Shown here: positions 1 to 64,000 of the stretch, piece after piece | Layout of the letters: the number at the start of each line of letters is the position of its first letter | Position numbering within the stretch: position 1 is the stretch's first letter | Virus record (IMG/VR): IMGVR_UViG_3300037484_000435 | Coordinates: 384,001-448,000 of that record | DNA length: 64,000 nt | Direction: 5' to 3' (one strand) | Source of the DNA: a virus | Taxonomy: Duplodnaviria; Caudoviricetes | Notes under the pieces: generated by a model | What the model was told of the DNA's origin: nothing | Databases searched by the model: none | Seen by the model: only the letters and a program-made list of their open reading frames with translations | Position numbers and translations under genes: made by a program

Positions 1-338
1 CTAAAACGACCCCCTCGGGAACGAGGAGTACAGTGATCCAACGTTAGATTTGACGCAGTTCCAGCCTTACCACAGTATTGACATTTATAATGGTCTCTCA
101 ATAAAATGTTTCTACGGGATAATTTCACCTGAAAACGCAAACTAACTTTTCCCAACAGCCTAAGGACTGCGGGTACTTTAAACGCACGGTTGACCGTACG
201 TACTACTCTGTCAGCATACTCTAGAACTACATCCACTTTTTCATTGAACATGAGTCTGAACGTTTGTTTTAATGATAATATTTTTAGTGGGGTGTAGTCA
301 TGTGACAACAAAAGACATGGGTGGGTTGAAGTAAACAT
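1..338 (-). CDS. HNH endonuclease (McrA-like), 3' end runs off the window
   Basis: Not in ORF track; hand translation from ATG at 338 gives MFTSTHPCLLLSHDYTPL...KVPAVLRL...SRRNILLRDHYKCQYCG...LTLDHCTPRSRGG. Confidence 0.85.
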   Translation of the reverse strand, partial: MFTSTHPCLLLSHDYTPLKILSLKQTFRLMFNEKVDVVLEYADRVVRTVNRAFKVPAVLRLLGKVSLRFQVKLSRRNILLRDHYKCQYCGKAGTASNLTLDHCTPRSRGGRF

Positions 339-632
339 CTACTTACCTCCGATTTTAATCTCCTCTGGCTCCTTCTTATCTTTGGATTTCTCAGTTTTTG
401 CTACTGCCTTTAATGCTTCAGCAACAGCATGTTTAACAATCTCTGACACTTCATCCGCAGTATAAGTTTTCTGCGGTGATTCTCCTTTCTGTCTCTGCTT
501 CAGACTACTCCACGCAGGTTGCCCAGGACCATCTTGCCTAGAGGGCCTATCATAGGGCTCCCCCGTGTCGTTTGGCCTGAAAGCAAAAAACGAACTGTCA
601 GCCTTTGCATCCTTAATGTCATTCTTCGCCAT
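339..632 (-). CDS. hypothetical charged protein
   Basis: 97-aa ORF coupled to its neighbours. Confidence 0.7.
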   Translation of the reverse strand: MAKNDIKDAKADSSFFAFRPNDTGEPYDRPSRQDGPGQPAWSSLKQRQKGESPQKTYTADEVSEIVKHAVAEALKAVAKTEKSKDKKEPEEIKIGGK

Positions 633-960
633 AATATACTCCTTTTAATATAGCTACTATGTCCTTCTCATGGACCATTCTAAATTCAATGGATTTCCCA
701 TTTACATCATCTAGAAACAAATCCGTACCAGCTTTCCAGTTGAAGATTACTACATCTCCAATGTGAACTTCATGGGGCATAAATAAACCTTCTCGAACAT
801 AACCTTGACTTACCGCTTCCACTACGCCTTGAATTGGCATGTTCTTAACATTATCTGGGATAATTATTCCCCCAGGGGACTGCTTCGAACTTCCAATAAT
901 CCTTATTAGGACCCCACCATTCAACGGAACGGGATTCACTGATAATGAAAAATCGCCCAT
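619..960 (-). CDS. groES: co-chaperonin GroES (Cpn10)
   Basis: PLNGGVLIR, SPGGIIIPD mobile loop, GVVEAV, VHIGDVVIF, VHEKDIVAIL; SD GGAGGT. Confidence 0.85.
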   Translation of the reverse strand: MGDFSLSVNPVPLNGGVLIRIIGSSKQSPGGIIIPDNVKNMPIQGVVEAVSQGYVREGLFMPHEVHIGDVVIFNWKAGTDLFLDDVNGKSIEFRMVHEKDIVAILKGVYYGEE

Positions 961-996
961 TGTTACCTCCTGTACTAAGTAAGTTAATTCTTTGTG

Positions 997-1902
997 TTAC
1001 TTACTATATAATCTCTCATATCCTACGGCTGATACTGGTAACCCATTGAATTCTAAAAAGGTTTCAACTTCTCCAGATTTGAGGTTGACAACATTAACAC
1101 CTCCAGATGACGCAACGAAAGCATGTCCCCAGTCAATACGGCTGTCATACTCCACAGCCACGGATAAGAGGTTTTTAGTTCCTGATATGACATTGTAATA
1201 ATTAACGAGGTCACTTCCATTTCTCACATCCAATCCAGATGTTGTAGCTAAGAATACTGTATCAATACCTTGATAAGTGTTCACGAACATTTTATTCAGT
1301 TGGGTGTCAGTATAAGGTATGGTCACATCCCAAGATGAAAAATCCACAGGCTCACCATATTTAATTCTTAACTGATTGCTTTCCGCAAGATAGAGAGTCG
1401 GACCAGGGGAAATGAATACATCTCTACCCTCAGTTGTTAGACACGTGAGATAATCTTCTGTTCCCGACTTTTTCCAGTACAGGCCAGAAGAAGTCAAAAT
1501 ACCCAAGTAGGAATCAAGGGAATCCACCGCAATAATGTTGTCAGAAGGCAATCCGCTGAGCGTAGTATAGGATTGGTAAGCTTGAGAAGATAGATTGACT
1601 GGTGACATTATAGGGCACTGTGCCTGTTTTACTTTATCCCAAGAAAGTGTGTAAGTACCGTTATTTAGGGTGCCCGCAATAACGTCACCATCAAATACAC
1701 AGGAACTAGTGACTTTGGAAGGTGTCATAAAAAAACTACATTCAGGAAAGATACCATCTAAGTGTAGATAAGGATTTATAATAGTTAGGCCCAACTCGGC
1801 CCCGCACAGGTATCTAGGGGGATAATCCACATTATGATACCATCTGATGTGGCTCACCTCACCAACTGCTAAACCAAGTGCTTTCCAGAACAGAAGTAAC
1901 AT
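997..1902 (-). CDS. beta-rich, possibly beta-propeller or virion-associated protein
   Basis: 301 aa with repeated hydrophobic strands ending in A-T/G-x-x-G-L. Confidence 0.4.
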   Translation of the reverse strand: MLLLFWKALGLAVGEVSHIRWYHNVDYPPRYLCGAELGLTIINPYLHLDGIFPECSFFMTPSKVTSSCVFDGDVIAGTLNNGTYTLSWDKVKQAQCPIMSPVNLSSQAYQSYTTLSGLPSDNIIAVDSLDSYLGILTSSGLYWKKSGTEDYLTCLTTEGRDVFISPGPTLYLAESNQLRIKYGEPVDFSSWDVTIPYTDTQLNKMFVNTYQGIDTVFLATTSGLDVRNGSDLVNYYNVISGTKNLLSVAVEYDSRIDWGHAFVASSGGVNVVNLKSGEVETFLEFNGLPVSAVGYERLYSK

Positions 1903-2327
1903 TAATCAGCCTCAGTTCTCCTAGGTAAAATAGTCCCCTCTAAAGGTGGAGTCTCAAACAAACGTCCGTCAGGATTAGATTTCACTGTAATCTTATTCAA
2001 GGCACCTGATCCAACTTGAGGTAGATTATTTTTTGAGTAAAGAGTTCCGTCTGGATTCATTACTGCCTTAACTTCTGGCCTTCCAAAACTTTTAGTTAAC
2101 TCATTTAAAGATGGCTCTTCTTGGTTAAAGGCATCTGGATGTGGTAAATCCATTGATTTACAATCTTCTTCTATAGTAAGTAATTTTCGCATTAAGTTTG
2201 CTATTTTTTTAATCATACGTGGTTGTTGTAGTGGTCCAGAATTTTCAGCCTTAACTATCATCTTCTTAACCTTACGTTTTAAAAAGTGATATTCAGCTAT
2301 AAGGTCCCCTTGTAATCTTCTGCTCAT
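1902..2327 (-). CDS. hypothetical protein
   Basis: 141-aa ORF, SD GGAGG, TAATG coupling to next gene. Confidence 0.7.
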   Translation of the reverse strand: MSRRLQGDLIAEYHFLKRKVKKMIVKAENSGPLQQPRMIKKIANLMRKLLTIEEDCKSMDLPHPDAFNQEEPSLNELTKSFGRPEVKAVMNPDGTLYSKNNLPQVGSGALNKITVKSNPDGRLFETPPLEGTILPRRTEAD

Positions 2328-2500
2328 CTCGATGGCCCCTCCTTCTTTCTTTTACTTAGTATCTAACCTACCTAAAACTGCGAGAGCTTCTCGGTGCTCT
2401 GTTTCTTATTAGCCTCGAACCTCTCAAAACGAATTAAATAAAATAAAAAAATCAAAAATTTACTAATAGGTAATAGCTAGGTTTTCCTGTTTGACGTCTA

Positions 2501-2530
2501 GTACTAATATAGTACACAAATTCATCTCTA
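2501..2530 (-). promoter_or_regulatory. class A promoter-like motif (divergent copy)
   Basis: Minus strand TAGAGA-TG-AATTTGTGTACTA, a variant of the motif at 2651, 13175 and 36115. Confidence 0.55.
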
Positions 2531-2650
2531 ATTAAAAAACTTTTTTACGAATATTTTATCTATCCGAAATTATTAGGAATAAAAATTTTTGGAACCTGCT
2601 TTTGATTCTTTTATCAAAAATTAATAAGCACCTATTTCTATTTAATAGGA

Positions 2651-2679
2651 TAGACTTAGATTTGTGTACTAGATATAGT
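2651..2679 (+). promoter_or_regulatory. class A promoter-like motif
   Basis: TAGACT-17 bp containing GATTTGTGTACTAG-TATAGT, directly upstream of SD and ATG at 2693. Confidence 0.7.
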
Positions 2680-2692
2680 ATAGGAGTAGAAA

Positions 2693-2869
2693 ATGAATGA
2701 AGGGCTTAAGTTCAACGAAATCTCAACCTTTGATAAAGCTAAATATATTAAATGTAAAAAGAGCCGCTTAATTTTAGGGTGGCTAATAAAAAATAAATGC
2801 TGGTTATTAGTACGTTACTACTATAACTATATTCACCGGAGATTTTTACAAGGAGGAAAAGAGTTTTGA
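2693..2869 (+). CDS. small hypothetical protein (58 aa)
   Basis: Not in track; SD AGGAG; MNEGLKFNEISTFDKAKYIKC...; overlaps next TTG start. Confidence 0.65.
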   Translation: MNEGLKFNEISTFDKAKYIKCKKSRLILGWLIKNKCWLLVRYYYNYIHRRFLQGGKEF

Positions 2870-3108
2870 CCACAATACCTGATTCTTTTGAGAATTATAA
2901 TAGTAGTATTATTGTTTGCCCAGAGTGCCAAACCATGTGCAATGACGATTTCGCTAAAGCAATCTTTGAGCCTATAAGTGGGATAGTCTTGGGATATATG
3001 CTTAGGTGCACACATTGCCGAAAGAAATCTTTCATTAACATGCTAGGTAAGCCACCCCTATTTGACCTGAGTGGCCGATATATGTTCTTAACAGGGAAGG
3101 AGGATTAA
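2866..3108 (+). CDS. Zn-ribbon protein
   Basis: CPEC...CTHC. Confidence 0.65.
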   Translation: MTTIPDSFENYNSSIIVCPECQTMCNDDFAKAIFEPISGIVLGYMLRCTHCRKKSFINMLGKPPLFDLSGRYMFLTGKED

Positions 3109-3115
3109 ATTATAA

Positions 3116-3874
3116 TTGCTAATGGATAATAAATTACCATTCGATATTGACAATTATCATAGAGTTTTTAAGAAATACCCAAAAAGTCTCATGCAAAGTG
3201 GGGACCGCGTATACGGAGTGTGGTTGATTGGCAATTACTATAAAAGAAAAGAAAATTTTCATGGAGAATATCCCCCAAGCTTTCTAGAAAGGATTTACGC
3301 CCTCTTTCCGAATAGAGAGAGCGTGCTTCATTTATTTTCTGGAACTATAAAAGATGGAAAAACATCAACAACAGTGGATATAAATCCAGACAGAAACCCC
3401 ACCATCGTGTGTGACGTAAAAGAAGTATCTAATTATCTTGAATCTAAATCATTTCAATTAGTTATTGCAGACCCACCTTACTCAAAGAAAGACGCTAAAA
3501 TTTACGGAGTACCTCTAGTAAATAAAAGACTAGCATTGAGGGAAGCCAGAAAAGTAACGGAGGATGGGGGAATACTGATTTGGTTGGATTTGCAGACTCC
3601 GATATATAGGAAAATAGATTGGAATTTATTAGGAATGATTGGAATCTCTTGTGGAACTAATAGGGCCTTTAGGGTAGCAACTATATTTCAAGCAACATCA
3701 GTTGAAGAGGAGCACAATGAACAGCTTGTCGAGTCTGGAGAGCAAGATTCGAAATCTAATGATTCAGATAAACGGGGAAGAAAGTCGCCTCTCTCAAGAG
3801 GTGAATACCACGAGACAAAATACCCCAAACAAACTCTTACAGAGAAAAGAGTATCTCAGCAGATTGCAGTCTGA
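3116..3874 (+). CDS. SAM-dependent (N6-adenine type) methyltransferase-like protein
   Basis: LHLFSG motif-I-like segment, VDINPD, CD, and ADPPY catalytic motif. Confidence 0.7.
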   Translation: MLMDNKLPFDIDNYHRVFKKYPKSLMQSGDRVYGVWLIGNYYKRKENFHGEYPPSFLERIYALFPNRESVLHLFSGTIKDGKTSTTVDINPDRNPTIVCDVKEVSNYLESKSFQLVIADPPYSKKDAKIYGVPLVNKRLALREARKVTEDGGILIWLDLQTPIYRKIDWNLLGMIGISCGTNRAFRVATIFQATSVEEEHNEQLVESGEQDSKSNDSDKRGRKSPLSRGEYHETKYPKQTLTEKRVSQQIAV

Positions 3875-3923
3875 GTGTCTATTGGTCATCGAAAAAGAGA
3901 TTTCGTTTTTTCAAAATAACTAG
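3717..3923 (+). CDS. small coiled-coil protein overlapping the MTase tail
   Basis: SD GAGGAG then ATG at 3717. Confidence 0.55.
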   Translation: MNSLSSLESKIRNLMIQINGEESRLSQEVNTTRQNTPNKLLQRKEYLSRLQSECLLVIEKEISFFQNN

Positions 3924-3969
3924 CCTCGTCTATAGGACATATATGGGAGTGGGACGCTTAATAAATTTA

Positions 3970-4108
3970 GCTCGCTTTGGTAGGGATATAAGGCGTCAGG
4001 CGAGCATTTAACAACTTGACTCTGGTGAGAGTAGAGTCAATTGACACCGAGGGCCAATCGTGCAGGGCCCGCACCGACAAGGGGCTAAGTCTCTCTTGGA
4101 GGCTTAGC
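3970..4108 (+). ncRNA. candidate structured RNA or leader with four hairpins
   Basis: Stems at 3970-4005, 4016-4040, 4051-4070 and 4084-4108; G-U pairs favour the plus strand. Confidence 0.4.
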
Positions 4109-4128
4109 ACAAGAGGAGGTAGATATCT

Positions 4129-4317
4129 GTGAGTTTAAATTATATTCCTGTGATTGAAAAGATTACGACACGTAATGGAGAGGAAAAGACGATTGAATGG
4201 AAAGGAAGAATAATTAATGTACACGGCTTCAAAGCCGCTGACCCTTCACGCGAAGTAGTAGAAGATGCTATTCGCACCCGCCTACAAACAGTCTTATTTA
4301 ACAAGACGGAGGTCTAA
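4129..4317 (+). CDS. hypothetical protein
   Basis: SD GAGGAGGT, GTG start. Confidence 0.65.
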   Translation: MSLNYIPVIEKITTRNGEEKTIEWKGRIINVHGFKAADPSREVVEDAIRTRLQTVLFNKTEV

Positions 4318-4658
4318 TGAAATACGTAAGAAAACACAAAGAGGTTGACGCTATAAAGCTAAACGAACCTGTTTATAGCAAAGAGGGTAAAGAACTGGCC
4401 CCTGCAGGGTATTGGTTAGTTACCGAGGGTAAAGAACAATATTATATGTCTGATGAGTCTTTTTTAACTGAATTCGAAATAAAAAGAGACATCTCTTGGA
4501 CAACAACGCAACCCCCCTACACTTGGACTCAGACCGCTCCCACGGATTCATGGCCTTTGGTGAGTAATGTAGACAAGGTAGAATATTATTCTGGAGATTT
4601 GCCACCAGGGCATTTTGTCTTTGTTTCAGATAACACAGAGGTTTGTACAAACCAGTAA
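4317..4658 (+). CDS. hypothetical phage protein
   Basis: MKYVRK...V.A...PGYWLV...YYMSDESF pattern; TAATG coupling. Confidence 0.6.
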   Translation: MKYVRKHKEVDAIKLNEPVYSKEGKELAPAGYWLVTEGKEQYYMSDESFLTEFEIKRDISWTTTQPPYTWTQTAPTDSWPLVSNVDKVEYYSGDLPPGHFVFVSDNTEVCTNQ

Positions 4659-4682
4659 TATTTGTTTAGGTAATTTATTATT

Positions 4683-5515
4683 ATGAGAAATCAATACGGA
4701 GAATTCACAAGGTGGACAGAAAATGAAGATAATTTAATAACTATGAATTATGCGAAAACACCTATAGAACACCTGTGTAATTTATTGCCAAAACGGACAA
4801 AATCCGCAATAAGAACTAGGGCTAAAAAGTTAGGAGCTTCTCTGCGGGCTGGGGAAAAACAAAGAATTTATTCTGTAAATGAGAATTATTTTGCGTCACC
4901 AACAATAGATAATTGTTACTGGGCTGGTTATATTGCCGCCGATGGGTGCTTACTTCATCAAGGTAACAGGAGAATGCTCACATTTTGCATAAAAAATCTG
5001 ATGAAGACCATTTACTCAAACTTAAACATCGTTTGAACTATACAGGTAAAATAGAGTATGGAAAAGCATCAATTAAAGGTTACGGGATATATGACCAAGT
5101 TCAACTAAGAATAAACTCTTCTAAGATATTGGAAGACTTGGGGAGGGTATTTAACATGGGACAACGAAAAAGTTTCACGCTGAAGCCCCCAAATCTAAGT
5201 AATTTACTCTTTAAGAAGGCATTTATAATTGGGTTTATAGATGGAGATGGTTGTATAAGTACAACTTTTTCTAACAATAAACATCATTTAAGGGTGGGGT
5301 TGGTAGGAACTAAAGATGTTTTATTATGGATTAAAAGTATTTTTGACAAGTGCTATCCACCCAAGGAACGGGTGTCTAACGTATTACCACACGAGGGTTG
5401 TTGGCGATACGCAGTACAAGGAATACGTGCTATTGAAATACTGACGGACCTTAATAAAGTTCCTATATATAAACTGGATAGGAAATGGAAAATAATTAAC
5501 AAATTTGGAGTTTAA
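4683..5515 (+). pseudogene. LAGLIDADG homing endonuclease with Myb/SANT-like N-terminus, split by a -1 frameshift
   Basis: WAGYIAADG in ORF1 and IIGFIDGDG in ORF2; frames join at the A6 run 4991-4996. Confidence 0.8.
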
Positions 5516-5516
5516 C

Positions 5517-6386
5517 ATGAAGAAAACATTGATGATAGGCATTAACGCCTATCCAGATTCACCACTTAACGGGTGTTTGTCGGACATCAGATTGATGTAC
5601 AAAGTATTAAAGGACATTTACGGCTATACAGACTTCCGAGTATTAGATGATCAGAAAGCCACAAAGAAAAACATACTTAAAGGTATGCAGTGGCTATGCA
5701 CGGGAGTCAAGAAAGGGGATGAACTGGTTGTAGATTACTCTGGCCATGGAACCCAATTGGCTTGCACAACTAAAACCGCTGGATTTGAAATAGATAATCT
5801 AGATGAATGCCTAGTGCCTTACGATATGGACTGGGAGGATCCTTTGCGGGACGATGATCTAAATCAATTTATAACAAATACGCCTAAAGGTGTTAAAATA
5901 TTATTTATTGCTGACTGTTGCTTCTCGGGAACTCTACTAAGAAATGGAATACTGCCACCTAAAGTAAAAAATCGTTATATGGCCCCACCATTGTACTCTA
6001 TTCTTACTGGGGAAATAAACCTAGATGAAGACCTGTGTATGATCTCATCCTCACGGAAGACGCGTGGTGATAAAACAGATGACAATAAAAGTATTCAAAA
6101 GTTACCATTTATTATACAGAGTACTGATCAGGGTGACGCGATACTTATATCTGGGTGCTCTGACAAACAGACCAGTGCTGACGCCTATATTAACGGGAGG
6201 TATCACGGGGCCTTGACCTTTTACTTAGCACAAACGCTGAAGGAAGCGAATTGGAATATATCTTACACCGACTTGGTCGTTAAAGTAAATGAGAAATTGG
6301 ATAGGGAACAATATGATCAGGATCCCCAGTGTGAGGGGCGTGCAGAATTTCTTGATAAACCTTTCCTTGGAGGAGTAAAAAAGTGA
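5517..6386 (+). CDS. metacaspase (peptidase C14)
   Basis: IGINAY...L.GC..D, YSGHG catalytic His, IADCCFSG catalytic Cys, SGCSDKQTSAD, GALT. Confidence 0.92.
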   Translation: MKKTLMIGINAYPDSPLNGCLSDIRLMYKVLKDIYGYTDFRVLDDQKATKKNILKGMQWLCTGVKKGDELVVDYSGHGTQLACTTKTAGFEIDNLDECLVPYDMDWEDPLRDDDLNQFITNTPKGVKILFIADCCFSGTLLRNGILPPKVKNRYMAPPLYSILTGEINLDEDLCMISSSRKTRGDKTDDNKSIQKLPFIIQSTDQGDAILISGCSDKQTSADAYINGRYHGALTFYLAQTLKEANWNISYTDLVVKVNEKLDREQYDQDPQCEGRAEFLDKPFLGGVKK

Positions 6387-6541
6387 CAGCCAATTATATA
6401 ATTTATGACCTGAAGGCCATAGCCGAGCAAGTTAGCAAACTCTTACCTGATTACACAGCAAAAGAATTAATGAGTTGGTCTATACCAGACATTATATGTT
6501 ACATGAGAGAATCTGGATATATAGTATATGGAGTAAACTAA
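6383..6541 (+). CDS. small hypothetical protein (52 aa)
   Basis: Not in track; GTGA overlap with metacaspase stop; open to TAA at 6541. Confidence 0.55.
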   Translation: MTANYIIYDLKAIAEQVSKLLPDYTAKELMSWSIPDIICYMRESGYIVYGVN

Positions 6542-7480
6542 ATGGGGAGCAATAAAAATACATGGTCTTCTGAAGAAGATTTGATCCTTAAACAGTATTA
6601 CAAGGAATTAGAGTATAAAAAAATAGGAGAGTTATTGGGGAGAACCACCTCTTCTATAAAAGCACGATCTTTAAAACTTGGAATAACAAAAGGACGCTAC
6701 CAGACTGGTATTGAACAAAAAGAATTAGAAGAGTTGTATAAAAACCATACTCAACAAGAAATATCTGATAAATTGGGGAAAACATTACACTCTATTGTTT
6801 ATTGTCTTGGTAAGTGGGGAATAGAAAAAAAGAACTTTGTAAAACCCCATTCATATTCTGTTGATCAAAACTTTTTTACTCCTTTAACAGAGGTAAGTTG
6901 TGCTTTCGCAGGTCTAATAGCGTCCGATGGGACAATAGAAAAAAATAGACGTAGGTTATCTGTCATACTACATGCCCGAGATAGGAAGTTTCTTGAAGAA
7001 TGGGCATATGAAATCAGATATACTGGTCCTATAAGACAGTATACTCAATTTTCTAGATTTTCTCCACCAGATGGCACCCCTATGGTAGCACTAACCTTGA
7101 ATAATGTGCCAGAGTATGTTTCATGTCTGGAGACGACTTTTAATGTTACTCGTAATAAGACAAAATTGTTACTTCCTCCGCATCTTACGGAACAAAACCT
7201 TATTAAAGCATATTTAATCGGACTGATAGATGGTGATGGGCACATTAGTAAACATAACAAATCACTACGCCTTGGTTTTTGTGGAACCCTAGCCATGTGT
7301 GAGTGGTTTAAGAAACAAGTATCTCAAATTTATGGGATACATAATGAACATCGATATCTAATAAACAGAGGAAACTGCTGGTCCTACGAAATAAACGGCC
7401 CTAATGCACGAAGCATCTTGCTTGATTTAAAACAAAGTAAAGTCCCCAAGTTGGAAAGAAAATGGTCAAAAGTAATATAA
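6542..7480 (+). CDS. free-standing LAGLIDADG homing endonuclease with Myb/SANT-like N-terminus
   Basis: WSSEED...LGRT..SI..R..KLG; FAGLIASDG and LIGLIDGDG. Confidence 0.88.
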
Positions 7481-7977
7481 TACTATATCCAGATGAGAGG
7501 TTATCAACAACATGCAATACTACCTTAATCGAGGAAGCAGACGATGTCATTGTCCTTCTAGAAGAGACACTTTCTGGAGGGAATGGCGAGTATTTAGGTT
7601 ATGGCTTAGCCAGCAATCAGATAGGTATTCCGAAACGTGTCTGTATAGTCAGGTACAAGGGTGCGAAAATGGACCTAGTGAATCCTGTGATTCGTATCCC
7701 CACCGAACTTACATCATGTAAGGTAGAGACAGAGATAGAAGGGTGTCTGTCGTTTCCTGGAAAAGAAATAGCTGTGCCACGGTATAACCAAATTATTCTG
7801 CGGGCGGACAATTTTGGGGGAGAAATTCATCTTAGTGGCCTATGGGCACGCATTGTTCAACATGAGGTAGACCACCTAGACGCGAGAGGTATATGGGATA
7901 CCATTATAATTGGTCGCAACGACCCCTGTCCTTGTGGGTCAAGTAGAAAATATAAAAAATGCTGCGGAGCAAAGTAA
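7462..7977 (+). CDS. def: peptide deformylase with C-terminal SEC-C motif
   Basis: [24 protein letters not shown]; [19 protein letters not shown]. Confidence 0.92.
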
Positions 7978-10040
7978 TGACATTCCTAGAATACTTAGAT
8001 GATTTGGTCGATAAAGCACAAGCTAATGTAAATGATTATGAACACTTTCATGACAAACGTTTGGCTGATATACGTAATATGGACGCTACAGATTCTTTTT
8101 TGTATGGAGTTGCTTCTGGAAAATTAGAGGCAACCAAGAATTTGAGGGATTTGGTGGAAGAATTGATGATTAGATTTGAGGGACCATGAACAGTGGTCTG
8201 GCGGGAAAAATAGATTTTTGTATGTCGTGTAAACGTTTAGTGGATTACGCCCTAACAACAATACACAGACATCAACTATATATACAAATAAATGAGGAGG
8301 TTGAGGCACCTAATAATAGAGTCGCAATTCCTGTGTGTGAAAACTGTCAAGCAATGTTGAGGGAACACCTACCGGGGATAGATGGCTTTATAGTCGAAAT
8401 TCCACAATAATAAGGAGTCTTCCCATGGAACAAATGAATTTTTCTATTTCCACATTGAACGGTGTTATTGCCCAGAAGTTGAAATCGTTGGCTTCTGTTA
8501 CTTCGGCAAAAGATATTAAAGAGATTAACAGTTTTTTAAGAGAATCTCAAAGATTAAGGAAGACTCTTTATTCCATAGGTGATTTCACCGAGGAAGAGGA
8601 ATACGAAAGTAATGAAGGGTCCTATGTAGAAGAGACCGAAGACCTAGACTATATGGGGATTTTAATACAGATATGCGAATATGTCAAAAATTTTCATGCC
8701 GTAGTTGATTTTAAAAAGGTAAAGGAAACCAAGTCTCAGTGGCTTTTGGATGAATCCGCGGAGCTCTTATCCGAGCTACGTAAGATGTTCGGTAGCCGAA
8801 TACCAGTAATTCCAGGTTCCATTGAGGGAAGGCAAGAAGATGTTGTTTGTGCAAATGACGAAGGCGATGAAACAAAAGAAAAACAACCAAAGAAACGCAA
8901 ATAATATTGTAAACGGAGGTACACATAATGTGCTGTGAAGACGAAAAAAAGGTATCAGAGGACGTGAGAGTGATTCACGATGAATTAGAAAAAGCAGATA
9001 CATGGATTTTTGCTGCTCAGGAAATTCTCCGACCAGAAAATGAGGAGTTTGACCCCGACCCTAAAGATATAGGTAATATCGAAGTGGCTCTGACCTTTGC
9101 TATTGCTAACATAAAAGAGGCAATAACCCTGTGCCAGATTTACCGAGGCAGTAGAGAAGAACCAGTTAAAGAAGACCACAAAGAAAATGTCTATGAGACT
9201 TTAGGAGGTTTTTTGGAGCCTAAATTGCCTCCTTTCAAACAGAAAATAATTGATAAATTTACTAAAGTAAATACTGATACCGGGACAATATACTACCCTA
9301 CAGACGCCGAAGGGAAGCCCGTTGATTTTAGCTTTAGTGAGGTGAGACTTCGGGAGGCTAAGCAAGCACTTTCCGATCTGGAAAATAAAATGGAATTTTT
9401 AAAAGCCAATAGAAATATTGAGCACATTAAATTGACACCAGAAGAACTTAAACTTTATAAGGACCGATAAATGGAGCAGCTATTAATGATTGACAGATGT
9501 AAATTCTGTGCCTCTCCCATTTATTGGGATGATGAGCAATCTCGCAGACGCTACACCTGTTCATGCTCAGAAAAGAACTCCAATTGTTGTTCTGACGGGG
9601 TATGTGAAGGGACATGCTTTAGCGAAGACGAAGATGGTGGAGACGTAGGTTGTTAAAAAAAGTTATAAATATCGATAAGGCGGAGACGCATAGCTCCACC
9701 TTTAATTCTTTCAAATGTCAAAAATGTGGGGGATTTTTTAAGCCATTTAATCACTACTGCGAAGATTGTGGAACAGAAAGACCCTATACCTATTCTAATA
9801 AACTAACTCTTAGTCCATATAAAGGAATACATAATGAATCATAACGACCGAGTAATGAGATTATCTAAAGGAATAGACCAAGTATACGCAAATTTGTATA
9901 TGTGGCCACACTTAACTAGGTCCCAGCAAGACAAATTGGAAGCTCTTTACAATGATTTAACTTTCCAGTTTGTTAGAGCAAAGCGTTTAAAGCGTGAAGA
10001 GATAGAAAAGGAATTCAGCAAGGCCCGCGAAGCTCATTAG
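7977..10040 (+). other. run of coupled small hypothetical ORFs (7977-8189, 8186-8410, 8425-8904, 8928-9470, 9471-9656, 9650-9844, 9834-10040), several with CxxC pairs
   Basis: Abutting or overlapping starts and stops with SD sites. Confidence 0.7.
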
Positions 10041-10100
10041 GATTGTAGCATCGGTATGGTAAATCGAAGGTAGGCGGTTCGAATCCGCCCACGGGCTCCA
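10023..10100 (+). tRNA. degenerate tRNA-Thr(GGT) with encoded CCA
   Basis: Acceptor GCCCGCG/CACGGGC (1 mismatch), anticodon arm TCGGT-ATGGTAA-ATCGA, T arm GGCGG-TTCGAAT-CCGCC, 3' TCCA; A at positions 8 and 32 is non-canonical. Confidence 0.7.
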
Positions 10101-10118
10101 TCATCTAAGGGATAATAA

Positions 10119-11279
10119 ATGGAAAAATTAATAGACGACCTTCTTCATGAAGGCTTTGATTGGAACAGGACATATAACGATGCACCGGAAGGAATTTTCT
10201 TACTGAATGTTGACCATAATATAGTGATGGTTAATCAGACCATGCTGGATATGTTGGGTCTAAATTCTTATGAAGAAATTAAAGGTAAGAAATGCCACGA
10301 AGTTCTCCACGGGACATCTGTACCGCCAGAAATTTGTGTACACACGAAAGTGCTACATAGTAATCATGTTGAAGCTGTTGAAATAATACGGGGACAACGG
10401 GTTTATCATGTTGTAGAAACCCCACTATTCAGTAAAATAGGACATATTGTGGGGTATATACATTCCGCTTACGATATCACAGAACAAAAAGAAGCTGAAC
10501 GTTTGATGAAAGAGGCTCGCGATAAATTTGAAACTATTTTTACCCAATTTCCAATAGGTATTATCGTTACCAATCTGGACAACAGTAATATATTAGACGC
10601 AAATAATTATTTTTGTGAAATGTTAAATTACTCAAAAACTGAAATAACCAATCTGAATATTTATGATATTACTCATCCAGATGATATCAAATTAACTCGG
10701 GAACATTTGTCTAAAGCAGCGAAGGATGGAGCTAGTTATAAGATAACCAAAAGATATATTACTAAGTTTGGACAAATCCGTTGGGTATACATGGCGGTTG
10801 CTCCCGTTAAAGATGAAAAAGGGAATATCAAATACGCGTTCTCAATGATTGAAGATATTACAGATAAGGTATTTAGCCAACGAGAGATTGATAGACAGAA
10901 AGATTTATTGAAATCTTATGTCGATTTAGTTAGAGTAATTATTGTGGCGTTAGATATACATGGTCGTATCACTATGATAAACAAAAGAGGTAGAGAATTA
11001 CTAGGCAAAAAAGAAAATGACCTTATAGGAAAAAATTGGTTTATGAATTATGTCCCTGAACGAGAACGCACTAGGGTTTCAGAAATTTTTCAACAATTAA
11101 TACAAGGAGAGATTTCTCTGAATGGAGACCCACCAAACTACTTTACCAACACTATAAAAATAAAGGACGGGAAAGAGTGTTTAGTATTGTGGCACAATAC
11201 CCTTTTGCGTGATGCGGAAGGAAATATCTGCGGAGTTCTATCAGCAGGAGAGGATGTGGTAGACATCAATAAAGAATAA
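10119..11279 (+). CDS. triple PAS/PAC protein with no output domain
   Basis: Three PAS repeats (GKKCHEVLHG, THPDD, GKNWF), ending directly after the last PAC (GEDV). Confidence 0.88.
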   Translation: MEKLIDDLLHEGFDWNRTYNDAPEGIFLLNVDHNIVMVNQTMLDMLGLNSYEEIKGKKCHEVLHGTSVPPEICVHTKVLHSNHVEAVEIIRGQRVYHVVETPLFSKIGHIVGYIHSAYDITEQKEAERLMKEARDKFETIFTQFPIGIIVTNLDNSNILDANNYFCEMLNYSKTEITNLNIYDITHPDDIKLTREHLSKAAKDGASYKITKRYITKFGQIRWVYMAVAPVKDEKGNIKYAFSMIEDITDKVFSQREIDRQKDLLKSYVDLVRVIIVALDIHGRITMINKRGRELLGKKENDLIGKNWFMNYVPERERTRVSEIFQQLIQGEISLNGDPPNYFTNTIKIKDGKECLVLWHNTLLRDAEGNICGVLSAGEDVVDINKE

Positions 11280-11566
11280 TGGAAGTTATTTGCGAAATTT
11301 GTAAGACTGACCCCGCCGTTGAAAAACATCATGTCCGACCCAAAAGTAAGGGAGGAACAAAAGGAGAAGTTGTCTGGTGTTGCAGTGATTGTGGTGGACA
11401 ATTCCACACACTATTCACCAATAATGATTTAGCCGATAAGAGTTTAGAGCAAATATTGGAAGATGATAAGATGAAAGACTATATATCTTGGAAAAAGAAA
11501 CATCCAGGACCCCACCGACACCGGATGTCAACCACTGTTAAACAATGGAAACGAGGGCATCGATAA
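11279..11566 (+). CDS. HNH endonuclease
   Basis: CEIC...EKHHVRPKSKGG...CSDC...H. Confidence 0.8.
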   Translation: MEVICEICKTDPAVEKHHVRPKSKGGTKGEVVWCCSDCGGQFHTLFTNNDLADKSLEQILEDDKMKDYISWKKKHPGPHRHRMSTTVKQWKRGHR

Positions 11567-11578
11567 AGGAAGGAAAAA

Positions 11579-11899
11579 ATGGCTGAACGACTTGTCGTAG
11601 ATTGCGACAAATGCGGTAAGGAAACACAAACCCATATTAAAATCAACATACCCAATGGAAGTAAACGTACAGGGCCTAGCGGTTACCCAGATACCGATTA
11701 TTTGTATGAAGACCGAGACCTCTGTCCTACATGTGCAGCCAACTTGTTGAAATTTATGTTGGGGCATAGAAAATTTAGGAGTACAGAATTAGGAAGAACA
11801 GTAACAGAATTTAAGTATGACAAGGTGCACCCAGAAGGTAACCAGGAAACTGACGCAATCCTGCTGGCAAGGAAATATTTTGGAATAAAGGAACCTTAA
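11579..11899 (+). CDS. Zn-finger protein
   Basis: CDKCG...DLCPTC. Confidence 0.65.
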   Translation: MAERLVVDCDKCGKETQTHIKINIPNGSKRTGPSGYPDTDYLYEDRDLCPTCAANLLKFMLGHRKFRSTELGRTVTEFKYDKVHPEGNQETDAILLARKYFGIKEP

Positions 11900-11919
11900 G
11901 GAGAAAAAAGGATAAGACA

Positions 11920-12987
11920 ATGGAAAGATTTAAGATGTTAAATAATTTTGAGAAGGCTGCGGAGTCGTTTGACAAAATCAATGACTTGTTGGTATCAGAG
12001 CCTTTGAGTGACTACATTAATAAATGTGTAAAAGAAGATTCTCTATTTAGAACAATATGTAGCGTAGATCTCGACCCCGAATTAGACCGTGAGGGGTCTA
12101 ACGCTCTTTATGAGCTACCTATAAATGAAGTATCAATTTGGACATTACCTGGACTAGGCTACGTGGCCAAAGACTCAATAGAACTTGGAGAGGAAGCCCC
12201 AATTCCACTATTCTCTATATCGGCAGCCCGAGATTGGCCTTATAAGTATATGACCTCTGGTAGGGAAGACATTATACTTCGAGCCGGAAAATCGGTTGCC
12301 AAAATGATAACAGATTATGAGGACGAGGCGGGATTTAGGACAATTATACCTAGTGTTACCACAAGTTTTGGAGGAGCAGGGGTATTAACACCACGTCCAG
12401 CACATTTATATGAGATGCCAGCAGGTGATCCGGCAGCGGGGTATTTCTCTAAAGAGCTTATCAATCGAATGATTGTCGGGGCAGCACGGTCTGGGCAAAC
12501 TTTAAAAACATTATGGATATCCCCAGAAGATATGGCTGATATGCGTGAGTATACTGATCGAGATGTTGACCCAGTAACACGCCGAGAAATATTTCAGGCA
12601 GCTGGACTGGGCAAAGTATGGGGTATCACTTTTAGGGTTGTACCTCAACTCGGCGTCCGAGGTAAATTTAATATAGATGGCCACACCTCGAAAGGACTTA
12701 TAACCTGTAACGAAATAGGTAGGTATAATGATTACGCCGTCACCCACCCAAATATAAGAGACGAAAATGAAAACCTTCAGGTTGCTGGAGAGTCCCAGAT
12801 TTATGCGTTTTCTGCGGATATAGAGAAAATTTTTGTGATGCCTGTAGCAGAAAAATATACTGCTAGGTGGGATTATGCCTTAACCCGCCGACAACGGGCT
12901 GGATTCTATGGTTGGCAACGCATGGGTATGGGCCTGTTGGAACGAAACCATATTTATATGGGAATTATTGACAGGTATACACCATAA
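11920..12987 (+). CDS. major-capsid-like protein, paralog 1
   Basis: WTLPGLGYVA, SPEDMADMREYTD.DVDPVTRREIF, FYGWQRMGMG...MGIIDR; recalled as a large-phage capsid family; clear paralog of 29049-30125. Confidence 0.65.
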   Translation: MERFKMLNNFEKAAESFDKINDLLVSEPLSDYINKCVKEDSLFRTICSVDLDPELDREGSNALYELPINEVSIWTLPGLGYVAKDSIELGEEAPIPLFSISAARDWPYKYMTSGREDIILRAGKSVAKMITDYEDEAGFRTIIPSVTTSFGGAGVLTPRPAHLYEMPAGDPAAGYFSKELINRMIVGAARSGQTLKTLWISPEDMADMREYTDRDVDPVTRREIFQAAGLGKVWGITFRVVPQLGVRGKFNIDGHTSKGLITCNEIGRYNDYAVTHPNIRDENENLQVAGESQIYAFSADIEKIFVMPVAEKYTARWDYALTRRQRAGFYGWQRMGMGLLERNHIYMGIIDRYTP

Positions 12988-13000
12988 TAAGGAAAAAAAC

Positions 13001-13177
13001 ATGGCTTATTTAACGGAAGTAGTTTTACAGATAACTATTATTATGACTTTCCTTTGTATGTTTTGCAAAGGATTCTTGTATTACCGGTATCCAAGAATCT
13101 GTACACTTCTAACATTAAGTATTATTTATGGCTGTCTGCCTGCGTTACTGGCCGTCGCAATACTAGGAGCACTTTAG
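13001..13177 (+). CDS. small membrane protein
   Basis: Two hydrophobic segments; SD AAGGA. Confidence 0.6.
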   Translation: MAYLTEVVLQITIIMTFLCMFCKGFLYYRYPRICTLLTLSIIYGCLPALLAVAILGAL

Positions 13178-13203
13178 AGATTGATTTGTGTACTAGTTAT
13201 AGT
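13175..13203 (+). promoter_or_regulatory. class A promoter-like motif
   Basis: TAGAGA-17 bp containing GATTTGTGTACTAG-TATAGT. Confidence 0.7.
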
Positions 13204-13270
13204 ATAGAACAACTAATTCAGGGGGAGCAAAGCCCCCTCGAATTATACATATTAAAAAAAGGAAAAAGAA

Positions 13271-13495
13271 ATGAGTATCCTACTGTATCTTGATGAGAGT
13301 GAACTTTCACTTATATTCAAATCCCTGCGATATCTAAGCAACTATGAGGCATCAGAAGAATTATTAAGTCTCAGGTTGAAGTTAGGTTTATTACATGGGG
13401 ATTTAGATCAGGAGGATTACGATGGACCAACAGTCAATTCAAATGATGCAGATGGTGATATCTCAACTGAACAATTTGAAGATGATGGTGACTAA
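13271..13495 (+). CDS. acidic hypothetical protein
   Basis: SD AAGGA; first gene after the promoter motif. Confidence 0.6.
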   Translation: MSILLYLDESELSLIFKSLRYLSNYEASEELLSLRLKLGLLHGDLDQEDYDGPTVNSNDADGDISTEQFEDDGD

Positions 13496-13643
13496 TCAGG
13501 TAGGACAATTGGTGCAAATGTTAGAACAACAAATATCGATTGTGACACCACCCAGTCTACCAACACCTACACCGCAACCGCCCACAACGGGGCCACAACC
13601 ACCTTCAGGCATCCCACCGGGCACGCCGCCGTCAGGTATATGA
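13422..13643 (+). CDS. Gln/Met-rich helix plus Pro-rich tail protein
   Basis: SD GGAGG; PPSLPTPTPQPPTTGPQPPSGIPPGTPPSG. Confidence 0.55.
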   Translation: MDQQSIQMMQMVISQLNNLKMMVTNQVGQLVQMLEQQISIVTPPSLPTPTPQPPTTGPQPPSGIPPGTPPSGI

Positions 13644-13683
13644 CCGACGACGGGACAGCCCTTCTGGAGGAAGGGAGAGCACA

Positions 13684-14056
13684 ATGTTTTTTCGGACGGC
13701 AAGAGAATGCTTGTCTGACCTGTTATTTATTGTGAGCATAGTGGTACTAATTGAGGTATGCCTCTGGGCTATCACATTAGTACCATTTTTGCAATCAGGA
13801 ATAATAGCAATGTTCATAGGACAGGCATATCTTATGGGTTATAAGGACGGGCAATTATATGAGTAGTTCTGAACCTAAAAGACAGTGCCCGTTTCAAATA
13901 AATTATCGTTGCACCATAAAGTGTGAATGGTTTGACACAAAAAACGACCACTGTCTTATGTGGTCCTTCCATAATAAAGTGGCCGAGTTTGTTACCATCA
14001 TTCAGGATTACATTTCCACACAGATGAAGATCCGAGCAGGACGAGACTCAGAGTAG
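13684..14056 (+). other. two small ORFs (membrane protein 13684-13866; Cys-rich protein 13859-14056)
   Basis: Coupled ORFs with SD sites. Confidence 0.6.
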
Positions 14057-14071
14057 TCCTCGCGGGGGTTA

Positions 14072-14692
14072 TTGGTGAAAAAAACTATTTGTATAGTTTT
14101 GACTCTATTGCTATTAGTGTCGTGTGCCCACGCACCAAAAAAGGTTGAAGCAGACAAAACTATTAAACCAAAACAAGTTATCACAAAACAACCCCCGCCC
14201 AAGAAAAAACAAAATTTAGAACTTTTATTCCCTGTTAGAGGTGCCTATATAAGTTCGGAATTCGGGGGTAGAAAGGGCACTTATCACCGAGGAGTTGATT
14301 TGGCCGCTGCTATTGGGACCCCAATAAGAGCTTGTGCAAGCGGAAAAGTAATTGCTTCTGGGAGATATAAGTTTCTTACTGGGTATGGAAATGCCATACT
14401 CCTGAGTCATGGAGATAGGGTTTTCACCTATTATGCCCATCTGCACACTTTGAAAGTAAGCAAGGGTAATATGGTGAACCGAGGAGAAGTAATAGGGACA
14501 GTAGGAAATACTGGAAAAAGCAATGGCCCACATTTACACTTGGAACTCATAATACATGACAAAAACCACAACCCAGTTCCTTACTTCTTCATCGATAACT
14601 CCATAACAACTTCGGCCATGCTGTGGTTAAAGGGAGTAAAAAAATCAGTAGCGACTGGTTTGGGATTAAAGAGGTTAATAGGAGACTGGTAA
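14072..14692 (+). CDS. M23 family peptidase, lipoprotein
   Basis: Lipobox LVSC; HRGVD, YYAHL, GPHLHLE. Confidence 0.92.
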   Translation: MVKKTICIVLTLLLLVSCAHAPKKVEADKTIKPKQVITKQPPPKKKQNLELLFPVRGAYISSEFGGRKGTYHRGVDLAAAIGTPIRACASGKVIASGRYKFLTGYGNAILLSHGDRVFTYYAHLHTLKVSKGNMVNRGEVIGTVGNTGKSNGPHLHLELIIHDKNHNPVPYFFIDNSITTSAMLWLKGVKKSVATGLGLKRLIGDW

Positions 14693-14934
14693 TGTGTGAT
14701 TTATTTAAAGATGGATACTGTGGGAATACACTTACTGAAAAACAATTAGAGGAGCTAGTCCTGTATACTGATGGTGACGGTCCTCAAATCTGTGTGCGTA
14801 ATGACGAAGAAACAAACAAAGAACTCAAACGGATACACGAGGAAAGCGTTAAAAAATATGGCACCTGTATAGCAGACCACACGAGTGTAGAAGATGTGGT
14901 TATTGTAGAGGAAGATGACGGGTATTGTGATTAA
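14692..14934 (+). CDS. hypothetical protein
   Basis: TAATG coupling. Confidence 0.6.
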   Translation: MCDLFKDGYCGNTLTEKQLEELVLYTDGDGPQICVRNDEETNKELKRIHEESVKKYGTCIADHTSVEDVVIVEEDDGYCD

Positions 14935-14957
14935 GGAGCGGGCATGATACCCGCTCC
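14935..14957. terminator. hairpin between convergent genes
   Basis: GGAGCGGG-CATGATA-CCCGCTCC. Confidence 0.6.
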
Positions 14958-14968
14958 ATGGAAAGAGG

Positions 14969-15502
14969 TTAAGAATCTGAGACTTTAATGTCAATTTGTC
15001 TGGTGGGGTTTTCAACTGCGGGGGTATCCTCTTCAAAGAGGCCTTTCAGCCGAACAATGAGGATACCGTTTTTCAGATCAGCGTCGATGTCATCATTACC
15101 TCCAGTACGTTTTTGCCATGCAGCATACAATTTTGAATCAATTGGGAAGGAACGTCTGAAGTTAGACCTAAAAAGCTCTTTTCTATAGTAGCAACGATCC
15201 TCAACCTCTCGCTCGGTATCGGCACTTCCTGAAATGGTGAGCATACCGTTTTGGAGTTCAACCTTCAAGTTCTCTGGCTTAACATTAGAAATAGCAGCTT
15301 CAACGACAAGGTCTGCCTTATCTTTATAAGCATCTACTCTTGGGTAAGCCCTAGATTTTACTGAGTCGAACTTTAGTGGTTTTAAATCTGAGAAGAACTC
15401 AGTCATCAGTGAGTCAAATAAAGACTCGATCGGGGTGAAAAATTCATCCTTGATCATTGGAAAATTTTGGAACGTTTTTGGAATCATAAGATTTCCAGCC
15501 AT
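14969..15502 (-). CDS. Hsp20 small heat-shock protein, inverted relative to its neighbours
   Basis: PRVD, LTISG, YYRKE...F.RSF, A.LKNGILIV; SD GGAGGT before ATG at 15502. Confidence 0.9.
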   Translation of the reverse strand: MAGNLMIPKTFQNFPMIKDEFFTPIESLFDSLMTEFFSDLKPLKFDSVKSRAYPRVDAYKDKADLVVEAAISNVKPENLKVELQNGMLTISGSADTEREVEDRCYYRKELFRSNFRRSFPIDSKLYAAWQKRTGGNDDIDADLKNGILIVRLKGLFEEDTPAVENPTRQIDIKVSDS

Positions 15503-15662
15503 GGTACACCTCCGTGTTACCTTGAGTATTTGGTGCACATTTAAGCGTCACCGTGTTTTTATTAGACACCCATCCTTATACTGGGTTCCAAAAAAGTTTT
15601 TATAGGCGGGAACAATAAAATCTACCCGTTGTCTAACAATACAAATAAAAAGGAGATGCAGT

Positions 15663-15881
15663 ATGCGTTGTCCCGGACAAGACACCCGCTTTTGGCAACC
15701 TGGGGATATTTATGAAGTTTCATGTCCTCAGTGTGGAACGAAAATGGAATTTTTTAAAGACGACACTAGACGCACGTGTAAATCATGTGGACAAATTATT
15801 AGGAATCCGAAATTAGATGTAGGGTGTGCAGAGCATTGCCCTTTCGCTTCCGACTGCCTAGGAGTTTTACCAAAGGAATAG
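15663..15881 (+). CDS. Cys-rich small metal-binding protein (CPGQD family)
   Basis: MRCPGQDTRFW...CPQCG..EFFKDD..RTCKSCG...NPKLDVGCAEHCPFA..C. Confidence 0.75.
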   Translation: MRCPGQDTRFWQPGDIYEVSCPQCGTKMEFFKDDTRRTCKSCGQIIRNPKLDVGCAEHCPFASDCLGVLPKE

Positions 15882-15885
15882 CTCG

Positions 15886-18673
15886 ATGTTACGCTCAAAA
15901 TTGTTTACACTACTTGTGTTGCTGATTTGTGCTCCATTACTAATAGGTTGGACTTCTTTAGGTGTAGTAGAGCCATCTATGAGAGAGTTGGGCTTCAAAT
16001 TAAAGAAAAAAGAACAGATTAAGATTCCTTATACAGATCGAACCGAGACCAGATATACCTTTACACACAGGATACATCGTCTCGTAATAATAGATGAATA
16101 CCATAACGGTTTTATAGAAATTAGGGCTAATTATAAGGCAGGTAGTAAGGACCCTAACCAATGGAACCTCACTGTGAGACGGACAGTAGAACCTGATGCA
16201 TTTAGAGACACAATTTATCGTATATTTGTCTTAGGAGACACTAGGTGAACTTAAAAATAATAGTAATTTCATGTATTATATTGGTGATTGGTTCAATATG
16301 TTATGGAGCTATAAATCCGAACCCATTAGTAATAAGTAAATATGAACCAGACGTTGTGATTTTTGACCTTGATTACGATCTGCCAGATTTATCCCTAAAT
16401 TACATTACACCCGCTGATAAAACAACATCTATACTTGATTTGTTGTTTTGGGTGGGTTTATTTGGTATGTATATGATAGTTATTCTAGATATGACGTTTA
16501 GAGGAGACATAAGATGACAAAATGCCCGTTATGCAAAGAAAGTAAATATATTAGATATACCCCTCTCCGTATGAAAGGGAAAGTGTTAACTTATATTGGG
16601 TGTACTAAATGTTGCTACTGTAAATTAATCAAAGAAGAAATGGACCCTACTAAGATAGAGGACTTAAAAGAAAGGAACAAGGGACAAATCTATGCTTAAA
16701 GATAATGCTAAAAAATTAATCAAAACCTTAGATGACGTAGGACGCGGCGAGAAAAGATTACTTTTAGCTGCGTTAATGACACATACTTTATCAAGAACAA
16801 ATCCGATTTCAGACACAGATACGTATTTATACCGCCTGTGTAATTGTTTTGAAATACTGAGTAATACTGATTACCTAGAAAAACAATTTAAACGCAGTAA
16901 AAACTTTTCAAATAGTGAGGATGAATAGTGTCTTGGGATGATTACAAAATACAAGATTTTAGAGTGGCACTCAAAAAATTCTACAAGGACCAAATAAGTT
17001 TAGATTATGATTCTCTAGCCAGCATAGCGACAGAAATCATAACCGATGATTTAGTAGAGGATTTAAAACAATTCGAATTTAATGATTCTATCTTGGCCGC
17101 TTTCGCAAACGGATTAGTGATAGGGCTGTTAGTTGCCGAAACCAAATACAAACCGAAAGACCCACTAATCAAACACTAGGAACACGACATGACTGAAGAA
17201 GAGATAATGATGAAGGCTAAGGACCGTGTCGGGGTAACACCACAATTACTAAAGTTAGCGGAAGAAGCTAATGAGTTGGGGGCCTCAATATTACGTTTTA
17301 CAAATCGGGCCCCGTGGTCTCGTCCCGAAGAAACTCTCTTTATGGAGATGCTCGAAGAACTTATGGATGTGGATTTGATGGTAAAACAAGTCAAACTTTA
17401 TTTAGACGACGAAGTTTTAGGTTTAATTAGAAGAAAAAAACTTGATTGCTACGAAAACAGGGTGATAAGTTTGGAAAAACCGTAGTATGAATAAATTACT
17501 AATAATAATAACAATACTAAGTCTGCTTTTTTCGTTTACTCTGCTAGTAAAAGAATACCAAACAGTAGAACGCTGGCAAGAAAAGGGTTTGAAACTTTAC
17601 AACAAAAAATTGCAGGACTTCAATAGTTGGAAGACATGTGTCGACCCAGGCAAGCCAGAGAAGTGGTTAACCGCTAACCCTGTATTTATTTCCCTAAAAA
17701 CTTGGGTAGAGATGCTAAGCAATTTGGCCTCCCTAATTATAGCCATTTCTAGCCTAGGAGTTTATACACGACTAAAAAGACAAAAGGCAGAAAAGACATG
17801 ATCGAAATAATACGAGAAACAATACAAAACGAAAAACAAATACAATATGTTATAACTAGTCTAAACGGGGAAACTTGTTACCAAGAAAATTTTACAGTAG
17901 AAAGGTTTACACAAAAAGCTACTGTTCCTGGTAACCTCTATGACCGCGGCGTAACTGGGTGTGTAAAAAAAATTAATGAACAGTTTGATCGTGAATTAAA
18001 TTGGCTTATAATCAAGAAGTTAACTGAGTTACCTACTGCAGCTCGAATAATGGTGGATATACCACTGGATGAATTTGACACCCACTCGATAGTGTCATTA
18101 CTGTTAAAATACTACCCTAGTGGCAGACGAGAGTCGTTAAGGATAATTTGTTCACCAAGTAATTTTCGGGTGTTAGAAAAGGCGGTAATGAGTGATACCT
18201 CTATGTACGGTTCTTTCGCGTTTTCTAAAACTGTGTTGGAAGTCAAAGTAGAGGTAGAAGATATACCAGAAAACGAGATCTGGATTATTGATTTAGAGTC
18301 TTGGCGTGCACCCATATCTGTACCCTCTAATAGTGTAAATTACGAACCCCGAAGTAAATCTTATATTTACACTAGGAGTTATCGGATGGGTAGGCCAATT
18401 TGTGTGGGTGAGAAATTGATTCGAGTGAGACTACAGACTGAGGACCCTATGGAAAGAACGATGCAAGAATTATTGGACAAAATGCGTCTTCCACTAAGAA
18501 AGACAGACAAACCCCCTATTCCTTTGGGCAAATCTGTGTGGTTGACAGGAAACCCCGACGAAGGTATTCGGGTAACTAACAATGTCCCTACAGTAACGGT
18601 TAGCCTCAAAGAAACACCACAAATGTTTAACCCTAGTATGCCAGTTGACTTGAAAACCAAGAAGAAGAAATAA
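15886..18673 (+). other. run of hypothetical ORFs (15886-16248, 16245-16517, 16514-16699, 16692-16928, 16928-17179, 17189-17485, 17487-17801, 17798-18673), some secreted or membrane
   Basis: Translational coupling; N-terminal hydrophobic segments in several. Confidence 0.7.
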
Positions 18674-18913
18674 ATGTGTTGGGTTTATTTGTTAGAGTGT
18701 TCCGACAAAACCTATTACTGTGGAGCCACCAAAAATATTGTAAGGCGAATCGATCTACACAACACAGGTAAAGGGGCAAAATACACTAAAAGTAGACGCC
18801 CAGTAAAACTTGTGTGGTCTAAAGAGTGTGGCTCTTACCGCGATGCTCTAAAAGAGGAGTGGAGGATTAAGCACTTGAAAAGAAAGGAAAAAGAGGCTCT
18901 CATAAATAATTAA
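18674..18913 (+). CDS. GIY-YIG nuclease (YhbQ/UPF0213-like)
   Basis: WVYLLEC.D.TYYCG.T....R...HN.GKGAKYT..RRPV.LV. Confidence 0.9.
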   Translation: MCWVYLLECSDKTYYCGATKNIVRRIDLHNTGKGAKYTKSRRPVKLVWSKECGSYRDALKEEWRIKHLKRKEKEALINN

Positions 18914-18962
18914 CGTACTTCCTACTGGGGAATTAATGAAACCTTAGGATGGATTACAACAC

Positions 18963-20513
18963 ATGGATATAGATTTTAGAGACCCTGTGGAACGATTTTC
19001 CTTCATCTCCCTGCTTACCGGCCAAGTTATATATGACTATAATGTTACCACAGGAAAAATTGAGTGGTATGGGGCGGTAGAACAGGTCACAGGTTATAGT
19101 TTAAAAGCATTTAATGCTAAAGTAGATATACATAACTGGGCACAACTATTACACCTCGAAGATCGTGATAAAGCTCTGAGGTTATTGTTGGAAGCTTCAA
19201 CAAACAAAACTCAATACAATACTACTTATAGATTACGTAGAAAAGACAGTACCTATACCTACATAGAAGATGTAGGGTCATTCTTTTACGGGCCCGATGA
19301 CACTCCAGTCAGAATGTTAGGGGTTATGAAAGATATTACGGATGCAAGAAAAACACAACGTATGCTGATCCGAACTGAGAGACTTAAATCTATTGCTGAG
19401 CTTTCTGCTGGAGTATCTCATAATTTCAATAATGTGTTACAAGCGATTTTGGGGTGCACCCAAGTAGCAATGCTGGAACTTGAAAAAAATAATATACCCG
19501 GCACTATGGACTTACTCAAAAAAATTCTGGATAATTGCAACACAGGGGCCCGCACAGTAAGTAGACTGCAATCTTTTTCTTGTGCTAAAGAAGATTCCCC
19601 CGCACCTTGCGATGAGACTATAGATGTGTCCCAAGTTATAAAAAAATGTATTGATATGAGTGAACCTCGTTGGAAAACTATGCCAGAAAAGAGGGGCATA
19701 TTTATCGAAGTAAAAACATCTTTAGAAAAAAATCTGACCGTTAAGATGAAAGAGAGTGATTTAGTTGAGGTAATAATGAACTTAACTAATAATGCAGTTG
19801 ACGCAATGCCCTTTGGTGGAACACTTGCTTTCCGCACATTTCTAGACACTGAATTTAATTCTGTGGCTATCGAAGTAGTTGATACAGGAACAGGAATAGC
19901 AGATGTCAATAAGTCTTATATCTTTGAACCTTTTTGGACAACCAAAGGAAAAGAAGGTACAGGGTTAGGGCTAGCCTCTAGTTTTGGTATTATTTCATCT
20001 TATCAGGGGTCTATCAATTTAGAGAGCTCAGAAGGTAAAGGAACTAGTTTTAAAATTCTACTACCACAGGCCTCGGAGGGCCCAGAGGGCCAACCTTATT
20101 TAGACACAGTTGTCATGAATAAGGTGCTTAAGATATTAGTTATTGATGACCAAGAAACGATAGCAGAACTTTATGCTAAAGGGTTGGAGATGTTAGGGCA
20201 CGAGACCTATTCAGCCACCTCAGGCATTGAGGGTCTACCAATCTTTTATAGTAAACAACCAGACGTAATAATTTGTGACCTGACAATGCCAGAAATGAAT
20301 GGTTGGCAAATTGGTAACGTAATACAAGAGTATGTGGCTAGTTATCACATTAAAAAACCATTATTTATTATGTTGACTGGGTGGGGTATCTCAGATGAAC
20401 TAGAAGAGATAGAAAAGTCTGGGGTGGATATAATCCTACAAAAACCTACTGACTTAAAAACACTAGTGTCTGAAATTAGCAAGGCACTTAAGTTACAAAA
20501 GGAAATAAAATGA
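18963..20513 (+). CDS. hybrid sensor histidine kinase (PAS-HisKA-HATPase-REC)
   Basis: GVSHNFNN H-box, NLTNNAVDAM, DTGTGI, FEPFWTTK, GTGLGL, receiver IDD...CDLTMP...K. Confidence 0.93.
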   Translation: MDIDFRDPVERFSFISLLTGQVIYDYNVTTGKIEWYGAVEQVTGYSLKAFNAKVDIHNWAQLLHLEDRDKALRLLLEASTNKTQYNTTYRLRRKDSTYTYIEDVGSFFYGPDDTPVRMLGVMKDITDARKTQRMLIRTERLKSIAELSAGVSHNFNNVLQAILGCTQVAMLELEKNNIPGTMDLLKKILDNCNTGARTVSRLQSFSCAKEDSPAPCDETIDVSQVIKKCIDMSEPRWKTMPEKRGIFIEVKTSLEKNLTVKMKESDLVEVIMNLTNNAVDAMPFGGTLAFRTFLDTEFNSVAIEVVDTGTGIADVNKSYIFEPFWTTKGKEGTGLGLASSFGIISSYQGSINLESSEGKGTSFKILLPQASEGPEGQPYLDTVVMNKVLKILVIDDQETIAELYAKGLEMLGHETYSATSGIEGLPIFYSKQPDVIICDLTMPEMNGWQIGNVIQEYVASYHIKKPLFIMLTGWGISDELEEIEKSGVDIILQKPTDLKTLVSEISKALKLQKEIK

Positions 20514-20662
20514 GGAAAACAGTTGTAAAAAAATTGTGGAAATTAGCGGCCTCCTTGGAACAGAAAAGTTCCATGACTAAAACACCCGAGGGTGCTGTTA
20601 GATGGGAAGGATTCGCTAGATTGTATAAAGACATGAAAAAGGCCTATAAGGCAGGGAAATAA
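20510..20662 (+). CDS. small basic protein (50 aa)
   Basis: Not in track; ATGA overlap; [16 protein letters not shown]... Confidence 0.55.
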
Positions 20663-20664
20663 GC

Positions 20665-21267
20665 ATGAAACAAACATTAGTCCCGATTGTCATTGAGAAA
20701 ACTAGCAAGGGCGAGAGATCGTATGATATATATTCTAGACTCCTGAAAGAGCGTATCATCTTTTTGGGCACAGGTATAGATGATGATGTGGCCAATCTGA
20801 TAGTTGCTCAAATGTTATTTTTGGAAAGTGAGTCACCTGATAAAGATATTTATCTATATATTAATTCCCCGGGCGGGCATGTTACTTCGGGGATGTCTAT
20901 CTACGATACCATGCAATACATAACACCAGACATACAAACCATCTGTATGGGTCAAGCTGCCTCCATGGGATCGTTACTATTGGCCGCAGGTACCGCAGGA
21001 AAACGATTTGCTCTTCCTAACGCCCGTATAATGATACACCAAGTTATGGGGGGCACCAGTGGCCAGGCAACAGATATAGAAATACACGCAAAAGAAATCC
21101 TGAGAGTTAAAGACCAACTAACAAATATTTTATCACAGCACACTGGTAAGCCGTTTGACCAAGTTAAACAAGATTCGGAACGTGATAATTTTATGTCACC
21201 CCAAGAAGCTTTGGATTACGGACTTATCGACCAGATAATTACCAAGAGGAGTCTTCCTAAAGCATGA
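20665..21267 (+). CDS. clpP: ClpP protease proteolytic subunit, host-like
   Basis: [30 protein letters not shown] (Ser), MIHQ (His), RDNFM (Asp). Confidence 0.96.
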
Positions 21268-21494
21268 ACATAGCACAACTGAGAAAAGAACTAGACCATT
21301 ATCCCGCGGACTACGTTACTGTGATAAGCCGTAACGCAGATGGAACTTATGCCATCATCGCGATAGAGCCATCAAAATATGAGCAGGAAATGCAAGCTAG
21401 GACTATTACTCATGTAGTGCCTGATCGAAGGTCAGAAAGTAACCAAGATTTACCTAAGCGGGGCGAAATTGGAAGAAAAACCGGTGTACGTTAG
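21264..21494 (+). CDS. hypothetical protein
   Basis: Coupled ORF. Confidence 0.55.
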
Positions 21495-22044
21495 ACAACT
21501 TATTGAAAAATACCACAAATTTGGTATAATAAAGCGTAAGGGCCCAGATTATCCTGATGGTTTTAAATTGAAATCTGGTAAGATTAGTGATATTTATATT
21601 AACATAAGAGATTTAATACGTATTCCTTCTTTGTTCAACTTTACTATGCACGTAATGCATCAACTTATTACTGACAAATATGATAACACTGTGAAGAATC
21701 CATGTGTGTTAGGGATACCCACTATGGGGGCTGTTATCGCCCCTATAATGGCTTATAAAAAGGGGTGCAGATTAGTAGTAATAAGGCAAAATAAAAGAGA
21801 CCATGGCATTGGAAAAGAACTCGAAGGCGACTTGACCCCACACATAATCATGATTGATGATGTAATAACCTCTGGGTCATCTAGAGATGAGACAATAGAG
21901 CGGTATATCAAACCAGTGTTTGGGAAAGATTACCAATTAGATACCTTTGTTATAGTAGATAGAAGGGGAAGGAAAAAGAAAGCGGAGCGGGTATACGCTT
22001 TGGCAACGTTGGATGAAATCAGAAAATTTGACCCCCAGCACTAG
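21469..22044 (+). CDS. pyrE: orotate phosphoribosyltransferase-like protein
   Basis: FKLKSGKISDIYINIR, R...RDHG...LEG, MIDDVITSGSS PRPP-binding motif. Confidence 0.85.
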   Translation: MEEKPVYVRQLIEKYHKFGIIKRKGPDYPDGFKLKSGKISDIYINIRDLIRIPSLFNFTMHVMHQLITDKYDNTVKNPCVLGIPTMGAVIAPIMAYKKGCRLVVIRQNKRDHGIGKELEGDLTPHIIMIDDVITSGSSRDETIERYIKPVFGKDYQLDTFVIVDRRGRKKKAERVYALATLDEIRKFDPQH

Positions 22045-22080
22045 AGAGGAAATAAAATAAAATAGTTGTGGTGATATATC

Positions 22081-22335
22081 ATGAGTTTAATGGATGATTT
22101 AGAATTAGAGAAGGATATGCTTGAATTGGCTCTCTACAGAAAAAACGAATTAAAGTCTATATTAAGACCCCTCATAAGGCAATATGATGCGGTAAAAAAA
22201 GAAATAGAGGCCCGAAAGAAAAGGGCGGAAAGGTTAATACAGGAGAATCAGGATCGAAAGCTTGCACGGACTTATGGTGAATTTTTAGAGACTGTGAAGA
22301 TTGAAGACTACGATTTGGATTTTCCCAAGGAGTAA
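22081..22335 (+). CDS. coiled-coil hypothetical protein
   Basis: 84-aa helical ORF. Confidence 0.6.
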   Translation: MSLMDDLELEKDMLELALYRKNELKSILRPLIRQYDAVKKEIEARKKRAERLIQENQDRKLARTYGEFLETVKIEDYDLDFPKE

Positions 22336-22336
22336 G

Positions 22337-22693
22337 ATGAAAATAACTAAATTTTCAACCATAATGGTATTAATATTATTGGTTGGTTTATTGTTATTGG
22401 GTGGGTGTACAGACTCCCCGAAAGCACCAGTAATGATGTCAGTAGAGGGGTTTGTTCGGGCAGTTGAAATTTCACGGATAACAAATTGGACAGGAGTACA
22501 TCCCCTAACAGCTATTTGGTTTGAGGATGGTCGAGTTAAATATTTTGTAAAAAGTTACCCAGACATGGTGAAACAGGGTTATAATAATAAGATTAATTAT
22601 AAAAGGGTCTATCTAGCTAATGGGGAATTTTATGATATGATAAAAGGCCCAGTAGAATTTCCAGAACCGAAAGAACCCAAACCTGAGAATTAA
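22337..22693 (+). CDS. lipoprotein
   Basis: Signal peptide with lipobox LGGC. Confidence 0.7.
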   Translation: MKITKFSTIMVLILLVGLLLLGGCTDSPKAPVMMSVEGFVRAVEISRITNWTGVHPLTAIWFEDGRVKYFVKSYPDMVKQGYNNKINYKRVYLANGEFYDMIKGPVEFPEPKEPKPEN

Positions 22694-22768
22694 CTAACCT
22701 GGCATAAAAAGTAAGAGGATAGCGTTCGTGTTTACATGCCCTATAGAGGGCGGGAGAAGACCAAATAT

Positions 22769-22846
22769 ATGATTGAGTTTTTCTTAGCGTTGAGTGTGTT
22801 TCTCTTAAGTTTCTCCCTTTTCATTAAGATAGTAGTTCACAGATAG
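22769..22846 (+). CDS. 25-aa hydrophobic peptide, type I toxin-like
   Basis: MIEFFLALSVFLLSFSLFIKIVVHR; SD GGGAG; flanked by a 12-bp inverted repeat. Confidence 0.5.
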   Translation: MIEFFLALSVFLLSFSLFIKIVVHR

Positions 22847-22942
22847 TTAAATAATCAACCGGGCTTCGGCCCCCTTCCAATTTTTCAGTTAGATGTTTGA
22901 AAACGCTATCCTCCCTAACCCAAAATAAATTTAGGATTTAAT

Positions 22943-23110
22943 ATGATTGGCAAAATACTGTCTTGCTTTATAGCAATATTTATCATACCGTTTTTTCTGG
23001 TGGCCTGTATATTTGCTGTTACAAGCCGCCCCCTCTCGTATGAACACCCTATTGCACGGATAGTCTTGATGGGCAGTTCTTACATCAACAAGCACTGGAG
23101 ATTAATCTAA
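22943..23110 (+). CDS. small membrane protein (55 aa)
   Basis: Not in track; N-terminal transmembrane segment; TAATG coupling. Confidence 0.6.
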   Translation: MIGKILSCFIAIFIIPFFLVACIFAVTSRPLSYEHPIARIVLMGSSYINKHWRLI

Positions 23111-24142
23111 TGGCTGAATGTAGTGATTGTGATAAGCTGGGGAATTTTAATAAACTCCAGAAGATTACGTGGCATCTCTTGGAAATCACCGAGCTGATAG
23201 GTGAAGAGATACCTATTGTCTTCTTGCCCAGATGGGCCGACCCTGGAAAGGACCCGCTTAAAGGTAAAACATGTTTGATAGTTAGGAATCAGGATTTTAG
23301 ACAAGAACTGGAAAATATATATGGCTACGTCATGGACGGCATGAAGGATTTCGATGAGATAGAAAAACAGAAAAAAGAAGGAGGACTACACTAAATGGAC
23401 CCAACGAGACTAATGCAGACAGTTTATCCCGAAGAAACAGGCCTTACAATTAGGCAAGGACAAGTCGAACTAACTTGGGTTAAAGTGCATTCCTACGGGC
23501 AACATTTACTTATAAAAACCTATCTGCAGACAGACGAAGAAGCTGGTGGAAGAGCAGAGAATAGACGAGCAATGTTAGTAATGTTAGAAGGACAATCTTA
23601 TTACCACAATGGAGTGGAAGGTATCTACGAGAATGTGGGGGATTGTGAAAAAGCACCGCGTGAATTTGCTATAAGAACTCTGCTTATCAAAAGTCAATCT
23701 GACTTCCTTGACGCAAGGGGAGACTGGGATTATGAGAAATTAGTAAAAAGGAACATGCATGACAATTTGGATATGGTTATTTCCACCAACGGTAAGGCGA
23801 CCAACCTTAAGTCCTTTAGAAAAGGCCCGCGAGAAGGTAGATGGCTTACTTTTGAGGAGATTTCTACTTTGATGGGGTGTAAAAGTGGATGATTACTTTT
23901 ATATCAGAGTCTGTGAAAGATGGGGATATGACAACTTGTGTGTAGCCGAACAACAAATAGACCCTAATACAGGAAGGTTTATCGATATAGAAGTTTACCA
24001 ATATGACCCCAATAGGTTCCGTGCCCTATATGAATACGCACACACACGCTATTCCACCTACTCTTCAGAAGACACGGAGTCAATGATTCAATTAAGATAC
24101 CCTAATAAAATTTGGGTGCTTAGGAGAAGAAACATCAAGTAG
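23110..24142 (+). other. three hypothetical ORFs (23110-23394, 23395-23892, 23885-24142)
   Basis: Coupled ORFs. Confidence 0.7.
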
Positions 24143-24161
24143 GAAAATAAAATTAACTAGC

Positions 24162-24201
24162 CTCCTGTGATAAATAAATGCTAATTACATATCTACAGGA
24201 G
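24162..24201 (+). promoter_or_regulatory. hairpin sequestering the SD of the downstream homing endonuclease gene
   Basis: CTCCTGT-GAT...ATC-T-ACAGGAG, with GATAAATA spanning the end of the 5' arm and the loop. Confidence 0.55.
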
Positions 24202-24210
24202 TAAGGAAAG

Positions 24211-25194
24211 ATGGAACAATCAAAAAACGTAAAGTGGTCTCTGGATGAAATCAACTTACTAAAGCAGCTATATCCTAATCCAAAAAATAAACAACAAATC
24301 TTAGAATTATTGCCACACAGAACGTGGGGAAGTATAAGGACTGAGTCCTACAAGTTGGGCGTAACTATGGAGAAACCCACTAAATGTTTATTAGACTTCT
24401 CAAACATAGATTCTGAAGAAAAAGCTTATATACTAGGATTTATAGCGGCGGACGGATTTATTTCCAATACAAATAAACAGTTTAATTGCTGGGTTTTAGG
24501 AATACAAATAGCAGAAAAAGATTTAATTTTATTAAGGCAAATAAGAGATTTATTGAACCCCAATCTTAAATTGAGTTGTACACATTACGCAGATAAACCT
24601 AATTGGTCAGATTGTTACAGATTAACAATGTATGATAATAAATTATGTAATGACCTCAAGGCACACGGAATTACGGAAAATAAAAGTAAAACATTGACAC
24701 CCTCAAATGGAATACCAGAGGAACTTATCCACCATTATATTCGTGGATATTTTGATGGAGACGGCAGTTTCTGGATTCGGAAGGGAGACGGTCGTCTCTA
24801 TGCTGGGTTTGCTGGAAGTGAATCTATGATGAATTATATATCAACTTGGTTCAAACAACAATATAAACATGAGTGTACCTTACGGAAGAAAGAAGGATGT
24901 TATTTGTTAACTTATTGTGGATTTACTGCGATCAATTTAGCTAAACTTCTATACTCCGATGCTACTATATATTTAGAAAGAAAATATTTAAGAGCAGCGA
25001 AGTTCTTCGATAAGGAACGACAAGAGCATATAATAGACAAATTAAATGGAGACAATATATGTAAATTATATAAAGAGCTGGGAACATGGACAAAAGTTGC
25101 TGAATATTTAGGAGTTAATGTAAGTTATATATCACGAATAAAAGATGGAAAACGAGGTAAAATAGGAAAACTTAATTGTGACAAGTTTAATTAA
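24211..25194 (+). CDS. free-standing LAGLIDADG homing endonuclease with Myb-like N-terminus and C-terminal HTH
   Basis: WSLDE...LP.RTW.SI; ILGFIAADG; IRGYFDGDG; AEYLGVNVSYISRI. Confidence 0.9.
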   Translation: MEQSKNVKWSLDEINLLKQLYPNPKNKQQILELLPHRTWGSIRTESYKLGVTMEKPTKCLLDFSNIDSEEKAYILGFIAADGFISNTNKQFNCWVLGIQIAEKDLILLRQIRDLLNPNLKLSCTHYADKPNWSDCYRLTMYDNKLCNDLKAHGITENKSKTLTPSNGIPEELIHHYIRGYFDGDGSFWIRKGDGRLYAGFAGSESMMNYISTWFKQQYKHECTLRKKEGCYLLTYCGFTAINLAKLLYSDATIYLERKYLRAAKFFDKERQEHIIDKLNGDNICKLYKELGTWTKVAEYLGVNVSYISRIKDGKRGKIGKLNCDKFN

Positions 25195-25717
25195 AAACAA
25201 TATAGGAAGACCCTGTCTTGTAACAGTCGGAGGTCCTCAAGCTTCGGGCAAAACAACTTGGTCTGAAAATTTTTTAACACAAAATCCTAATTTTGTGTAT
25301 ATATGTTCAGACCTATATTGGCCTGTGGACCAACAGGGCCAACGCTACTGGACAGACGACAGCGGAACGAGGAAATGTTGGTATTCGGACCCATTGCCGT
25401 CAGAACTGAAAGAGAGGGCGTATTCGTGGGCACATAAAAAAATGCTGGCTTACATGGATGTTGGGGATGATATTTTATTTGAAGGGACCTTAGTGGATAA
25501 GCACACTAGGAGGAACTTGTTATATGACGCGTGGATGAGTGGTTACGAGGTTCACGGTATATTTTTATTACCCTCATTGTTGGTTTGTGCCCAAAGGAAT
25601 TCTAAGCGAGCCCACCCTGTGCCTGATGTGGTTTTGGCCCGCACCTACGCTAAGGTAGAAGTGCCAGAGGAAGAGGAAGGCTTTGCTACTTTAGAAATAA
25701 GGAAAATGGAAAAGTAA
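25178..25717 (+). CDS. P-loop kinase (AAA_33, polynucleotide kinase-like)
   Basis: GGPQASGKTT, CSD, FEGT, C..RN..R...VP..V. Confidence 0.85.
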   Translation: MTSLIKNNIGRPCLVTVGGPQASGKTTWSENFLTQNPNFVYICSDLYWPVDQQGQRYWTDDSGTRKCWYSDPLPSELKERAYSWAHKKMLAYMDVGDDILFEGTLVDKHTRRNLLYDAWMSGYEVHGIFLLPSLLVCAQRNSKRAHPVPDVVLARTYAKVEVPEEEEGFATLEIRKMEK

Positions 25718-25718
25718 A

Positions 25719-26568
25719 ATGGCAGATAGAACGTCAGCAGGATTATTCGGAAATATATTTGAATATATTGTAGGACACACCGAAATGGATGTAGAGGATT
25801 TCATAAAGTGGTTATGGAAACAACAAGAGAACTATGACTTTAGTCCTTATCAGATGGGGTGCGATGATGCTCTGTTAGAATTAGGATTAGCTAAATATAT
25901 TAAGAAAGACGATTTTGATATTATAATATTCAAAGGAGATGAAAGATGGGACGAACAGAATACCTAGTAGAGTGTTTATCAAACTTGGGACATGTCTTTG
26001 AACAGTCGGTCGGCATTTGGTTGGATGAAGGTGCGGAACGAAAGGCAATGCTAGTAATAAATGATAAACAACTATTCGAAGATTTTCAAAGGATTGTGGA
26101 AGCAATTAAAACTGGGGTTCATCCGACTATGCAAGCTGACCCACGAATTAAGTAAATGAAAGTAGACATATCGACAGTTATTAAACAAGATGATTTTATC
26201 CAAGGGTTTAAAAATGGCTTCTCACAGATTGAGGCTAAATATGGGTGGATATGTCCTAAGTGCGGAGAATATGTTTACAACTTTGCAATAGAAACATTTA
26301 GTCACTACAATCGTGACCCCGCTTTTAGAGACACTGTCATAACCAGAAGTATCGAAATGCCCGAATCTTGGGTATGTGAGGAATGCAAGAAGAAATGACC
26401 AGTAAATATATGGAACGTGAAGAACTATTGAAATGGGTATGGAATAAAATTCGACCTAAAGCTCCATACTGTAATATTTTGGATGAAGACCAAAAAGCCT
26501 ACGATACTATAAAAAATATCCTTATGAATGAAAGAGGGGAGCCACTAGAGGACTCCCCCACAGATTAA
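25719..26568 (+). other. four small ORFs (25719-25967, 25946-26155, 26156-26398 Zn-ribbon, 26383-26568)
   Basis: Coupled ORFs. Confidence 0.65.
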
Positions 26569-26735
26569 CAACAACCGTCAGCACAGGAAGGACATAGGTC
26601 TCGGCAGAATTCTTTAACCATTTCTTGTTTAACCCTTTCTCTCCGAGCCTGTGCATCTAGGTTGTCAAAGTCTTCAGGCTTTAAACCTAGGTTTTTGTAA
26701 AGTTTAGAGTATTTTTCAAGGTGTTCGTCTTTCAT
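26565..26735 (-). CDS. 56-aa protein with Cys-rich C-terminus
   Basis: Not in track; SD AGGAG; ends CRDLCPSCADGCC. Confidence 0.65.
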   Translation of the reverse strand: MKDEHLEKYSKLYKNLGLKPEDFDNLDAQARRERVKQEMVKEFCRDLCPSCADGCC

Positions 26736-26744
26736 ATTACGCTC

Positions 26745-26906
26745 CTAGCCCATATAGCATTCAGTGCATACGCAACGGGGATTCCACTCCCAGTTCCAAA
26801 AATTGCACTCTTCTTGTAGGACATCTTCCTGTCCTTCGCTTTGCTGATCGGGCTCCCGAGCCAAGACATCCCTTGATTCCCAATGTTCTTCTGTGTATTC
26901 GTTCAT
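26745..26906 (-). CDS. 53-aa acidic protein with Cys/Trp-rich C-terminus
   Basis: Not in track; SD GGAGGT; ends CNFWNWEWNPRCVCTECYMG. Confidence 0.65.
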   Translation of the reverse strand: MNEYTEEHWESRDVLAREPDQQSEGQEDVLQEECNFWNWEWNPRCVCTECYMG

Positions 26907-26919
26907 GGTAATTACCTCC

Positions 26920-26933
26920 GCGTAAATTTACGC
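26920..26933. promoter_or_regulatory. perfect 14-bp palindrome between divergent genes
   Basis: GCGTAAATTTACGC. Confidence 0.4.
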
Positions 26934-26971
26934 CTATTAACTTAGATGCCGAAGAGGCAAAAAGGATTCAA

Positions 26972-27912
26972 ATGAAAATAGAAAAAATAAAACCATTCGA
27001 AGGGAGAACAATAAAATTTGCTACCTCAGATCGAAGTAACGACTTAATATGGCGACTAGAAGACAAGATTAATGAAATAATAGATGTCTTAGATATAGAC
27101 TTGCCTGATGATTATTACAAGTGTGAATGTGGTTGTGAGTGGTTTGAGCACACACATAGACAAACCCTAATGAATCCCCCACAAGATATTGTAATATGTA
27201 GGGACTGTAAAAAACGACAGTATATATCGAAGCATAGGTTACCGAAGGCACCAAAATATAAACGCTATGGGATATGGAAGAAAAATGAGGGCTGACAGAC
27301 TCGACGAATTAAACAGACAAGAAACGATAAAATGGGAGCTAGAGACGGCTGAGTGGGAAAAGAAAGCAAACAGATGTCTTTACTGTAGAGCTAAATTTGA
27401 AAGACGCTTAGCCGAAAAGAATTGTGTGGCTTGTGGGGCTAAGTTGCCTAAATATAAATGGCCCAAGGCACCCCCGCTCAGGTGGGTTGAGAAATGAAAT
27501 TAAGAGATATATGCTTGGACACTTTTAAATATTTTGAAGAAGATGAGACAGAAGTAGTGTGTTACCTATACCATATTGCAGAAATAGAGGATTTGTTTAT
27601 GGTGCAGGGCGAAACTTTAAATGAACTCGCGTGGGCCCACATTAAGGGTATGGAGCCTGCGATGTTCTTTTGGGAAAGCCTTAAGAGAGGCGGAAATATA
27701 TTAGAACGAATAAGGGGAGACTAATGGAAGAAACAAAAAAAGAGACACCAGAAATGGGTGATCGTATGGAAGTGATAGAAAGTTTAGTTATGGATAAATT
27801 AATTGAGTCCATTAAAGCTGACTACGACGGTGGAGTTGACCGTTACGGGAGATTATTAGTAGATTTGCTTCATACGAAAGCCGCCCTAATGAAAGCATAT
27901 GGTCGGAATTAG
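26972..27912 (+). other. four small ORFs (26972-27295 DKINE plus Zn, 27267-27497 Zn, 27494-27724, 27724-27912)
   Basis: Coupled ORFs. Confidence 0.7.
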
Positions 27913-27917
27913 GAAAA

Positions 27918-28490
27918 ATGCCGAAATATTTTTTTACTAGCGACACACATTTCTTTAACGAAAAAATTATGGAGCACTGTAAAAGACCCTTTAATAACGT
28001 GGAAGAAATGAATGATAAGCTAATATCTAACTGGAATAAAACAGTTTCTGTAATAGATTACGTTTACCATCTAGGTGACTTTGGTGGGAGCTCATTAATA
28101 GATAATCAGTCAGTATTTAATCAACTTAATGGACGTAAGTACCTGATAAGAGGTAACCACGATTATAGTTACACCACACCCACTGGCTGGGTCTGGGTAA
28201 AAGATACCGCCATGATAAATATTGGCGATCAGTATATTTGGTTATCTCATTATCCACATCGCCTGTGGAATAGGGCTGGGCAAGGTGTTTGGCATCTATT
28301 TGGCCATGTGCATCGAAATAAAGCAGAATACTGGCTATCGTTTAATGTTGGTGTTGATGCTTGGGACTACACCCCTATTAGTTTCGATAAGGTAAAAAAC
28401 CATATGAAGCGTCTACATTTTGAGCAAACATGTGTAGAACAACTCCCAGGTCTTTTTGATGAATACCTAATAGGAGAGGAGGAATTTTGA
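27918..28490 (+). CDS. calcineurin-like metallophosphoesterase
   Basis: SDTHF, YHLGDF, IRGNHD, LSHYP, LFGHVH, NVGVDAW. Confidence 0.92.
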   Translation: MPKYFFTSDTHFFNEKIMEHCKRPFNNVEEMNDKLISNWNKTVSVIDYVYHLGDFGGSSLIDNQSVFNQLNGRKYLIRGNHDYSYTTPTGWVWVKDTAMINIGDQYIWLSHYPHRLWNRAGQGVWHLFGHVHRNKAEYWLSFNVGVDAWDYTPISFDKVKNHMKRLHFEQTCVEQLPGLFDEYLIGEEEF

Positions 28491-29038
28491 GTTTTGACTC
28501 TAAGGAAGAACATGAAGCGTGGTTAAAGGAAAGGGATTCCTACGACAAAGATTTTAAGCAACCTACAATCGAATTGGAAGTGCACCTAGGTGAGAGTGAT
28601 TATTGGCAGATACAGCGTGGCCAACGGGGACGAATCTATAAAATGCAAAATAGACTCTTGCTACTCCGTTTAGAACCATACTGGATCGTGAAGTATTATC
28701 TTGAAGGTGAACTAGAACTCGCCGCTTACTACTTAACACAAGAAGCAGCTCTATTCGAGATGGACCGAATAATGGAATTCGGTAAACATGATGAGCGAAT
28801 GGTCTGCCACTGCGGTCGTTGTAATGCTATGTTTGACGCGGGGTCAGTTGCTAATCTATGTCCTATGTGTGGGGCTGACCATAATGGCAAGGACTTCAAA
28901 GAGTATTCAGGCTGGTCAATCTGGAATCTTAAGCCCGCAGATTATGCGGCGAGCATGTATCTGGAATGGAAAGACCATCTTAAGTGGAGAAAACAGAACG
29001 GAACATTGCCAAAATGGTTTGACGAGGATTTAATGTAA
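28487..29038 (+). CDS. hypothetical protein with Zn ribbon
   Basis: CGRC...CPMCG. Confidence 0.65.
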   Translation: MSFDSKEEHEAWLKERDSYDKDFKQPTIELEVHLGESDYWQIQRGQRGRIYKMQNRLLLLRLEPYWIVKYYLEGELELAAYYLTQEAALFEMDRIMEFGKHDERMVCHCGRCNAMFDAGSVANLCPMCGADHNGKDFKEYSGWSIWNLKPADYAASMYLEWKDHLKWRKQNGTLPKWFDEDLM

Positions 29039-29048
29039 GGAGAATAGA

Positions 29049-30125
29049 ATGGAAAAGACAAAGTATGTTGAGGAAATGAGAAGGGTTACGGAGCAAACTC
29101 GAAAAGAACAAAAAGGGGATACTTTAGAGGAAATATCAAAGTATATTCAGGACCAAACGGCTGAATACTCCTACGTGCGGAACTTGTGTGACACCGAGCC
29201 TATTACTAAATTTGAGTTGGAAACACCTATGAAAGAGCCTGCATGGCTTCTCCCCAGTCTAGGTTATGTGGGTATGGACACTTTTGAGGCTGGTGCTACT
29301 AATTTTCTTCTGGGAGTATTTTCGGTGCAAGCCGCTAAAGAGTGGCCTACCAAATATGATGAGGAAAATCGTTTTGATATTTGGGTGAAGGCATTCAATA
29401 ATACCGCGAGAGCTATAGCATCTTATGAAGTAGAAGCCTTTTTCAGATTGCTGGTGGCTATGAGCACAACACATTGTGGGGTAGGCGATGTGTGGGCAGA
29501 GTGCGGGGTTGACCCTATATACGCACCCATAGCAGAGCCAAATCCACCTGTAAAATATTGTGCAGTAGAGCTAATCCACAGGATGGCCCAGATTATGAAG
29601 AATCGTGGTGAAATTCTCGACACCGTAATTGTTGGTCCCGAGGACCTAGCCGATTTACGGGAGTATAAAGACACGGCCCCGTTAGTAGCAAAAGAACATT
29701 TCTTTACCCCAGCCGGTAAACTCTCATTCCTTATTGGGGACCAAAGTTATGATGTGCAAATAGTTGAGTGTGAGGATTTAGGTAAGAAAGGTAAATATAA
29801 TATAAACGACCAAACATCAGACTTTGGGCCTTTTATAGGACAGGCACATAAAGACAATAGTTTCAACGACTATAAAATTACTAACGGAAATGTGCTGGAT
29901 GAAAATGGCAACCTAGTTAAGGCAGGTGAAACTCAGATTTATGGTTTCAGTAAAGATGTTAAGAAATATCTTAAGATGCCTATAACCTACCCCTACACGG
30001 CTTATTGGGACCCGTATTTAAGCCGAAGAAATCAATCGGGGTACTATGGTTGGCAGAAAATGGCTATGGGCTGTCTGAGTAACCGATGTGTAGTCATGGG
30101 GATAATTGACAGAAGTAAAGACTAA
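29049..30125 (+). CDS. major-capsid-like protein, paralog 2
   Basis: WLLPSLGYVG, GPEDLADLREY, AGETQIYGF, YYGWQKMAMG...MGIIDRS; collinear with 11920-12987. Confidence 0.62.
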   Translation: MEKTKYVEEMRRVTEQTRKEQKGDTLEEISKYIQDQTAEYSYVRNLCDTEPITKFELETPMKEPAWLLPSLGYVGMDTFEAGATNFLLGVFSVQAAKEWPTKYDEENRFDIWVKAFNNTARAIASYEVEAFFRLLVAMSTTHCGVGDVWAECGVDPIYAPIAEPNPPVKYCAVELIHRMAQIMKNRGEILDTVIVGPEDLADLREYKDTAPLVAKEHFFTPAGKLSFLIGDQSYDVQIVECEDLGKKGKYNINDQTSDFGPFIGQAHKDNSFNDYKITNGNVLDENGNLVKAGETQIYGFSKDVKKYLKMPITYPYTAYWDPYLSRRNQSGYYGWQKMAMGCLSNRCVVMGIIDRSKD

Positions 30126-30961
30126 TGATTAAAACACGCAACGAAAAAGAAATAGAGTTTGTTGTTGCGTCAGGGGCTTTGGGTTGGTATGGTAATGGGT
30201 GGCCGTGGGAAAGGCCTCTAGTAAAATTGGGGCTAATAGACCCATCACTCTTTACCATCACCACCAAAACTCTGACTCGATTTATAAATAGAGGACGTTG
30301 GTGGGCTGTTAGGCCTGTTAAGGGCGGAGTATGGAATAATATGGGGCTACCTAATAATGGATTTAAGTGGTGGCTGGGACAATACAGAGAGAAATATGGC
30401 ACATTACCTTACAAAACTCTAGTTTCGATCGCCCCTGATACACGTGTAGATGCCCGTCGTATGATAAGTTGGGGCATGGAAGAAGAAGACTTAGAGTATG
30501 ACCCTAATTTCGTAGGTTATGAATTAAACTTGTCCTGTCCCAATACACAACCAATGAAATTTGAACTGATAAAAGAAATAGTTAAGGTGGTAGGGGATGG
30601 GACTGGTCATATTTATGCTACTATTTTAAAACTTAACTATCAGCAAGCCTTTTATTCAGAAGGCTTTACAGATGAGCAACTAAAAGAATTACTCCCTTAT
30701 TGTGATGCTATCTCACTAAACTCGGCCCCGCTCGCCTACGGGAAAGGTGCATATTCAGGAAAGGTAGCACAGCAATATAATTGGGCGACCGCGGAACATT
30801 TACAAAATTTGGGTTTCAAAGTTATCTGGCCCAGTCTATGGGAGTATGAAGACATACAAAAATGTTTTGATAAGGGGGCGGGGGCAGTATCATTTGGAGC
30901 GGTGCATTTACTAAGGCCTTGGGCTCCCACACAGTGGATTAAGAGGTATAAATCCGCATGA
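30125..30961 (+). CDS. pyrD: dihydroorotate dehydrogenase-like flavoprotein
   Basis: ASG, TTKT, NNMGLPN, ELNLSCPN, GAYSG, GAGAVSFG. Confidence 0.85.
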   Translation: MIKTRNEKEIEFVVASGALGWYGNGWPWERPLVKLGLIDPSLFTITTKTLTRFINRGRWWAVRPVKGGVWNNMGLPNNGFKWWLGQYREKYGTLPYKTLVSIAPDTRVDARRMISWGMEEEDLEYDPNFVGYELNLSCPNTQPMKFELIKEIVKVVGDGTGHIYATILKLNYQQAFYSEGFTDEQLKELLPYCDAISLNSAPLAYGKGAYSGKVAQQYNWATAEHLQNLGFKVIWPSLWEYEDIQKCFDKGAGAVSFGAVHLLRPWAPTQWIKRYKSA

Positions 30962-31134
30962 ACTTAATAATGACATACTTAGCATTACTATCAAATGCGT
31001 TTGGCATTGGAATATGGACAGCAATACTATTACAAATGATTATTACTGCTCCATTTAGTTTTTGGTTGACTTTCGTAGGAGTAACTATTATATTTTTTTG
31101 TTTTTTCGCTGCTATAAGAGTAGCAATAACCTAA
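30958..31134 (+). CDS. small two-TM membrane protein (58 aa)
   Basis: Not in track; ATGA overlap. Confidence 0.6.
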   Translation: MNLIMTYLALLSNAFGIGIWTAILLQMIITAPFSFWLTFVGVTIIFFCFFAAIRVAIT

Positions 31135-31145
31135 AAGGAGTATCT

Positions 31146-32504
31146 ATGAATGAAATAGAACAGTATCTCGCAACAATAACAAAATTGTGCGAGGACAAAA
31201 AGAAAGAGTTTGATGACATAAAAGATGAGGACATCAAACTAAAACTGGAGTGGTTACGGGACCAATTTTTGGGTATTATAATGTCAATAGCCTTGAAAAA
31301 TATTGAAGAGGCCCAAAAATATGAAGAAGCATTGGAAAGGTTTCAAAAGAAAGGCGAGCACCAGAGCAGATTAATTCACCCCTAAGGAATACGAAATGTT
31401 AACTAAAGGTTTCTTAAGTGACGACGAAAAACGTTCTATTAGAGAACAGCTTTTTGCGATGATGAAAATCGTGGGGATTCCCGAACAGTTAACGCTGTGG
31501 ACGGAGCCCCCACCACATGACCACCGCTGTCTTCGGGCCCCTTTGGATGTGGCTGAATTTATAGATATGCAACCGTACCGTGAAGACGGAGATGACCTTA
31601 TCTGGGCTATGCGATATATAGACAGCAATGGTCGTAAAAATACTATATTCTTTAAGAGAGTTTAGGGATGAAATTTGAAACACTAAGAGAAGAAGCAGAA
31701 GCAGTGGCCGAAAGGTTAAGAGAGTTGAAATATGATGAGGTCCGCTTTATTGTGATGAATGATGATGTGGTATATTCCGTAGATAAGAAAAAATTTATAT
31801 TTATGGAAGACCTTCCTCAAGAGTTTGATAAAGGGGATTACACAGCTTTTGACTGGGCTACATGTAAAGCCAAGGAGTTTAAAAATGAGATTTGAACCGA
31901 GTTTAATTTATGGGTCAGCAGGAGACATAATATATGTTACCCTGCTGGATGACAACGGCAAAGTGTTACCAATAAAGAGTGACCGTTGTATTGTATTTAC
32001 TGGTCCAGACAGAACCAGTGCCCACATAGTGGATTTTGGGAAGCGACTTTACCCGATATCTGTCATACACAAAGAGGGTATGTTAGAGGTGATTATAACA
32101 GGAGATTGCCCTTCCTTTATTATTTATCGGGATTCAGAAACTCAGCAAGCTGTAACATTAGACATACACGTAGCCCCAGCCCATGACCACAGACGTATCG
32201 ATCAGGGTGGCCCTGCGGTGGGCGTTTTTGATTCTTTTCAAGTATGAGGTAAAATATGAAAGAACTTAATGATGAAATAATTATATTTCCGAGTGCTTTT
32301 CGAAAAATCAAAAAGGATGAGGATTTGGATGATATTCCAAAGACGTCTTTCGGGGACGTTCTCGCAAGCGTAAAACCAGAGAACCCCGAAGACCTATCTG
32401 CTGATGAATTAGAAAATGCTTTCGATAGATACGGTATACCACTAAGGGTAGAACGTGCTAAGAAGCACTTTGAAAAAAATAAAAAAGGAAAAGGCAGACT
32501 ATGA
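31146..32504 (+). other. five hypothetical ORFs (31146-31385, 31396-31665, 31668-31895, 31885-32247, 32256-32504)
   Basis: SD sites and coupling. Confidence 0.7.
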
Positions 32505-32905
32505 AGAGACGAGATTTTGTAAAACTTTCAGCGGCGGGGCTTTTAGCCTTGGCTATGCCCTTTACTTTACCACAAACAGCTACGGTACAAAACACTTTGG
32601 AAGGTATGGGCTTCACGAAAAGCTATGATTTATTGAAAGTGCAGATAGGTTCTTTTAAAGGAAGCGATTTAGAACGGTCTTTTGAAGTAAACCAAGGTTA
32701 TCATAACAAAAAAGGGTGGCTTCGTTTGATGAAGTACACTGAGGGAAGACAAGCAAATATCTACGGAAAAGATTACGGTTGGTTAGTTGAGTGGCGACCT
32801 TATGAAAAGCACTCTCAGCTTAATTGTAAGGATGTTGATATCTACGCAAATAGTGAATTGGGACTAATTAAGAATTTAAAGAAAAATGAGTGGGAGATGA
32901 TATAA
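32501..32905 (+). CDS. protein with twin-arginine (Tat) signal peptide
   Basis: MKRRDFVKLSAAGLLALAMP. Confidence 0.75.
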   Translation: MKRRDFVKLSAAGLLALAMPFTLPQTATVQNTLEGMGFTKSYDLLKVQIGSFKGSDLERSFEVNQGYHNKKGWLRLMKYTEGRQANIYGKDYGWLVEWRPYEKHSQLNCKDVDIYANSELGLIKNLKKNEWEMI

Positions 32906-33554
32906 TGATACAACTAGGAACATATAAGCCTGAAGGAGGTTGGTGGTGTGCTCTGTGTTATCCCGATGCGGGAGAGCAGGGTGAGTGGTTTTGTAATGTA
33001 ACAGATGGAAAGGGGCGGTCTTCGTCCTTCATTTGTGACAAACACAAACATTTAACACTTGGTGAATTGGTGGAGCAGTTGAATAAGAGGCAGGACGAGA
33101 TGGATAAACCAGCTAAATTCGAGTTCATACGTTCTGATGGTGGTTCTCTGAGTGATGGGTGGAGGTTAGCAGAATGATTGAGTTGTTTCGTATTTTAGAG
33201 AGTAATGGGTGGTCTTGTGAACCCCATAATTTAGAACCTATTGACAATGTGAATCAGTGGAAAATTCAGCATGATAAATCCCAAGAAATTGCTAGGTTAT
33301 GGGAAGTCAAAGTTGACAACATAACCCGTTACATCGTGTTTTGGGGGCACGCCACCAAGGTAGTCACTGAATCTCCCGCCAAGGGGATCGCGAAGTCGGT
33401 CGAGTATAAACTCTTGATAGATTACGCGGATGACACTGAAGAATTGAGCAGGATGTTAAAGACAACACTCTCTAGGCTCCACCCCAAAATGGAGTCTAGC
33501 TTAGTAAAAGCAAAGCTGGTTCCTGGGTTCGATATGCTAGGAGGAGATGAATAA
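32890..33554 (+). other. two hypothetical ORFs (32890-33177, about 33174-33554)
   Basis: Coupled ORFs. Confidence 0.65.
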
Positions 33555-34027
33555 TGAAAAGAAGAGATTTTATAAAGACAGCAGGAATAGCCACAGTTAC
33601 CGGCCTGGGTGTGGCTGGGCTATCTTCCGCAGGAGTAAAAAACGAGGAACATATTCCTTGGGAGGAGATAGACCATGTAATTAAAGATTGTGGGTTTCCT
33701 AGAAATATTTATTCCAACACTACAAAAGAATCTTTGGGTGACATGGCAATAGATATAAAAACCCAGCCAGATGACATTAGAAGATTCTATAACAAATTTT
33801 TGTCAAACGGAAGTCAGTATCACCTGAACTTTGAGAGGATAGAAAATGTAAACGGAGAAAACAAATTAACTTTCGTTTATTTGGCCTTTCAAGAAATTCT
33901 TGGGGATGGGTCTAGGGGTATGTGGACTGAGCACCCTATAAAAAGGTTTTATCTGGACCCTCAAAACTGGGAGGCAGAACTTCGGGAAGTTATTACTTTA
34001 GGATTATCTAAAAAATTTAATTCTTAA
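33554..34027 (+). CDS. protein with twin-arginine (Tat) signal peptide
   Basis: MKRRDFIKTAGIATVTGLGVAGLSSA. Confidence 0.75.
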   Translation: MKRRDFIKTAGIATVTGLGVAGLSSAGVKNEEHIPWEEIDHVIKDCGFPRNIYSNTTKESLGDMAIDIKTQPDDIRRFYNKFLSNGSQYHLNFERIENVNGENKLTFVYLAFQEILGDGSRGMWTEHPIKRFYLDPQNWEAELREVITLGLSKKFNS

Positions 34028-34159
34028 TTGTCTTGGGGGATGGGGTGCTTCTCTACTATAATATTATAATTTGTTTTCGTGTTGAAACACTAATTTTATT
34101 AGACACACGAAAAAGGGTAAAGTTCCCCATCCTAAAAAATATTTTTAAAGGAAATAAAA

Positions 34160-34990
34160 ATGGAATGGCTTATTGAAGTAGACCGCTTTGATGAGGGTTA
34201 TATGAAATCAGTAATAACCGAGTTACAACGGATGGGTGTAAAATACCATATAGTAAAATACATCCCCATCAGTAATGGTTACGTTGTGTATGAAGGTCAA
34301 AAGAAGCATGTGAGTGATGTAATGGCCTTATCAAATGGTCCCCTGCTGGCCTACGGCTCTATAAATTTGATGCAAAAGATAAGTCCTTATAAGTGGTGTA
34401 GACCAGGACCGGGGGTAACTTGGGATAATTATAAGTGTTCTAATTATTATCCCTATTACTCTGAATACCTTTTTAACAATTTCGGGGATTGGTACCCCTT
34501 GCAATGGTTAGCCAAAAAATTTGATGATTTGGTTCCTTACGAAGCCTTTATTAGGCCCGACGATAGCACCAAATCTTTTAAAGGTGGGCGTTACACGAAG
34601 GAAACTTTTCTAGAAGCAATTGAAAATATAGACGAAAATATCTGGGTATATGTGGATACAGTCCCGAATGAAGAATGTTTATTAGAAGAAGAGTATAGAC
34701 TATTTTGTATCAATGGTAAAGTTATTACTGGGTCACAATATAGACAACGTGAAAAGAAAAACACTAGTCCAGAGGTTCCTACTGATGCAGTGGAGTATGT
34801 GGAATCAATGATACAATCTGTAGGTTATATGCCTGATGACGTGTTCGCAGTGGACATTGTTAAGTCGGACAGGCAATATTACTTATTAGAATTAAGTCCT
34901 TGGGCGTGTGCTGGTTTTTATGATTGTGACATACCCAAATTGGTAACAGAAATCCACAAATATTATACTGATTTAGGAAGGCCACAATGA
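34160..34990 (+). CDS. ATP-grasp domain protein (DUF4343/R2K-like)
   Basis: FIRPDDSTKSFKG, EEEYRLFCINGKVITGSQY, FAVDI, LLELS. Confidence 0.8.
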   Translation: MEWLIEVDRFDEGYMKSVITELQRMGVKYHIVKYIPISNGYVVYEGQKKHVSDVMALSNGPLLAYGSINLMQKISPYKWCRPGPGVTWDNYKCSNYYPYYSEYLFNNFGDWYPLQWLAKKFDDLVPYEAFIRPDDSTKSFKGGRYTKETFLEAIENIDENIWVYVDTVPNEECLLEEEYRLFCINGKVITGSQYRQREKKNTSPEVPTDAVEYVESMIQSVGYMPDDVFAVDIVKSDRQYYLLELSPWACAGFYDCDIPKLVTEIHKYYTDLGRPQ

Positions 34991-35355
34991 GAATAGCCCG
35001 CGGAGCCACCCGCGAAGTAATTTTAACTAAACACTACGCACTTAAAGTACCTTCTATTAGGTCATGGGAATTGTTCTTATGCGGACTACTCGCCAATACG
35101 AGCGAAAAGGTTTGGTCCGGATTCAGCCAACATTTGTGCCCTGTTTTATGGTCATTACCAGGTGGATTTTTGAGTGTGATGCCCCGTATCGACACCTTTG
35201 ACGACCACCTAGATGATGACCTTTATGAAGAGATATTCGGGGAGAAGGAAGGCTATACACTAGAATTTGTGGAGAATAAGCCGAATCATTTTGGTTACTA
35301 TCACGGGCACATTGTCGCGGTAGACTATGGCCAAGTATTTAGGAATTGGAGATGA
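34987..35355 (+). CDS. minimal protein-kinase-like fold protein
   Basis: GATREV, YALKVP, NKPNHFG, VAVDYG resemble the Gly-loop, VAIK, catalytic and DFG motifs. Confidence 0.5.
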   Translation: MRIARGATREVILTKHYALKVPSIRSWELFLCGLLANTSEKVWSGFSQHLCPVLWSLPGGFLSVMPRIDTFDDHLDDDLYEEIFGEKEGYTLEFVENKPNHFGYYHGHIVAVDYGQVFRNWR

Positions 35356-35934
35356 CCTACGCAGAATTAGAAGACAAATTTGGCAAACGTAATATGAATA
35401 AATGTACAGAGCTCTACCGTAAGTATGTGATTGACCCAATACCAAAAGGACGCAAAGCAGTGTTGGTAGGTTTAGATACCTACTTATCCCGTATCAACCC
35501 TATTCTAGGTGGTGGGGTCAATACCAAAGAACTCTTGGAAGACCTAACGGAGTATGGTTTTTGGGACCAAGTGGTGGTCTTATCTTGGTATGTTGGTCGT
35601 ATGAAAAAAACAAAGAGGAAAAAAGACAATGAATGAGCATACTATTGCACAGAAGTTAAATGAAATTAGAAACTTGCTGTTGGAGTTACTTGAGAAAAAC
35701 GAATGTGATTCCTCCCCGCAACAACCAGTTTCACCCGAAGCGGTGCAGGGCGGAATAAGTGTGGCCGAACTTAGAGAGCGTCTGGCCGACACTACGCTGG
35801 ACCCTGAAGCACGTTTTGTGTTCTGTTCCTACGATGGTAAATTTATGCAGCCTATCGGATGGACAGATAAGAACTGGGTTGGGGACTCTAAAATCATTTA
35901 TCTTGTAGGCTATAATAATCTAAATCAGTGGTAA
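35346..35934 (+). other. two hypothetical ORFs (35346-35636, 35629-35934)
   Basis: Coupled ORFs. Confidence 0.65.
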
Positions 35935-35996
35935 ATAATTTACCTACTACCTCTATTATATGCCCTAAAGGGGCCGATTACAGGAGGTGATGCCAT

Positions 35997-36053
35997 ATGA
36001 TTAGATTCAAATGTAAAGGTGGTGGCAAAGGGGGAAAGGGCGGTAGAAAGTAA
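35997..36053 (+). CDS. 18-aa Gly/Lys-rich peptide
   Basis: SD AGGAGGT 8 nt before ATG; MIRFKCKGGGKGGKGGRK; terminator follows. Confidence 0.6.
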   Translation: MIRFKCKGGGKGGKGGRK

Positions 36054-36078
36054 TCCCCCAACCTCAAACTAAGTTAAG

Positions 36079-36105
36079 AAGCCATAGCATAGTCTATGGC
36101 TTTTT
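36079..36105 (+). terminator. rho-independent terminator
   Basis: AAGCCATAG-CATAGT-CTATGGCTT followed by a T run. Confidence 0.75.
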
Positions 36106-36114
36106 ACTGTACAG

Positions 36115-36143
36115 TAGAGTTGGATTTGTGTACTAGTTATATA
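36115..36143 (+). promoter_or_regulatory. class A promoter-like motif
   Basis: TAGAGT-17 bp containing GATTTGTGTACTAG-TATATA. Confidence 0.7.
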
Positions 36144-36171
36144 GTAGATACCCTGTCACAAAGGTAATTCA

Positions 36172-36805
36172 ATGACAAAAAATTACAAAAAATATCTTAT
36201 TAAAAGGACACTTAGAAACGTCTTTCTGGTATTACTTTATTTTACTGGATGTATAGGTCTATTAGTAATTCTTACCTATTTATTCTCAATTTCAGTGATC
36301 GCATTTAGCATAGTTCTTGGTGCCATACTCTTAGGAACAGCACTACTTCTAGCTTATGATGAGGCTAAAGACTCTTACTGTGAACAATTATTAAGAGAAA
36401 TGGAGTGGAATGATGAACGAAGAATATGATGAAACGTTAGAGGACCAAGTAAACAGAATTCGTTTTGCTATGGATGAAATAGAGACCTCAGAATATCTCC
36501 CCAAAGAGTATTGGATTCCTGTATTTCAGGCTGTCTTGGGTTGGATGAACCAAATACAAGAAATGTCCAACGAACTGCATAATCATCGATACGAGATGGT
36601 GATGCGGAAAAACGAGGGGTTTACCAGAGATGGTATTTTGGGTGGAGATTTACAAAGTAGGATTTGGTGTATGAATTATATTGTAAATACCCTCAAAGAC
36701 CACGGATTAGATTGCACGCAAACGTGTTTAAACGAAAATATTCGTAAGGTGTATGAAACTACGGAAGAATTCAAGCGGACCAAGGATTTGGGAGCAGGAA
36801 TATGA
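36172..36805 (+). other. membrane protein 36172-36429 and hypothetical protein 36410-36805
   Basis: ORFs after the promoter motif. Confidence 0.65.
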
Positions 36806-37389
36806 AACCTATTACCATATGGCAGTTTTGTGCGTGGTGCGGAAAAATAGCCAATTATAGAAGTGCACCAAGAGAATTATACGGGACGGATTGTGCGGAC
36901 CCTACCATTACATTCTGTAGCACGAAATGTGAAGATAAGTATGAAGAGTATAGGAGCAGTCTAAAAAAAGTATTTCCTGTAGAAGCAGCACACACTGAAG
37001 AGGTTGAACTAGATATTTCTTCTATGCGGTTGCCAGCAAACAGGCCCACACCTAAGAGGTCTATAATAGAAGTTGATAGTAATATTACGTTGGAAGATTT
37101 GATAAAAGTATTAGAAGAAAACCAAGTGGATGTCCCGCCTGGAGGCTACCACAACTATATTAAATCTGAGCAGTGGGCCCGCAAGAGTCAAGCAATGCGT
37201 AAGTATTTTAAGACATGTGCTATCTGTGATTCGGGTATCAAGCTGTGCGTGCACCACAAACACTATGAAACGGTGGGGCGAGAACGGCTTAAGGACCTGA
37301 CCGTGCTCTGCGGGGACCATCACTGGGAACATGAGGAAAAGAGGATAAAGGAGAAAAAGAAGAAGGAGGACGACAATGATAGGTCATGA
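36802..37389 (+). CDS. Zn-finger plus HNH-like protein
   Basis: CAWC...FCS..C; CAIC...VHHKHY...ERLKDLTVLC..HH. Confidence 0.7.
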   Translation: MKPITIWQFCAWCGKIANYRSAPRELYGTDCADPTITFCSTKCEDKYEEYRSSLKKVFPVEAAHTEEVELDISSMRLPANRPTPKRSIIEVDSNITLEDLIKVLEENQVDVPPGGYHNYIKSEQWARKSQAMRKYFKTCAICDSGIKLCVHHKHYETVGRERLKDLTVLCGDHHWEHEEKRIKEKKKKEDDNDRS

Positions 37390-38929
37390 GGTAGAAGAGT
37401 GGATTGATACTTGGAATCAAAAATACGAGAATCTAGAAGAGATGTATGATTTCGACTTTGCTTGGGACCTTTATGAACACACAAAAATAGCTAGGGTAAT
37501 GTTGGATGAATTAGACCATAATCTAGAGATATATACGCATATGACATTCGCTATGCTAGAAGATATGCACCCCACCCTAACCCCAGAACAAAAAGCTGAT
37601 ATACACAAGATGTATTTTAGAAACGCAGTAAACATAATAAAAGAGAGTAGGAATGGAACCAAAACTAAGAGTTGAAGTCCATGATATGTGGACAGGAGAA
37701 TTTTTACTTAGCCACCATGCTAAAGGTGGGATGACTATGTTAAAGATTAAGCAGGGCGATTACCCCGAAAGAATTATTGAAGCCCTAGAGAATGCTTTAG
37801 AATATGCTCGGGCCGAACTGTGCACAGAGGATACCAGTGAAAGTATTCAATAAAAACATGGTCTTGATTTACGAGAACAACCTAACGGGGGAGAATCTCA
37901 GAAAGCATTGGGCTACTGAATTAGGGCTGGGATACGCCCAAACTGAAGAGGGAAACTTTATACTGGCGTCCGGTAGTTTAATACAGGCTGTGGGATTAAG
38001 GGATTTGGCCAGTAAACACCAAGATGTTAGTTATGTAATTGAGCTCGCCGCCCGACGGTATGGTTACACCGAGCCTATGAGAGTTAAACCTTACGAGATT
38101 ATATGGGGAGAAGGTATAATGTTTACTGAACTAGAATTGGGAGAAGAAACGAATGTGGAATAAAGAAGAAGCTCAAAAGGCTATGGAAAAGTTAATAGAT
38201 GAAACAAATCGTGGTATTATTAAATGGCGTAGGTGGGGTTCTACAGACCCATCAGAATATACTCCCCCAGAAGAGGGGCATCAATTACACCTTACAATCC
38301 CTAACTGGACCGTTTACTACACAAAATTGGTTGGAACCCATGTAACTGTAGAAAACCATCTAGGTAATAAGTCGTTTCAAATTTATTGGGGTGCACCCGT
38401 TGGGCGGGGCGGTTCAATTATGGACATGGAAAAAGAATTACCTTTGATGGATGAATTGCTTATTACCATTCGTAATTCTAACCCTGAGTCTCTGCCTAAG
38501 TGGCGTTTTGCGTGGAAAGAAGAGAACAAGGGACCAGAATGCTGGTGGATGAAACAAGAGCATATATGGCACACAGTACGTGATACTTTGGACATTTATT
38601 TGAAGGGTGAAATTCCACATTACGCAGGGGAAAGTGTGGAAGAAACCATTTCTGAAGAAACCCTTGAAGCCCAGAAGAAAGAGAGTGAAGACCATGCCTA
38701 TGGGAGGGTGCCCCGTATACGGGAACGTTACGCTATAAACATTTGGGAACAGTTGGAACCTAAATTCGAGATTACACGTTATCAAGTTATGCACGACCTT
38801 TACAATCATGGTATGGATGAACTTGGCTCACGACAAACCTTAGAAGAATGTTATGTTGTAATAAGACAACACCACGAATATTATAATTCTCCTTACGACA
38901 AGGATAAAGTTAAAGAGTGGGAGAAATAA
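37376..38929 (+). other. hypothetical ORFs (37376-37675, 37653-37853, 37804-38163, 38153-38929)
   Basis: Coupled ORFs. Confidence 0.7.
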
Positions 38930-38934
38930 ACCAC

Positions 38935-39699
38935 ATGAACATAAAATTTAATGTAATGGTGTCGACGGTACCAAAGTGCGGGACTTATTTGGGTGCAGCT
39001 TTGTTGCGGTCCATAGGGTTCATAGACCAGGAACTCCACGTGTATAATGCTGCTGCGGAAAATTATCGTGGGTTGGCGGAAGATGAGAAGATTAAGGAGC
39101 CAGTAAACACCTTCGATTTTAACTTGGTCCATCACCTACGGTGGTCACGTCCAGGCACTTTCGTAGTTGGACATCCTGGACTTGTTAAAGACTTAGTGGA
39201 CTACCTACAGACAGAAGATACCACTAAGGTAATTTACATCACACGTGATTTACGTTTGGCAGCTATTTCCCAAATGCGATTCTTAGCACGAGCCCAAGAT
39301 ATACACGCTTACGTTAAGGAAGAACCCTTTTGGACCATGAGTTTATGCCCAGAAAAAATACTTTCCTTCTTGTGCAGCAGAGCATTTCATGAATGGCTTA
39401 AATATGCACATACTCAGAAATATTGGTTAGGGGCTGAATCCTTGGATAATGTATATATAGCTAAATTTCAAGACTTAAGAAACGGGTCTAACCTTGAACC
39501 TCTGGCAGATTTTCTGGAACATAGAATAGAACCGAACTATCATGGCTTACCAACCAGAACTTATTCATCGATAAAATCGGAAGAGATTTTTGATAAATTC
39601 TGGACAGACGAACACCAGAGAATGTGGGAAACAACGGGGGCTAGTAGTCTTAACCGGACTTACGAGAGCCCGTTAGAAATTAAACGGCGGGTGGCGTGA
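38935..39699 (+). CDS. sulfotransferase-like protein
   Basis: STVPKCGTY (5'-PSB-like loop), VIYITRDLR.AAIS (3'-PB-like), KFQDL. Confidence 0.7.
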   Translation: MNIKFNVMVSTVPKCGTYLGAALLRSIGFIDQELHVYNAAAENYRGLAEDEKIKEPVNTFDFNLVHHLRWSRPGTFVVGHPGLVKDLVDYLQTEDTTKVIYITRDLRLAAISQMRFLARAQDIHAYVKEEPFWTMSLCPEKILSFLCSRAFHEWLKYAHTQKYWLGAESLDNVYIAKFQDLRNGSNLEPLADFLEHRIEPNYHGLPTRTYSSIKSEEIFDKFWTDEHQRMWETTGASSLNRTYESPLEIKRRVA

Positions 39700-42600
39700 A
39701 TGAAAACTAATAAATCCCCGATGGTGCCTTTTTGGCTCCGCGTCTTTATGATGGTTACTTACCCATTCATATGGGCGGGCCAAAAGATAAAGAAATTGTT
39801 TGAGGTCTAAATGTTAACTTACAGACGAAAATGTAAGTCCTCTCCCTGTTTTTGGGAAGACGACGTCGACCGTAAATTTGAAGAAAATCCAATAGACTAC
39901 AGGAAAGATTCTACCTATGAGTGTCCTGAGTGTGGAAAGATAAATCTAGAGATTGAATTGAAAGACGAAGGAAAAATCTGGCAAATATGGACACCAAAAG
40001 GTTGTGCTACTTTTGACCCTCGATTCTGGGACACAATTATAGATAAGTATAAAGAGGAACCCGATGATAAAACAGCTAAAGTTTAAAATATACCGCCATG
40101 AATGTTATGATTGCGGGCACACTACCTGTAGAGATTTCGTGGTAGAACAGCCAATATGCGTAGAATGTAAGTCCACCACTCCTCCAATAGTTACGGAAGA
40201 AGAGCTAATAAGGGAGATAGAACTATATGATACCTACACACCCGAAGATTATGAGCGAGCCAAAAAAGTTGCCGAGGATATTTTAGCGGGGGTGCCCTTG
40301 GAAGAAATAGATGAACTTGAGTTAGGGGACAATATAAAAGATTCACGAATACCTGCTCTCTTTATGCGAGCTTGTCTTCTATCTGGTGGCGGTGCTGTTC
40401 TAGGAGAAAAGGCGTTTACAGAATGTTCGGTTGTGGTGCTTAAAGATACCAATGACAAAACAATTAAATCGGAACGAGGAAGGTATTACTAAAATGACTC
40501 ATGAAGAAAAGGTTAAGATATTAGAAATATTTAACAGAACCACGGACACTCCTTGGACTGATGAGGAAAAACGCCAACTCATGTATAATTATAGAGTTTG
40601 GGCTGCTGCTCTAACAGGCCCAATTGTTAAACGAATAGATGAATCTGGGTTGCGAAAGTCAATCAAAGTTGTTAAGCTTAATAGGATAAAAAAGGTAAAC
40701 GGTGTGGCGGAAGCTAATCCACTGGTAGTAAAACCCGGGACCCGCTGTTGGAACGGATCGGGTTATAAGCCTTACATAGTTAAGAAGGACGGGTTAGTTA
40801 AAAGTGTCACAGCACAAGCTGCGGGGAGCTTAAGGTTAGGAAGAGTTACCCCCCGAAAATATTGATAAAATGGTAAAAAAGGTAGCTAGTGCTATAATCG
40901 ACTGTGAGGCTGGGGCGATTCTGGATTTAAGGTATCAAGACAAAAATGCTAGCATTACACTTTATGTATTCAGAGACTTCGAGGCCCACGATGACCCCAG
41001 CTTAGTAAGACAGCAGAAGATAGGAATCTTCGGATGGCAAGAATTCGCAGTGGTAGCGGAGTAAGGAGGTAAAGGTGGATAAGATAGACGTAGATGTAGT
41101 TCCTGAAAATAGGTCTATAGCTGATTGGGAATGGCACGAAGCTCACGGGGATAAACAAGCAATCGAGTATATGAATGCTTATCGAAAAGCACTATATGAT
41201 GAAAAGGACCCATGTCATAGTTTTGCAAAACGTGGCGTTGCTATGACAGCAAATTTTTTAAAATGTTATGGAAGGACCAAGGAAAGAAAAGATATGGATA
41301 CTAAATTTTTCTCCGCTAATGGAGAAGTAAATGTAGAAGAAATTTTAGAAAAAGGAAGGACTTACTACTTTCATTACCAAGGCCCCGGCCAACAAGTAGA
41401 ATCTGTAACTAAAACAAGATTATCTGGGGCCACCTATCCAATAACTACACAGAGCCTTAACGCCTTGATAGACAAAATAAACGAACTAGAAGACCGTTTA
41501 GAGAAAATAGAGCAACCGAGTTAGTAATGGGGTCAGCAAATGATAGAGAAGAAAGTAGACGTCGAATGTTGGGATTGTATGGAATTAGATGGCGAAGGGG
41601 AAAAACCTAATTTTAAGCTAATCTGTCTCAAAGGACGTGACCTATATAAAAAGGAAGGCGATCGTTGTCCTGATTATGACTGGAACGAAGTAAATGATCG
41701 CCCATGGTATGAAACGAATGAGTAGATTTTATGTGGTAGAAAACCCACTCAAAATGAAAGCAATACGAAGTGTAAAAAAAGAAAAAGATGGTAAACCTTA
41801 CTATCCTTTCAGATATTGGCCCCGCGGCGACTCAGCCTCAATGCGTGCAGTATGCAACATGTCACGTCGGTGGGAACGTTACTCAATAGCCCGTGACCTG
41901 TTATGGGATAAGGGTCTAGAGGTGCCTGCAAAAGTAAACGATATGATAGACAAGTCAGAAAAATGGTTAGAAGGTTGGGGATTTCTCTGTATGCAGGATA
42001 TGCCACCTGATTTTCAAAAAGTGCTGAATGAACATTTTTGGGAGTTAATTTAATGCTCGACATACTAACTATCAAAAGAGCTCGGCAAGTTCTAGAAGAA
42101 ATAAAAGATTGGGCCCTCTGCCCCATATGCCAAGGCAAGGTGCAGGATGTTTTTGATTTGGAGACACCTGTATGCAAGGTGTGCCATGGGTGGGGCCGAG
42201 TAGCCCCAAAGGAGAATATTCAAGATGGCTAAATTAATTTGTTCTAAGTGTGGGAGTAAAAAATTTGAACCGTGGTCCAGCTCAACCCTAATGATAGGGC
42301 CAAATAAGCACACTTATACTTGTGCTCAATGCGGAAACCAAGAAGAGGTATGGGATAGTGGGGAGGCTTTCCAGCCCATGGAAGTTAACATTAGTCCTAA
42401 GGACAGAGTAGTAAAGAGGTAAAATTATGACAAACATAGTAGCAGGAAAAGTAGAGTTTTGTGACTCCAAAAAGGTTTTGGACATTCTGTATAACGAAAA
42501 TTTGGGCCATGTTTTAGTGGGTAATTATGTTCGTTTTGATGTGATAGTTAAGTACGGAAATTCACTATTAAATAGTGTGCCCATGAAGATTAAACTTAGT

Positions 42601-43514
42601 GTAGCAAACAGCCACATTAAAGTATCTATAGACCCATTTACCAATGAGGGTCGTACCGTAGCGTGCGTTGTATTAGATTCCGACGCTTCTGGCTGTAGTA
42701 ACATAATACCCTATGTGGACATAAATTATCTGCAGGAAAATGGTTATGGGTATGTAAGAAAAAACTACGGGGAGTGTGTGAGTTTAATAGATTACGCTGT
42801 TGCCACTAAGCAGGTATATACCACTATGCTTGATAGATACAGAGACAGAGATAAGCAAGGTATGCTGGAACTTATAGATAAGATTGAAAAAGACCTTGAT
42901 CGACTAAGGTGTTTAGCAACAGGTACATGAGTATGAAGACTGTTGAAGACCTAATAGCAATATTACAAACGTTACCTCCTAAATCCCGAGTGATTGTGGG
43001 GGATGATGATGAAGGAACTATAAAAGAAGTAGCCGACTTGGTGGTAAGCGATTCTAAATACTATAAGCGGTATGAAAGGAATGACTCTCCAGTTGTTGAG
43101 TTAACTGTAGAAAAGATGGACGAGTTTTGGGATAGTTGGGTAGAAGAGTTTGGTGAGGACCCTAGGGAAAAGAGGATGCCCAAAGAGTTTAAACCCAAAG
43201 TAGAAAAAATTCCCAGAGAAATTGGATTTTATACTAATGAAAAAACGCCCGCCGAGGTAAAAGAAATATATGAATTCATGCACCAAAAAGGTTATGTTAT
43301 TATAGGGGCGGAAGTTAACGGAGAATTTGACCAACGAGACTACCTAAAAGGTACTAGAAAAATATCTGTAAAATACTTCTACAGGTTGCAGGATGCGGAC
43401 TTCATGGAAGAGCCCGTTTACCGCTGTGTAATTACTGCCCCAGGTGCCCACGGCAGTGTGTGGATACTAGGAGAAGACCCCGTTACAAAATACTTAGAGC
43501 GGGTGGCTTATTAG
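39700..43514 (+). other. run of small hypothetical and Zn-ribbon ORFs (39700-39810, 39811-40086, 40064-40492, about 40494-40865, 40870-41064, 41075-41524, 41540-41725, about 41718-42053, about 42053-42232, 42225-42422, 42427-42930, about 42927-43514)
   Basis: Continuous coupling; multiple CxxC pairs. Confidence 0.7.
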
Positions 43515-43525
43515 GGGAGGGGAAA

Positions 43526-43885
43526 ATGAATCTAAAAGACGTTTGTAATGAAGATGAGCTTATAACTCGTGTGTTTCATTTTCACCAACAACCTCTAAGT
43601 CTAACGTTAATGGGAGATGAATGGTATATTTACCCACGTGAGTGGTGTGAACGTATAGGTTTACAATGGCAACCACAAAGCAAGAAGTTTCGACGGAGTG
43701 CAGAATTAGGTTGCCAACAAATAGAGGTTTTGGGTAAAGATGGGAAAGTAAGATTAGAATTCTATTTGCCACTGGCACGAGCACGACAATGGTTAGAAAG
43801 TATGCAACCTAAACGTCTTAGCGAATATGTCCAAGAACGGTTGGCACAATATCAATATGAATTACTGGACTTATTGGGGCAGTAA
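43526..43885 (+). CDS. P22 antirepressor N-terminal-like domain protein
   Basis: CERIGLQWQPQ.KK...LPL.....WL.S.....L.....ERL..YQ.E...LL; SD GGAGG. Confidence 0.7.
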   Translation: MNLKDVCNEDELITRVFHFHQQPLSLTLMGDEWYIYPREWCERIGLQWQPQSKKFRRSAELGCQQIEVLGKDGKVRLEFYLPLARARQWLESMQPKRLSEYVQERLAQYQYELLDLLGQ

Positions 43886-44329
43886 ATGAAACGACAACTT
43901 AGAGACCTACAAAAGTTGTATAAGTTTGCTAATGACCGTAATATAGTGATTGAGGAAGTATCAAAATTCGAGAATGAATACGCAATAGGACAGTACTTAG
44001 GACGTTTTGATTTTACTCTAGGCGACGATCCTGATTATCTACAAAATATACATGTGCGAATCAAATCGGGTTTAAATCCTGTACTGCGTTTGTCTACTAT
44101 TGCACACGAAATAGGTCACGACAAACATGCGTTCGAGATGAGCAGCTCGTTAAAAAGTGAGATGTTGGCGTGGGATGAGGGGGAGAAGTTGTTGCAGCAA
44201 TTAAAAATCCGGATACCCCAAGGCTTCTATCGGGCTTGGCAAAACCATAAAGAATCCATTCTGTTTCTACAGAAAATGCATCGTTTAGTGAGAATAATCG
44301 AAAAGGAGAAAAATGACTTGGTATCCTAA
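43886..44329 (+). CDS. ImmA/IrrE-like HExxH metallopeptidase
   Basis: TIAHEIGH...E..AW. Confidence 0.7.
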   Translation: MKRQLRDLQKLYKFANDRNIVIEEVSKFENEYAIGQYLGRFDFTLGDDPDYLQNIHVRIKSGLNPVLRLSTIAHEIGHDKHAFEMSSSLKSEMLAWDEGEKLLQQLKIRIPQGFYRAWQNHKESILFLQKMHRLVRIIEKEKNDLVS

Positions 44330-45506
44330 ACATCTACATTGCTCTAATTGTGGAGAATACACAGTAGAGTATGGCCCTGTGCAACCTTGGGGGGAACGTT
44401 CCCGTTGGTGTCCTGATTGTGCTGAGGAAGGTCTACGAAATTTGAAAAACAAAAGAGAACGCGTTGCTAAAGAATTAGAAGACTTGGATAAACATATTTT
44501 GGATTCCCAAGAAAGTATGATTAGAACGCAAGAATTAACTAAACAAGCTAAATATGAAAAGGCAAGACGATGATTGACAACACATTCAAAGACCTAAATG
44601 AGTGGTATGAGAATCTAAATAGAAGACTAGCTGGTGAACTTTACGGGGCAGTAGTAAGAAAATTTGATGAATTCTTTGTGGGAACTGATTGGTCAAACGC
44701 CCATTATTCCGCGGAAATATCTTCTCTAGATGAGGATACCGCCGGTATATTAGTTACTTTTGACTACCAACACCCAGATTTAATCCTACGTTGCGGCCTA
44801 TCTGTATGTAAAAATTGGCGGGGCTTTGTGTCGTCAATGCTAACAACCGATTTTGAAAAGCCATCTGGCTCATGTGGAATGCGGGCTCATTTTCGAGGAT
44901 TAGATGAGTTCTGGGAGGAGTGGCCAGAATACTCTCGTAAGGCTCTAGAGGGTAACTATTTAGTTGAGGTGACCTATGGTAAATGCTATTGGAGTGAACA
45001 GAAGGAATACCTTTCTAATTATAGCGTTACTATATCTCCCACATCAGACCCACCAGATATAATAGTAGATGGGGTAAAACATTACCGAGTAGCCAGTAAG
45101 AACATGGAAGAACGTAATATAGATTTTTGGGCCGAAAAAGCACGGATGGGCGGGATAATGGCTATTGATGATTATTTTGGGAGGACCAAATGAACGACAA
45201 AATGTTTGATGTGTTGTGGCTTTGTATCACGATATATTTCTTATGCACCATGATAAGCATGAGTATGATGGAAAGCCGCATTATGAGTCATATAGATGTG
45301 CTACAACAACAGGTATTAAGCGTAATAAAAGAAGTAAGGAAATGAAAACAGAAATTATCATACTTGCTATTGTAATGGTTATCATGATGGTCGTATCGTC
45401 AGTTACTTTCTTTTCGACAACATATCAGATTAGAAAGTTACGAACCGAACTACACCAGCTTACCGAGACTGTGCGGCAGCAACTACCGGCGAGGCCAGAA
45501 AAATGA
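44313..45506 (+). other. Zn-ribbon 44313-44573, hypothetical 44570-45193, small membrane ORF ending at 45506
   Basis: Coupled ORFs. Confidence 0.65.
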
Positions 45507-45994
45507 ATCACAAATTAGACACCGACACACATGTATTTTTCTATGAGCAAGAATTTTATGTTCTTTCTAATTTTTCTCCCTTTAGGATTATATGGAGAGG
45601 TCTTGATTTTGATACGTCAGAACACGTTTATCATTGGGAGAAATTTCCAGATTTTACAGAAATACAGAATGCTATTTTACTAGCCCGTTCCGCCCACCGT
45701 GCCTTTAAGACTGCGGAATACTATAAAGACTTAATAAGGCTAGATTGGCATGAAGTAAAGGTTAGCGTTATGAAAGAGATATTGCTCGCCAAGATAAAGC
45801 AACACAAATATGTGGAAAAGAAACTGATGGACACAGGTGACCGCTGGTTAGTAGAAGACTCTTGGCGGGACGATTTTTGGGGCTGGGGTGAAGACGGGAA
45901 AGGACAAAATATGTTAGGTCGTTTGTGGATGGAAATCCGAGACGAGCTCAGGAGCAGAAATGATAGAGAAGATAAACCCACAAACAGCGTATAA
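45503..45994 (+). CDS. NADAR (YbiA-like) family protein
   Basis: LSNFSP, TSEHVYHWEKF, DW..VK..VM...L.AK..QH, L..TG...LVE....D.FWG.G..GKGQNMLG..WM..R. Confidence 0.92.
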   Translation: MNHKLDTDTHVFFYEQEFYVLSNFSPFRIIWRGLDFDTSEHVYHWEKFPDFTEIQNAILLARSAHRAFKTAEYYKDLIRLDWHEVKVSVMKEILLAKIKQHKYVEKKLMDTGDRWLVEDSWRDDFWGWGEDGKGQNMLGRLWMEIRDELRSRNDREDKPTNSV

Positions 45995-48561
45995 GTGGAT
46001 GGAACACAAACAATTAATAGATAAGATTAACGAGCTGGTGGAAGAGGTCAACCGCTTAGGCCGAGAACCCGTACCACATTATCACAGGGAGGCGGGCAAA
46101 GGAGAGCCGAATTCAGACCTTAACTGGGACCACTATGAGAGAAAGGACAAATGATAAAGAAAATAAATTACAGTGCTCATGACCGCCCGCCATCTACAGT
46201 AGAGTTAGTAGAAAAAATGGACGAGATAATAGACACCATAAATCTATTGATGGAACACGCACTCACACATCCAGTCGATTCTGGTAAACTAATGGCCAGA
46301 ACCCAACAGAAGAATGGAGAACCAAAATGACCCATAAAGAAAATGCTCTAAATAGCTTAACTTCGGCTATGCGGTTTCTAATGAAAGCCGAGACCAAGAA
46401 AGAGGGGGATGAAGCTTACGCACTGGTGCAATATGCCCTCAAAAAGTATTACGACACTATGTGGGTGCATAAAGACGGAGACCAGCGTGATTTCACGCAA
46501 GGCGGGGGCCCTCTAGTGGGTACTTACGACCAATTTCAGGAGTAATAAATGACAACTTCAGAAAAAATGCAACGGCTGTTAGATTTACCTAACAACCCTA
46601 AGCTTGAATTCATGTGTTGTGAAAATAACAACGGGTATGTCGCGATTTTTCGCATAACGTGGGAAGACCAATCTAAGGATGTCTTTATGACCTACGACCA
46701 TACCTTTACGGAAGACGGTAAAGTCGATACAACGTTTGGGCAGTCTACTATAGACGACGCGGTTGATGTGATTTTTGAAAAGGTATCGGCGGGGGTACAA
46801 CAACGCATACAAAGACACAAAGACACCGTTGTAGCCTTCTCGCGGGTAATCGACCGGATGGGCGACGGGAAATAAGAATGAAAATGTGTCTAAAAATAAG
46901 TGTTTTGCTTTTGTGGCTGTTTACTGTCCCATCCTTAGGGGCGGGCGTTGATTGTGAATATTTAGCGAGCGACACGCGGGCTCTGTGTCAACGTTTACAA
47001 GCGATAGAAGCGAAGCAAGACCAGATATTACAAAACCAAACAAAGATAAAGAAAGCCCTGATGTTGATGTCCCGCGGTATTGGCTATGCTGACGGAGATA
47101 ATACGGTAGAGAAAGTATTAAAAGAGAGGTAATTATGGGAACAACACTTAAACAAGAAACAAACCAAGACCTATTGCGGGCACTGCGGGAACATGGGTAT
47201 ACTTTGGTAAGCGTAAGGCATGAACACGACGGAAATCGTATGAGTCACTATCGCGTGGTCCACCCCGACCTACAGGGACACTTTACTATCGTAGACCGAT
47301 ATGATTACTTTGAGAACTTAGGGCAATATGGAAGATTCGATTGTAGATTTTGGGTAAATTCGGACTACGAGAAAGCAGACCGCCGCTCCGATGGGTATAC
47401 TGTACACCATGAAATTGCCCAAGAACCCGAAGAGTGCCTCACCAAAATAGACGCGTGGGCAGAGCATATAAAATCCGGTGAGGAAAAATGGATAATTGGG
47501 GAATGGCGCGAACCCGTAAGATATATCCACCCCATGAGTTTGTGTGACTTTACGTTAGCGTCTGGAGTGGAAATATGGAAGCCAGTAAAAGAGGCAGAAA
47601 TAAATGATTGAAAATATAAGAGGTAAATATGTATACTGGTCTATGAAGGTGTATGTGTGGATAACTACCCTATGGTGGAACCACATTACGAGGCAAAAAG
47701 ACATTCATTGGGATAATATGGACCCCGAACTTCGTAGACAAGTAGAGTGGCATATAAAAAGGGAATTGTAAGGAGGACCTGTATGATAGAAATAAATGGA
47801 AATCGATATGTATTTGCGCCCGAATATACGCCTTATGGCGACGGCTATACAACGAAAGATAGGTATCTAGTCGAAACGGACACGCCCCAAGAATTTTGTG
47901 ATAAGATTGCAGAAGCAGGTAGTGTTTCTAGCTGTTATCGGGTAGAAGACCACGAAGACCACATCTATTTCAATACTAACGTGAAGTCGCGGAAGGAAAT
48001 TTTTATACCTCTGGCAGAACGATATCACATTGCCCCCGAGGAATACGGCTTTGCTTGGTTTCTGATGCCATGGGGAACGGTATATGTTCACTCCTGCGGG
48101 TCAGGACCAAACGATAGTTTTTACCATTCGTATACGTGGTCTAAAGTAAAGGGCTTAACGGAACTAAAACAGACTCTATTTGGAGAGGAAGCATGAGTAT
48201 GGCATGGTTAGCCGAGCATTTTGCAGGCAAAGAAGTTACCTATACAGTGTACACTCTGAAAGGAGGAACTAAAGTATTCCCTTCCTACGTTGACTGGATT
48301 TGGGAAGTGCGTTGTAGAAAATGTGGCGAGGAAGTATTGTTAGCCCGACAAGGGTGTTTAGTTTGTGCCCTGCCTTATTATGGAGAATGCACCGAAGAAG
48401 TGCCTGGTGAAATTAAAAACAATTACCGTTGTGATCGTTGGGCACACGAATGTGGTTGGCCTTACTTCGAGCCTGATGCTTGTGAAAAAAAGAAAAGAAA
48501 ACAAGGCGTAGGGTCTTATGAGATTACATATTATGGTCCCACACCAAAGGAAGACAAATAA
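45960..48561 (+). other. run of small ORFs (45960-46154, 46151-46330, 46327-46545, 46549-46875, 46878-47132, 47135-47611, 47604-47771, about 47783-48196, 48193-48561)
   Basis: Coupled ORFs; 46151-46330 and 47604-47771 are absent from the track. Confidence 0.7.
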
Positions 48562-48640
48562 AAAGGAATAACCAAGGACCTTCTTTGAATTTCGAGTGTC
48601 TTATTAGATATGGTTACGATTGTTATGGAGGAGTATCAAC

Positions 48641-48760
48641 ATGTCTAAAAAGAAACCAGTGGACGACCCTGTATTGGAGCCTATAGCCCCAGTAGTGCCG
48701 GTTCCCGTGCCAGAACCTTTGGTGCCGCCCCCGAAGAAGCCTAAGCCCAAGGCAAAGTAA
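48641..48760 (+). CDS. 39-aa Pro/Lys-rich peptide
   Basis: SD GGAGGAG; MSKKKPVDDPVLEPIAPVVPVPVPEPLVPPPKKPKPKAK. Confidence 0.65.
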   Translation: MSKKKPVDDPVLEPIAPVVPVPVPEPLVPPPKKPKPKAK

Positions 48761-48842
48761 ATAAACGCGTTTCTTTTTCCCCCAAACAAATTAGAGAACT
48801 GTGTGGTAACAAAATCGTAGTTGACCTGCAAAAGTATTCGGT

Positions 48843-49432
48843 GTGTGCATAGCCATGGCCGACGACTTTTACGCAAAACTAGTTGAACAAAAAAATGAAC
48901 TCATCAAACATAGAAGAGAGCTGGAGATTTTACGGGAAGAAAAAGACGCCCAACTAAAACACGATCTCCGAGAAGTCGATAGTAAGATTAGAGATTGTGT
49001 AGAACGGATAGAAGAAGCTCAGCTAATTTATCACCAAGAACTAAAACATAAAGAACCCATAGCCGCGGGATATTATTGGGGACGAAATAAATGGCGTAAA
49101 AATCCTGAGGATTACGATATGATTATCTTGGTAACAAAACCTAATCGTAATGGTGTGCAAGAATGGTATATGATGTCCCGAGAGTTGATTGGGTGGAATG
49201 AACGAAAGGACTACGAATATACATTGGGGGAATTCATAGGGGAAGAAAGGTGAGACGCGAGACCGTAGGAGAGGCTTATGTCCGTGTCCGCCGTGTTTAC
49301 GACCGACTTAGCTGTATGATTGAACAAGACGATGGACATAACCCTGAAAGAACCCGAAGATTAAAAGCTGCCTTAGAAAGAATTGACGGAGCCCTAGATG
49401 GTATAGAATCATATTGGGAATGTTATGACTAA
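48843..49432 (+). other. coiled-coil ORF 48843-49253 and small ORF 49250-49432
   Basis: Coupled ORFs. Confidence 0.65.
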
Positions 49433-49803
49433 TGCCAGCAAAAAAGTATTACAGACAAAGTATAGGGAAGGGTTTGTGTTCTATTTGCGGAAAGCCCGCA
49501 CCATATGGAACTAAGTGTGGGGATTGCCAAGAACGACACAATGCCTACAAAAGAGCGAGACGACAACAGATAAAAATAAGAGCTGTAGAATATAAAGGTG
49601 GAAAATGTGAAAAATGTGGCCGAATATTCCACCCTGATGTTTATGACTTTCACCACCGAGACCCTAAAACGAAAGAGAATATAATTACACAAGTGATGGA
49701 TCGTGGATGGCCACAGACGAAAAGAGAAATAGACATGTGTGCTCTCCTATGTGCAAACTGCCATAGGATAGAGCATATAGAAATGAGAGAATCACATCCT
49801 TAG
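49432..49803 (+). CDS. Zn-finger HNH endonuclease-like protein
   Basis: CSICG...CGDC; YKGGKCEKCG...YDFHH.DP..K...C.LLCANCHR..H. Confidence 0.85.
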   Translation: MPAKKYYRQSIGKGLCSICGKPAPYGTKCGDCQERHNAYKRARRQQIKIRAVEYKGGKCEKCGRIFHPDVYDFHHRDPKTKENIITQVMDRGWPQTKREIDMCALLCANCHRIEHIEMRESHP

Positions 49804-49872
49804 GTATCCTATCGGGCCGAACATGAAGAGAGGGTGGACCCCCTCCCCTAAGGCATTTTGGGAATTCAAAAG

Positions 49873-49906
49873 AGTATAGGGCCACCCCCTCGGTCCTATA
49901 CTTTCC
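49873..49906 (+). terminator. terminator ending the plus-strand run
   Basis: AGTATAGGGCC-loop-GGTCCTATACT followed by a pyrimidine tract. Confidence 0.65.
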
Positions 49907-50009
49907 TTCCTATTTATTAATTTATCCCTTCTTATATAATATTTTATCATTTCTTTTATACATTCCCCCACTTTATTACGTTCAGAACCGTAAATAAAAA
50001 GCCTTTTGT

Positions 50010-50630
50010 TTGTGGATAAAGAAAGCCTTTGGGACTTTCTTTATTTCCTGTCACGTAGAGCAAGAGTGAGTATGACTCTTGCTCCAGTGTTTAGTCTTGT
50101 TCACGATCTACCCCACAGGAGAGGGGTTCCCTCTGCGTCCTCCTTCGAGGTTAACCACATCCCGCGTTTGAGTTACCTCTCTCGCTTTCAATGGCTACGC
50201 TTTGGCATTGAGTCAACATTACCTCCAATAGGACTCCAATCCTACCAGAGGTAATACCAACTCAAGGCAGAGATGGTGGCAAACCACCTCTGCGTTTTTG
50301 GTCTTGAGTCCCATAGACATGAGACGCCGACCTCCCTTACGCTGCCAACGTAAGGCTTTTCTGTCCCCTCTAGCATTGGCTTTGACCTGCCGTTGCTAAA
50401 GGGTTAGTCCCACGTATCTGAGTTGTCACCCCAGAGTTGCGGACAAGAAAGACCTAGCCCGAAAGCTAGTCCACCGTTCAGTGGAACAAATATCTCCAAC
50501 GTCAGGGGAATCCCCAACTGGCTCACTGCTTTTGACCAAAGGCCTACTACCCACAATGGGCAGCGGTGTCCAGTCTACTAACAGATTGCCAGAAGGTTCA
50601 GAGCCCTTCAGTTAGAGAGAGATTTGTTTC
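50010..50630 (-). ncRNA. large structured non-coding RNA candidate (about 600 nt), class unassigned
   Basis: More than ten stems, with repeated G-U pairs on the minus strand only; UUCG and GUAA tetraloops; no credible ORF; promoter-like motif upstream and end hairpin. Confidence 0.65.
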
Positions 50631-50631
50631 T

Positions 50632-50666
50632 TTCTCTATTATTACTATTAATATATTATACGCGCG
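50632..50666 (-). promoter_or_regulatory. class B promoter-like motif
   Basis: Minus strand CGCGCG...TATATT-N9-AATAGAGAA. Confidence 0.6.
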
Positions 50667-50723
50667 AGGAATAAAAAACCTTTCCGATGTATAAGGCTTC
50701 TTATGTATTCGCGCGGGGAGTAA

Positions 50724-50765
50724 AAGAGCGTTAAAAGGTTTTCACCTCCTTTCTTTAACGCTCTT
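50724..50765 (-). repeat. 12-bp hairpin displaying an orphan SD
   Basis: AAGAGCGTTAAA-GAAAGGAGGTGAAAACCT-TTTAACGCTCTT. Confidence 0.7.
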
Positions 50766-50774
50766 ATACATATG

Positions 50775-50951
50775 CTAGTAGTTGTATTTCTCTCTCAGGT
50801 CATCGAACATCCCAGCGTATGGGTCATCCGTTTTCCTGAACAGATCATCGTAAGCCTTCTTGTCTTTGGCTTCTCTCTCCAGTTTGTCAATCCTACCAGA
50901 ATTCCAAACAACACCAGCAGCCGCCAACAGTGTCAATGTAACTGGGTCCAT
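50775..50951 (-). CDS. 58-aa protein with hydrophobic N-terminus
   Basis: Not in track; SD GAGGTG; MDPVTLTLLAAAGVVWNSGRIDKLERE... Confidence 0.7.
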   Translation of the reverse strand: MDPVTLTLLAAAGVVWNSGRIDKLEREAKDKKAYDDLFRKTDDPYAGMFDDLREKYNY

Positions 50952-51084
50952 AACACACCTCTCGTGTGGAATATGCGTATTACGTATTTTATAGAGGTGT
51001 CTCCCTCTACTCTTACTTAAATAACTATGACGCGCGGGGTTAGCGTAAACACGAGATGTACAGTCTCATGTTATACGCTATCCA

Positions 51085-51358
51085 TTAACTGATGTCCTTG
51101 AGGAATCTATGCAAGCCCTTCCTCATGTCTTCCCCAAGATGCCTCATATCTCGGAGAAACTTTTCATCTGCTGTTTCGGGCTCAGGTTCGGTTGCCCGTT
51201 TGATTTCGGTAACCTTATCCTCAACCTTCCTGACCACAGCTTTAATCTCGCCCCGCACAAAACGCGCGGCTTGATTGAACTGCTCAGCTTTAGACTCCCC
51301 CGCATTACTACGGCGGGCAAGTCCTTATAAGCCCATCTAGTCTTTCCAAAAACGACAT
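51085..51358 (-). pseudogene. frameshifted small gene
   Basis: SD GGGAG plus MSFLERLDGLI; one extra base near 51325 separates it from an open frame to TAA at 51085 (total 274 nt = 3n+1). Confidence 0.55.
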
Positions 51359-51371
51359 TGCTATTCTCCCC

Positions 51372-51578
51372 TTACCCGATTTGAACTCGGGGGATCTGGA
51401 TATTGTCGATAGGCAAACCAAGTTGCTTACACTCGGACATGAGTTTCAGCAACTCTTGTTTATCTAGGGTTAGCTCTTGGGCGAGCCTGTTTATAACCAT
51501 GACCTTCTTCAAGTAGCTCTCAGTCATCTTGTTAAGTTTCTGGAGCTTTCCCCTTTTTGTTATGGCTATTCCAAACAT
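51372..51578 (-). CDS. small coiled-coil protein
   Basis: SD GGAGG before ATG at 51578. Confidence 0.6.
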   Translation of the reverse strand: MFGIAITKRGKLQKLNKMTESYLKKVMVINRLAQELTLDKQELLKLMSECKQLGLPIDNIQIPRVQIG

Positions 51579-51658
51579 GACACCCTCCTTCTGGGTATTG
51601 CGTTCTTTACATATTAACATTTTATATACCACACGTATACGTTCTAAATACACGCGGG

Positions 51659-51705
51659 TATAAGAGAGACGTTAATTAATCGCCTCCTTTCTTGTCTCTC
51701 TTATA
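51659..51705 (-). repeat. 12-bp hairpin displaying an orphan SD
   Basis: TATAAGAGAGAC-AAGAAAGGAGGCGATTAATTAAC-GTCTCTCTTATA. Confidence 0.7.
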
Positions 51706-51711
51706 GGTAAA

Positions 51712-51918
51712 CTACTTGGTCTTTTCATTTACCTGCTTCTTCAGTTCCTTTGCTTTCTTGTCGACCCAGTCGGACGTTCGCTTGACGTCCTTGTTGTCGT
51801 CCTTTATCTGGGCCCATCTCGTCTCGACCTTGTTGGCCCAATCAACCAAGGCCCCTGCATGGGCGTTTACCGAGATGAAACAAAACAACACGGCCAGCAT
51901 AACGACTACTCTTTTCAT
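51712..51918 (-). CDS. small secreted protein
   Basis: Signal peptide ending AHA. Confidence 0.7.
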   Translation of the reverse strand: MKRVVVMLAVLFCFISVNAHAGALVDWANKVETRWAQIKDDNKDVKRTSDWVDKKAKELKKQVNEKTK

Positions 51919-51930
51919 TTCCCTCTCCTT

Positions 51931-52116
51931 TTATACCCAACGTGCATGACGCACATCAGGCGGAAGATCTAGAGGAGAACCCAAGAGAGGTTCCCTATCC
52001 AGAGTTATTACTTCAACAGGCCTGCCATACAGCATTGCTGCGATGCTGGCCTTCTCTTCGGACCCTGTTACGGCGAGGGGCTTCTCCTCACCGTGGATAG
52101 CATAGAGTGTATACAT
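51931..52116 (-). CDS. small hypothetical protein
   Basis: ATG at 52116 after GGGGTG. Confidence 0.55.
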   Translation of the reverse strand: MYTLYAIHGEEKPLAVTGSEEKASIAAMLYGRPVEVITLDREPLLGSPLDLPPDVRHARWV

Positions 52117-52179
52117 AACACACCCCTTTATCAAAACAAGGTTACGGTAGCCTTTCACTACAACTTGGAGAATACTATG

Positions 52180-52215
52180 TTCTCTATTATTACATAAATA
52201 TATATACGCACGTGC
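52180..52215 (-). promoter_or_regulatory. class B promoter-like motif
   Basis: GTGCG...TATATT-N8-AATAGAGAA. Confidence 0.6.
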
Positions 52216-52224
52216 GTATAGAAG

Positions 52225-52273
52225 TACCCTTCAAGGGTTAGGGGGAAAGAAAAGAATGGTACAAGAAAAGAAA
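52225..52273. repeat. imperfect direct repeat, copy 1 (copy 2 at 56046-56090)
   Basis: TACCCTTCAAGGGTTAGGGGGAAAGAAAAGAATGGTACAAGAAAAGAAA. Confidence 0.75.
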
Positions 52274-53402
52274 TATGGCTTTATACACGCGTGGGCGGGG
52301 CTATGTTTAAAAAAGTTAGTCACTTTTTCCATAGAAGAAGTTCTCAGTGTTGTATGTAGGGTAATCTGTACAAAGCTAACGCTATTAATCTGCCTGTAAC
52401 AAGACAAACTAATAGTGTATGGGCACAAGGACGTGCCCGATAGGTACAATTGGAAGTGCGAAAGGGGTTGGATAACCAGTGTCTTAATGCTTTATTATAG
52501 TGAACGTAAAGACACACAACATATTCACTTTTATTTCTCTTGCCGCATCTTATTTTATTCTCTCTTCGACGGCTCCAACAATTTAGGAACGGAATACTAG
52601 GAAAATAAAACTAGAAGAGATACCTTTTATTATTACAGGGAGGCGTTACACGTTCACTCACACACATAATTAAATAGAAAAGCATCTATTATTTTTATCA
52701 GGGTAGTTAAATACGAGCGGTAACGAGCAACAAGATAAGAGAAAAGGCCAAAAAGAGAAAATAAAGACGAAAAAACTTAAAAAGGCTTAAATAGAGGGTT
52801 ACGAAAATTGAAAAACCGAACAAAGTGAATACAAAATCAATAAAAGAGGGAGATGGAGGAAATAAAACACAAATAATTGAAAATAAAGTGGAATTAGGGC
52901 AGCAAAATGGGAGCAAAGAGGTCCGAGAGGGGGAGGGCGCGCATCTTATATAAAAAACAGGTGGGGGATAGGATGGGAAAAGAAAACCCTTAATTTATTA
53001 TTATGTATGTACCTATATGTTTATTGTTTTTCTGTTTATCTCCCTATCGATATGCGTATGTATAATCACTACCTTTTCCATTAGTAAGTGGTAAGTAAAA
53101 TAAAAAAGCTTTTGTTTAGCTAATTATCTGTTTCGTTCCTTGTACGTGTGGGTATCAATTATGCAGTATAATCTTTAGTTTCTTTTTCCTGTTATATCCA
53201 ACAGTTGGGTATCTTGTTTTAATTGCTTATCGGGTACCTATCGGAAAAGCCTCTCTAATCAATTCTAGTCCCTTCTTATGTTCAAGTAGGTGTAGAATTG
53301 TCTTAAAGGTTTGCATCGTTCTATACCGCTTATATTAATTCTGAGGGCATATATCTATGCATATCACGGAGAACAGAAAAACCCTAAATAGAGTTAATCT
53401 GT

Positions 53403-53621
53403 CTATTCCACCATCCATCTCCTTTCTTCCCACATACGAGCAACTGCTTCCCAGTCACCTCGCATTATAGCTTTGGCCATGGGCAACCGAAGCTCTTGAT
53501 AGATGTAAGCCTCATAAGCTGCGTATCCCTTAAAGGCTTCCATCCTCTTCATTTTTCTTTTAGCACATTCTAGTTTCTCTTCTAGTGTGCCATACCGATT
53601 ACACTGTGTGCAATCGTGCAT
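53403..53621 (-). CDS. small protein with N-terminal CxxC
   Basis: SD GAAAGGAGG. Confidence 0.7.
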   Translation of the reverse strand: MHDCTQCNRYGTLEEKLECAKRKMKRMEAFKGYAAYEAYIYQELRLPMAKAIMRGDWEAVARMWEERRWMVE

Positions 53622-53745
53622 ACGGGTCCTCCTTTCTCTCTACCTTAACATACGTGCACGTATGTTATTATTCTTTTACTCTATAATTATAAATGCGTAT
53701 GTGCGGGGACCAAAAGAACCTTAAATTATAGGTAGTCCTTTTGGT

Positions 53746-54201
53746 TTAGTAATTGTTCTGGTAATAATTGAGCAAAGTTATTAGGTGTTGGTCTGTAGTA
53801 CTTCTGTTGACCATCACCTGTTTCATGATTTGTTCTCCGTCAAACCATTGGGGGATTTCTCCCTTATGTGTAAACCCAAGTCTAGCAAGTTGTTTTGCCA
53901 AGTTCTCAGGTACACACACTACGAAAGGAGTATCACTAGCATATGCCTCTATTAACAGGGCCACTCCTTCTTTCCTATTCTTTGGGGCAAAGTGACTAAC
54001 CACGAATACCCCTTCAATCCACTGCCCTACCAGACAAGAGTCCATCTGATAGGGGCGATATACTATGCCACAGCCCCGCCCCAAGTGGCTAGCGAGGTCA
54101 CAGCAATAAGAAGACCCTCTCGATATGGCCTTCTCGTACCAGTCCGCTATGGAGCTGGCTTCTTCTTCTGTCTCAACAACAAAGAATCTTGTATTGTCCA
54201 T
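53746..54201 (-). CDS. hypothetical protein, possibly GNAT-like fold
   Basis: VVSHFAP...G..LL...VP..LA..L.RLGF pattern; weak. Confidence 0.4.
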   Translation of the reverse strand: MDNTRFFVVETEEEASSIADWYEKAISRGSSYCCDLASHLGRGCGIVYRPYQMDSCLVGQWIEGVFVVSHFAPKNRKEGVALLIEAYASDTPFVVCVPENLAKQLARLGFTHKGEIPQWFDGEQIMKQVMVNRSTTDQHLITLLNYYQNNY

Positions 54202-54238
54202 AACGGACCCCCTTTATATCCTACATGTGCGCGAGGGT

Positions 54239-54287
54239 GAAAAGAACCTTTCTGGAATCCGAATTAACGGTCCCCAAGGTTCTTTTC
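54239..54287 (-). terminator. repeated AAAAGAACCTT hairpin terminator
   Basis: GAAAAGAACCTT...AAGGTTCTTTTC; related copies at about 53709-53745 and 55394-55442. Confidence 0.65.
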
Positions 54288-54303
54288 CAAATTGTGTTGG
54301 TCT

Positions 54304-54771
54304 CTAGACGTGCATTGTGCAATCGATGAAGTTCTCTCCCTCAATTGCCTGTCTCGCCATACGTTCTCGTGCGATAAGTCTTTGACGAGCGATCTGGTTC
54401 TTTCTTTGTTCTTCCGCAAGCAACTCGGCCTCATAAAGCTTTTTTGCCCGAAGTTCTTGTTGCCGAGCAACTTCCCTTTCTTCATTGACCATTCGACGCC
54501 TCTCGGCTTTGATTGCTCGGGCGTCTCTTATTTCGTCCACGCGATCCGCGATCTTCTCGTTAAGGTCGATGGCCTTGGTTACGGCCGAGTCCTTTACAAC
54601 CTTAAGCCCGTCAACAGCCTTTTCCGCCACGTATTGCACTGGAGCAACTGCGGCAAGGTCAACTATCCCAGCAGCGACCTTGACAGTCGACCCAGTGACT
54701 TTGGCTGAAGTTTCAAGGACATCCGCTACCAGATTCGCAATAAAGCTCATCGGTTTGTAGAATCTTCTCAT
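54304..54771 (-). CDS. amphipathic helix plus coiled-coil protein
   Basis: SD GGAG; A/V-rich N-terminal half, E/R-rich C-terminal half. Confidence 0.7.
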   Translation of the reverse strand: MRRFYKPMSFIANLVADVLETSAKVTGSTVKVAAGIVDLAAVAPVQYVAEKAVDGLKVVKDSAVTKAIDLNEKIADRVDEIRDARAIKAERRRMVNEEREVARQQELRAKKLYEAELLAEEQRKNQIARQRLIARERMARQAIEGENFIDCTMHV

Positions 54772-54843
54772 GACATTACTCCTTCTAAAACGAACCAATC
54801 GAGATACCAGCAAAACTGGCTAGACGCACATACGCCTATTTAA

Positions 54844-54875
54844 TTCTCTATTATCATATCAATATATTATTACGC
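54844..54875 (-). promoter_or_regulatory. class B promoter-like motif
   Basis: GCG...TATATT-N8-AATAGAGAA. Confidence 0.6.
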
Positions 54876-55022
54876 TATACACACGCGATGTTAGGGAAAG
54901 CATTTAATTGCTAACCCATGGACATGATCGTCGTGCATGCCCCATCACCACCCAAGTTTTACTGTCATTAGGTGGACGCCCCGATCGCGCTTTTACGATC
55001 CAATCGGGAAGATCCTTGTAGA

Positions 55023-55205
55023 TTACCAACAGGCTTCAACAACTAGAACTTTAAGCCCCCATCTACGGGCTTCAACTTCTGCCTCTAATTGCCCCAGATA
55101 GTCACGCATTTCATTTTCTGTGTAATCAAGTCCGCAGTTATTGCAAACCCAGACTTCTCCCTTTCTCTCCAATATGCCATTACGGCACCTCGGGCATTTC
55201 ATCAT
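55023..55205 (-). CDS. Zn-ribbon protein
   Basis: CPRC...CNNCG. Confidence 0.7.
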   Translation of the reverse strand: MMKCPRCRNGILERKGEVWVCNNCGLDYTENEMRDYLGQLEAEVEARRWGLKVLVVEACW

Positions 55206-55458
55206 GTACCCCCATGTTGATCTTTTTCTATTTTGTCCTTCATTAATTATAACATGCAGGTACACGAAACCTTTTCTTTGGTCATTTTCTTTTAGTACCC
55301 GATTACTATCTAACTATAGATCCTATGAAGGGTTAGTGGGATACTAACTAGGATCTATATATTATATGCGACAAGTATACGTTCCGCGGGTGTGAAAAGA
55401 ACCTTTCTGAACTCCAAACAAATGGGCTCCAAAGTTCTTCTCTTGATTTGTTGTATGA

Positions 55459-55647
55459 TCATTTGTTGTAGTATAAGCCCAATATCTGCGAATCATACCA
55501 CAGTTGTACTTCTGGACTTTGGAATCTTTCGTCTCCAAATTCATCCAAAAGGTCTTCTTTACTCGTTCTTTGAGCTTGTAAGCACAGTTGCTCAGCACGT
55601 AACGCCTCTCTTCGCCTTAACGTTAAGGCAGGAACCAAATACATCAT
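55459..55647 (-). CDS. small hypothetical protein
   Basis: SD GGAGG before ATG at 55647. Confidence 0.5.
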   Translation of the reverse strand: MMYLVPALTLRRREALRAEQLCLQAQRTSKEDLLDEFGDERFQSPEVQLWYDSQILGLYYNK

Positions 55648-55830
55648 AACACCCTCCCTTGTCATGCACGCAATAAACAATTTGTTTTGGGGCATAATCC
55701 CTCCCAATAGTTCCTTTCCCCACAAAAGGTTTACTCATTGGGGCCACCTCAGGTCTTATTGTTTGCCTAAGGCTGATACTCACACATTAATATGTTCCCG
55801 CTCCTATACAGGATTAATTTGTAATGTGCT

Positions 55831-55862
55831 TTCTCTATTTAAATAATAAATATATGCGCGGG
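55831..55862 (-). promoter_or_regulatory. class B promoter-like motif, preceded by a 14-bp hairpin at about 55867-55924
   Basis: CCCGCG-CA-TATATT-N9-AATAGAGAA; AAAAAACCAATCTC/GAGATTGGTTTTTT. Confidence 0.6.
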
Positions 55863-56045
55863 TATATAAAAAACCAATCTCGTGACCACTGGGAGGGAGG
55901 GTCGGAAGGTGAGATTGGTTTTTTGGCTTTTGGTGGTAGGGACCGAGAAATTCTCGATCCCCAATGTAGCAACAATTTACAAAACAAAGGAGTTGTCATG
56001 GCAGAGACTGGGGGATCCCCTAACATCTCTACTATTTAGTATATA

Positions 56046-56090
56046 TACCCTCAGGGTTAGTGGGAAGAAAAGAAGGTACAAGAAAAGAAA
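56046..56090. repeat. imperfect direct repeat, copy 2
   Basis: TACCCTCAGGGTTAGTGGGAAGAAAAGAAGGTACAAGAAAAGAAA. Confidence 0.75.
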
Positions 56091-56132
56091 GGTTTGGGTT
56101 GTGGAGGGCCACCAGCGTGACCCTCTCCGCAG

Positions 56133-56246
56133 TCATGGTTTGGACTCAGGTTGGGAAAGCATGCCCCACAGGAGTAACAGTATCACCCCTAACAGCAGGA
56201 TGCCACCAATGCCATCATCCGTGGTTTCTTCGTCGTGTTCCTTCAT
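56133..56246 (-). CDS. 37-aa single-TM peptide
   Basis: Not in track; SD GGAGGT; MKEHDEETTDDGIGGILLLGVILLLLWGMLSQPESKP. Confidence 0.65.
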   Translation of the reverse strand: MKEHDEETTDDGIGGILLLGVILLLLWGMLSQPESKP

Positions 56247-56375
56247 ATTCACCTCCAAGATGCCAGATGCAAAGCCCACCTACATACGCATGCATTTTTC
56301 AGGAGGGGGCGTTGCGGTCTTTTTTCTGTTGGTCGCTGGCAAATTTGTAAGGGCCTTGGTTAAGTTGTCTATTTA

Positions 56376-56870
56376 TTACTCAGGTAACCCAATATGGTCA
56401 ATGATTCCCTTCTCCTTAGCTTCTTCAGCCAAGAAATAGGTATCGGTTCTTAGCCATTCGTGGGTTTCTTCCCCAAGGCAATCACTATGGGCGACGTAGA
56501 AATCCTCGAACCTTTCGATATTTCGTTTCACGCGTTCTAAGGTTGAGGGTGCAGCATCACCATTGATATGCACGTTGTACGTGCCTCTATGTATCATTAC
56601 TTCTGCATCTGAGGACATATAGCGTCTGCCCTTGGTCCCCAGCATCAGTAGCATGGCTGCTGCACTGAACGCATAGCCTAAGCACACAGTTGTTACCGTG
56701 TGCTTCTTTGCCTCAAGCCTACGAATCAAAGGCATTGTGGCTAGAATAGCTTCACCATCTCCCCCGCCACTATTGATGATGATCGTGACATCCTCGTTTG
56801 CCTCCCATAACTTGGAAAGCAATTCCTTTTCTACATCTGTCGTGATTTCGCCTGTAATGGTGATTAACAT
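56376..56870 (-). CDS. divergent ClpP-like serine protease
   Basis: IINSGGG, CLGYAFSAA (Ser), VMIH (His), DTYF.AEEA...GIID. Confidence 0.85.
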   Translation of the reverse strand: MLITITGEITTDVEKELLSKLWEANEDVTIIINSGGGDGEAILATMPLIRRLEAKKHTVTTVCLGYAFSAAAMLLMLGTKGRRYMSSDAEVMIHRGTYNVHINGDAAPSTLERVKRNIERFEDFYVAHSDCLGEETHEWLRTDTYFLAEEAKEKGIIDHIGLPE

Positions 56871-56873
56871 GGC

Positions 56874-57290
56874 TTACTCCTGCACGAAATGTGGACAGCG
56901 ACAGTGATACTCCGTCGCCTTTCTGCAGGCTGAGTCAATGGCCTCTTGAATAAAGTCAGGGGGCTGACTACCCCATTCCCCACGGCTGAACTCGTGTTCT
57001 ACCGTAGAGAGGATCTCGTCAGGATCGAGTTTAGAGAAACCACAGAACTTTCTAACGAGAATCTCAAATTCTCCCCGCCAATGTTCCACACCAATCATCC
57101 ACATCCCCACACGAACAGGGATGAGAGCATGACGGCCACAGGACAGATGCCCGCCACGAGGAATGTAAATAGCCTTGGGTTTACTACCATCCTCGTTGAC
57201 GATAACGACAGCATTTCCTGTGTTGGTTGCCGATCCTCCCTCCTCCCACATACATGGGAGTCCAGTTTTGCTTCTTTCAATGTTCTTCAT
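56874..57290 (-). CDS. conserved-looking phage hypothetical protein
   Basis: IERSKTGLPCMWEEGG..TNTG...YI...GHLSCGRHAL; SD AAGGA. Confidence 0.7.
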   Translation of the reverse strand: MKNIERSKTGLPCMWEEGGSATNTGNAVVIVNEDGSKPKAIYIPRGGHLSCGRHALIPVRVGMWMIGVEHWRGEFEILVRKFCGFSKLDPDEILSTVEHEFSRGEWGSQPPDFIQEAIDSACRKATEYHCRCPHFVQE

Positions 57291-57350
57291 GTCCGTGTCC
57301 TTTCTTAGACGTGAACTGGAATAGCACCATTTTTTGTTATAGAGTCGTGC

Positions 57351-57385
57351 TTCTCTATTACTTGTTAAGTATATATTGCTCGTCC
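57351..57385 (-). promoter_or_regulatory. class B promoter-like motif
   Basis: TATACT-N8-AATAGAGAAGCAC. Confidence 0.6.
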
Positions 57386-57519
57386 ATGGGTGCGCATGTA
57401 ACTCCAATTAAAGGGTCCTTGCCACATAACCTATCATTGGTTGTGTTCAGGATTGCCTCCACCCCTCTATTAAGACCAGAGGGGAATCCTCGTGTTGAGG
57501 ACTCCCCTATTGAACTACT

Positions 57520-58794
57520 TTACCTTACTATGTCTTTGTTCGTGATATAGAGGCCCATGAACTTTTTGAGGGGAAACTTTGAGCCCTCAACCACCCTTAT
57601 GAATGCGTGGGCCATAACGAATTCACCTCTCACTACCGCTACCCTGAAGCACTTCTGTTCTTTGGACCCATTAAACCAGAACTCCAGACAGTCATGTTTT
57701 AGTTCCCACGATATCGCGAGTTCAGGGAGCACTAGCACCACCGTGCCAATGGGCATGTATTTCTGGCTCATGAAATGCTTCCTCAGGTCGTGCGTGTTTA
57801 GAAGCTCATGAAGAGGCCGACTCAACACACAACTAGGGGCAGGGACACCAGAATCTTTGTCGGGCACGTCCTCCTTTACTCCCTCAGAGCTAACTAGAAA
57901 GTCCTCTGCTACAGAGACGCTGTTCTCTACTTCCGCTGGCGGTGGATCTTCCTCTGCGCGAACGTCCCTTGTGTGGGGGTGTATTTCGGAACAAATATTT
58001 ACGAGTTGTTCCTCTATTTTCCTAAGAAGCAGTGTGTGCTCTCCCCCCACCTTTAGGCGGTCCACCTCACGAGAAAGACTCTCGATTATGGACTCTGCCA
58101 AACGTAGTTCACTTTGGGCCTCAATGTCTTTTTCGACAAACGATCCCACTACCTCCTCAAGACTGAGGCAGTAATCTCTCATATCATTGAGTAGGTCTAG
58201 TTGTTTGAACATCCCTAGTGGGCCAATTTCTGAGGGGGATGTGGATGTTGTGTGTGGAATCGGGACCATTTGATAGGGTTGCTGGTAGATTTTGCTTCCG
58301 CACCCCTCACTTGCAGAATACGGCTTAACAACCCTGCTTGTATAAACTTTAGTACCGTTACCCCGCCACAGAAAATCCCAATCAAGGGGCCTCTTCCAGC
58401 CCTTGTCTCCTACAACCTCTCGGAAATACATAGCCTGTTTCATTCCAGCGTGGAATTCCTCTGGGGTTCTCCACATTACTGGATCCAAGGTGTAATCCTC
58501 AAGATTTGTTGTGGGCTCGTTAACAATAAAATTCATAACTCTTCTGGTGGCTGGATGTCCCGACTTTTTGACGATGGCTTCTCTCAGCAGGGAGAGTCCG
58601 GGGTCGATACACCACTTCCCCTGCGTAGTAGCTAACACCTTCTGGGCCAACACACAGGCACCCCAGATTTTGCTGGTTTTAAGTGCCTCAGCAACTTGGG
58701 GCCCCGCACTAACCGAACCAATCACCTGTTGAATAAAAGCAGGTGTGGTGTGGACAGTCCTACCATCCACTTGTCTAACCATTGTGCGAGACAT
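57520..58794 (-). CDS. 424-aa hypothetical protein with central coiled coil
   Basis: Long ORF, SD AGGAG. Confidence 0.75.
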   Translation of the reverse strand: MSRTMVRQVDGRTVHTTPAFIQQVIGSVSAGPQVAEALKTSKIWGACVLAQKVLATTQGKWCIDPGLSLLREAIVKKSGHPATRRVMNFIVNEPTTNLEDYTLDPVMWRTPEEFHAGMKQAMYFREVVGDKGWKRPLDWDFLWRGNGTKVYTSRVVKPYSASEGCGSKIYQQPYQMVPIPHTTSTSPSEIGPLGMFKQLDLLNDMRDYCLSLEEVVGSFVEKDIEAQSELRLAESIIESLSREVDRLKVGGEHTLLLRKIEEQLVNICSEIHPHTRDVRAEEDPPPAEVENSVSVAEDFLVSSEGVKEDVPDKDSGVPAPSCVLSRPLHELLNTHDLRKHFMSQKYMPIGTVVLVLPELAISWELKHDCLEFWFNGSKEQKCFRVAVVRGEFVMAHAFIRVVEGSKFPLKKFMGLYITNKDIVR

Positions 58795-58811
58795 TCTACT
58801 TCTCCTTCCTG

Positions 58812-60566
58812 TTAGTTTCCCTGAAGTCTCCTTAAAAAATGCAAGAAGCTATTCCAAGGAACAGGGAATCTGGTGGTTTCCATGTTGACCCATCTCATCT
58901 GAAACAGGTCGTGACGATTGTGGAGTCTCTCAACTCCATCTGTTGTGGCCCGCCAGACATACTCCTCGTTTGGGCAAGGAAACTGTGATATCCTCACCTT
59001 CACTCTGTTGCCTCCTTCTCTGTTATCCAAGGAGGGAGAGGCTTGTCGGGATAAAACCTTTTCCACTCCTTGAGGAATTTATCTTTGGGGAGCCACAACC
59101 AATAGGCTACCCTAGCCTCATATCCGCAGGACTCACACGTGGATATGGAACTGGGGTGCGAGTTCAGATTCCCACATGTTGGACAATAAAGTGGCATGTT
59201 CCTCTTTTCTATTGGTGGATCTGTGACCCCTTCTTAGTGAAGGTTATTGTTGTTGGTTCAGGTTCAGGGCGTGTGGCTACCCAATATATGACTCCCACTG
59301 CTGCAACAACTAATAAACCTATCCCAATTACAGGCCAGAAGCTGGAGCTGGGGTTGTGGATTATAGGAGTGAATGCACGCATTGCTGTATCCACACCCTT
59401 GGGGATTTCACTTCCTTCCAGCATTTCTAAGCCATATCCACCGATGACCTCTCGGAACTTCGCTATTCCCCATGGATCTATCTCTGACAGATCCCAAGCT
59501 GGGTCTATCCAAATCCAGTTTGCCATAGTTACATCACCTCTCTCAGATACCAGATTAGTTGCACATGTGACTGTGCAATTATTTTAAATGGGTTCATGAT
59601 AAGTTCACAGCGGGACCGTGTAAAAGCGGTCATGTGTTGTGTTCCTATTTTTCCCCACAGTTTCTTGGTCAATAATAACTGAACCGCCACCAACCACAAA
59701 GAGGCTACCCTTTATTTGAATCCCTTTGCTAGGAAACATTGTTTCTAACTCTGTGATCTTGCTCTTCATGTCAAGGCACTGCCAGCATGTCAGTAATAAC
59801 CTCAATGCTGTTTCTGGAACCTTGTCACCTTTATAAATCCAAACCTTCACGTCAAACCTCCTGTTTCATCTTGGCAAGAAGAAACCTGAAACGCAAGGGA
59901 TCGGACCTTGGCGCTCCAAGGATTGTAGTTGATGTGGTCAAGGGGTATGGAAGGAAACTGGGTCTTTTCCCATGATTTTCAGGCCCCTGTTCCCCCATAT
60001 CTCCTCGCATTGTTGCCTAGACGGGTGTTGCTCTATCGCCATGTTACGATGAGTTCCCCACCTTACCTGCTCATCACCGTCACGGTAATCTAGTATTTCC
60101 ACGTAGCCCTTAGTAGCAGGTTCCGTGTAAACCAATACAGTGAATCGGGCCATAGTTCCTTCTCCTCACTTAGGAAAGCAGGGAGCCTCACCTTCACAGT
60201 GGCCCCCCTCTTTGAGACAATTCTCGATGGGTATGATTCCGTGATAGAATCTCTTCCCGTTGCTCAAATAAGATATGCACCTACAGCACACCATGCTACA
60301 GAGCATTACCTCATTACCGTCTTTGGGGGTAACGTCTATGTCTACCCCCCACATGGGTATTAGTATGAGCAAGACAACAAAAGCCCACGCAACATACTTC
60401 TTCATATTGTTACTCCTATTTGCGGATGAACCAGTTGAATCTCCAAACTCGGTGTACACAGAGGGTAGTGAGTTGATGACGATTTAGTTCGGGACAGTAG
60501 AAGACCAGCTACTACGCCGCTCATAAATACCACCAAGAAAGTTACCACAACACTCACCCTTCTCAT
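58812..60566 (-). other. run of small ORFs (58812-59066, 59000-59197 Zn, 59209-59526 TM, 59605-59850, 59938-60153, 60166-60405 secreted Cys-rich, 60402-60566 TM)
   Basis: SD sites and coupling on the minus strand. Confidence 0.65.
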
Positions 60567-60859
60567 CTTTTGCCTCCTCGAATAACATGAAACCAAACCT
60601 CGTCCAACTTGCCCACGTGATGGATAGACCGAGATCCCTTGTGGTCCCCATCTAAGAGAATACCGGGCGATTCAATAACGGTTGACCTAACCGAGTCGAT
60701 GACAACAGTCACCCCTATTGGGTAACCATTATACGTAACAGCCTCGTAGACCTCTCCCACGCGATATTTACCGTACTCATCCTCGATACGAAGTGACAAC
60801 CTTTTTCGCCCAGAGCTGAGGTCTTTATCAAAACCGACAGGGAAGGGCATCTTATTCAT
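60563..60859 (-). CDS. ASCH/PUA-like domain protein
   Basis: SGRKRLSLR....KYRVGEVY; ATGA coupling at 60856-60859. Confidence 0.5.
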   Translation of the reverse strand: MNKMPFPVGFDKDLSSGRKRLSLRIEDEYGKYRVGEVYEAVTYNGYPIGVTVVIDSVRSTVIESPGILLDGDHKGSRSIHHVGKLDEVWFHVIRGGKR

Positions 60860-61515
60860 CGAAGGTGTCTTCTCCTCTCGGCATGAACAACTACAGGCTG
60901 TATACTTTGGTAGACCTGTGCATGGTGAGTTGGACACAATGGGTCCTCTTCCTCTGAAAAATACTGGACCGGTTTCCCACATACTTGGCACTTCCCGTGC
61001 GATCTTTCTCGCAACACCACCTTCTTATCGTCTCTCATCCCAAGAACTCCTTTCATGGGTGAACATCAAGAGAACACCTATGTTCTTTGATAGTCAAGTA
61101 GATATCCTTGGCCACCTCCCCTGTTATTAAGCGAGCCTTTTGATTTTCCAGTTGCCTGCGGATACTCCTGATCTGTGCACATGCGTGAAAAAATGAGATG
61201 GGAACCCAATAGATTTCCAACACCCTATCCGGTTCTCCATCCAACACCACACTGTAGCATCTGGATCCTCTATGGTATATCCTCATCCTGTTCTCCAAAG
61301 AGAATTCTCCGATAGGGTACGCCCACCACCTCTTCTAGTCCATCCCACGTTTCTGCCGACTCTATTCTTTTAATCTTAGCAGCAGTCTCCGTCTGGATTT
61401 GTGAGATGGACTCTAGGGCTGATCTTTCAAACTCTTCCAGCTCCTTTTCTAAAGTTTTATCAGCCTCACTAATTTTTTCCATCAAGGCATTAATGCGGAA
61501 CCTCCCACTATCCAT
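60856..61515 (-). other. three small ORFs (60856-61056 Zn-finger, 61053-61298, 61270-61515)
   Basis: Coupled ORFs. Confidence 0.65.
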
Positions 61516-61528
61516 CCCTTACTCCTCA

Positions 61529-61909
61529 TTACCGCGGGGGAGTTGCTTTCACACCGGTATTTATCAGCGTACTCCCCATTGTAGACCACAGATCGGCCAA
61601 CCAAGACCTCTCTTTAGGTGATCGTTTACGAGAAACAATCCGTTTGCCACTATGTACAGCCAAATGCTTCCGCTGGGTAAGCCGCTCCAAATTTGTGGGG
61701 CCGTCGTTTAATCGGTTATGGTCCCGATGGTGTATCTCCTCCCCTTTTTGGAGCGGGCCCTCAGAGGGATTGGCCAGATGGTACACAAGAGTCGCACGCG
61801 TAAAGTATTGGTCGTTATAACATACTCTATAACGCCCATCTTTTTTAGAGATGAAATGCGTTCCTTCTTCCAACACCCTCTTGTAGAAATCCAGTTTAGT
61901 TTCTTCCAC
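61529..61909 (-). CDS. HNH endonuclease (HNH_3-like)
   Basis: RATLVY...EIHHRDHNRLNDGPTNLERLT...H...H. Confidence 0.85.
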   Translation of the reverse strand: MEETKLDFYKRVLEEGTHFISKKDGRYRVCYNDQYFTRATLVYHLANPSEGPLQKGEEIHHRDHNRLNDGPTNLERLTQRKHLAVHSGKRIVSRKRSPKERSWLADLWSTMGSTLINTGVKATPPR

Positions 61910-62792
61910 GTATTCCTCCTGTTATCCAACCCCACAACTTCGTGATTGGGTTCGTTGGTTGTTGTTTGTTTAAAGACTTGTTTAACAAATCCGCAATTGC
62001 TCTGGGGTCAACTTTTGAAGAACTTGTAGCTGGTGCAGTTCGTGTCCCGCGGGCCGTAAGGAACCCAGCCGAATGTACAAACCATTCACTCCTTTCTTCT
62101 TTGGGAACCGCTTCTAGAACAATACTAGTAGGTATTCTGATGCCATCGCGACGGGAAACCCCGACATTGTGACCATCCACATACACAATGAATTTAGCGC
62201 CCCTATCCATGAGGACGCCGTTGGTTGCTCTGTGTTGGGTATTTCTGGTGATGGCTACTTCCCCTATTATTTCTTGCGCATCTGCCTCTCTTTCAGCAAG
62301 GGTTCGTGATTGCCAGTTCTTTGCCAAGCCATCTAGTATAACAAACATTTGCTGGCATACCCAAGAATCGTCCCTATTTAATGCTTGGAAACCCCGAAGA
62401 ATCGCATGCAATCCAGTAGAAGTTAGGGCTAACAACGTCTCGTCAGGTAGCGATTTACCGAGGAGTTTCCTAGCACCTAAACCATAGGTATCCACGGTGT
62501 CTACCAACTTAACAAGCGATCTCAAATTTTTGATTATAACAGGGTCCCCATGCTGCTTTACCAAAAAAGCAAAACAGGAATGGACTCTCCCATTATTGTC
62601 TTTTTCCCCTTTGATCCCGCACTCTATGTCTAGAGCGATCTCATTGTCTGAGATATCTTCGGACTTTGAGTTCGCAGATACGAACCGCAACTTCGCTTGT
62701 GGGTTCGCATACGTCCTGTAAAACCAAGCGGATGTGACCGCGTCCACATCAACATTTACGTGAGTTACCACGTCTTTATGTTTCAACATCAT
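61896..62792 (-). CDS. DHH-superfamily-like protein lacking the DHH triad
   Basis: VTHVNVDVDAVTSAW motif 1 and IALD motif 2; no DHH. Confidence 0.55.
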   Translation of the reverse strand: MMLKHKDVVTHVNVDVDAVTSAWFYRTYANPQAKLRFVSANSKSEDISDNEIALDIECGIKGEKDNNGRVHSCFAFLVKQHGDPVIIKNLRSLVKLVDTVDTYGLGARKLLGKSLPDETLLALTSTGLHAILRGFQALNRDDSWVCQQMFVILDGLAKNWQSRTLAEREADAQEIIGEVAITRNTQHRATNGVLMDRGAKFIVYVDGHNVGVSRRDGIRIPTSIVLEAVPKEERSEWFVHSAGFLTARGTRTAPATSSSKVDPRAIADLLNKSLNKQQPTNPITKLWGWITGGIRGRN

Positions 62793-62796
62793 TCTT

Positions 62797-63393
62797 TTAT
62801 TCCTCCGATACCGCCACGGCTAGAAAGAGTTCAAAGACATCTGTGTAAAGATGACTACCAACAGGGAAAAACTGAACTAGTCCTTTTGTTGATTTGTTTT
62901 TTACACCATTTATGAGCATTTCGAAAAGCTCCGATGTTGCCCTTTCCAAATCATGCTCTTCCTCTTCAGTCCACTCCCACTCCTCATCATCTCCGTCCAC
63001 ATGCCATAGGGTTTTGACTCCTTTGAGTGTTTCTTGTATGATCCGCCCCCAAGGGCTTAAACCTTCTTTGGGAGATGGCCCATCCAAGATGGCTGCGTCT
63101 GCATTCAACTCAGGATAAGTTACTCCTAGGGCTTTCATTGTTGCTAAGAGACCATCAGCGTCTTTGTCAGCCACGATGACATCAACCCAGTCGAACTCCC
63201 CCGCCTGAAGCATCGACGAACACGAGGGATTCTTCTCTCTCGTTGAGTAGCGTGCTCTGTCACCAATGAGACGACGCACATACTCATTGCCAGGATGTTC
63301 GTGGTGATCCACCACATATACCTCTACGCCTCGCCTGTGTAACTCTGTCACGGTTCCTGTCATCTGCTTGGTAGCGGGCGTGTCGATGAACAA
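62797..63393 (-). CDS. DHH-like phosphoesterase with permuted motif order
   Basis: FIDTP, VVDHH, then ADKDADG; weak TTG start. Confidence 0.55.
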   Translation of the reverse strand: MFIDTPATKQMTGTVTELHRRGVEVYVVDHHEHPGNEYVRRLIGDRARYSTREKNPSCSSMLQAGEFDWVDVIVADKDADGLLATMKALGVTYPELNADAAILDGPSPKEGLSPWGRIIQETLKGVKTLWHVDGDDEEWEWTEEEEHDLERATSELFEMLINGVKNKSTKGLVQFFPVGSHLYTDVFELFLAVAVSEE

Positions 63394-63795
63394 AACGTTG
63401 CTTGGGTTTTACCCTTTCTATTGTTTTCCTGAATGATTTAGAATACTCGGGTTCAGGTTTCATATAACTGTAGAAGAAGGACCACTTTCCTAGTGACAGC
63501 CCAAAATCCTTAGTTCGACGAAAACCCACCATCTTTTCCACCTTTTTCCTTTCTTTTGATTCATTTTTCTTTATTAACCCTATCTAACCCTTAGATCCTT
63601 ATTGAGGTAAGTGGGTACTTATCAAAAGGCTCTAATGAATTATTCGTGCAGGCGGACAGGGGAATAGATTCATTGTCTTATTATTAATATATTAGACGCG
63701 TGTGCCCTCCCACGTGAGACTGCTATCCCTTAGGACTGAGTATCACGTGGAAGTACACGAGACGGGAATCCTAACCAACAGGAGGATCTAGTCCC

Positions 63796-64000
63796 TCACT
63801 TCTTGTTGGCGTCTGTCCTCTTCAGATACTCCTCTGCCCGCCTTAGGGTATCCGAGCTACTTCGCAGGGCGTCTTGTGCACACTTACCTGTGCATAAACT
63901 TTCCGCCCTGTACCTATCCATCAGTGGGTTTTGCCTGAGCAAGTCCTTGGTGCATTGATCTACACAAGGTTCGGCCCATATCACACTGGGCAGTAACGCA
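63796..64000 (-). CDS. Cys-containing secreted-type protein, 5' end outside the window
   Basis: Frame open to the window edge; CVDQC...CTGKC. Confidence 0.55.
   Translation of the reverse strand, partial: ALLPSVIWAEPCVDQCTKDLLRQNPLMDRYRAESLCTGKCAQDALRSSSDTLRRAEEYLKRTDANKK

Follow-up and report, generated by a model that had tools for sequence, protein, structure and literature searches.

The locus is a 249-nt gap between a lipoprotein gene (P0001) and a 55-codon hydrophobic open reading frame (ORF), both on the plus strand (Table 1). It lies in the window, a stretch of 64,000 nucleotides that comprises bases 384001-448000 of the single 545,322-bp record of an uncultured, lytic-looking phage; coordinates below are those of the window unless they are called genome positions. 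The record is read with the standard code, with no indication of an alternative one, and the plus strand carries nearly all genes from ~3 kb to 50 kb of the window. Outside the window, one minus-strand ORF of ~14,700 codons occupies genome positions 288395-332530. The putative lipoprotein, so named from its lipobox, is one of a conserved family in which the blocks FEDGRVK and PDMVKQG are invariant; its eight homologues are 50-76% identical and come from contigs of up to 647 kb. A homology search with the 55-codon ORF found no homologues; the next called gene starts at 23110. Further neighbours encode a hybrid histidine kinase, ClpP and a phosphoribosyltransferase-like protein, and a LAGLIDADG endonuclease gene follows 1.1 kb downstream.

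Table 1. Features in and around the gap (window coordinates)
Feature	Position	Strand	Remarks
Lipoprotein gene P0001	22337-22693	+	118 aa; lipobox LLGGC; TAA stop inside the plus-strand TTAACTA motif
AATTAACTAAC, plus-strand motif copy	22688-22698	+	core TTAACTA 22690-22696; overlaps lipoprotein stop codon
Local hairpin GGCAT/ATGCC plus GTAA/TTAC	22701-22740	+	-8.3 kcal/mol; z -0.4
5' arm of 12-bp inverted repeat	22715-22726	+	contains SD GAGGA (22715-22719)
14-codon leader ORF	22728-22772	+	GTG to TGA; GAGGA 8 nt upstream; putatively translated
GGGAGAA, SD-like run	22752-22758	+	12 nt before ATG 22769
25-codon hydrophobic micro-ORF	22769-22846	+	ATG 22769 to TAG 22846; predicted
Paralogous segment (hairpin, TTAACTA, leader, SD)	22798-22886	-	from alignment; no ORF follows
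GGGAGAA, SD of orphan leader	22811-22817	-	the "anti-SD" TTCTCCC on the plus strand
TTAACTA, candidate antisense promoter	22844-22850	-	overlaps micro-ORF TAG stop
GGGC-UUCG-GCCC hairpin	22861-22872		reads as a weak terminator on either strand
3' arm of 12-bp inverted repeat	22902-22913	+	contains anti-SD ATCCTC
55-codon hydrophobic ORF	22943-23110	+	AGGA 6 nt upstream, optimal spacing; uncalled in protein collection

Is this arrangement found anywhere else? Searches with blastn and tblastn against phage records gave no match, and the exact inverted-repeat pattern, sought in viral contigs, occurred in none. The neighbouring proteins, searched singly in viral contigs, led to no confirmed homologous locus; neither did a lipoprotein alignment run against viral, metagenome and genome collections, although protein homologues exist. 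Two distant relatives, reached via a capsid paralogue, both lack the lipoprotein.

The initial annotation had singled out a 25-aa ORF in the gap as a hydrophobic helix with a basic tail, and such an ORF is present: its predicted product is one hydrophobic stretch ending in HR, with a best 17-residue Kyte-Doolittle mean of 2.39. A longer, 36-codon version begins at ATG 22736, with no SD at working distance. Codon-usage scores for the micro-ORF point neither way, and the Atlas scores of the peptide do not exceed 0.78. The peptide matches nothing in Pfam, NCBIfam or PHROGs (E-value limits 10, 10 and 1, respectively) and has no homologue among 1.84 billion representatives and phage records; in the same three collections and the representatives, it resembles neither Hok/Gef, Ldr, TisB, Ibs, ShoB, Fst and AapA nor other named toxin families. 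Membership in a hok- or aapA-type family, which the annotation had invoked, is thus unsupported. Other short peptides are encoded elsewhere in this genome: a family of the form LLIILL..GGGGFWYRRR, with members of 24 aa, 25 aa and a 48-aa double unit, each with an SD, is found at both ends of the record (genome 543930-544040 and 1052-1198, outside the window). Within the window, a 1.2-kb gap without a long ORF (52159-53402) holds an orphan minus-strand TTAACTA (genome 436710) and, ~300 nt from it, a 25-codon hydrophobic ORF.

If the micro-ORF is translated, how would a ribosome find it? SDs in this genome stand mainly 5-11 nt from the start codon, with a mode of 6-8 nt; the GGAG of the micro-ORF, 12 nt from its ATG, falls in the tail. 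A possible answer lies just upstream. The gap opens on an 11-mer, AATTAACTAAC, that is identical to the copy before the HNH gene at genome 75879; counted from the start of its TTAACTA core, the 5' arm of the inverted repeat lies 25 nt downstream and GTG 22728, with which the short leader ORF begins, 38 nt downstream. GAGGA, which makes up the first five bases of the arm, comes 18 bases after the motif, and its 8-nt distance from the GTG is inside the main range. The TGA of the leader ORF (22770-22772) overlaps the ATG of the micro-ORF as ATGA, and translational coupling across this overlap would explain the poor spacing of the micro-ORF's own SD. The GGCAT arm of the local hairpin begins 5 nt after the plus-strand motif, so only read-through transcripts could form this hairpin.

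The perfect 12-bp inverted repeat that the annotation described around the micro-ORF is real (GAGGATAGCGTT 22715-22726 and AACGCTATCCTC 22902-22913, arms 175 nt apart), with one correction: its 3' arm had been placed one base too early, at 22901-22912. The other complementarities it listed, GGGAGAA with TTCTCCC, the GGCAT/ATGCC plus GTAA/TTAC hairpin and the GGGC-TTCG-GCCC hairpin after the stop, are likewise in the sequence. The 5' arm contains the well-placed leader SD, so the repeat would sequester that SD; for the ATCCTC of the 3' arm, the SD that precedes the next ORF is a further possible partner. Pair probabilities of 0.87-1.0 are predicted for 11 of the 12 pairs in the long-range stem, and ~0.7 for the 7-bp SD/anti-SD pairing.

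How unusual are these pairings? Considered singly, the elements of the locus are weak evidence. The genome has 20 perfect inverted repeats of at least 12 bp with a spacer of 20-300 nt, versus 6-13 in Markov simulations. Six of the 20 lie wholly inside the non-coding 10% of the genome, where less than one is expected by chance (estimated from gap sizes, with no simulation): four are short hairpins, one is a divergent promoter pair, and the 22715/22902 repeat is the only long-range one without an explanation. A perfect anti-SD of at least 7 nt within 150 nt is rare (2/272 genes). The 5' arm has the longest downstream complement among the 3,957 SD-plus-start sites in the genome; the tail of that distribution is thin, with complements of 10, 11 and 12 nt seen once or twice each, and about one of 12 nt is expected genome-wide. 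Predicted accessibility of the micro-ORF SD is 0.19, the 17.5th percentile of 120 sampled GGAG-start genes. For SD sequestration speak the 12-nt and 7-nt complements, which are predicted to pair; against it are the unexceptional accessibility and the single 12-nt case that chance would supply. The local hairpins, which had been taken as the metastable structures of a toxin mRNA, are ordinary: with z-scores of -0.4 and -0.9 they are no better than shuffled sequence. Hairpins with a cUUCGg loop number three in the genome, too few for a recurrent terminator family, which was rejected as an explanation; the one at this locus is the only GC-rich example.

The motif that opens the gap recurs before a particular class of genes. 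Fifteen copies of TTAACTA lie in gaps: eight stand in sense 42-60 nt upstream of a gene start, a zone in which ~0.5 copies are estimated by chance, and a ninth stands at 25 nt. All nine genes downstream encode selfish nucleases (three HNH, five LAGLIDADG and one TnpB), a class that accounts for ~46 of the 744 genes of this phage (~10 HNH, ~33 LAGLIDADG and 3 TnpB). When one mismatch is allowed, the motif is observed 39-60 nt before the start of 20 selfish nuclease genes, and in most of these an anti-SD immediately after TTAACTA pairs with the gene's own SD; an example within the window is the leader (24153-24210) of the LAGLIDADG gene 24211-25194. Outside the window, an exact copy at genome 352594 precedes a head-module gene, as would suit a promoter of the late class; the structured leader there, of ~150-190 nt, has GGTTGATTAT and ATCTTAAT-AAAAG in common with the minus-strand leader of the window. 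TTAACTA is best described as a promoter-like motif that presumably has promoter activity, to judge from its placement. Another promoter family of this phage, TTTGTGTACTA, is real and is absent from this locus. At the genome-wide rate, ~0.05 copies of TTAACTA are expected in a 249-nt gap, and the probability of two, as observed here facing each other, is ~0.001. An antisense motif at the 3' end of an ORF occurs a second time outside the window, at genome 25406-25412, where a minus-strand TTAACTA directly follows the tandem TAG stops of a plus-strand HNH gene (24716-25405).

Where does the minus-strand copy come from? It sits in a segment (22798-22886) that aligns with genome 192,395-192,460, upstream of a LAGLIDADG gene on the minus strand (genome 191398-192390). 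The alignment comprises three collinear blocks with 12/13, 15/15 and 9/9 identical bases, and in a genome scan with this segment it is the best local alignment (score 58, against a mean of 20.3, an sd of 4.2 and a 99.9th percentile of 39.6); the next two best matches are other TTAACTA leaders. The 15-nt motif core is identical in the two copies and the flanks have diverged with indels; relative to the 192-kb paralogue, the GC hairpin of the window copy is a 13-nt insertion. Close copies of this leader sub-type are only three: the present locus and those at genome 192 kb and 352 kb. At 192 kb, the minus strand reads hairpin, TTAACTA, leader, AGGAGG and the TTG start of the LAGLIDADG gene; the window copy keeps this order, from hairpin and TTAACTA (22850-22844) through the leader to GGGAGAA (22817-22811), so the TTCTCCC that had been read as an anti-SD is an SD of the minus strand. 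No ATG, GTG or TTG lies within working distance of that SD.

This paralogy recasts much of what had made the locus look like a toxin gene. Within the segment lie the hairpin, the "anti-SD" and the 3' third of the micro-ORF with its stop codon: this third is the reverse complement of a borrowed leader, and the TAG lies inside the reverse complement of TTAACTA. Since the "anti-SD", the stop codon and the hairpin all fall inside an opposite-strand homologue of an endonuclease leader, they are accounted for without any toxin. The same homologue supplies a candidate for the antitoxin promoter that the initial annotation could not identify, namely the minus-strand TTAACTA. Nothing resembling a terminator follows this motif, which speaks against a discrete small antisense RNA.

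What, then, does the gap encode? The facing motifs, the intact minus-strand core, the leader ORF and the long-range stem fit together as a coherent sense/antisense unit, and our best reading, to which we give a probability of about 40%, is that the stretch behind the lipoprotein gene holds a small, convergent sense/antisense unit for a micro-peptide, built from two copies of the phage's promoter-like TTAACTA. The plus-strand transcript would start from the motif at 22690 and carry, in order, the GAGGA SD, the 14-codon leader ORF, the 25-codon ORF and the cUUCGg hairpin; the hydrophobic ORF would be translated by coupling to the leader ORF via the ATGA overlap. On the minus strand, the motif, its leader and an SD without an ORF would give rise to a non-coding RNA able to pair with the micro-ORF and with both SDs of the plus strand. 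Where a plus-strand transcript extends past 22913, the 12-bp repeat would lock the leader SD, and trimming of the transcript back to the hairpin would free it. Such a unit could act like a type I toxin-antitoxin pair or, more neutrally, as an antisense-controlled membrane micro-peptide; it is from this layout that we infer the transcripts, the translation of either ORF and any toxicity.

The type I toxin-like unit that had been proposed for this locus thus survives in part: the layout is compatible with it, a candidate antisense promoter is present and the leader ORF has a good SD; against it, the "anti-SD", the stop codon and the hairpin lie in an endonuclease-leader paralogue, the peptide matches no toxin family or other protein, and the hairpins fold unremarkably. 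A peptide under antisense control, of a type I toxin-like kind, is a plausible proposal short of proof, with leftover regulatory DNA close behind it in likelihood.

The latter is the main rival, a serious contender even if on balance unlikely: the gap would be a scar of homing-endonuclease traffic in which nothing is translated, the minus-strand leader being the remnant of a lost or partly copied cassette, the hydrophobic ORF a chance product of the T-rich strand opposite a purine-rich leader, and the 12-bp repeat either fortuitous or left behind by break repair. It would account at once for a segment that is paralogous to the 192-kb leader yet has an SD with no ORF behind it, for a further exact 14-nt match that is collinear with the first and falls inside the coding region of the 192-kb endonuclease, and for a peptide without homologues; wrong-frame open windows of 25 hydrophobic codons are common (283 in the genome), and the long-range complement is of the length that chance would produce about once. 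Against it, a coding remnant in the gap is unsupported: tblastn scores are at background level, and a LAGLIDADG profile built from 31 paralogues ranks the gap 74 of 601 segments. Debris would also be hard put to explain why the motif core has stayed intact and identical to its paralogue despite diverged flanks, and why a second motif on the other strand is followed by an SD at good spacing, a start codon and an overlap as ATGA. Quite unlikely is a more prosaic reading, in which the 25-/36-aa and 55-aa ORFs are ordinary small membrane-protein genes missed by gene callers, the repeat serves to stabilise or process the mRNA, and the minus-strand motif has no bearing on them. Very short membrane ORFs preceded by SDs do occur in many gaps of this genome, the 55-aa ORF has an optimally spaced AGGA, and the neighbouring genes are all on the plus strand; the micro-ORF, however, has a poorly spaced SD, neither ORF has a homologue, and the facing motif and paralogous minus-strand leader are left unexplained.

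Two further readings put the 12-bp repeat at the centre. A structured non-coding RNA of ~200 nt on either strand, closed by the repeat, would be in keeping with a stem predicted at a probability near 1 and with the folding of the whole 241-nt stretch (plus strand, z -2.1; minus strand, z -2.5, with a closing stem that G-U pairs extend to 15 bp). This reading is improbable: once the 3' arm is removed, the fold is no better than shuffles (z 0.15), an Rfam covariance-model search of the locus gave a best E-value of 2.8, far below the gathering score, and the genome holds no other copy. A retron RNA was considered, given that retron ends also pair, and dropped, as no adjacent protein matches a reverse transcriptase. 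Alternatively, the repeats might act at the level of DNA, as the ends of an invertible promoter segment or of a miniature transposable element; perfect inverted repeats do flank 175 bp in a gap that holds promoter-like motifs. That the phage encodes neither a serine nor a tyrosine recombinase (PF00239 and PF00589 find nothing in its 545 kb, and controls matched) and that the arms have no other copies weaken this reading to the point where we regard it as very improbable. An inverton was rejected on the first count and a repeated or mobile element on the second (41 matches to the arm at ≤2 mismatches in the genome, with 41 expected); there is also no target-site duplication at the repeat.

Returning to the sense/antisense unit, which known systems does it resemble? 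In hok/sok, the toxin gene has an overlapping leader ORF, mok, and its mRNA is subject to fold-back inhibition. Among the features of type I systems used by T1TAdb (PMC8594479) is a small (<~60 aa) hydrophobic toxin-type ORF, which the predicted micro-ORF would provide. With hok/sok and its mok leader, known from plasmid R1 and enterobacterial chromosomes, the locus shares the small hydrophobic peptide ORF (PMC8594479), a short overlapping leader ORF with a better SD and possible coupling, a 5' element that pairs with a distant 3' element, and possibly (as a candidate here) an antisense RNA over the ribosome-binding region. It differs in that Pfam shows no resemblance of the peptide to Hok, the 3' pairing element is found past a hairpin and not at a mapped 3' end, the antisense promoter is deduced from a motif, and the host replicon is neither plasmid nor chromosome but a 545-kb phage that looks lytic. 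The aapA1/isoA1 pair of Helicobacter pylori likewise has a peptide of 25-30 aa, an SD sequestered by a 5'-3' long-distance interaction (predicted here) and alternative local hairpins in the nascent RNA (PMC5416894, PMC6733600). In contrast, the two are not homologous, shuffled sequence folds as stably as the local hairpins here, and no sign of processing is seen at this locus. By mechanism, then, hok/sok with mok and aapA1/isoA1 would be the closest systems; by sequence, the peptide appears to belong to neither family, nor to any tested.

The regulatory parts probably have a different pedigree. In the leaders of T4 I-TevI, I-TevII, I-TevIII and segB and of Aeh1 mobE, a late promoter lies inside a hairpin that sequesters the ribosome-binding site, and as a result only late transcripts are translated (PMC2988022). 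The present phage follows the same design in most of the 20 endonuclease genes that carry TTAACTA, where an anti-SD for the gene's SD comes immediately after the motif, and the minus-strand half of the locus is paralogous to one such leader; on the plus strand, the GGCAT/ATGCC hairpin begins just after the motif, again as in T4 (PMC2988022). The differences are that no endonuclease gene follows either motif here and that TTAACTA is unlike the TATAAATA of T4, its role as a promoter being predicted. A T4-type cassette has its motif and leader directly before an endonuclease ORF; the copy in the gap does not and is an orphan, so the regulatory parts appear to belong with T4-type endonuclease leaders that have here been orphaned. 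A looser likeness is to the promoter/stem-loop cassettes (PeSLs) of T4-like phages, in which a hairpin is directly followed by a promoter-like motif, the whole is repeated between genes and may serve as a substrate for shuffling; here, however, the motif is another one, it accompanies endonuclease and head-module genes rather than early genes, and only three close copies of the sub-type exist.

Plasmids, chromosomes and prophages are known to carry type I toxin-antitoxin pairs, which, to our knowledge, are poorly documented in large virulent phages. If the proposed unit is real, it would be a working example of how phages use antisense-gated membrane peptides during infection and of how regulatory cassettes that homing endonucleases have spread can be put together into such a module. 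The boldest version, a giant lytic phage with a self-contained killer-peptide switch run from its own late-type promoters, and thereby a new type I-like family, is unlikely; were it true, the ribosome-binding site of a leader-coupled 25-aa peptide would be locked by a stem of 175-nt range, its mRNA would be opposed by a non-coding RNA from an orphaned homing-endonuclease leader, and the switch might time late damage to the host membrane or be an addiction device for a region under heavy endonuclease traffic. If the unit is not real, the locus is an instructive scar. Apart from the toxin question, the ~46 selfish nuclease genes gain a testable promoter-like motif, TTAACTA followed by an anti-SD, a design that would repeat the control logic of T4 in an unrelated giant phage.

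What the first reader, a model, noticed from the sequence alone, without database searches (positions are those of the whole stretch)
50010..50630. Unassigned ~600-nt highly structured non-coding RNA with its own promoter-like motif
Seen: an ORF-free block at the junction of the two transcription arms is packed with stems that close only on the minus strand through G-U pairs. A 16-bp hairpin ATTACCTCTGGTAGGA/TCCTATTGGAGGTAAT has 3 G-U (50218-50255). Others are CCCTTTAGCA/TGCTAGAGGG (50366-50403), CTAGCT-TTCG-GGCTAG (50454-50469), CCTTACGT/GCGTAAGG (50335-50355), GACTCAAG/CTTGAGTT enclosing GCAGAG-GTGG (50259-50310), GAG-GTAA-CTC, and a perfect 10-bp stem (50058-50084). It begins just after a class B promoter-like motif (50632-50666) and ends at a hairpin (about 50015-50044). 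Knowledge: phages carry large ornate RNAs such as GOLLD and ROOL, but I find no hallmark of tmRNA, RNase P, or group I/II introns. Inference: this is a standalone, possibly new large phage ncRNA or ribozyme.
Basis: partly seen in the sequence, partly recalled or inferred. Interest (0 to 1): 0.88.

Follow-up and report, generated by a model that had tools for sequence, protein, structure and literature searches.

The report
Orphan structured RNA gene in huge phage
A 545-kb phage carries a self-contained, promoter-to-terminator gene for a roughly 630-base, unusually tightly folded RNA that matches no known RNA family and sits in a swappable accessory cassette; its function is unproven.

Summary
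Window 50000-50640 (minus strand) has no credible ORF. It folds far better than shuffled sequence (z -9.6 to -11.4 on the minus strand, -6.2 on the plus strand). It follows a promoter-like cassette shared with three neighbouring small genes and ends in a hairpin plus U-tract. Rfam 15, ARAGORN and BLAST give no assignment.

New context:
- The window lies in a 545-kb virus record. The RNA closes a 50-kb leftward arm rich in RNA-repair genes.
- A distant relative (G002, terminase 61% identical) has, at the collinear position, a 371-nt ORF-free unit. It has the same promoter type, a unique conserved downstream block and the same strand-biased structure (z -7.5 versus -3.0). Its body does not align with ours.
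- A contig 99.85% identical up to window 49888 diverges there and lacks the RNA. The RNA therefore belongs to a roughly 2.4-kb exchangeable accessory cassette.
- Short contigs from seven other studies carry pieces of the RNA at about 95-97% identity.

No full-length homologues were found, so covariation is untested and expression is unknown. My reading is a genuine accessory ncRNA gene of a new family, probably a protein-binding decoy or scaffold. The ribozyme or ornate-cage reading is not supported. This stretch was also noted once more by the scan (e1-5381382), on the same DNA.

The parts
50000..50640 (-). Body of the predicted ncRNA, about 630 nt. The 5' end is inferred a few bases after ATAATAGAG. 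The 3' end is inferred at the terminal hairpin and U-tract.
   Evidence: No credible ORF. MFE -265 kcal/mol, z -9.6 and -11.4. No Rfam hit.
50634..50677 (-). Promoter-like cassette: GC block CCTCGCGCG (50677-50669), an AT-rich spacer, and ATAATAGAG (50642-50634).
   Evidence: The same cassette lies upstream of small genes at 52190, 53688 and 54854 and nowhere else in 545 kb. It aligns with the cassette in front of the G002 unit.
50446..50635 (-). Closed 5' domain: six nested long-range helices plus five hairpins.
   Evidence: 200-nt fold of -79.6 kcal/mol, with MFE equal to centroid, z -4.8 from 200 shuffles. Helix probabilities are 0.81-0.98.
50443..50469 (-). UUCG-loop hairpin followed by a U-rich tract and GTCCGCAAC. 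This is terminator-like and resembles the arm's terminator-tail plus GC-block cassette. It could end a short form of about 195 nt.
   Evidence: Flagged by the terminator scan. The resemblance to the 53708 cassette was read directly from the sequence.
50366..50403 (-). 10-bp plus 3-bp hairpin.
   Evidence: Pair probability 0.99.
50335..50355 (-). 9-bp hairpin.
   Evidence: Pair probability 0.95.
50259..50310 (-). Helix GACUCAAG/CUUGAGUU enclosing the 11-bp hairpin 50267-50293.
   Evidence: It is favoured once the X2 variant at 50211-50214 removes the competing pairing.
50218..50255 (-). 16-18-bp hairpin with three G-U pairs.
50152..50197 (-). Branched element containing the GUAA (GNRA) tetraloop hairpin.
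50056..50086 (-). 12-bp hairpin with a possible counterpart in G002 (L028:8790-8829).
   Evidence: In a hand-made register all 11 pairs are canonical in both sequences: 8 identical, 1 changed on one side, 2 changed on both sides. Infernal does not find the match significant.
49993..50043 (-). Terminal 11-bp hairpin (50017-50043) and a duplicated AAAGGCUUU-U-rich tail (49993-50006). This is the inferred 3' end.
49955..49999 (-). Conserved block just downstream of the RNA. It looks like another promoter cassette.
   Evidence: The 25-nt core occurs once in this genome and once in G002, in each case directly after the structured unit.
49871..49904 (.). Bidirectional terminator between the HNH gene and the RNA unit. 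Position 49888, inside it, is a recombination breakpoint.
   Evidence: Terminator scan. L053 is 99.85% identical up to 49888 and unrelated beyond it. An X2 contig also diverges at 49888.
49889..52292 (-). Exchangeable accessory cassette: the conserved block, the RNA and five small ORFs, each behind a terminator and/or GC-block spacer. In the near-identical contig L053 it is replaced by 2.76 kb of unrelated small genes.
49432..49803 (+). Convergent neighbour: a 123-aa HNH endonuclease, the last gene of the rightward arm.
   Evidence: phrog_2255, E 4.9e-25.
50775..50951 (-). 58-aa ORF immediately upstream, ending in its own terminator hairpin (50724-50765).
   Evidence: No family hit.

Best explanation
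This is a genuine, autonomous non-coding RNA gene of a family not yet described. It is carried as the last unit of an exchangeable accessory ('moron-type') cassette, at the convergent junction between two gene arms of a 545-kb phage.

What the sequence shows: a phage-specific promoter cassette (GC block plus ATAATAGAG), an ORF-free body of about 630 nt, and a terminal hairpin with a U-tract.

What is predicted and statistically supported: the transcript folds into a closed 190-nt multi-helix 5' domain, followed by about ten stable hairpins that include UUCG and GNRA tetraloops.

What is inferred: the RNA acts in trans as a stable folded particle that binds protein, as a decoy or scaffold aimed at host or phage RNA-handling or defence proteins. 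I do not think it acts by catalysis or by antisense pairing. The reasons are these:
- The collinear unit in a distant relative keeps the structure but not the sequence.
- The unit is dispensable in a near-identical phage.
- It lies in a cassette-swapping island of the kind that usually holds host-interaction genes.

I put about 0.65 on 'real stand-alone structured ncRNA gene' and about 0.25 on the specific decoy/scaffold role.
For: - Structure: z -9.6 and -11.4 on the sense strand against -6.2 on the antisense strand. Both halves are structured on their own, z -4.8 and -10.1. There are 29 G-U pairs on the sense strand against 13 on the antisense.
- Non-coding: the longest open frame is 86 codons, on the other strand.
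- Own promoter: the cassette is shared only with three neighbouring genes. A terminator-like 3' end is present.
- Collinear counterpart in G002: 371 nt, ORF-free, z -7.45 sense against -3.03 antisense. It has the same promoter cassette and a unique 25-nt downstream block, within a collinear 50-kb arm.
- Sequence conservation where present: short contigs of 151-206 nt from four of seven other studies tile 49996-50659 at about 95-97% identity. A structural-gene stretch 6-8 kb away was found only in the source sample.
- Accessory status: contig L053 is 99.85% identical over 5,889 nt up to window 49888, then carries unrelated genes and no RNA.
Against: - No full-length homologue was found, so there is no covariation test.
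- Of 12 listed natural variants at MFE-paired positions, 6 keep pairing and 6 break it, which is about the chance expectation.
- The G002 body does not align. The local alignment score was reached by 26 of 300 shuffles, and single-sequence covariance models of the 5' domain and the 3' tail give no significant hit.
- Many stems are long and perfect, like the arm's terminator hairpins. An internal copy of the terminator-tail motif lies at 50443-50469.
- There are no expression data.
- The run comparison is weakened by the index's detection threshold.
Confidence: 0.6

Rival explanations
1. It is a conserved 'ornate' RNA of the GOLLD/ROOL type, either self-assembling or catalytic. Function would then depend on a precise tertiary fold.
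For: - It is about 630 nt, phage-borne, with its own promoter.
- It has a nested multi-helix 5' domain whose MFE equals its centroid.
- It contains UUCG and GNRA tetraloops.
- Pieces at 95-97% identity occur in seven other studies.
Against: - No Rfam family matches at E up to 10. The same scans found HEARO, tRNA and tmRNA in this genome or in G002, so they work on this material.
- The collinear G002 unit shares no alignable core.
- The RNA is absent from a 99.85%-identical phage.
- It is not next to a tRNA island; the nearest tRNA is 40 kb away.
Confidence: 0.15
2. It has no function of its own as an RNA. It would be a pile-up of terminator-type hairpins and decayed terminator/promoter cassettes at a convergent junction, acting at most as a transcriptional insulator.
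For: - It lies at the convergence of two arms.
- An internal copy of the terminator-tail plus GC-block motif lies at 50443-50469, and the tail is duplicated at the 3' end.
- Other gaps in this arm also score z -4 to -6 because of their hairpins.
- The body is not conserved in G002, and the unit is dispensable in L053.
Against: - A dedicated promoter cassette points straight into it.
- A proper bidirectional terminator already sits at 49871-49904.
- The 37 bp of nested long-range helices in the 5' domain are not terminator-like.
- Its z score is about twice that of any other gap, and its strand asymmetry is the largest seen.
- Pieces are 95-97% identical across distant habitats.
Confidence: 0.15
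3. It is the RNA component of a mobile element, for example a guide (omega-type) RNA or intron remnant linked to the adjacent HNH endonuclease.
For: - An HNH gene lies 200 nt away.
- The genome carries IscB-type HEARO RNAs and an RRXRR protein elsewhere.
- The unit moves as a cassette.
Against: - The HNH protein is a 123-aa phage type on the opposite strand. It stays in place in L053 while the RNA is gone.
- The HEARO model does not match here.
- There are no flanking exons, repeats or target duplication beyond the recurrent terminator tail.
- No intron models match.
Confidence: 0.05
4. It is protein-coding or dual-function, with small peptides or a recoded reading frame.
For: ORFs of 44-50 codons exist on the minus strand.
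Against: - None has a Shine-Dalgarno sequence at a usable distance (read from the sequence).
- Reassigning TGA or TAG does not lengthen the longest open frame of 86 codons, and the frames that lengthen when TAA is read through lie on the other strand. Neighbouring genes read normally in code 11 and several end in TAA or TAG.
- The 82-aa plus-strand frame shares no words with any protein in the 5.8-billion-cluster database, not even itself.
Confidence: 0.03

Closest known systems
ROOL and GOLLD RNAs (Rfam RF03087, RF01998), the large ornate phage and prophage RNAs that form RNA-only nanocages (PMC12286853)
   Same: A phage-encoded ncRNA of 600-800 nt, highly structured, a stand-alone gene, function unknown. 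GOLLD also has a poorly conserved half.
   Different: - No covariance-model match.
- Not next to a tRNA island.
- No conserved core shared with the collinear unit of a related phage.
- Many long perfect hairpins instead of pseudoknotted short helices.
- Dispensable in a near-identical phage.
Phage morons and accessory-island genes: autonomous promoter-gene-terminator units exchanged between related phages (established knowledge)
   Same: It has its own promoter and terminator. It sits in a cassette that a 99.85%-identical genome replaces with unrelated genes, with a breakpoint inside a terminator hairpin.
   Different: The cargo here is a large structured RNA, not a protein gene.
HEARO / IscB omega RNA (RF02033)
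   Same: A structured RNA near an HNH-type gene. The family is present twice in this same genome.
   Different: - The model does not match this locus.
- The neighbour is a small free-standing HNH on the opposite strand, not an IscB.
- The RNA is three times longer.
Bacterial Y RNAs with Rsr/Ro60 and RtcB (established knowledge)
   Same: The arm encodes RtcB, an Rnl ligase, a CCA-adding enzyme and MYG1 exonuclease. The genome encodes a TROVE/Ro protein. A protein-binding structured RNA would fit such a setting.
   Different: - The Ro gene is 366 kb away and has its own structured gaps beside it.
- The target is 3-6 times longer than Y RNAs.
- ARAGORN finds no tRNA gene in it.
Adenovirus VA RNA type viral decoy RNAs (established knowledge; an analogy for mechanism only)
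   Same: A virus-encoded, highly base-paired RNA with its own promoter, in which helical structure matters more than sequence.
   Different: It comes from a different domain of life. Nothing here tests binding to any sensor or nuclease.

Membership tests
ROOL (RF03087) / GOLLD (RF01998) / OLE (RF01071) | A match to the family covariance model. | tested here: not met
   No hit at gathering score over the window. No hit at E up to 10 over 49800-50800 with permissive filters.
ROOL / GOLLD | The usual location beside tRNA islands in phages and prophages (PMC12286853). | tested here: not met
   The only tRNA in the window is at 10023-10100, 40 kb away. The genome's tRNA arrays lie 80-110 kb away.
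HEARO / IscB omega RNA (RF02033) | A model match and a position directly upstream of an IscB (RRXRR-RuvC-HNH) ORF on the same strand. | tested here: not met
   No match here, while two copies score 127-129 bits elsewhere in the genome. The neighbour is a 123-aa HNH on the opposite strand.
tmRNA | A tRNA-like domain plus a tag reading frame (ARAGORN, RF00023). | tested here: not met
   ARAGORN finds none in the window and Rfam finds none. The Rfam model does detect a 521-nt tmRNA in G002.
RNase P RNA, group I and group II introns | A covariance-model match. For introns, also flanking exons of an interrupted gene. | tested here: not met
   No hit at E up to 10. The unit has a promoter upstream and a terminator downstream, and no split ORF.
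Phage moron / accessory cassette | An autonomous promoter and terminator, with presence or absence varying between otherwise near-identical genomes. | tested here: met
   Promoter cassette and terminal hairpin. L053 is 99.85% identical to 49888, then unrelated and without the RNA.
Structured functional RNA (generic) | Compensatory base changes among homologues. | tested here: inconclusive
   Only short near-identical read contigs and one non-alignable positional counterpart were available. Of the 12 listed variants at MFE-paired positions, 6 keep pairing and 6 break it. One hairpin shows two double changes, in a hand-made register that Infernal does not find significant.
Structured functional RNA (generic) | A discrete transcript. 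| not testable with these tools
   No RNA run is listed for this stretch.

The most novel reading that the evidence does not exclude
The unit is the founding member of a new class of large phage RNAs. These would be carried as mobile promoter-RNA-terminator cassettes in huge phages of wetlands, lakes, bogs and digesters. They would act either as a bacterial-virus counterpart of VA-type decoy RNAs, disabling a host RNA-sensing or RNA-cutting defence, or as a self-assembling or catalytic particle.
Probability: 0.2. Interest if true: 0.85.

Novelty: new variant of a known kind. Interest (0 to 1): 0.58.

Why it matters
Very few bacterial or phage RNAs longer than 500 nt are known, and each has opened new biology (RNA cages, guide RNAs).

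This candidate has clear gene boundaries and an unusually strong structure signal. It is widespread in the environment, and it has a natural presence/absence pair of near-identical phages. That pair makes its contribution to infection directly testable.

If it proves to be an RNA decoy in an accessory island, it would add a large structured RNA to the mostly protein-based counter-defence factors known in phages. If it proves to be hairpin debris, it is a useful warning that fold z-scores alone over-call RNAs at phage convergent junctions.

Tried and rejected
**Homologue searches that found nothing**
- blastn (distant mode) against 50,697 phage records and 72,556 plasmids.
- Exact and R/Y-degenerate patterns taken from the RNA, in viral contigs (searches gave only a chance hit; 42, 43, 64), metagenome contigs and genome contigs.
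- nhmmer and blastn within the genome, which found no paralogue.
- nhmmer against G002 and G004.
- Covariance models R1 (5' domain) and R2 (3' tail) against G000-G004.
- The 82-aa pseudo-ORF as a protein query.

**Neighbour-protein routes**
- The 424-aa protein has one 42% relative, on a 1.4-kb contig.
- The 136-aa protein has relatives at 64-69% whose gene tables continue with dense plus-strand genes and no 600-nt gap.
- The terminase gave no prophage in GTDB genomes.

**Sequencing runs**
- No RNA holder is listed for this stretch, so nothing can be said about expression.
- Parts of the stretch without cover in the laid runs are not evidence of anything.

**Readings considered and dropped**
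- A replication origin or pac site: no iterons, and the site is one of several strand-switch points.
- RNase P, on the strength of ACAGAA and GAAAGUCC look-alikes: they are in the wrong order and no model matches.
- A Y RNA: the Ro gene is elsewhere.

**Other**
- L053's replacement sequence is only ordinarily structured, z -4.2.
- mafft-qinsi was unavailable for a structural pairwise alignment.
- Complex prediction, structure prediction and fold search were not used, because there is no protein question here.

Full report
**Where the window lies.** The window is bases 384001-448000 of a single 545,322-bp virus record. Base skews divide the genome into alternating blocks. The finding sits exactly where a rightward block (385-434 kb) meets a leftward block (434-485 kb). 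The last rightward gene, 49432-49803, is a 123-aa HNH endonuclease (phrog_2255, E 4.9e-25). It is followed by a bidirectional terminator at 49871-49904.

**Checking the observation.**
- The block has no ORF with a plausible start. The longest stop-free frame is 86 codons, on the other strand, and reassigning TGA or TAG does not lengthen it.
- The 631-nt minus-strand sequence folds to -265 kcal/mol, against -200 for dinucleotide shuffles. That is z -9.6 and -11.4 with 24 shuffles.
- The plus strand gives -220 kcal/mol and z about -6.2.
- The sense fold uses 29 G-U pairs of 222. The antisense fold uses 13 of 209.
- Both halves are structured on their own. The first 200 nt form a closed domain of six nested long-range helices whose MFE equals the centroid (z -4.8). 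The remaining 431 nt score z -10.1.
- Scored the same way, 14 other large ORF-free stretches of this genome reach only +0.6 to -6.2, and its two bona fide HEARO RNAs about -2.

**Gene boundaries.** Upstream lies a GC block (CCTCGCGCG), an AT-rich spacer and ATAATAGAG. In the whole genome this combination occurs only on the minus strand at window 50642, 52190, 53688 and 54854. In the other three cases it sits 35-70 nt ahead of a ribosome-binding site and start codon.
- Here the cassette is followed by no start codon. It follows directly after the terminator hairpin of a 58-aa ORF.
- The 3' end is an 11-bp hairpin (50017-50043) with a duplicated U-rich tail.
- An internal UUCG hairpin plus U-tract at 50443-50469 looks like this arm's terminators. 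It could yield a short form of about 195 nt.

These boundaries are inferred. No expression data exist.

**Known families.** Rfam 15 gives nothing at gathering scores over the window. At E up to 10 it gives nothing meaningful over 49800-50800; the best is a Giardia U6 model at 21.6 bits against a threshold of 100. ARAGORN finds no tRNA or tmRNA in the block. The tools do work on this material. They find tRNAs and two HEARO RNAs elsewhere in the genome, and a 521-nt tmRNA in a relative. The genome holds no paralogue.

**Relatives by sequence.** Direct searches of phage, plasmid, viral-contig, metagenome and GTDB collections found no homologue.
- The 31-mer index lists seven runs from seven other studies (wetland, freshwater, bog, biogas) holding 7-21% of the RNA's words.
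- Laid on the stretch, contigs of 151-206 nt from four of these runs tile 49996-50659 at about 95-97% identity.
- A 2.4-kb structural-gene stretch 6-8 kb away was found only in the source sample. Given the index's detection threshold, this is suggestive but not proof that the RNA is more conserved or more mobile than its surroundings.
- The 14 listed variants do not discriminate. Of the 12 at MFE-paired positions, 6 keep pairing and 6 break it.
This favours that helix.

**A positional counterpart in G002.** The terminase (L008) has relatives at 50-61% identity in four viral contigs.
- The leftward arm is collinear with G002 165-189 kb.
- At the collinear end of that arm G002 has an ORF-free unit, L028:8505-8875. 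It is preceded by a clearly alignable promoter cassette. It is followed by a 25-nt core of a 45-nt block that occurs exactly once in each genome.
- That unit is 371 nt and folds with z -7.45 on the sense strand against -3.03 on the antisense strand. It has no Rfam match either.
- The bodies do not align. The local alignment score was reached by 26 of 300 shuffles, and single-sequence covariance models of our 5' domain and 3' tail give no significant hit.
- The only similarities are an excess of shared 7-mers (30 against 15.7 +/- 4.4) and one hairpin. In a hand-made register that hairpin keeps 11 pairs with two double substitutions. I regard this as suggestive only.

**A near-identical phage without the RNA.** The 90%-identity cluster of the HNH protein led to a 28-kb JGI contig, L053.
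- It is 99.85% identical to the window over 5,889 nt up to position 49888, inside the terminator hairpin. Beyond that it is unrelated for 2.76 kb, which holds small minus-strand genes.
- Similarity resumes near window 52293.
- nhmmer finds no trace of the RNA in L053. Its replacement sequence is only ordinarily structured (z -4.2).
- An X2 contig also diverges at 49888, into a third sequence.

The RNA therefore belongs to an exchangeable cassette of about 2.4 kb (49889-52292) and is dispensable to the phage backbone.

**Interpretation.** The promoter, the terminator, the strand-specific structure of exceptional strength, and the same arrangement at the collinear site of a distant relative together argue for a real RNA gene, not debris.
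- Three things argue against a ribozyme or a GOLLD/ROOL-type fold: the lack of a conserved core between the two lineages, the long perfect hairpins, and the presence/absence polymorphism.
- These features fit an accessory RNA whose helical structure is what matters. It would most plausibly be a protein-binding decoy or scaffold.
- The arm it closes is unusually rich in RNA-handling genes. These are RtcB, an Rnl-type ligase, a CCA-adding enzyme, MYG1 exonuclease, YqeY and two RNase-H-like proteins. No direct link to the RNA is shown.
- The main rival is that it is a stack of terminator-like hairpins with no role of its own.
- Covariation and expression are the missing tests.

**Novelty and score.** It is a new, unassigned family within a known kind of thing, large structured phage RNAs, in an unusual setting, a mobile accessory cassette. 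I score interest at 0.58. The feature is solid and the experiments are clear, but function and fold conservation are unproven, and the more exciting reading has been weakened.

Noticed in passing
L004:5974-7131(-), L004:1186-2280(-), L004:11832-13367(-), L004:10831-11832(-), L004:4178-4627(-), L003:8307-8906(-), L003:18291-18920(-): The leftward arm is an RNA-repair and RNA-processing module. It holds RtcB (E 1e-108), an Rnl-type RNA ligase, a CCA-adding/poly(A)-polymerase-HD enzyme, MYG1 exonuclease, YqeY and two RNase-H-like proteins. The main RtcB match begins at profile position 137, so the N-terminal part may diverge or the gene may be split.
   Followed up: partly
genome 67.3-68.0 kb (L051/L052); gaps at genome 64904-67096: A 538-aa TROVE (Ro60/Rsr) ORF has structured ORF-free gaps immediately upstream. 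This is a likely phage Ro-Y RNA locus.
   Followed up: partly
L028:8505-8875 (G002): A 371-nt ORF-free, strand-specifically structured unit (z -7.45 versus -3.03) lies at the collinear position in a 260-kb relative. It has no Rfam match.
   Followed up: yes
window 63394-64000; L003:595-1091, L003:2391-2996, L003:5068-5692, L003:6367-6967: Several further ORF-free, moderately structured gaps (minus-strand z -3.0 to -6.2) lie in the same arm, none with an Rfam hit. One of them (L003:6367-7384) sits beside a LAGLIDADG ORF (L003:7385-8197) and may be a group I intron.
   Followed up: partly
It gets no Rfam hit.
   Followed up: partly
L004:15408-15617(-), L005:2898-3107(+), L004:2976-3995(-): Two HEARO (IscB omega) RNAs and an RRXRR-domain protein are encoded by the phage.
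   Followed up: no
window 52250-53100: A pyrimidine-rich (on the minus strand), ORF-poor stretch of about 850 nt has reversed skew. A similar stretch follows the structured unit in G002 (L028:8925-9130).
   Followed up: no
window 49831-49888: 58 nt of the bidirectional terminator recur in run X2 and in L053, joined to different sequences at 49888. This looks like a recombination hot spot inside a hairpin.
   Followed up: partly
L029:15104-15624 (G002): The relative encodes an unusually long (521-nt) tmRNA. None was found in the 161 kb of the present genome that was scanned.
   Followed up: no
L003:13462-14025(-): A 187-aa protein carries a ribosomal L7/L12 C-terminal-like domain.
   Followed up: no
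L028:7030-8510 (G002) and window 50630-54860: The terminator plus GC-block plus AT-rich plus ATAG(A/T)G cassette is repeated before each small gene. It is conserved between phages whose terminases are only 61% identical. It is probably a phage-specific promoter class.
   Followed up: partly
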